Made by a program: the position numbers and the translations under genes
The notes under the pieces: generated by a model
The model's input: only the letters and a program-made list of their open reading frames with translations
Told to the model about the DNA's origin: nothing
Database searches by the model: none
Shown: positions 1 to 25,045 of the stretch, piece after piece
Position numbering within the stretch: the stretch's first letter is position 1
How the letters are laid out: each line of letters opens with the position of its first letter
Source of the DNA: an uncultured Eubacteriales bacterium
GTDB lineage: Bacteria > Bacillota > Clostridia > TANB77 > RGIG9151
DNA length: 25,045 nucleotides
Assembly (NCBI GenBank): GCA_964475435.1
Contig: CAYYWT010000006.1
Location: 1-25,045 of the forward strand
Direction: 5' to 3'

Positions 1-64
1 CCCATACCGCTGTTTGAGATAACAATGTATGGTCTACCATATTACAAATTTCATTATTGTTCAT
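1..64 (-). CDS. First 21 codons of a gene running off the left edge; N-terminus resembles the DeoC/deoxyribose-phosphate aldolase family
   Basis: Minus-strand ATG at 62-64, preceded by SD GAGGAGG (plus 73-79) with an 8-nt spacer. Translation is MNNNEICNMVDHTLLSQTAVW, and the (I/V)DHTLL motif is typical of DeoC N-termini. Only 21 aa are visible. Confidence 0.35.
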   Translation of the reverse strand, partial: MNNNEICNMVDHTLLSQTAVW

Positions 65-280
65 TATATGTACCTCCTCAAAATACTTTACAAACCGACT
101 GGTGACTCATTTCTTTCTGCTTTATGCATTAATACCACCAACTATCTTTCTTAATTTTTTTTAATTCATTTGTACCTTTTTCAAACATCTGCGTTAAATC
201 ACATAATTTCCTTCTATGTAATAATCGGTTCATATCAATTATCTTCCCTGTATTTTCGTTTTTTTCTTAAGGTACATATT

Positions 281-1642
281 TTATTTATCAACAATTTCCT
301 TTAATTCCAAGTACGAAACAACTTCCACATGAAAGCTCCACGGGAACATATCGCACGGTTGCACACACTTCACCTCGTATCCTTCCATCATCTCTACATC
401 TCTAGCAAGCGTACCCGGATTACAACTAACATATACAACCTTCTTCGGTTTCATCTTTAAAATCGTATCAATCAAAAGCTTGTCACATCCGCTTCTTGGC
501 GGGTCAACAACCACAATATCCGCTCTAATTCCATCTTCGTAAAGTTTAGGTACAACTACTTCCGCTTTGCCACAATAAAATAATGCATTAGTAATACCAT
601 TTTCTTTAGCATTTTCCTTTGCGTTTTGAACCGCAGGTTTCACAACTTCAACGCCATACACTCTTTTCGCCTTTTTAGCCAAAAACAACGAAATACTACC
701 AATTCCGCAATACAAATCAAAAACAGTTTCATTACCCGTAAGCCCGGCAAATTCAAGTACCTTTGAATACAAAACTTCCGTTTGTCTAGCGTTAACTTGA
801 AAAAAAGAATTTGGAGAAATATTAAACACAAATTCCCCAATATAATCTTTTATTGTATCCTTACCATATAATCTTATATTTTTTTCTCCCAAAATAACAT
901 TTGTATTTTTATCATTTATATTTTGCATAATAGACTTAACTCTATTACACTTATCTAAAACATACTCAACAAACCTATCCTTTTGCGGAAAATCTTCACC
1001 GTTTGTAACCAAAATAAGCATAATCTCCCCGGACTTTTCCGAATTCCTTATTACGACATGTCTCATAAAACCAGTTCTCGTATTCTCATCATATGCCGAT
1101 ACTTTATTGTCTCTAAAAAACTCCCTAACATTGTTAATCAACTTATTAGCAATCCTGGACTGAATAGAACAATCTGTCACAGGAACTATGTTATGAGTAC
1201 GTCCCGCATAAAATCCCGTTACCACACGACCATCTTTCATTCCAACAGGAAACTGAACCTTATTTCTATACGCGTAAGGTTCTTCCATTCCTAAAGTTTC
1301 TTCAACTTCAACATCTCTATGACCGATTCGCTTAAACGAATCTTTTACCACTTTACGCTTAAATTCAAGAGTCGCAGGATAAGACATATGAAGTAAACTG
1401 CATCCACCGCATTTCTTAAAATTTTCGCAACTAACCGGACGTCTATTTCCGGATGCCTCTATAATTTCAAGTAATTTACCATAAGCAAAATTCTTTGTGA
1501 CTTTTACAATTCTTATTTTTACAGTTTCACCTGTAATAGCCCCATCAACAAACACGGCAAACCCATCAATTTTAGCCACACCGGCTCCCTCATGCGTCAT
1601 ATCCAATATGTTCGTTACATACTCTCTGTTTTTTTCAATCAT
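281..1642 (-). CDS. rlmD: 23S rRNA (uracil-C5)-methyltransferase, RumA/RlmD (RlmCD) family
   Basis: N-terminal TRAM-like domain, Fe-S cysteine cluster (CENFKKCGGCSLLHM plus a later Cys), SAM-binding DLYCGIGS motif and C-terminal VYVSCNP catalytic motif. Start moved to ATG 1642 (MIEKNREY...), which sits 7 nt after GAGGAG. The ORF-track start at 1657 is a TTG lying inside the rqcP stop region. Confidence 0.9.
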   Translation of the reverse strand: MIEKNREYVTNILDMTHEGAGVAKIDGFAVFVDGAITGETVKIRIVKVTKNFAYGKLLEIIEASGNRRPVSCENFKKCGGCSLLHMSYPATLEFKRKVVKDSFKRIGHRDVEVEETLGMEEPYAYRNKVQFPVGMKDGRVVTGFYAGRTHNIVPVTDCSIQSRIANKLINNVREFFRDNKVSAYDENTRTGFMRHVVIRNSEKSGEIMLILVTNGEDFPQKDRFVEYVLDKCNRVKSIMQNINDKNTNVILGEKNIRLYGKDTIKDYIGEFVFNISPNSFFQVNARQTEVLYSKVLEFAGLTGNETVFDLYCGIGSISLFLAKKAKRVYGVEVVKPAVQNAKENAKENGITNALFYCGKAEVVVPKLYEDGIRADIVVVDPPRSGCDKLLIDTILKMKPKKVVYVSCNPGTLARDVEMMEGYEVKCVQPCDMFPWSFHVEVVSYLELKEIVDK

Positions 1643-1646
1643 TTCT

Positions 1647-1892
1647 CTACTCCTCAATTAATTTAACCATATTCTCAGCATCTTCTTTTTTTATACTGTG
1701 AGTCAAGTTTAAAACCTCAAATTTCGCCCAATTTTCGCCAAACTTAATTTCAATCAAATCTCCAACCTTAACTTCTGAAAAAGCCTTCGCAACTTTATCA
1801 TTAATTTTAACACGTCCCAAATCACACGCTTCATTTGCAACACTTCTTCTTTTTATAACCCTTGAAACTTTTAAAAATTTATCTAATCTCAT
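1647..1892 (-). CDS. rqcP: S4-domain RNA-binding protein, RqcP/YabO (Hsp15-like ribosome quality control factor)
   Basis: MRLDKFLKVSRVIKRRSVANEACDLGRVKINDKVAK... closely resembles B. subtilis YabO as I remember it. Start set at ATG 1892, preceded by GGAGGAAA. The upstream 21 codons of the ORF-track call overlap the preceding gene and have no SD. Confidence 0.85.
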   Translation of the reverse strand: MRLDKFLKVSRVIKRRSVANEACDLGRVKINDKVAKAFSEVKVGDLIEIKFGENWAKFEVLNLTHSIKKEDAENMVKLIEE

Positions 1893-1905
1893 AATTTCCT
1901 CCACA

Positions 1906-3537
1906 TCATTCCGTAATTGTATAATTACTGCTTGTTTGAGCCATAGAGCCGGCATAAATAGATATAGCAGTATACAACTGAGTCATCTTATCCGCATTTT
2001 TAGTAGAAAAATCATTCCAATTCTTTACTATTTTATCTTTTTGGGCATTAATTTCATCATCAGTCGCAATAGAAGTATCAAATGCATTCTCTATGTTTTT
2101 TTGTTCAAATTCAGCTTTATCTAAAATGCTCAACTTTACATCAATATTATTTGTTGACATATCATCCGACGCAATCATACTATAATTGATTTTTTTCTCA
2201 TTCTTATCTATTATCCCCTCTAATACATATTCAAAATTCCCATTATCCGAAGTCATAATTATTTTTAATTTATCTTCTTTTGAACCGTCTAAAGTTAACA
2301 CAAGCGTATTCTTATACTCTTCTAAGAAATCGCCGGTTTCATAATTAATATAATTTACATCAATTGTATGTGTCCATATATCCTTTTCAGCCATATAAAC
2401 ATTATCTACATAACTCATAAGACCATTATTATACTCATAATATCTTTCCCTACCATCATCTATCATAACAAGCTTTAACACACTACTTGTATAGTTCATA
2501 TTATAAATTTCAGCCTTTACAATATTATTCCCTTCATAATAGAGTCTAATTATCATCCCATCTTCTTCACTAAATTCAAGTTTTTTAACTTCATCATAAA
2601 TATAAGTAATAGCCTCGACAAACTCTTCGCGAGTAAACGGCACAACTTCATATCCCATTTGAATACACATATTATCATAAGCATTAGAAAACTTTAGTAA
2701 AACATCTATGGCTTTATCCTCTTTTAAAAGTTGCTCCAACGCAAAAATTATACCATTATTCATTTCTAATGAATTCATCTTAAAATCAATATAATTAACA
2801 TCAATAGATTTATTATTATAATTTAGAGTATCCTTTCCTTTAGAAAAATCTTCTTTTCCAAAAGCTTTGGTAAACGCCTTTCCTACTCTTATCATAGCTT
2901 TACTCAAATCATTTTTTTCATTATCCGAAATCTTAAAATTTTCAATAATTTCTACTTGAGAAGTAAGCTTATCAGGTCCATTATAGCCAATCTTTTCCCA
3001 TAATTCCGAAAGTTTAGTATTATCCGCTGATATATATCCATCAGTTATCTTATCTACATTAACAAAAAAATCATCATTTTTTCTCAATAAATCAGCCAAG
3101 ATAAATTCTTCTCCATTTAGTATAATTTTAATATTTGAATCAAAATAATTATCTTTAGCCTCAGAATTTTCATAAGCTTGTAATTTTATACTGTTAAAAC
3201 CATTAAGCCACGCTAAAATTTCCTTATCTTCCGTTTCAACTTTAGCATCAACTTCAGTATTAATAGAAAGTTTATTATCCAAATTAGTATCTAAAATTCT
3301 TCCAAACACACTTTTTTGTACGCTTTCAACATATCCCGAAAGAACAGAAAACTCATTACCTATTAAGCTAAAATACTTATATTTTAACGTTGAGAACATA
3401 AATACCAATAAAACAATTATACTAAGAACTATTACTCCACCTAACGCTAAAAGTATAATCTTTAACTTACCATTCTTTTTAACTTGTTCTCCCTCCGAAA
3501 CCAAATTGTCGTTTTCATTAAACTCGTCCATTAACAT
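1906..3537 (-). CDS. Hypothetical membrane-anchored protein: short cytoplasmic N-tail, one TM helix, about 490-aa extracytoplasmic domain
   Basis: Long uninterrupted ORF. Start set at ATG 3537 (MLMDEFNEND...), directly after AGGAGG plus a 4-nt spacer. One hydrophobic helix (IILLALGGVIVLSIIVLLVFMF) follows a K-rich segment. I recognise no family motif. Confidence 0.75.
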   Translation of the reverse strand: MLMDEFNENDNLVSEGEQVKKNGKLKIILLALGGVIVLSIIVLLVFMFSTLKYKYFSLIGNEFSVLSGYVESVQKSVFGRILDTNLDNKLSINTEVDAKVETEDKEILAWLNGFNSIKLQAYENSEAKDNYFDSNIKIILNGEEFILADLLRKNDDFFVNVDKITDGYISADNTKLSELWEKIGYNGPDKLTSQVEIIENFKISDNEKNDLSKAMIRVGKAFTKAFGKEDFSKGKDTLNYNNKSIDVNYIDFKMNSLEMNNGIIFALEQLLKEDKAIDVLLKFSNAYDNMCIQMGYEVVPFTREEFVEAITYIYDEVKKLEFSEEDGMIIRLYYEGNNIVKAEIYNMNYTSSVLKLVMIDDGRERYYEYNNGLMSYVDNVYMAEKDIWTHTIDVNYINYETGDFLEEYKNTLVLTLDGSKEDKLKIIMTSDNGNFEYVLEGIIDKNEKKINYSMIASDDMSTNNIDVKLSILDKAEFEQKNIENAFDTSIATDDEINAQKDKIVKNWNDFSTKNADKMTQLYTAISIYAGSMAQTSSNYTITE

Positions 3538-3554
3538 ATTCCTCCTTTGAATTA

Positions 3555-3583
3555 TTGCTATAATTCCTTTCTTCTGATATAAT
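3555..3583 (+). promoter_or_regulatory. Sigma-A type promoter for mutS2 (TTGCTA-N17-TATAAT)
   Basis: -35 TTGCTA at 3555-3560, exact 17-nt spacer, consensus -10 TATAAT at 3578-3583, about 75 nt upstream of the mutS2 ATG in the divergent intergenic region. Confidence 0.6.
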
Positions 3584-3658
3584 TTCTGTGTACTAACATA
3601 AAATTCCTTTATATTTTTTATGAATTTTTTGTACACTTTAAAAGAAAGGAACTTAAAA

Positions 3659-6010
3659 ATGAATAAATATTTTAAAACACTTGAACTTGATAAAATAATA
3701 AATAAATTAGTTGAATTTGCTTCTACTCAATATGGTAGAGAGCTTTGCGAAAAAATTTCGCCTTGTTTTAATTTGTTAGAAATAAAAGAAAATTTATCCG
3801 AAACTGACGAAGCTGTAAAAATGATTCTACAATTCGGAGCTCCTGCTTTTTCATCTATTCACGACATAAGGAACGCTATAAAACGTGCTGAAATAAATTC
3901 TGTTTTATCGCCTGAAGAATTATTGAATATTGCTGACACTCTTCGTGGCTCAAAGGCTTTAAAAAAATATTACTCTCAATGTGAAGAAAATTTACCTATC
4001 CTTTCCTATATCTTTGAGAACTTATACTCAAATCCCTCTGTCGAAGATAATATTTACCACGCAATAGATAACGTAGACCATATATCTGACCACGCTTCTA
4101 CTGAACTTTTAAAAATACGTACACAAATAAAAAACGAAGAAGTAAAAATTCAAGAAAAACTAAACTCAATTATACGTGGTAATTCATATTCAAAATATCT
4201 TCAAGAAAATATTGTAACCCTAAGGAATGAAAGATATGTAATACCTGTAAAACAAGAATACAAGAGTAATGTTCCGGGACTTGTGCATGATTCTTCCTCC
4301 ACAGGCTCTACATTGTTCATCGAACCGCTTGCTATAGTTGAAGCTAACAATAAAATCCACGAATTATATATAGTAGAAAAAATAGAAATAGAAAAAATAT
4401 TAACCGAATTATCTCAAAAAATAACAGAAATAACTGACGAACTTAATTACCTTACAAAATCACTTTCAAAACTTGACTTCTATTTCGCAAAGGCTAAATT
4501 TGCCATTGATATAAATGGCTTTATGCCAAAATTAAATGAAAACGGATATATAAATTTAAAATCTGCCCGTCATCCTTTAATTGACAAAAATAAAGTTGTA
4601 CCAATTGACATTTTCCTTGGAAAAGATTTTAAAACATTAATTATAACAGGCCCTAACACAGGCGGTAAAACTGTTACATTAAAAACCATCGGACTACTTA
4701 CCTTAATGACTTACTCGGGCTTATTTATTCCTTGTCTTGAATCGTCTGAAATTGCTGTATTTGATAAAGTATTTGTTGACATTGGAGATGAGCAAAGTAT
4801 AGAACAAAGCCTAAGTACATTTTCATCTCATATGACAAACATAATAAAAATAACCAAAAATGTTAATTCAAATTCTCTTGTGTTAGTTGATGAACTCGGA
4901 TCCGGTACTGACCCGATTGAAGGATCTGCTCTGGCTATTTCGACTCTCGAATACTTATATAAAAAAGGAGCTTGCACCGTTGCCAGTACCCATTATAGCG
5001 AATTAAAAACTTATGCCCTAACGACTAAAGGAGTAAAAAACGCCTCTTGTGAATTTAACGTTGAAACGCTTAATCCAACATATAAGCTAATAATAGGTCT
5101 ACCCGGCAAAAGTAATGCTTTTGCAATTTCCCAAAAACTTGGGCTTGCAAAAGAAATTTTAGACAATGCAAAAAACTTCATAACACAAGAACAACAAAAT
5201 TTTGAAGATGTAATTTCAGAACTTCAAAAAGATAAACAAAAAATAGCTTTTGAAAAAGCCGAAAGCGAAAGACAGTTGAAAGAAATTTCAGAATTAAAAA
5301 AAGAACTTAGTGAAAGTAAAGAAAAACTAGAAATATATAAAAATAAAATAATTGAAAACGCACGTGCTGAGGCAACAGACATATTATTATCCGCTGAAGA
5401 AACTGCTAAAGAAAGTATTCGTGAAATAAAAGAAGCTAAAAAATCAAAAGAATTAGATGTTGCTAAAAAATTAGATAATGCAAGAAGTAAAATAAAGAAA
5501 CAATTATCCGAAACGTATAAAAAAAGTACTATCGAAGAAGATAATTACAAGCCATTTGATATAATTATCGGAATGACTGTGTATATTCCCTCTTTTGGTC
5601 AAGAAGCCTCTATACTATCTATGCCGGATAAAGACGGAAATGTATTTATCCAAGCCGGTATAATGAAATCTAAAATCAACATAAAGAAATTAAGACCGGT
5701 AAAAGAAGAAAAAACTACTGTTAACAATGTAAAAATATCAGTAAGTTCAGCAATAAAAGCTAAAGAAATATCTACCGAAATATCCTTACGTCATATGCAT
5801 GTAGAAGAAGCCTTATACGAACTAGATAAGTATATAAATGATGCACTTATTGCGAATTTAACTACAATACGGATAGTCCACGGAAAAGGCGAAGGAATTT
5901 TAAGAAAAGCAGTTAGCGAATACTTAAAGAATAGCCCTCACGTAAAAAGTTACCGACTCGGAAATTACGGAGAAGGCGATTTAGGAGTAACAATCGCAGA
6001 ATTAAAATAA
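3659..6010 (+). CDS. mutS2: Endonuclease MutS2 (RqcU), MutS-family ATPase with C-terminal Smr domain
   Basis: Walker A GPNTGGKTVTLK, DELGSGTDP Walker B region, a long coiled-coil, and a C-terminal Smr domain (LRHMHVEEAL...IVHGKGEGILR). Start set at ATG 3659 (MNKYFKTLELDKI, a typical MutS2 N-terminus) with AGGA 8 nt upstream. The upstream ATG at 3620 has no SD. Confidence 0.93.
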   Translation: MNKYFKTLELDKIINKLVEFASTQYGRELCEKISPCFNLLEIKENLSETDEAVKMILQFGAPAFSSIHDIRNAIKRAEINSVLSPEELLNIADTLRGSKALKKYYSQCEENLPILSYIFENLYSNPSVEDNIYHAIDNVDHISDHASTELLKIRTQIKNEEVKIQEKLNSIIRGNSYSKYLQENIVTLRNERYVIPVKQEYKSNVPGLVHDSSSTGSTLFIEPLAIVEANNKIHELYIVEKIEIEKILTELSQKITEITDELNYLTKSLSKLDFYFAKAKFAIDINGFMPKLNENGYINLKSARHPLIDKNKVVPIDIFLGKDFKTLIITGPNTGGKTVTLKTIGLLTLMTYSGLFIPCLESSEIAVFDKVFVDIGDEQSIEQSLSTFSSHMTNIIKITKNVNSNSLVLVDELGSGTDPIEGSALAISTLEYLYKKGACTVASTHYSELKTYALTTKGVKNASCEFNVETLNPTYKLIIGLPGKSNAFAISQKLGLAKEILDNAKNFITQEQQNFEDVISELQKDKQKIAFEKAESERQLKEISELKKELSESKEKLEIYKNKIIENARAEATDILLSAEETAKESIREIKEAKKSKELDVAKKLDNARSKIKKQLSETYKKSTIEEDNYKPFDIIIGMTVYIPSFGQEASILSMPDKDGNVFIQAGIMKSKINIKKLRPVKEEKTTVNNVKISVSSAIKAKEISTEISLRHMHVEEALYELDKYINDALIANLTTIRIVHGKGEGILRKAVSEYLKNSPHVKSYRLGNYGEGDLGVTIAELK

Positions 6011-6030
6011 CTCTTAAAAGGAGAAAATGT

Positions 6031-6870
6031 ATGATAACATTTACCATTTCCAAAAATCATAATAACCAAAAAATTCTAAAAGTTATAAATTTAATATACC
6101 CTCAAATTCCTTATTCTACTCTTCAAAAACTTTTAAGGAAAAAAGATATAAAAATAAACGGTAAAAGAATATCAGAAAATATAAATGTATTCTCAGATGA
6201 TATCGTAGAAATATATTGGAAAATGCCGGATGAATCAATAAATATCGTGTTTGAAGACGGCAATTTAATCGTAGTAAATAAACCTCAAGGAATAGAAGTA
6301 TTAAACTCCAAAGAAGATAAATCCTTACTTGAACTAGTACAAAAATACCTTCATACGGAAAATGTCTACCCTTGCCATAGATTAGATAGAAATACCGGTG
6401 GACTTGTACTTTTTGCAAAAAATAAAGAAACATTAAAAATAATTGAAGAAAAAATAAAATCTAAAGAAATAAGAAAATTCTATAAATGCCGAGTACTAGG
6501 GCATCTAAAGCAAAAATCCGCTACATTAAATGCATATTTATTTAAAGACAGTAAAAAAAGTTTGGTATATATAAATTCTGCTAAAAAAGAAGGCTATATG
6601 CCAATTACCACGAAGTATACCGTTATTTCAGAAGATAAAGAAACCAGTTACTTAGAAGTTGAACTGATAACGGGACGAACTCATCAAATTCGTGCTCATC
6701 TAGCTTTTATCGGTCATCCGATAATCGGAGACGGAAAATACGGTGATTATGAAATAAATAAAAAGTACGGTAAAAAGTTTCAAGAACTTTTCGCCTATAA
6801 AATTATTTTTGATTTTAAATCAGACGCTGATTTATTAAATTATTTAAAAGAAAAGGTAATATCAATTTGA
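6031..6870 (+). CDS. RluA-family pseudouridine synthase with N-terminal S4-like domain
   Basis: Catalytic-Asp motif HRLDRNTGGLVLFAK, GRTHQIRAHLA motif, N-terminal S4-like segment. AAGGAG lies 7 nt upstream of the ATG. The gene starts 20 nt after mutS2, so it is probably co-transcribed. Confidence 0.88.
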   Translation: MITFTISKNHNNQKILKVINLIYPQIPYSTLQKLLRKKDIKINGKRISENINVFSDDIVEIYWKMPDESINIVFEDGNLIVVNKPQGIEVLNSKEDKSLLELVQKYLHTENVYPCHRLDRNTGGLVLFAKNKETLKIIEEKIKSKEIRKFYKCRVLGHLKQKSATLNAYLFKDSKKSLVYINSAKKEGYMPITTKYTVISEDKETSYLEVELITGRTHQIRAHLAFIGHPIIGDGKYGDYEINKKYGKKFQELFAYKIIFDFKSDADLLNYLKEKVISI

Positions 6871-6881
6871 TATTACCTTTT
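6851..6881. terminator. Bidirectional intrinsic terminator hairpin spanning both stop codons of the convergent genes
   Basis: Perfect 14-bp inverted repeat AAAAGGTAATATCA (6851-6864), loop att, TGATATTACCTTTT (6868-6881). A T5 run follows on the plus strand and TTTTCTTTT follows on the minus strand. The two convergent stop codons (TGA 6868-6870, TAA 6873-6875) lie inside the 3' arm. The stem is AT-rich, so its strength is uncertain. Confidence 0.55.
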
Positions 6882-9383
6882 TCTAAATATACTCTTAATA
6901 AAACTATCATCATTTCCCTGCTGTCTATGCGACATTCTCGATCCGCCTATTGGAAACACATCTTGAACAATAATCGCAACCGCCTGTTTAAACTCATCAG
7001 AGAATCCTGAGAAATTCATTTTACGCGAACACAAATTTTCCATATATCTTAAATAATTTTGCTCGTCAAACGGTACAATAAACCTTCTCATATTCTTTGG
7101 AAGCAGTTCTTCAAAAACAGACACTTCCGGATTTACATAGAATGTTAGCATCTCAATTAACTTAGTAGCACTAATAGACATTTTCATATGTTTATTTACT
7201 ATAACAGCAACTTTGGTTAAATCAATTTCGTTGCTCTTTAACTCTTTTAAGAACATCGTTATCGGTAAAACATTCAATATATCCATATCTTGTACTACAT
7301 ATATCGTTTGAACATATCTAAATACTTCTTGAGATGTAACAAAGTCACAATCAATTAAAACAACCGAATTTTCACGTTTTGCAGTCTCTATAACCTTATA
7401 TACATCAAACTTAGGCACTCTATCAGTTCTAGGAATTCCGGTATATACGCTAATATTTCCCGCTTTTAACGGACGATTCTGACCAATTACAAGGTTACTT
7501 AAACTATTTCCGGCAATGTCTCTTTCTTCACCGTCATCTCCGGTAAATATTGTATAAGTATCTTTATTTTTCGTTAAATCAAGGATTGCAACTTTTACTC
7601 CTTTATTTGCAAGAGCAGTCGCAACAGCAGTAATCAAAAATGTCGAGCCGGTTTTGTGTGCACCTATAAACGCTACCGCTTTCTTATAATCTCTAGGAGC
7701 TTCATAAGCTTCACGAATTACCTCTTTTTCTATAACTTGAGTTACAGTTTGAATTTGAGGTTCTACTGAAGGCATACGCGTTGGTGGTTGGTATCTCGGA
7801 GCTTGAGGAGGCTCAGGAGTAGGTATTGTAGGTCTTACAATCTTCGGTTCAACCGTTTCTACTCTTGGTTGAGTAACTCTAGGCTCAACTTTTGGCATCT
7901 CTACTTTCGGTTCTATTACCTTTGGCTCTACTACTTCCACCTTCGGCATTTCTACTTTCGGTTCTTCCACTTTTGGCTTTGCTACTTCCACCTTCGGCGT
8001 TTCTACTTTCGGTTCTTCCACTTTTGGCTCTACTACTTCCACCTTCGGCATTTCTACTTTCGGTTCTTCCACTTTTGGCTTTGCTACTTCCACCTTCGGC
8101 GTTTCTACTTTCGGTTCTTCTACTTTTGGCTTTGCCACTTCCACCTTCGGCATCTCTACTTTCGATTCTTCCACTTTTGGCTTTGCCACTTCCACCTTCG
8201 GCATCTCTACTTTTGGTTCTTCTACCTTTTCTTCCAATTTTACATGAGGAACTTCCACCTTTGGTTCTACTTTTGGTATCTCTACATTCGATTCTATCTC
8301 TTTCGGCTCCACAATTTCTACTTTTGGAACCTCAAATTTTTTCTCTACCTTCGGAACTTCCGGCTTAGTTTCTTCTATCCTCGGTTCTTCCAACTTTACT
8401 CGCGGAATTTCTACCTTTCGTTCCACTTTTGGAGCTTCTACTTTCGGTTCTACTATCTTTGGCTCCACTACTTCTACTTTTGGCATTTCAAATTTCTTTT
8501 CTTCTACCGACGGTTTTACCATAGGCTCTTCAACTTGCGGTTTCGGCTCTATTTTCGGTTTCTCACTTTTCTGCTCAACCTTAGGTTCTACTACCTTCGG
8601 TTCCGGCTTTTCTTCCTCAATCTTTTCCACTCGATTTATATAAACCGGAACTTCTACTACCTTTACCCTTTCCGGTTCATCTTTATGCTTTCTTCCGCCT
8701 TTTCCCGGGGTATAGCTCATCAAAGCTACATACTTACTGGATTTTTGCTGTAAAATATCTCTAGCTCTTTCCGGTAAAAACGGTACAATCTGTTTCAACT
8801 TGTCAAAATTATATTGCTCATATAAGCTATCAAACCCAGCAACAATTTTCTCCTCGCTAAAAATATTTCTTTCATAATATTTTATAATATTTCTAAGTTC
8901 CATCTCATCAACTGCATCAACCGCATCATACGGATTCTCGGTCAAATCTGCATCGATAAACATTTTAGCATCTTTTTTCGTTCTAGGTCTATTTATAAGC
9001 TCAGAAACTTTACCAACGGTCCTATCTTGACCGGTTAAGACATTGTAAATCCCCAAATTAAACAAAGTTTTAACAAACTTGTCATTTTGTTGCCTACGCT
9101 CAGTACATATAATAATAATATCTGCTCTTCCAGCTTCATCAGTAACTTTATCTAAATTATTAAAAAGATATTTATCTATCGCGTCTTGATTCTTAGAACC
9201 AGTTGGTTCTAACTCTTCGTGAATGACAATTCTATCAAAGTCTTTATTTTTTCGGAGCGTTTCAAGCAGTGCCCTAAAAAAGAATACTTTTGTCGCCTCA
9301 ATCTTCTCACCATAAGTAGATTTATACAGATCAATAATTTGGTTAGCACCTTTTTCAGTACCTATTGCAAATAAAACTTTCAT
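6873..9383 (-). CDS. 836-aa three-module protein of unknown function: receiver-like N-domain, long PKVE proline/lysine/glutamate repeat linker, MinD/ParA(CpaE)-like C-domain with a degenerate P-loop
   Basis: Uninterrupted 2.5-kb ORF with ATG 9383 after a G-rich SD-like tract (AGGGTGGTGAGGA). The N-terminal ~135 aa show an alternating beta-alpha pattern (KVLFAIG / RIVIHEE / DIIIICTE / YNVLTG). Residues ~255-545 are PKVE-type repeats. The C-terminal region has AVAFIGAHKTGSTF...KGVKVAILDL and VVLIDCD motifs, arranged as in SIMIBI MinD/ParA ATPases. No signal peptide or TM helix. Confidence 0.85.
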   Translation of the reverse strand: MKVLFAIGTEKGANQIIDLYKSTYGEKIEATKVFFFRALLETLRKNKDFDRIVIHEELEPTGSKNQDAIDKYLFNNLDKVTDEAGRADIIIICTERRQQNDKFVKTLFNLGIYNVLTGQDRTVGKVSELINRPRTKKDAKMFIDADLTENPYDAVDAVDEMELRNIIKYYERNIFSEEKIVAGFDSLYEQYNFDKLKQIVPFLPERARDILQQKSSKYVALMSYTPGKGGRKHKDEPERVKVVEVPVYINRVEKIEEEKPEPKVVEPKVEQKSEKPKIEPKPQVEEPMVKPSVEEKKFEMPKVEVVEPKIVEPKVEAPKVERKVEIPRVKLEEPRIEETKPEVPKVEKKFEVPKVEIVEPKEIESNVEIPKVEPKVEVPHVKLEEKVEEPKVEMPKVEVAKPKVEESKVEMPKVEVAKPKVEEPKVETPKVEVAKPKVEEPKVEMPKVEVVEPKVEEPKVETPKVEVAKPKVEEPKVEMPKVEVVEPKVIEPKVEMPKVEPRVTQPRVETVEPKIVRPTIPTPEPPQAPRYQPPTRMPSVEPQIQTVTQVIEKEVIREAYEAPRDYKKAVAFIGAHKTGSTFLITAVATALANKGVKVAILDLTKNKDTYTIFTGDDGEERDIAGNSLSNLVIGQNRPLKAGNISVYTGIPRTDRVPKFDVYKVIETAKRENSVVLIDCDFVTSQEVFRYVQTIYVVQDMDILNVLPITMFLKELKSNEIDLTKVAVIVNKHMKMSISATKLIEMLTFYVNPEVSVFEELLPKNMRRFIVPFDEQNYLRYMENLCSRKMNFSGFSDEFKQAVAIIVQDVFPIGGSRMSHRQQGNDDSFIKSIFRKR
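7886..8242 (-). repeat. In-frame 51-bp (17-aa) tandem repeat array inside the 836-aa CDS
   Basis: Units begin at 7937, 7988, 8039, 8090 and 8141, exactly 51 bp apart. Units 7937-7987 and 8039-8089 are identical, and the others differ at about 3-4 positions. Degenerate units flank the array at 7886-7936 and 8192-8242. The encoded unit is roughly EEPKVE(M/T)PKVEV(A/V)(K/E)PKV. A wider degenerate PKVE-like zone runs from about 7800 to 8620. Confidence 0.9.
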
Positions 9384-9413
9384 ATCCTCACCACCCTGTT
9401 TAAATTAAAACAT

Positions 9414-9800
9414 CTACGCTATTTTAGTAAAAAACCAAAATACAAAATTAACTATTTTCGCTATAACAAGGAACGTAAACGCTCCCCACATAAGTAACAT
9501 ACCTTGACGTTTCTTATATAAATTCCTTATACCTAGGATAAAATATTGTATCGACCCCCACAATATAAGGATTACACAAATGGGAAGACTTTTATCGCTT
9601 ATTTGTTCAACTATCGTATAAGCCAAACTATTTACCGTAGTCGCAACCTTTTCAGTTCCTTCTTCAATAGTTCCTACAATTTCACTAGTTTTATCATTCT
9701 CTACAGCTTCATAATCTGAAAATGAAGTTGCTAATGACAAATTACTAAAAACAATTACTAACGTAATCACAATACTAAATATTTTGGTAAATCTTTTCAA
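9414..9800 (-). CDS. Small secreted/membrane protein: signal peptide, acidic ~55-aa segment, C-terminal two-helix hairpin
   Basis: TTG start at 9800 with SD AGGGGGG 7 nt upstream. N-terminus MKRFTKIFSIVITLVIVFSNLSLA|TS looks like a cleavable signal peptide. Two hydrophobic helices (LPICVILILWGSIQYFILGI and MLLMWGAFTFLVIAKIVNFVFWFF) are joined by a basic loop, RNLYKKRQG. The gene ends 30 nt upstream of the 836-aa gene. Confidence 0.65.
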   Translation of the reverse strand: MKRFTKIFSIVITLVIVFSNLSLATSFSDYEAVENDKTSEIVGTIEEGTEKVATTVNSLAYTIVEQISDKSLPICVILILWGSIQYFILGIRNLYKKRQGMLLMWGAFTFLVIAKIVNFVFWFFTKIA

Positions 9801-9857
9801 ATTAATTCCCCCCTACGATATATACGGCTTTTCACAATGTATACACCTCATAAAATC

Positions 9858-9886
9858 ATTGTACCATAATTTTGTTAACTATTCAA
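9858..9886 (-). promoter_or_regulatory. Strong sigma-A promoter with extended -10 for the 128-aa/836-aa gene pair
   Basis: The minus strand reads TTGAAT (plus 9881-9886), a 17-nt spacer, then TGGTACAAT (TG-n extended -10; hexamer at plus 9858-9863). It lies between the atpC stop and the 128-aa gene. Confidence 0.6.
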
Positions 9887-9890
9887 GTCT

Positions 9891-9919
9891 AAAAAAGCAT
9901 TGTGACTGCAAAGCACACA
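9891..9919 (-). terminator. Possible weak intrinsic terminator after atpC
   Basis: Minus-strand TGTG-TGC-ttt-GCA-gt-CACA (7 bp with a 2-nt bulge), followed 4 nt later by T6. The hairpin is imperfect and short. Confidence 0.3.
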
Positions 9920-9928
9920 CATTATAGC

Positions 9929-10336
9929 TTATCTATTCTTAGCAACTTTAATTCTATTGTTAGCTCTTAATATCGAAAGTTTAAGTAATGTTTCCATTTC
10001 TTTATTCTTCCTATACTCCTTTAACTTATCTTCAGCTAATTTTTTAGCCTTTTCGGCTCTTTCAATATCAATATCCTCAGGCCACTCAGCGGCATCAACA
10101 ATAGCAGTTACACCTTTACCTGTTATTTCAAGGAATCCTTCGCTAATCGCCGCAAATTTATATACCCCATCCTTAACAATTTTAAGTATCCCAACATCTA
10201 CAGCAACAACCATAGGCATATGGTCAGCCATAACACCCATTTCGCCATCTTCACGATTAAAAATAATCATATCCACATCATCGGAATAAAAAACTTTTTC
10301 AGGAGTTACAACCTCAAATTTAAAAGTTTTAGCCAT
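9929..10336 (-). CDS. atpC: F1 ATP synthase subunit epsilon
   Basis: 135 aa, with a beta-sandwich N-domain and helical C-terminus typical of epsilon (FEVVTPEK...). It is the last gene of the atp operon, 23 nt after atpD. Confidence 0.93.
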   Translation of the reverse strand: MAKTFKFEVVTPEKVFYSDDVDMIIFNREDGEMGVMADHMPMVVAVDVGILKIVKDGVYKFAAISEGFLEITGKGVTAIVDAAEWPEDIDIERAEKAKKLAEDKLKEYRKNKEMETLLKLSILRANNRIKVAKNR

Positions 10337-10359
10337 CGTCTTCCCTCACTTTAAAACAT

Positions 10360-11841
<1,482 letters not shown>

Positions 11842-11853
11842 TCATTCCGTCCA

Positions 11854-12720
11854 CTAAACATTCGCTGCACCACTTACGATTTCAGTAATTTCCTGAGTAA
11901 TGGCAGCTTGTCTTGCTCTATTATAATTTAACGTAAGTTGCTTTATTATCTTCTCGGCATTACTTGTCGCATTATCCATAGCGTTCATACGAGCAGAATG
12001 TTCACTTACATACGATTCAATCAATCCTGAATATAAAATTCCCTTTACATATTTAGAAGCTAAAACATTAAGAACAGTTTCCGGAGCGGGTTCAAGTTCT
12101 AATTTCATAAACTCATCACTCTTTTTCTCCGGATTAATAACTTCCTTCTTTTCAAGCGGAAGAAGTTTAATTACTCTAGGCTTTAAACTTAAAGCAGTTT
12201 CCATCTCAGTAAAGATAAGATGAAGCTCATCAATCATTCCGAGCTTATACATATCAATTAAGTGATTTGCTATCTCTTGAGAAACAGAAATATCATTAAT
12301 TTCTCCGTTATAACCGAAATCTTGAATAACCTCATATCCCTCTTTTAATACGTGATTAACCACAACATTTCCGATAGGAAATACAACAGAATTCTTTTTA
12401 TCAATTATACTATCCGCCAATTTTATAATATTGTGATTAAATCCGCCGTTTAATCCTTTATCGGATGCAACTACTATGTAACCGATTTTTCTATCCTTTT
12501 TATTTTCTCTTTTATCAAAATACACAGTTTCAATATCCGGCATATGTGCTAAAATATCAGTCATCGTATCTTGAACTTTCTTAAAAAACGGCATAGTCGC
12601 CTCATGCATAAGCTTTGCCTTCTTAAGCTTAGACGCAGATATTAATTTCATAGCTTTAGTTATTTTCTTAGTCTCATTAATTCCTTTAATTCTAAGCTTA
12701 ATCTCACGTGCATTAGCCAA
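11854..12720 (-). CDS. atpG: F1 ATP synthase subunit gamma
   Basis: 288 aa. N-terminal MANAREIKLRIKGINETKKITKAMKLISASKL and C-terminal ARQAAITQEITEIVSGA helices are gamma-subunit hallmarks. Operon position is between atpA and atpD. Confidence 0.93.
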   Translation of the reverse strand: MANAREIKLRIKGINETKKITKAMKLISASKLKKAKLMHEATMPFFKKVQDTMTDILAHMPDIETVYFDKRENKKDRKIGYIVVASDKGLNGGFNHNIIKLADSIIDKKNSVVFPIGNVVVNHVLKEGYEVIQDFGYNGEINDISVSQEIANHLIDMYKLGMIDELHLIFTEMETALSLKPRVIKLLPLEKKEVINPEKKSDEFMKLELEPAPETVLNVLASKYVKGILYSGLIESYVSEHSARMNAMDNATSNAEKIIKQLTLNYNRARQAAITQEITEIVSGAANV

Positions 12721-12742
12721 AATCTTTCACCTCTTTATTTAT

Positions 12743-14254
12743 CTACACCTTAAACCAAGTTTTAAAATCATCTATAGCCTTAAGTAATTTTTCTTCCATA
12801 TCAGGCTTTAATTCTTTAGTCTCAGCAATAGATCTTAAAATCTCAGGTACCTTCTCCTCAATATGTTTTACAAGTCCTGTATTAAATCTTCCAACATCTT
12901 TTACTTCTATATCGGATAAATGACCATTTACAACCGCATATAAAATTACAACCTGTTTTTCAACCGGTAATGTTAAATATTGTTGTTGTTTTAAGGTTTC
13001 AACTGTACGTTGACCTTGCGTTAATTTGTCCTTCGTAAATTTATCCAAATCCGAACCAAACTGTGCAAACGCAGCAAGTTCACGATATTGTGCCAAATCA
13101 ATTCTTATTCTTCCGGCAAGCTTTTTCATAGCTTTAATCTGAGCAGAACCACCAACACGAGATACAGAAAGTCCGGCATTTACAGCAGGTCTTTGACCTG
13201 AGAAGAAAAGCTCACTCTCTAAATAAATCTGACCATCAGTAATTGAAATAACATTAGTCGGAATGTATGCGGAAATATCGCCTGCAAGCGTTTCAATTAT
13301 AGGCAACGCAGTTATTGAACCGCCACCATGAGCTTTATCCATTTTAGCAGCACGCTCAAGTAGTCTTGAATGAAGATAGAAAACATCTCCCGGATAAGCT
13401 TCACGTCCCGGTGGACGACGAAGTATTAAAGACATCGCACGATAAGCTTGAGCATGTTTAGATAAATCATCATACACAATTAAAACATCTTTTCCTTTTT
13501 CATACATAAAATACTCAGCAATAGCACAGCCGGCATATGGAGCAATATATTGAGCAGGAGCAAGATCGCTCGCCGTAGACGATACAACTATCGTATAGTC
13601 CATTGCACCATATCTCTTTAAAGTTTCAACAACCCCCGCAACAGAAGAACCCTTTTGACCAATCGCAACATATATACAAATAACATCTTGCCCTTTTTGG
13701 TTAATAATAGTATCAATAGCAATAGCAGTCTTACCGGTTTGTCTATCTCCTATAATAAGCTCTCTTTGTCCTCGACCAATCGGCACCATAGAATCAATAG
13801 CTAAAATTCCTGTTTGTAGAGGTTTATTTACAGATTCACGAGTAGTAACTCCGGGAGCTAAAAACTCAACATCACGGTAACCCTCGATTTTATAATCTCC
13901 AAGTCCGTCAATCGGGCGACCAATTGAATCAATTACCCTTCCTATAATTTCTTCGCCAACCGGAATACTAACAGAACGCCCGGTACGACGAGCCATTGTT
14001 CCTTCTTTTACAACTTTCTCTCCACCAAGCAAAACACATCCTACATTGTCTTCTTCTAAGTTCATAGCCATTCCCAAGATTCCGTCTCCGAAATCTATCA
14101 ACTCTCCGCACATGCAATCGTCTAAGCCATAAACTTTAGCAACACCGTCTCCCGCTTGAATTACATATCCTACCTCATCAGTTTTTATCGTAGTTTCATA
14201 ATTTTCAATTCGTTTCCTCAATATTTCACTGATTTCTTCAGGTTTTATCGTCAA
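12743..14254 (-). CDS. atpA: F1 ATP synthase subunit alpha
   Basis: 503 aa, Walker [10 protein letters not shown], alpha-subunit similarity throughout. Confidence 0.96.
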
Positions 14255-14267
14255 CCTAATCTCCTCC

Positions 14268-14783
14268 TTACAGCATATTATTAAGCTGAGTCTTTATAGT
14301 TCCGTCATATACTTTGTTTCCTATTATGACCTTTACTCCGCCAATAACACTCTCATCTATAAATTGCTCGTAACTCGCATTAGTAGCATTATAAATTCTT
14401 TTATATTTATCGGTTATACCGCTTATTTCATCATCAGTCAATTTTGTTGCACTAATAATTTTCAACTTAATTTCATTATTTTTAACTCTCGCAAGTTCAC
14501 TATATTCCTTAGATATACCGTCAATATACTTAATTCGATTCTTATCAATAAGCAAACTTATAAAACTTACAAGCATCGGATTATCCTCACCAAAGATTTC
14601 TCTTACGATATCAGACTTCAAACGCGGTTCAAGTCTTGGATCGAGTAAAATTTTTTTGAATTGTAAATTATTATTAAACATATATGCAATTTTAGCCAAA
14701 TCTTCATCAGTCTTAAGTTGTTCATCTTTTACTTTTAACGCGTCCATTAAAGCAACCGCATATCGTTTTTCTAAAGCCGGCAT
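14268..14783 (-). CDS. atpH: F1 ATP synthase subunit delta (OSCP)
   Basis: 171 aa. Assigned from operon position between atpF and atpA, and from an OSCP-like helical N-domain with a C-terminal GG(V/I)K...G-type segment ([17 protein letters not shown]). Confidence 0.88.
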
Positions 14784-14799
14784 AACTTCTCATCTCCCT

Positions 14800-15291
14800 C
14801 TATGCAACTCCGGAATCAATAAATTCTGAAATAAGTTTTCTATTCGTTTCATTATCCATATTCTTCTTAATCACTTTTTCACTCGCAGAAACAACAAGAT
14901 TTCCAACCTCTTGTTTTAATTCAGCAATAGCTTTATCTTTTTCAACATCAATTTCACGTCTGGCATCTTCAATAATTTTTTGAGCATCTTTTTTAGCTGT
15001 ATCAATCGCAGACGCGTACTCCATATCAGCACGTTCCCTATATTCTTCAATTATTTTCTTGCCTTCATCTCCGGCGCCTTTTAATTTATCAGCATATTCA
15101 AGTTTCATATTCTCTACTTCCTCTTTTAGAGAATTAGCAGAATTTATAGCATCTTCTATTTTACCGTTCCTATTATCAATAAACTTAGTAACCGGCTTAA
15201 ACAAAAGCTTTTTTAATATAAAAAACAAAACTAACAAATTTATTATAGTTATAAAAAAATTTGAAAAAAACGCTTCATCAAATTTAAACAT
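14800..15291 (-). CDS. atpF: Fo ATP synthase subunit b
   Basis: 163 aa, a single N-terminal TM helix followed by a long charged helix (E/K/A-rich). Operon position fits. Confidence 0.9.
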   Translation of the reverse strand: MFKFDEAFFSNFFITIINLLVLFFILKKLLFKPVTKFIDNRNGKIEDAINSANSLKEEVENMKLEYADKLKGAGDEGKKIIEEYRERADMEYASAIDTAKKDAQKIIEDARREIDVEKDKAIAELKQEVGNLVVSASEKVIKKNMDNETNRKLISEFIDSGVA

Positions 15292-15320
15292 TATTTACAC
15301 CCACTTTTAAAAATCTTTTT

Positions 15321-15346
15321 CGGACAAGGCGTTTTCGCCCTGCCCG
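15321..15346 (-). promoter_or_regulatory. GC-rich intercistronic RNA hairpin between atpE and atpF
   Basis: Minus-strand RNA CGGGCAGGGCG-aaaa-CGCCUUGUCCG forms an 11-bp stem with two G-U pairs. On the plus strand those two positions would be A-C mismatches, so the fold is specific to the atp mRNA strand. No U-tract follows (AAAAAGAUUUUU), so this is not a canonical terminator. Confidence 0.5.
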
Positions 15347-15359
15347 GATAATTTTTTTA

Positions 15360-15569
15360 CTATTTTACCATAAGCGCTATAACCAAGCCATAAATAGCTG
15401 TAGCTTCAGCCAAAGCCGCACCTAACAATAAAACTGTTTGAATCTTTCCACTCGCTTCAGGTTGTCTTGAAACAGCTTCAACAGCCTTACCTGTCGCAAT
15501 ACCAATACCAACTCCGGCACCAATACCTGTGAAAACTGCGATTGCAGCCGCAATTGCTCCTGTTGCCAT
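15360..15569 (-). CDS. atpE: Fo ATP synthase subunit c
   Basis: 69-aa helical hairpin with a GxGxGxG helix-1 motif, an RQPE loop and the carboxylate in [10 protein letters not shown]. Confidence 0.95.
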
Positions 15570-15591
15570 TTATTCCACCACCTTTCAAAAA

Positions 15592-16278
15592 TTATTCCTC
15601 AACCTCAATAGCCTCAGAGACATAAAGAGTAGTTAAAAGGACAAATACAAATGCCTGAAGTCCACCATCGAACAAGTCAAAATATAGACACGCCACAGAT
15701 GGCACAACAGGAAAATGAATTAACATATGCATTAAAATATACGCTCCTAAAATATTACCAAAAAGTCGCATACATAATGATAACGGTTTTATTATATATT
15801 CAAGTAAATTAAACGGAAACATTATCGGAGTAGGAGCAAATAAAGACTTAAACCACCCTTTAACGCCTCTATATTTAATACTCGAACCAATAACCAAAGT
15901 TATAGTCATAATCGCCAAAGCTACCGGAATCGAAAAATCTCTCGTCGGCGGTTTAGCAAAAAACAACGCCCCTAGAGTATTGGAAAACAATAGATACAGT
16001 CCTAAAGTTCCAATATACGGAGCAAAAGCTCTATAATGCTTCTCCCCCATAAGACCTTTAACGAAATTATTAACTGTTTCCACAACAATTTCCGCCGAAT
16101 TTTGTAAACCCGCCGGAATCGCTTTCATTTTTCTGGTAGCTAAATACGCCCATAATATAAGCAACGCCATAATAATCCACGACGTAACTATTACTTCAGT
16201 AATCACAATATTAAAAGAAATGCTTGTAAACGGTATAGTAACCGGAATTTTAGCAAGAACTGCAATTTCTTCTTCCAT
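15592..16278 (-). CDS. atpB: Fo ATP synthase subunit a
   Basis: 228-aa polytopic membrane protein with the conserved Arg motif (LSLCMRLFGNILGA). It is the first gene of the operon, with AAGGTGAG SD. Confidence 0.93.
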   Translation of the reverse strand: MEEEIAVLAKIPVTIPFTSISFNIVITEVIVTSWIIMALLILWAYLATRKMKAIPAGLQNSAEIVVETVNNFVKGLMGEKHYRAFAPYIGTLGLYLLFSNTLGALFFAKPPTRDFSIPVALAIMTITLVIGSSIKYRGVKGWFKSLFAPTPIMFPFNLLEYIIKPLSLCMRLFGNILGAYILMHMLIHFPVVPSVACLYFDLFDGGLQAFVFVLLTTLYVSEAIEVEE

Positions 16279-16305
16279 TTCTCTATCTCACCTTTTCATT
16301 AGTAA

Positions 16306-16336
16306 ATTATAATTTTTCACACTAAAGTATCGTCAA
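16306..16336 (-). promoter_or_regulatory. Candidate atp operon promoter (TTGACG-N19-TATAAT)
   Basis: The minus strand has -35 TTGACG (plus 16331-16336) and a consensus -10 TATAAT (plus 16306-16311). The spacer is 19 nt, which is longer than optimal. The atp operon may alternatively be read through from yceD. Confidence 0.3.
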
Positions 16337-16382
16337 ATAATCAGAAAACATTACATATTTTCAATATTTTATTTCTTAAAAA

Positions 16383-16856
16383 TTACATTAAATCCTTCAA
16401 CACATCAAACGGAGAAGACTTAGTCTCTTCTTCACATTTACATTCCTCAAAGTTTAAATTTTTTCCGCACCTTGTACAAACGCCCCTACAATCTTCCTTA
16501 CACAAAAATCTTACAGGAAGTTTAAGTCTTAAATTATCTAAAATCATTTCATCTAATTCAATTTCATCTCCGGAAAGTAAATATTCATCCTCTGTAGGTT
16601 CTCTTCTATAAACTTCAACTATGTCTATCTTCTCTTTACGGTCAAATTCTGTTCCACATAAATGGCAAGAAGTAGTATATTCCAAATTTATTTTCCCATT
16701 TACTTCAACAAAATCGTCTCCTTTTTTTAAAACCCCTTCAAAAGAAATAGGTTTCATCATTTTTAATTCATCGCCATTATTCACAAAGCTCTCAATTTTC
16801 ATTTCATCTTTAAACTCCGTTCCCATTTCTGAAATCTTCTTAATAAATATTTTCAT
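16383..16856 (-). CDS. yceD: YceD/DUF177 family protein (large-subunit rRNA accumulation protein)
   Basis: C-terminal cysteine pattern CKEDCRGVCTRCGKNLNFEECKCE plus an internal CHLC, typical of DUF177. Start set at ATG 16856 (MKIFIKKI...), after GGAGGAATTGAT. Confidence 0.85.
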   Translation of the reverse strand: MKIFIKKISEMGTEFKDEMKIESFVNNGDELKMMKPISFEGVLKKGDDFVEVNGKINLEYTTSCHLCGTEFDRKEKIDIVEVYRREPTEDEYLLSGDEIELDEMILDNLRLKLPVRFLCKEDCRGVCTRCGKNLNFEECKCEEETKSSPFDVLKDLM

Positions 16857-16912
16857 ATCAATTCCTCCAAACATTTTTCTACACAAAACTCTACTTTACT
16901 TACTACGCTAAA

Positions 16913-16990
16913 AGGGGTTGTAAAAAACTCGTTTATCATTAAAATAAAGCAATGTACTTTATAAATTTTGTGAGTTTTTTTACAGCCCCT
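16913..16990 (-). repeat. Long imperfect inverted repeat / structured element between the Lon-like gene and yceD
   Basis: Arms at 16913-16930 (aggggttgtaaaaaactc) and 16972-16990 (gagtttttttacagcccct) pair over about 17 bp with one mismatch and one bulge. They enclose 41 nt containing an inner 6-bp hairpin (ATAAAG/CTTTAT, 16944-16962). On the minus strand the outer stem is followed by UUUU. Confidence 0.5.
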
Positions 16991-17001
16991 CGGCTTAATC
17001 T

Positions 17002-19425
17002 TTAATACTTTTTCGTTCCTGCTTCTTCTTTACCGAAATTAACCACCGTTAACGCATAACGTCTTAATTTATCGTATACCATAGAATTTATACTACCTTT
17101 AGGATATGTACCATCTTTTCTCTTCTTTCCCGCAGGAATTCCAGTTAAAATTTCAATTCCCTCATCAATAGTCTTAACAGGCCAAATATGGAATTTACCT
17201 TCACGAACAGCATCTATAACCTCATCTTTTAAATGAAGATTTTTTATATTTTGGTAAGGAATAATTACACCTTGGCTACCTGTAAGTTTACGAGCTTTGC
17301 ATACATCAAAGAACCCTTCTATCTTATGAGTAGCTCCTCCAATCGGTTGAATTTCACCCTTTTGGTTAACAGATCCTGTAACAGCTATTCCTTGATTAAT
17401 CGGAGCATCAGAAAGGCTGGATAAAATAGCATAGATTTCAGTACTAGACGCGCTATCCCCGTCTACCCCACCATATAACTGTTCAAAACATAAGCTGGCA
17501 GTAAGAGCCAATGGTAAATCTTGAGCATATTTTTCCCCAATATACGCACTTAATATTAAAACGCCCTTAGTATGAGATGTTCCGCTCATATCAGCTTCTC
17601 TTTCTATATTAACAATTCCGGATTTTCCTATAAATGTATTAGCAGTAATTCTTGAAGGTTTACCAAACATACAATCTCCAAGATCTAAAACCGATAAACC
17701 GTTAATTTGTCCAACAGCTGAGCCGTTCGTATCTACCATAATCGTATTATCTAAAATCATTTCTTGCATTCTTTTATCATAATTATTTACACGATTTAAT
17801 TTCTCAAGCATAGCTCTCTTTACGTGTTCTCTCGAAACAGTCTCAGCCTTCTCGGTAGTAGCCCATGCCGAAGCTTCAGTTAAAATTTGAATTAAATCAG
17901 TAAACCTCGTAGATAACTTATTTTGATCATCGGTTAACTGGGACGCATATTCAACAACAGCAGCCACACCACTCGGATCAAACGGTAAAGTCTCGTCTTT
18001 TTCGCAAAAAGCACTTATAAAACCAACGAGCTTTTTAATATTAGTACTAGTATTATCCATCTCTTCTTCAAATTCAACCTTTACTTTAAACAACTTCGTA
18101 AAATCATCGTCAGCTTCCCATAGCAAATGGTAAATATCAGGCGTGCCAACTAAAACAACCTTAACATTAAGAGGAATAGGCTCAGGTTTTAACGCTGAAA
18201 CCGGGACAACAGTCATTTGATCCTTCATATTTTCAATAAGCACTTCTCCGGTTCTTAAACATCTTTTTAGAGCTTCCCAAGACATTTGATTTAGCAAAAC
18301 ATCTTTAACTTGTAAAATTAAATATCCACCATTAGCCTTATGAAGTAATCCAGGCTTAATTTTCATATAATCAGTCGTCATAGCACCAAATTCATTATCG
18401 TATTCAGTCTTTCCTACTAAATTAAAGAACGTCGGATTATAATCAACAACGATAGGTGCTCCTTTAGTCTTAGAATTATCAACCAATAAATTAACTCTAT
18501 AATTCTTCGTCGGAGAATCATTTTCTTTTTTTAACATTCCTTGAAGTAACATCTGAGCATCATCAGGTATTTCCTCTTCCTCAAATTTATCTATATTCTC
18601 CAAAATATCCTTTTGGACTTCATATAAATAATTAACTATCTTAGGATATTCTTTATACTTACTCATCAAATCATCAACGTGAACACCAACAGCAAATAAC
18701 GCTGTTTGATTTTCCCATTCTTCAATACTATCCTCAGTTTCCTTCTCAAGTTCCTTAATTTTTCTTATAGTTTCCATAGTCTTTAATTGAACTTTTCCGG
18801 ACTTAGCCATAATCCTATTTTTTACTTGGTCATCTAAATCATTAAATTCTTCCTCACTTAAAGCTTGTCCGTTAATAATCGGCAAGAAATAAATACCACT
18901 AGGAGTAGTTTTAACCTTAAACCCTTGTTTTTCAGCTATTTTATTAAGTTTCTCAACAAGCTCGGTTCTTTGATCTTGAAACTCTTGAAGAATTCTTCCT
19001 TTTTCATTTTCATAATCATTGTTATCAAACGCCTTAGGGAGTTCGGAAGATATAGTCTTTACAAACTCCTCCATATCGTCAGCAAATTCTCTACCCTTTC
19101 CTGCTGGCAAAGTTATCGCAAGCGGTTGATTAGGGTCATCAAAATTATATACATATACCCAATCATTAGGTACTTCTCTTTTTTTAGCAAATTTTTTCAC
19201 ATAGTCTTTTGCAAAACTTGTTTTACCTGTTCCAGTAGATCCGGAAAGATAGATATGATATCCTTTAGCTCCGATATTAAGCCCGAATTCAAACGCCTTA
19301 GCAGTTTTACCATGACCTATAATCTCTCTTGACGGCGTAACCTCTTTCGTAGTTTTAAATTTAAACATCGACTCATCACAAGAAAACTTTAATTCTTTGC
19401 AATCTAATTCTTTCAAATCACTCAT
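17002..19425 (-). CDS. Lon-like ATP-dependent protease family protein (COG1067/LonB-YcbZ type: AAA+ module with a large insertion plus a Lon S16 protease domain)
   Basis: Walker A GSTGTGKT (19219-19242). C-terminal Lon proteolytic domain with VDGDSASS (Ser codon 17452-17454) and the GGATHKIEGFF lysine motif. The ATG at 19425 abuts GGAGG with zero spacing, so the in-frame TTG at 19416 (9-nt spacing) is an alternative start. Confidence 0.85.
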   Translation of the reverse strand: MSDLKELDCKELKFSCDESMFKFKTTKEVTPSREIIGHGKTAKAFEFGLNIGAKGYHIYLSGSTGTGKTSFAKDYVKKFAKKREVPNDWVYVYNFDDPNQPLAITLPAGKGREFADDMEEFVKTISSELPKAFDNNDYENEKGRILQEFQDQRTELVEKLNKIAEKQGFKVKTTPSGIYFLPIINGQALSEEEFNDLDDQVKNRIMAKSGKVQLKTMETIRKIKELEKETEDSIEEWENQTALFAVGVHVDDLMSKYKEYPKIVNYLYEVQKDILENIDKFEEEEIPDDAQMLLQGMLKKENDSPTKNYRVNLLVDNSKTKGAPIVVDYNPTFFNLVGKTEYDNEFGAMTTDYMKIKPGLLHKANGGYLILQVKDVLLNQMSWEALKRCLRTGEVLIENMKDQMTVVPVSALKPEPIPLNVKVVLVGTPDIYHLLWEADDDFTKLFKVKVEFEEEMDNTSTNIKKLVGFISAFCEKDETLPFDPSGVAAVVEYASQLTDDQNKLSTRFTDLIQILTEASAWATTEKAETVSREHVKRAMLEKLNRVNNYDKRMQEMILDNTIMVDTNGSAVGQINGLSVLDLGDCMFGKPSRITANTFIGKSGIVNIEREADMSGTSHTKGVLILSAYIGEKYAQDLPLALTASLCFEQLYGGVDGDSASSTEIYAILSSLSDAPINQGIAVTGSVNQKGEIQPIGGATHKIEGFFDVCKARKLTGSQGVIIPYQNIKNLHLKDEVIDAVREGKFHIWPVKTIDEGIEILTGIPAGKKRKDGTYPKGSINSMVYDKLRRYALTVVNFGKEEAGTKKY

Positions 19426-19485
19426 CCTCCGTATCTTTATTTAGAAATATAAAAATATTTCTATTTTTCTCCTTTGGTAAAAAAC

Positions 19486-19929
19486 TCATTTAAGCCACAT
19501 AATAACAGCATCTTCTTTATTATCTTGGTAGTAACCTTTTCTAACTCCGCATTCAACAAAGCCATACTTCTTATATAAACTTTGCGCAATGACATTACTT
19601 CGCCTTACCTCAAGAGTAAAAGCGTTTATTCCGTCTTCTTTACACAAAGAAAGCAGTGTAGATACTAATTTATTACCAACGCCAAGTCCTCTGTATTTTG
19701 AATGCACCGCCACATTAGTAATATGCCCTTCATCTATAATCTTCCAGACACCTATATATCCAACTGCTTTATTTCCTATTTTCGCTACTAAATATAATGC
19801 TACTCCGTTATTAGTAATCTCTCTTACAAATGAATCTCTTGACCAAGGAACAGAAAAACAATCCTGTTCCACCTCTAACACATTATCTATATCGTCAATA
19901 CTCATCTTTTCTATAACAATTTTTTGCAT
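19486..19929 (-). CDS. rimI: Ribosomal-protein-alanine N-acetyltransferase (GNAT)
   Basis: GNAT motif A (VHSKYRGLGVGNKLV). It lies immediately downstream of tsaB, the classical tsaB-rimI pairing. 147 aa. Confidence 0.85.
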   Translation of the reverse strand: MQKIVIEKMSIDDIDNVLEVEQDCFSVPWSRDSFVREITNNGVALYLVAKIGNKAVGYIGVWKIIDEGHITNVAVHSKYRGLGVGNKLVSTLLSLCKEDGINAFTLEVRRSNVIAQSLYKKYGFVECGVRKGYYQDNKEDAVIMWLK

Positions 19930-19937
19930 ATTTTTTT

Positions 19938-20597
19938 CTACACACCTCTATCAGGCTGAGCTAACCTTAAATAAATCGGGTTAACCTCATTTGGATTTTT
20001 AGCCAAGCTTTCGTCTGCAAAATATTTATTCATCGCAACTTTGCCAATATTTAAACTCGTTTCAATTTTTTCATCTAAAATATCACAATTTATTTCAGAT
20101 AAAAATAAATTTCCATATTCTTCAGTCACATCTCCAACAATTACGAATTTTCCCTCTAAATTTTTTAACTCGTTTAAAAGTTGAGAAATCTCGACACAAT
20201 CAGGAGTTCCAAGTTCATTTTTGTACTTAATTTGAGCATAAACATTTCCGTGTTTCGCATTTATAACAGCACAAACATTCTCATTATTTCCAAGCTCTAT
20301 AAGTCCTTCAAGCGACGTAACCCCGATTACTTTTTTATCTAAAGCTTGAGCCATACCTTTAATCGTCGCAACTCCAATTCTAATTCCGGTAAAAGATCCC
20401 GGACCAACAGACACAGCAAATAAATCAATATCAGAAATCTTTAACTTTAATTCAGAAAGTAACTCATCAATAATAGGTAAAAGCTTTTCGGAATGAGTTT
20501 TCTGGTCACTACTCAACTTCTCACCTAAAAAATTATTATCATCAAAAACTGCCACAGAAGCAATTTTATTAGACGTATCAATCGCAAGTAATTTCAT
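19938..20597 (-). CDS. tsaB: tRNA threonylcarbamoyladenosine (t6A) biosynthesis protein TsaB (YeaZ)
   Basis: N-terminal MKLLAIDTS..., then VSVGPGSFTGIRIGVATIKGMAQAL, which are hallmarks of TsaB/YeaZ. 219 aa. Confidence 0.9.
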   Translation of the reverse strand: MKLLAIDTSNKIASVAVFDDNNFLGEKLSSDQKTHSEKLLPIIDELLSELKLKISDIDLFAVSVGPGSFTGIRIGVATIKGMAQALDKKVIGVTSLEGLIELGNNENVCAVINAKHGNVYAQIKYKNELGTPDCVEISQLLNELKNLEGKFVIVGDVTEEYGNLFLSEINCDILDEKIETSLNIGKVAMNKYFADESLAKNPNEVNPIYLRLAQPDRGV

Positions 20598-20656
20598 TTT
20601 TCATTTTCCTTTCAAGCTAATGTCTTACCAAGTCATTAGCTTCACTATATATTCTT

Positions 20657-21142
20657 CTACTCTAATTCAGATGTACAATGAGGACATCTAGTTGCATCAA
20701 CATGAATTTTTGTCTTACAATACTTACACTCTTTTTCAGTAGGTTTAGGCGGAGCAACTTCCGCTTTTTTATGTATAACAAGCAACTTCTTAAACACAAT
20801 AAAAATCACAAACGCAACTATCAAAAAATTAATAACCGCAGTAATAAAGTTACCATAAGCAAGAATAGCAGCTCCAGCAGTCTCGGCTTCAGCCAAAGTT
20901 GAATAATTCGAACCATCTAACGAAACAAACCATTCCGAATAATTAAGTCCCCCGGTTATAGCCCCAATCAAAGGCGTAATTATATCCTTAACCAAAGAGT
21001 TAACAATACTGGTAAAAGCAGAACCAATAACCATACCAATAGCTAAATCAACAACATTCCCCTTCATAGCAAAAGCCATAAATTCGTCCCAGAAATTCTT
21101 AGCACTTCCTTTAACTTTAGATAAATCTACTTCTTTTTTCAT
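20657..21142 (-). CDS. mscL: Large-conductance mechanosensitive channel MscL with C-terminal CxxC-N10-CxxC zinc-ribbon tail
   Basis: [37 protein letters not shown] matches the MscL TM1 signature. Start set at the second ATG (21142), 9 nt after GAGGAG. The C-terminus is [23 protein letters not shown]. Confidence 0.9.
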
Positions 21143-21179
21143 AAAATCCATCTCCTCAAAATCTACAAATCATTTTATA

Positions 21180-21208
21180 ATCATACAATATTCTCTAAAA
21201 AAAGTCAA
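21180..21208 (-). promoter_or_regulatory. Sigma-A type promoter for mscL (TTGACT-N17-TATGAT)
   Basis: Minus-strand -35 TTGACT (plus 21203-21208), 17-nt spacer, -10 TATGAT (plus 21180-21185), about 38 nt upstream of the mscL start. Confidence 0.5.
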
Positions 21209-21248
21209 AAATTTAGCCACTCCTCCACGTCATTAATCCCTAGATTTT

Positions 21249-22919
21249 TTAAAAAATTCCGTCAATACTTCCGTCTTCCAGTACATCTATTTTCTCAGCA
21301 GCAGGTACTTTAGGAAGTCCGGGCATTGTTAAAATTTTACCTGTAAGTGCAACAATAAATCCCGCACCATTACTAATCCTTATTTCTCTAACTGTTATAT
21401 CAAAGTTTTCAGGTTTTCCCAGTTTTTTCGGGTCATCAGATAATGAATATTGAGTTTTAGCCATACAAACCGGCATTTTATCTAAATTTAATCTCTCTAA
21501 TTCTTTAATTTGGCTATCCGCATTTTCAGTATAGATTACACTACTTGCTCCATATATTTTTTTACAAATCGTTTCTATTTTTTCTTTTATAGAATCATTT
21601 TCATCATAAATAGGAACATAATGAGGTTTCTCATTCTCAAAAGTCTCTACAAGTTCATTTGCTAACTCTATTCCGCCTTCTCCACCTTTAGCAAATACTT
21701 CAGAAACCGAAACCTTAACATTAGCTTCTTTACAAACAGATTTTACATACTCAATTTCTTCGTCAGTATCACTAAAAAATTTATTAACCGTAACAAGTAC
21801 AGGCACACCATATAATTTCATATTATCAATATGTTTAGTTAAGTTAACAATACCTTTTTTCAAATGATCAAGTGAAGGCGTCTTTAACTCTTCAACCGCC
21901 ATTCCACCATTATATTTAAGAGAACGAATCGTAGCAACAATAACAATAGCAGACGGCTTCAATCCAGCCATCCTACATTTTATATCTAAAAACTTTTCAG
22001 CTCCTAAATCAGCTCCAAAGCCGGCTTCTGTAACAACAATATCCGCAAGCTTTAACGCTGTTTTCGTTGCAATAACACTATTACATCCGTGAGCAATATT
22101 AGCAAATGGGCCACCATGCATAATACAAGGCGTATTTTCTAATGTCTGAATTAAATTAGGCTTTATAGCATCTTTTAACAAAGCTGTAACGGCTCCCTCT
22201 ATTTTTAATTCTTTAACCATTATAGGTTCTCCGTTAACATTATATCCTACAATAATATTTCCGATTCTATTTTTTAAATCAAATATATCACTCGCCAAAC
22301 ACAATACAGCCATTATCTCAGACGCAACAGTAATGTTAAATCCATCATTTCTAGGGACTCCGTTACTCTTTCCTCCCAATCCGATATTTATATTTCTAAG
22401 AGTCCTATCATTTATATCCATAGCTCTTTTCCAAGTTATTTTCTCTAAATCAAAATTTAACTCATTACCTTGATAAATATGATTATCAATTACCGCAGAA
22501 ATAAGATTGTTCGCGGAAGTTAAAGCATGCATATCTCCCGTAAAATGAAGATTTATATCCTCCATCGGCACAACCTGACTATATCCACCTCCGGTTGCTC
22601 CGCCTTTTAAGCCCATAACCGGGCCAAGTGACGGTTCTCTTAAAGCGATTACACACTTTTTGCCTATTTTATTTAACGCTTGACCTAATCCTATAGTTAC
22701 GGTAGTTTTTCCTTCTCCTGCCGGAGTAGGGTTAATTGCCGTAACTAAAACAAGTTTGCCATCAGGATTATTTTTTACTCTATCTTGTAACTTATTACTA
22801 ATTTTAGCTTTATAAAAACCATATAGCTCCAATTCATCCTCATTTATACCTATTTTTTTAGCTACATCAGTTATTTTTTCCATATTCGCACTTTTTGAAA
22901 TCTCTATATCTGTTTGCAT
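21249..22919 (-). CDS. fhs: Formate--tetrahydrofolate ligase
   Basis: MQTDIEI... N-terminus, [11 protein letters not shown]-loop and similarity throughout. Start set at ATG 22919, 6 nt after AGGAGGAGGTG. The ORF-track start is a GTG inside the SD. Confidence 0.96.
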
Positions 22920-23021
22920 CCGCAACACCTCCTCCTAAATAATACATAAATGTACTTACCTTTGCAAGCAAAAAAATACAAATTCAACGTTACTATTCAA
23001 CTTTGCCCCAAACATAACTTG

Positions 23022-23050
23022 TTGACTTAAAAGCAAAGAAATGATATTAT
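23022..23050 (+). promoter_or_regulatory. Sigma-A type promoter for the 260-aa orphan gene (TTGACT-N17-TATTAT)
   Basis: -35 TTGACT at 23022-23027, 17-nt spacer, -10 TATTAT at 23045-23050, about 78 nt upstream of ATG 23128. Confidence 0.55.
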
Positions 23051-23127
23051 ATGTATGCAAAATTCTATTACATCAATATTAGCAAATATTTTTTTGCTAA
23101 GGAAAATAAGTTAAAAGGAGACTGAAA

Positions 23128-23910
23128 ATGGCTACATTAAACGATTTTACCGAAATCCGCGAACTCATTTTAAAAAATTCCATCTACAATCGTATCCTAA
23201 TCGCAAGACTTTCCAATTACTCCTCTTTCACAGTAGCCTCTACTCTACTTACTTTAAGAAACGAGACCAAGGAAGAATTAAAAAAAGATGTGCATAGAAA
23301 AAGGCTTCCAACATACGCTTTATACAACATAGTAGTGAAATTAAACAATTCTAGAAATTTCTCTATCGGAGTCGAATTTCCAACACACACCATCATATGG
23401 GATTATCCAAATCTCAACCTAAAAAATTACAAGGAGTTAGCAAATTTCATTTACAATAAGTATTCAATAAACCCTGCAAAATCAGACAAAATTTTTTCGG
23501 CAATCCCTTATGATATGAAATGTTTTTTGGTAATCAACGATTACTCTTATCGTTTTTGGTATCAAGGCTTTTCTAAGAAAAAGAGAAAAGTAACAGAGGC
23601 TCAGTTTGACATTTCTAAAGTTGATGAATACTTGGGCATGTTAAAAAGACGTAATATTGAATACCGCGTTTTTAATACCATACTGCTATCTTTATTAAAA
23701 CACGGCGAGTATCATAATCAAAAATCAGGTTTCGGAATTGTAAATATCCATCCAACCTCATTTAAAAACAAAGTTTATGTTGAATTTGATTCCGAACTAG
23801 ACTTCAGAATCTATTCAAACATTTTCCCAATTTCAGTTTTTTCCCCGACTTTATGGAACACATACGACTCCGATATCGACAAATTCGTTCTTATTACAAT
23901 AGCTAAATGA
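23128..23910 (+). CDS. Hypothetical protein, 260 aa, no recognisable family
   Basis: Clean ORF with AAGGAG 7 nt upstream of the ATG, its own promoter and a terminator directly downstream. It is soluble (no TM helix or signal peptide) and rich in K/N/Y/F. It is the only plus-strand gene between 6.9 kb and the right edge. Confidence 0.7.
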   Translation: MATLNDFTEIRELILKNSIYNRILIARLSNYSSFTVASTLLTLRNETKEELKKDVHRKRLPTYALYNIVVKLNNSRNFSIGVEFPTHTIIWDYPNLNLKNYKELANFIYNKYSINPAKSDKIFSAIPYDMKCFLVINDYSYRFWYQGFSKKKRKVTEAQFDISKVDEYLGMLKRRNIEYRVFNTILLSLLKHGEYHNQKSGFGIVNIHPTSFKNKVYVEFDSELDFRIYSNIFPISVFSPTLWNTYDSDIDKFVLITIAK

Positions 23911-23918
23911 AATTAATT

Positions 23919-23951
23919 AAAAAAATCCGCTACAAATCAGCGGATTTTTTT
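23919..23951. terminator. Bidirectional rho-independent terminator shared by the orphan gene (+) and the rhodanese gene (-)
   Basis: A7 tract, stem ATCCGCT / AGCGGAT (7 bp, extendable through A/T pairs), 7-nt loop acaaatc, then a T7 tract. The structure is symmetric, so it can work in both directions. The rhodanese stop codon (23950-23952) overlaps the T/A tract. Confidence 0.8.
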
Positions 23952-24243
23952 ACAATAATTTATATTTTTCATAACCATCCATAAGGTTATAAACATTTTT
24001 ATATCCCATATCACTTAATTCCTCGGCAACAGCAATACTTCTAATTCCTTTTGAGCAAACTACAATTATTTTCTCATTCTTATTAGGGAATAACTGTAAT
24101 ACTTTCTCAACCTCATTAATTCCAATATTCACTGCTCCATTTATATGAGACTTTTTAAACTCATTTTTATCACGTATATCAATAACTTTTGCATTTGAAC
24201 GTATTAAGTTCGAGGCATGAACACTCGTAATATTACCAACCAT
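23950..24243 (-). CDS. Single-domain rhodanese-like sulfurtransferase
   Basis: 97 aa with the active-site loop CSKGIRS (CxxGxRS) and a rhodanese-like surrounding pattern (IDIRDKNEFKKSHINGAVNI). GAGGGGA SD. Confidence 0.85.
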   Translation of the reverse strand: MVGNITSVHASNLIRSNAKVIDIRDKNEFKKSHINGAVNIGINEVEKVLQLFPNKNEKIIVVCSKGIRSIAVAEELSDMGYKNVYNLMDGYEKYKLL

Positions 24244-24301
24244 AAATATCCCCTCTACGCTATATTATGCAAACTAAAGAATAAATGATATAAATTTTAA
24301 C

Positions 24302-25045
24302 CTACTTAATTTGGCTCATAACTTCTTCAGCAAAGTTTTCTTCTTTCTTTTGAAGTCCTTCACCTTTTTCAAATCTTACAAAGTTTGTCAATTTAACACC
24401 TTTAGATGCTAAATATTTTTCAACCTTAAGGTCACTATCTTTAACAAATTCTTGTTGTAATAAACAATTTGTTTCATAAAACTTATTGATTTTTCCATCA
24501 ACCATTTTTTCAATAATTTGTTCAGGCTTACTAGAATTCTTCGGATCTTCTTTAATTTGAGCAACAATAATTTCTTTCTCCTTAGCAACATCACTAGCAG
24601 GAACAACTTCTTTAGTCAAATATAAAGGATTGATAGCAGCAATTTGCATAGCAACATCTCTAGCAGCTTCATATTTATCTTCGCTATCTAATGCACTTTC
24701 AGCTTCAACCAAAACTCCAATTCTTCCACCACCGTGCGTATATGAACATACATTTCCGGCAACACGAACAAAACGTCTTAAATTCATATTTTCACCAATT
24801 TTTGCGATTAATGCAGTAAATGCAGAACCAACAGTTTCATTCTCATATTTCAATTCTTTCAATGCCTCAACATCAGCAGGATTTTCATCAGCAATTAATT
24901 TAGCAACATTGGAAACGAAAGTTTGGAACTCTTCATTTTTAGCAACAAAGTCAGTTTCAGAGTTAACTTCAAGCAAAACTCCTACTTTCTTATCATCAGA
25001 TAAATAAGCCTTTACAATACCTTCAGCAGCAATTCTTCCAGCTTT
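24302..25045 (-). CDS. tsf: Translation elongation factor Ts, 3' portion (5' end lies beyond the right edge)
   Basis: LEVNSETDFVAKNEEF core motif. The frame stays open to the window edge, and the upstream in-frame translation is KAGRIAAEGIVKAYLSDDKKVGVL. The ORF-track start is an internal TTG. Confidence 0.93.
   Translation of the reverse strand, partial: KAGRIAAEGIVKAYLSDDKKVGVLLEVNSETDFVAKNEEFQTFVSNVAKLIADENPADVEALKELKYENETVGSAFTALIAKIGENMNLRRFVRVAGNVCSYTHGGGRIGVLVEAESALDSEDKYEAARDVAMQIAAINPLYLTKEVVPASDVAKEKEIIVAQIKEDPKNSSKPEQIIEKMVDGKINKFYETNCLLQQEFVKDSDLKVEKYLASKGVKLTNFVRFEKGEGLQKKEENFAEEVMSQIK

Follow-up and report, generated by a model that had tools for sequence, protein, structure and literature searches.

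What can a protein of the ParA/MinD type do once the lysines that define its P-loop are gone? ParA/MinD proteins are the chief spatial organisers of bacterial cells, and their hallmark is a deviant Walker A motif with two lysines. The window (the whole 25,045-nucleotide stretch of DNA analysed here) encodes a protein that keeps the fold, lacks both lysines and joins this domain through a long spacer to a receiver-like module. Its open reading frame runs from ATG to stop at 6873..9383 on the minus strand, specifies 836 aa and is full-length in 60 genomic loci. The ribosome-binding site GGTGGTGAGG precedes it, and a terminator-like 14-bp hairpin (6851..6881, minus strand) overlaps its stop codon (6873..6875) and also covers the last codons of a convergent pseudouridine synthase gene. 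An exact-sequence lookup of the 836-aa protein returned no entry on record. A preliminary description made from the letters had proposed a receiver-like / linker / MinD-ParA-like layout, and the reading frame, the predicted structure and the fold search agree with it. The full order is pseudo-receiver, helical bundle, disordered linker, MinD/ParA-like domain and basic-aromatic tail.

AlphaFold2 and Foldseek were applied to the two globular ends separately, as had been suggested, and returned a receiver fold and a MinD/ParA fold. The C-terminal end (aa 546-815; 6939..7748, minus strand) was modelled as a MinD/ParA-fold (SIMIBI) domain with pLDDT 79.8 and pTM 0.79. Its best Foldseek match was the ParA-family structure 3ea0 (E 7e-9), followed by MinD, FlhG, FleN, BcsQ and NifH; the matches 3ea0, 1hyq, 4rz2, 4v03, 5j1j and 3q9l span E values from 7e-9 to 3e-6. 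Profile matches to the same region were sub-threshold: Pfam MipZ scored 17.4 bits vs a cutoff of 20.7, CbiA 13.8 vs 25.4, and TIGR03815 (CpaE homologues/Ssd) 15.1 vs 154.45 (E 0.009). Only one homologue (L057) passes CbiA, barely, at 26.9 bits. Single-sequence and profile searches of PDB sequences gave no significant match, and none to a solved ParA/MinD for the C-domain, while hhalign against E. coli MinD aligned 36 columns around the P-loop with a probability of 26%.

The P-loop itself is atypical. [quoted passage not shown] The corresponding segment of the window protein, GAHKTGSTF (aa 574-582; 7638..7664, minus strand), departs from this consensus (GAHKTGST), and the family motif is GxxKxGT[ST]. 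In alignments to MinD and to a distant homologue (P0280), the Walker lysine is replaced by Ser580 and the signature lysine by Ala575. The Walker-Lys column (position 7) holds T, V, I, S or N in 216/217 family members (T in 200, K in 1), whereas position 4 is Lys in 209/217. Further on lie a Walker-B-like strand, VVLIDCDF (7341..7364, minus strand), in which D678, D680 and F681 are invariant, and then an invariant QDMD motif (7281..7292, minus strand). The proposed SIMIBI MinD/ParA-like domain is thus upheld, with a non-canonical P-loop that lacks the Walker lysine.

The near-invariance of GxxKxGT[ST] argues that the pocket is still in use. However, because both P-loop lysines are missing, a MinD-type cycle of ATP hydrolysis is unlikely. 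We therefore give little credence to a fully active MinD/ParA ATPase that patterns the membrane by ATP-driven dimerisation and partner-stimulated hydrolysis: the fold, the conserved Walker-B-like and switch-I aspartates, the near-invariant lysine inside the P-loop and a MinD-like tail are consistent with it, but both deviant Walker A lysines are absent, the Walker lysine in 216/217 members. Key lysines of some A/D ATPases are placed elsewhere in the sequence (PMC11407121). The near-invariant lysine at position 4 could rescue catalysis by a route invisible to sequence.

The N-terminal domain (aa 1-135; 8979..9383, minus strand) had been described as a CheY-like (beta-alpha)5 fold, and the AlphaFold2 model places five beta-alpha units in that order within aa 1-130. 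The model was built from six sequences and is of moderate confidence (pLDDT 68.7). Foldseek matched it to receiver domains, namely the ComE REC domain, RcsB and the CpaE N-domains 4myr, 4n0p, 4dad and 4dn6, the CpaE N-domains ranking among the top matches; Pfam Response_reg gave no match to the window protein at E up to 1. Column counts bear out the reported replacement of the acidic pocket: T9-E10 follow strand 1, with an acidic residue (D/E10) retained in the family; E56 (9216..9218) occupies the phospho-Asp position, where 59/60 homologues have Glu; and strand 5 is followed by L116-T117-G118 and no lysine. A Ser/Thr at the end of strand 4 (residue 94), which the preliminary description did not mention, is conserved in 55/60 homologues, and R96, R97 and R121 are invariant. 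On the strength of the model and these counts, the domain is an atypical receiver fold, predicted to be non-phosphorylatable, and its proposed likeness to the pseudo-receivers of TadZ/CpaE holds.

Behind the receiver lies a bundle of four to five helices (aa ~155-225; 8709..8921, minus strand), modelled with pLDDT 71-90 over aa 160-222 and marked by an FLP...KY motif conserved family-wide. When the N-terminal 240 aa were aligned locally by Foldseek, the matches spanned both the REC and the HTH domains of regulators such as RcsB, NarL and LiaR. The long RcsB and NarL alignments nevertheless have rmsd values of 11-17 Å and TM-scores no better than those of receiver-only matches. A reading of the N-terminal 225 aa as REC plus a LuxR-type HTH is unsupported, since the rmsd exceeds 11 Å and no HTH profile matched.

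Between the two globular ends runs a disordered linker (aa ~226-545; 7749..8708, minus strand) of E 23%, V 21%, P 17% and K 17%, in which P+E+V+K make up 78%. The preliminary description was right that it is long, cytoplasmic and rich in P/K/V/E, but its length is ~320 aa, not ~290. A 51-nt (17-aa) unit is repeated in tandem within it (6.6 copies, 91% identity, 7894-8230), and a 156-nt duplication lies at 8229-8531. Comparison with relatives shows that the extreme length is specific to lineages and no constant of the family, although long linkers recur in many branches. The family median is ~78 aa, within a range from 50 to >900 aa. Among the relatives compared for repeat type, with linkers of 50-335 aa, the repeats of different lineages are unrelated, being E/R/A/K, P/Q or N-rich elsewhere. 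The window protein and a close relative (L004) share 91-94% identity in each of the two domains but have linkers of 327 vs 179 aa. Many database entries of the family are split or truncated because assemblies break inside the repeat linker.

The composition of the linker resembles that of TonB, whose spacer is Pro/Glu/Lys-rich, a comparison drawn in the preliminary description. It could suggest that the protein spans the envelope in the manner of TonB/TolA, with the P/K/V/E segment crossing the wall or periplasm. We reject this reading as scarcely credible because the protein has no signal peptide and no transmembrane segment (its highest 19-residue Kyte-Doolittle mean, 1.52, falls in the P-loop helix); moreover, both flanking domains have cytoplasmic-type folds. 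The same hydropathy maximum and folds support the earlier placing of the spacer in the cytoplasm.

Linkers of several relatives contain paired AT-hook motifs (KRGRGRPRK). Together with the alignments to REC-HTH regulators, these would fit a nucleoid-membrane tether or chromosome anchor, in which the N-terminal module or the linker binds DNA and the C-terminal end holds the membrane. However, AT-hooks are absent from the window protein, whose helical bundle is roughly net neutral by residue count and without an HTH profile match, and the regulator alignments are poor; we regard such a role as very improbable.

The protein ends in the tail RMSHRQQGNDDSFIKSIFRKR (6876..6938, minus strand), which across 60 homologues consists of a variable spacer and a basic-aromatic end. 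Tails of this MinD-like type (SFIKSIFRKR in the window protein, GFGLFRKK, KKGLFRR) occur in most of the 60 aligned homologues, and a Thermoanaerobacterium homologue shares the type (KKGFSLFRR). The MinD-type membrane anchor is a C-terminal amphipathic helix (PMC11407121). AlphaFold2 predicts a short helix at residues 288-292 of the C-domain model, in a segment with pLDDT <50. With a hydrophobic moment at the 79th percentile of the protein's own 11-mers, the tail does not stand out and the measure did not discriminate, so the case for membrane targeting is one of motif resemblance.

We also asked whether the gene stands alone, as had been stated. It does not, because a small membrane-protein gene is always paired with it. 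Directly upstream lies a gene for a 128-aa membrane protein (9414..9800, minus strand), and a gene of this kind is found directly upstream in 64/64 related loci with a recovered upstream flank. The two genes are mostly 3-80 nt apart, and behind the pair there are at least six different upstream neighbours. The partner protein has a signal peptide, a variable ectodomain, a first transmembrane helix, a basic cytoplasmic loop (GIRNLYKKRQG) and a second transmembrane helix, and belongs to no curated family. One member gave one weak match to a VirB2/TrbC pilin (E 0.009; 16.6 bits vs a cutoff of 27.9), so that a pilin identity is at most a tentative lead. Upstream of the partner gene is a sigma-70-like candidate promoter, TTGAAT-17-TACAAT with an extended -10 TG (9858..9886, minus strand), recognised by its match to the consensus.

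A transmembrane protein with a GGDEF domain is encoded directly downstream of the pair in 37/64 loci, and likewise after the homologue P0181. FleN works with FleQ and BcsQ with BcsE, which offers a model for a c-di-GMP-type signalling scaffold or effector acting with the downstream GGDEF protein. Both FleN and BcsQ came up as structural neighbours of the C-domain, and the MinD-like ATPase of one Tad-like locus (L071, see below) has a sub-threshold MshE-type c-di-GMP-binding motif. However, all loci except three carry a degenerate GGDEF motif (YSGxRF), no GGDEF gene is present within 25 kb in the window clade, and the adjacency could be inherited synteny with the ireB-ruvX-DUF1292 block. We judge a signalling role of this kind improbable.

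The family comprises 572 representative clusters, and its genomic loci come from metagenome-assembled genomes of uncultured Clostridia, mostly of animal gut. Wherever a listed homologue has a source-given name, that name is 'hypothetical protein'. When the window protein and ten diverse homologues were scanned against Pfam and NCBIfam, the only matches were of P-loop or CbiA/MipZ type, almost all sub-threshold. The family is uncharacterised and covered by no curated model, in keeping with the earlier remark that no characterised protein with this combination of parts was known to its author. A precomputed LRR_EndoS match in two homologues was rejected as spurious because it is sub-threshold and lies inside the MinD-like domain. 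A phage origin was likewise rejected, as there was no match in a phage collection.

The gene had been placed outside a pilus locus, and indeed neither cpaB/rcpC, tadA/cpaF, tadB nor tadC, nor any other Tad gene, is present in the 25-kb window. Nor could a Tad gene be recognised among the gene families that recur in flanks of up to 10 kb at ~60 main-branch loci. A Tad/cpa locus was found with the distant branch only. Three full-length distant homologues (P0280, P0246 and P0247; E 1e-58 to 1e-64) lead Tad-like clusters (L070-L072) that encode CpaB, a MinD-like ATPase, a TadA/VirB11-like ATPase and a T2SSF-like protein, and WP_014759607 leads a similar cluster on the Thermoanaerobacterium saccharolyticum plasmid pMU3262. 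Two distant homologues heading Tad-like clusters keep the Walker lysine. In the Tad-like loci, too, the homologue comes after the partner module, there in duplicated form. The C-domain profile showed no relationship by hhalign to the MinD-like ATPase of a Tad-like locus (probability 0.3%), so the family is no recent duplicate of that gene. The presence of distant homologues in Tad-like pilus clusters makes the comparison with TadZ/CpaE stronger than could be known from the window. Since C-domain profiles give no significant sequence link, the relationship rests on fold, architecture and gene context.

These loci also bear on whether the pair acts in trans as an accessory pilus-assembly factor, helping in the manner of TadZ to localise a Tad-type (type IVc) machine whose genes lie elsewhere in the genome. 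TANB77, an order of uncultured gut Clostridia, is reported to have a conserved Tad-like cluster whose TadZ-like and CpaE-like proteins are small and separate (PMC11680825). This report, the distant homologues at the head of Tad-like clusters and the CpaE receiver-like domains among the best fold matches all speak for such a role. Against it, the main-branch flanks of up to 10 kb lack recognised Tad genes and the Tad-like loci already have a MinD-like ATPase of their own. We consider a pilus-assembly role unlikely, if worth keeping in mind.

On balance, we lean towards a divergent relative of the TadZ/CpaE class that lies outside a pilus locus and forms, with the small membrane protein encoded upstream, a two-gene membrane-anchored scaffold module. 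In this module the MinD-fold domain would attach to the inner face of the membrane through its basic-aromatic tail, the basic cytoplasmic loop of the partner, or both; it would bind nucleotide in a static way, as TadZ reportedly does, or bind none. The pseudo-receiver and helical bundle, predicted not to be phosphorylatable, may form the end that binds a partner or cargo. The ~320-residue P/E/V/K segment would serve as a disordered, fast-evolving flexible tether that gives the N-terminal module a reach of tens of nanometres from the membrane, much as the FtsZ linker, the P/Q linker of ZipA or the PEVK segment of titin. There are two candidate cargoes: a Tad-type pilus machine from another locus, and the membrane protein with a degenerate GGDEF motif whose gene comes after the pair in most relatives.

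A bolder and rather doubtful version of the scaffold reading would have a hydrolysis-free positioning device: a MinD-fold pseudo-ATPase locked on the membrane by its tail and its two-TM partner, with an entropic-spring linker (~50-900 residues, tuned by lineage) that sets the reach of the receiver. In some branches AT-hooks would turn it into a membrane-nucleoid tether. Uncultured Clostridia, mostly from the gut, would have exapted the whole from a Tad-like (and possibly conjugative) pilus cluster to serve a core chromosomal function.

The family matters as one that has kept the MinD fold and a strictly conserved, lysine-shifted P-loop while joining them to a pseudo-receiver by a hypervariable disordered tether. 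It offers a natural experiment on the capabilities of a MinD-fold domain that has lost the catalytic lysines, and a natural series for the effects of linker length and composition in a membrane-tethered scaffold. It also documents a route from a component of a pilus or mobile-element locus to a gene in a housekeeping context. The homologue on the plasmid of the cultured T. saccharolyticum could permit experiments.

Among known systems, the titin PEVK segment is comparable in composition to the linker. Like that segment, the FtsZ C-terminal linker and the ZipA P/Q linker, the linker of the window protein is a low-complexity spacer of variable length and unconstrained sequence, running from a predicted membrane-proximal end to a globular module. 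This is an analogy and no homology, and the spacer of the window protein joins a pseudo-receiver to a MinD-like domain. The actinobacterial CpaE homologue Ssd (septum site-determining) offers the precedent of a CpaE-like protein outside the classical pilus role, and the C-domain has a weak match to TIGR03815. However, that score is far below the cutoff, and Ssd belongs to other taxa and has neither the long linker nor a paired membrane protein. MinD shares with the window protein the fold (1hyq, 4v03, 3q9l), the switch-I Asp and the Walker-B-like Asp, and its membrane-targeting helix is resembled in motif by the basic-aromatic tail. It differs in that its Lys11 (signature) and Lys16 (Walker) are both replaced here, no minC or minE lies near the gene, and the window protein has an additional N-terminal module and linker.

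The resemblance to TadZ/CpaE extends from the atypical receiver N-domain to the distant homologues that head Tad-like clusters beside cpaB and a tadA-like ATPase gene. The TadZ consensus K/RGGxGx[S/T] is also without the canonical lysine (bioRxiv 10.64898/2026.07.08.737194). This loss is all that it has in common with GxxKxGT[ST], in which K/R-G-G is absent. Unlike TadZ/CpaE, the window clade has no Tad gene in the window or fetched flanks, and the family as a whole places a helical bundle and a disordered linker of 50 to >900 aa between its two domains, ends in a MinD-like basic-aromatic tail and has an obligate small membrane-protein partner.

The 836-aa ORF (6873..9383, minus strand) has an ATG start with GGTGGTGAGG just before it, and a terminator-like hairpin overlaps its stop codon. 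By composition the window protein divides into three parts: an ordinary N-terminal ~225 aa, a biased middle and an ordinary C-terminal ~290 aa. The biased middle is a linker of ~320-327 aa (aa ~226-545; E 23%, V 21%, P 17%, K 17%), and its DNA contains a tandem repeat at 7894-8230 (6.6 copies of a 51 nt, 17 aa unit at 91% identity) and a 156 nt duplication at 8229-8531. Two ORFs on the opposite strand, 7788..8753 (+) (321 aa) and 7892..8368 (+) (158 aa), are built of F/L/R/W/Y or L/P/S repeats; we rejected them as genes, and regard them as mirror artefacts of the linker repeat. One rival reading of the protein, suggested by the composition of its spacer, is a TonB-like spanner; no transmembrane segment was found in the window protein.

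The preliminary description had proposed a receiver-like N-domain and a MinD/ParA-like C-domain. Each end was modelled separately with AlphaFold2 on homologue alignments, and the models were searched with Foldseek. The C-domain model (aa 541-836) had a pLDDT of 79.8 and a pTM of 0.79, with disordered termini, and its PDB matches were almost exclusively of the ParA/MinD class, the best being the ParA-family ATPase 3ea0 (E 7e-9), followed by MinD (1hyq, 4v03, 3q9l), FlhG, FleN, BcsQ, NifH and HypB. The N-terminal model (aa 1-240) was of lower confidence (pLDDT 68.7, six sequences), and comprised a (beta-alpha)5 unit at aa 1-130 and then, at aa 160-222, a bundle of four to five helices that was well predicted. 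Its Foldseek matches were receiver domains, led by ComE(D58E) and by several crystal structures of the CpaE N-terminal domain (4myr, 4n0p, 4dad, 4dn6). The models and matches of both ends thus confirmed the proposed folds.

We examined the receiver pocket in an alignment of 60 full-length homologues recovered from genomes. The acidic residue after strand 1 (D/E10) was present in 59 of these, the phospho-acceptor position was Glu in 59, and a Ser/Thr closed strand 4 in 55. The Lys after strand 5 of the receiver domain was absent across this alignment, and R96, R97 and R121 were invariant. By these residues the N-domain is a conserved pseudo-receiver, not a decaying one. Together with the helical bundle it would form a binding end for a partner, the putative cargo of the protein.

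The P-loop of the window protein reads G-A-H-K-T-G-S-T. Among 217 family members, the canonical Walker Lys position was Thr in 200, Val, Ile, Ser or Asn in 16 and Lys in one, and motif position 4 was Lys in 209. The deviant Walker A of ParA/MinD ATPases is KGGxxK[S/T], with two defining lysines (PMC11407121), and in some members of the ParA/MinD family the key lysines lie in other parts of the protein (PMC11407121, a review). Alignment to E. coli MinD with hhalign paired G574 with G10, A575 with the signature Lys11, K577 with G13, S580 with the Walker Lys16 and D602 with D38. BLASTP against the distant member P0280 (33% identity over 269 aa, E 7e-33) likewise aligned S580 with the Lys in a canonical GFSGAGKTS. 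By the counts and the two alignments, then, both defining lysines of the deviant Walker A are gone from the family, and a new, strictly conserved P-loop variant is fixed in its place. The Walker-B-like VVLIDCDF and a QDMD motif were invariant. Between a fully active MinD-like ATPase, a rival reading, and a MinD-fold domain that would bind nucleotide, if at all, probably without a hydrolysis cycle, we favour the latter. After the C-domain, most of the 60 aligned homologues have a variable spacer and then a short basic-aromatic C-terminal motif (SFIKSIFRKR, GFGLFRKK, KKGLFRR, KKGGFFR), which we take to resemble the membrane-targeting sequence of MinD, a likeness by motif only; a hydrophobic-moment calculation on the tail gave no discrimination.

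Curated libraries contained no model that matched the window protein above threshold. The best curated matches, all sub-threshold, were MipZ (17.4 bits, cutoff 20.7), CbiA and the actinobacterial CpaE homologue Ssd, and only one homologue barely exceeded the CbiA cutoff. Word-indexed single-domain searches returned few relatives, many of them fragments. In a profile search, the relatives at E up to 0.001 fell into at least 745 clusters at the 90% identity level; for the 120 clusters listed, every source-given name was 'hypothetical protein' and no Pfam domain was on record. Searched exhaustively with the HMM, 1.84 billion representatives yielded 572 proteins at E up to 0.001 (231 at E up to 1e-30) of up to 1434 aa, in which the N-domain opens and the C-domain closes the protein. 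In a scan of one genome per species, the gene was present in 66 loci, one per species-representative genome. Nearly all of these genomes were MAGs of uncultured Clostridia, for the most part from the guts of animals or humans; L010, L011 and L049 bear other taxonomic labels, and the closest homologues to the window protein among the 66 were 96% and 91% identical.

The linker had a median of ~78 aa in the 34 homologues in which it could be delimited, and has expanded independently with unrelated repeat chemistries. Linkers in the window clade are of the P/E/V/K type (L004, 179 aa; L008, 196 aa; L005, 321 aa; window protein, 327 aa), L060, L068 and L001 have E/R/A/K helical-type repeats, and L002 has P/Q and TPKP repeats. 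Comparison of the window protein with its L004 homologue showed 91-94% identity in both globular parts and linkers differing by ~150 residues. Neither the length nor the sequence of the linker is thus under constraint; the presence of a spacer is. The disordered linker would be a flexible tether, tunable in length. A short (K/E)(I/V)-rich periodic stretch just before the C-domain is common even to the most distant homologues, for example (KEKIVEKPVEV)n in Thermoanaerobacterium, and the P/K/V/E repeat probably grew out of it. The N-rich linkers of L065, L066, P0199, P0181 and P0192 contain two AT-hooks (KRGRGRPRK/KK) and many acidic LPGFDD or LPGLFD/E copies, which points, for those branches, to DNA binding and a repeated docking motif; the L065 homologue lies at L065:8549-10843. 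These AT-hooks bear on a rival reading of the protein as a nucleoid tether, and neither they nor the LPGFDD-type motif occur in the window protein.

Assembly breaks were frequent in the repetitive linker, with runs of N within L001 8229-10936 and L002 8512-11062, and at L003 and L006 the gene starts partway through, at the contig end. Such breaks inside the linker account for the many 'C-domain only' database entries. The gene is therefore often called truncated or as two fragments (e.g. P0002, P0005). The true length and abundance of the family are under-reported in databases.

The preliminary description had the gene sitting alone among housekeeping genes. The window is of this kind (its genes include those for rRNA/tRNA U5-methyltransferase, MutS2, RluA-type pseudouridine synthase, the atp operon, YceD, a LonC-like protease, a TsaB-like protein and formate-tetrahydrofolate ligase), but a partner gene lies directly upstream in 64/64 loci with the upstream flank recovered, mostly at a gap of 3-80 nt. 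The window copy (9414..9800, minus strand, 128 aa) has a sigma-70-like promoter match of its own upstream. The partner is a protein of ~106-206 aa that has a signal peptide and a variable ectodomain, then TM1 and TM2 with a short basic loop between them. No curated family was found for it; one member gave a weak Pfam TrbC/VirB2 match (E 0.009), and its topology is like that of VirB2/TrbC. The MinD-fold domain may be held at the membrane via the basic-aromatic tail, the cytoplasmic loop of the partner, or both. Across 59 paired loci, the total length of the linker protein correlated with the combined length of signal peptide and ectodomain in the partner, measured up to its first C-terminal TM helix, with a Spearman rho of 0.58, a value that ignores phylogeny and may reflect few independent events. 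Elsewhere in the window, ORFs 1906..3636 (-) (576 aa, conserved in the two closest related loci) and 23128..23910 (+) (260 aa) matched nothing in Pfam at E up to 1e-5. The ATP synthase beta ORF 10360..11823 (-) was mechanically called at 487 aa with an odd hydrophobic 25-aa start; since the calls in close relatives are 462-470 aa long, translation probably starts at an internal codon.

Upstream of the pair at least six different neighbours occur, among them atpC, a 49-aa peptide gene, a pflA-like gene, ribH and a PBP5-like gene. In 37/64 loci (e.g. L021:10961-12019, L010:10951-12012) the gene after the pair encodes a membrane GGDEF-domain protein, and after this comes a housekeeping block of ireB, ruvX and DUF1292 (names read from sequences). 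A c-di-GMP-linked scaffold is a rival reading to which this neighbour speaks; three loci, L009-L011, have an intact GGDEF motif (GGEEF), and in all the others it is degenerate (YSGxRF or YSGSKF). In the window clade the pair has moved behind the atp operon, the GGDEF gene and the ireB/ruvX/DUF1292 neighbours are absent, and the window has no GGDEF gene within its 25 kb.

P0280, P0246 and P0247 are distant homologues, yet full-length (whole-profile E 1e-58 to 1e-64), and each of the three stands at the head of a Tad-like cluster. The series opens with a ~150-aa protein, a ~236-aa protein with two partner-module copies (by hmmsearch) and the homologue, and continues with CpaB (SAF and RcpC domains; TIGR03177 E 2e-14), a MinD-like AAA_31 ATPase (L071:4090-5034), a TadA/VirB11-like T2SSE ATPase, a T2SSF-like membrane protein and a ~380-aa protein with no family match. 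It is full in L071, has an inserted HNH endonuclease gene in L070, and is cut by the contig end just past cpaB in L072. The AAA_31 ATPase of L071 has a C-terminal MshE-type c-di-GMP-binding motif (NF053729 E 3.7e-7, below the curated cutoff).

A tblastn search of plasmids identified a further homologue, WP_014759607.1 (494 aa; L073 = NC_017998.1 8359-9843), on plasmid pMU3262 of Thermoanaerobacterium saccharolyticum JW/SL-YS485, which matched the family HMM at E 1.6e-21 (Z = 1e6). Its N-domain is receiver-like with the acceptor-position Glu, its linker is of the form (KEKIVEKPVEV)n, its P-loop, SPYSVGKTF, keeps the Walker Lys, and its tail reads KKGFSLFRR. The genes after it are cpaB, an AAA ATPase, a T2SS/T4P/T4SS ATPase and further small genes, and FtsK/SpoIIIE-domain and relaxase-family genes lie in the same region. 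From the position of the distant homologues at the head of Tad-like clusters it follows that the family stems from pilus clusters of the Tad type, possibly associated with conjugation; the chromosomal branch to which the window belongs has become detached from these clusters and has lost the Walker Lys. A rival reading gives the window protein a Tad-pilus role in trans; in the uncultured gut order TANB77, a published Tad-like cluster has separate small TadZ-like and CpaE-like proteins, and nothing with the architecture of the window protein (PMC11680825).

A TadZ/CpaE-derived scaffold is the best-supported reading of the window protein. The family would overturn no concept; large, conserved, Lys-less and of MinD fold, it offers a natural linker-length series and a homologue from a cultured organism. 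In fold, the C-domain is a member of the ParA/MinD (SIMIBI) class, but it fails the defining sequence motif and all curated thresholds. TadZ likewise lacks the canonical Lys, with the consensus K/RGGxGx[S/T] (bioRxiv 10.64898/2026.07.08.737194), and its architecture, like that of CpaE, is similar; however, the window protein is without the K/R-G-G motif, and its clade is also without the tad locus context. This likeness in fold and architecture, set against the failures in motif, threshold and locus, defines an undescribed family, not MinD, ParA or TadZ proper.
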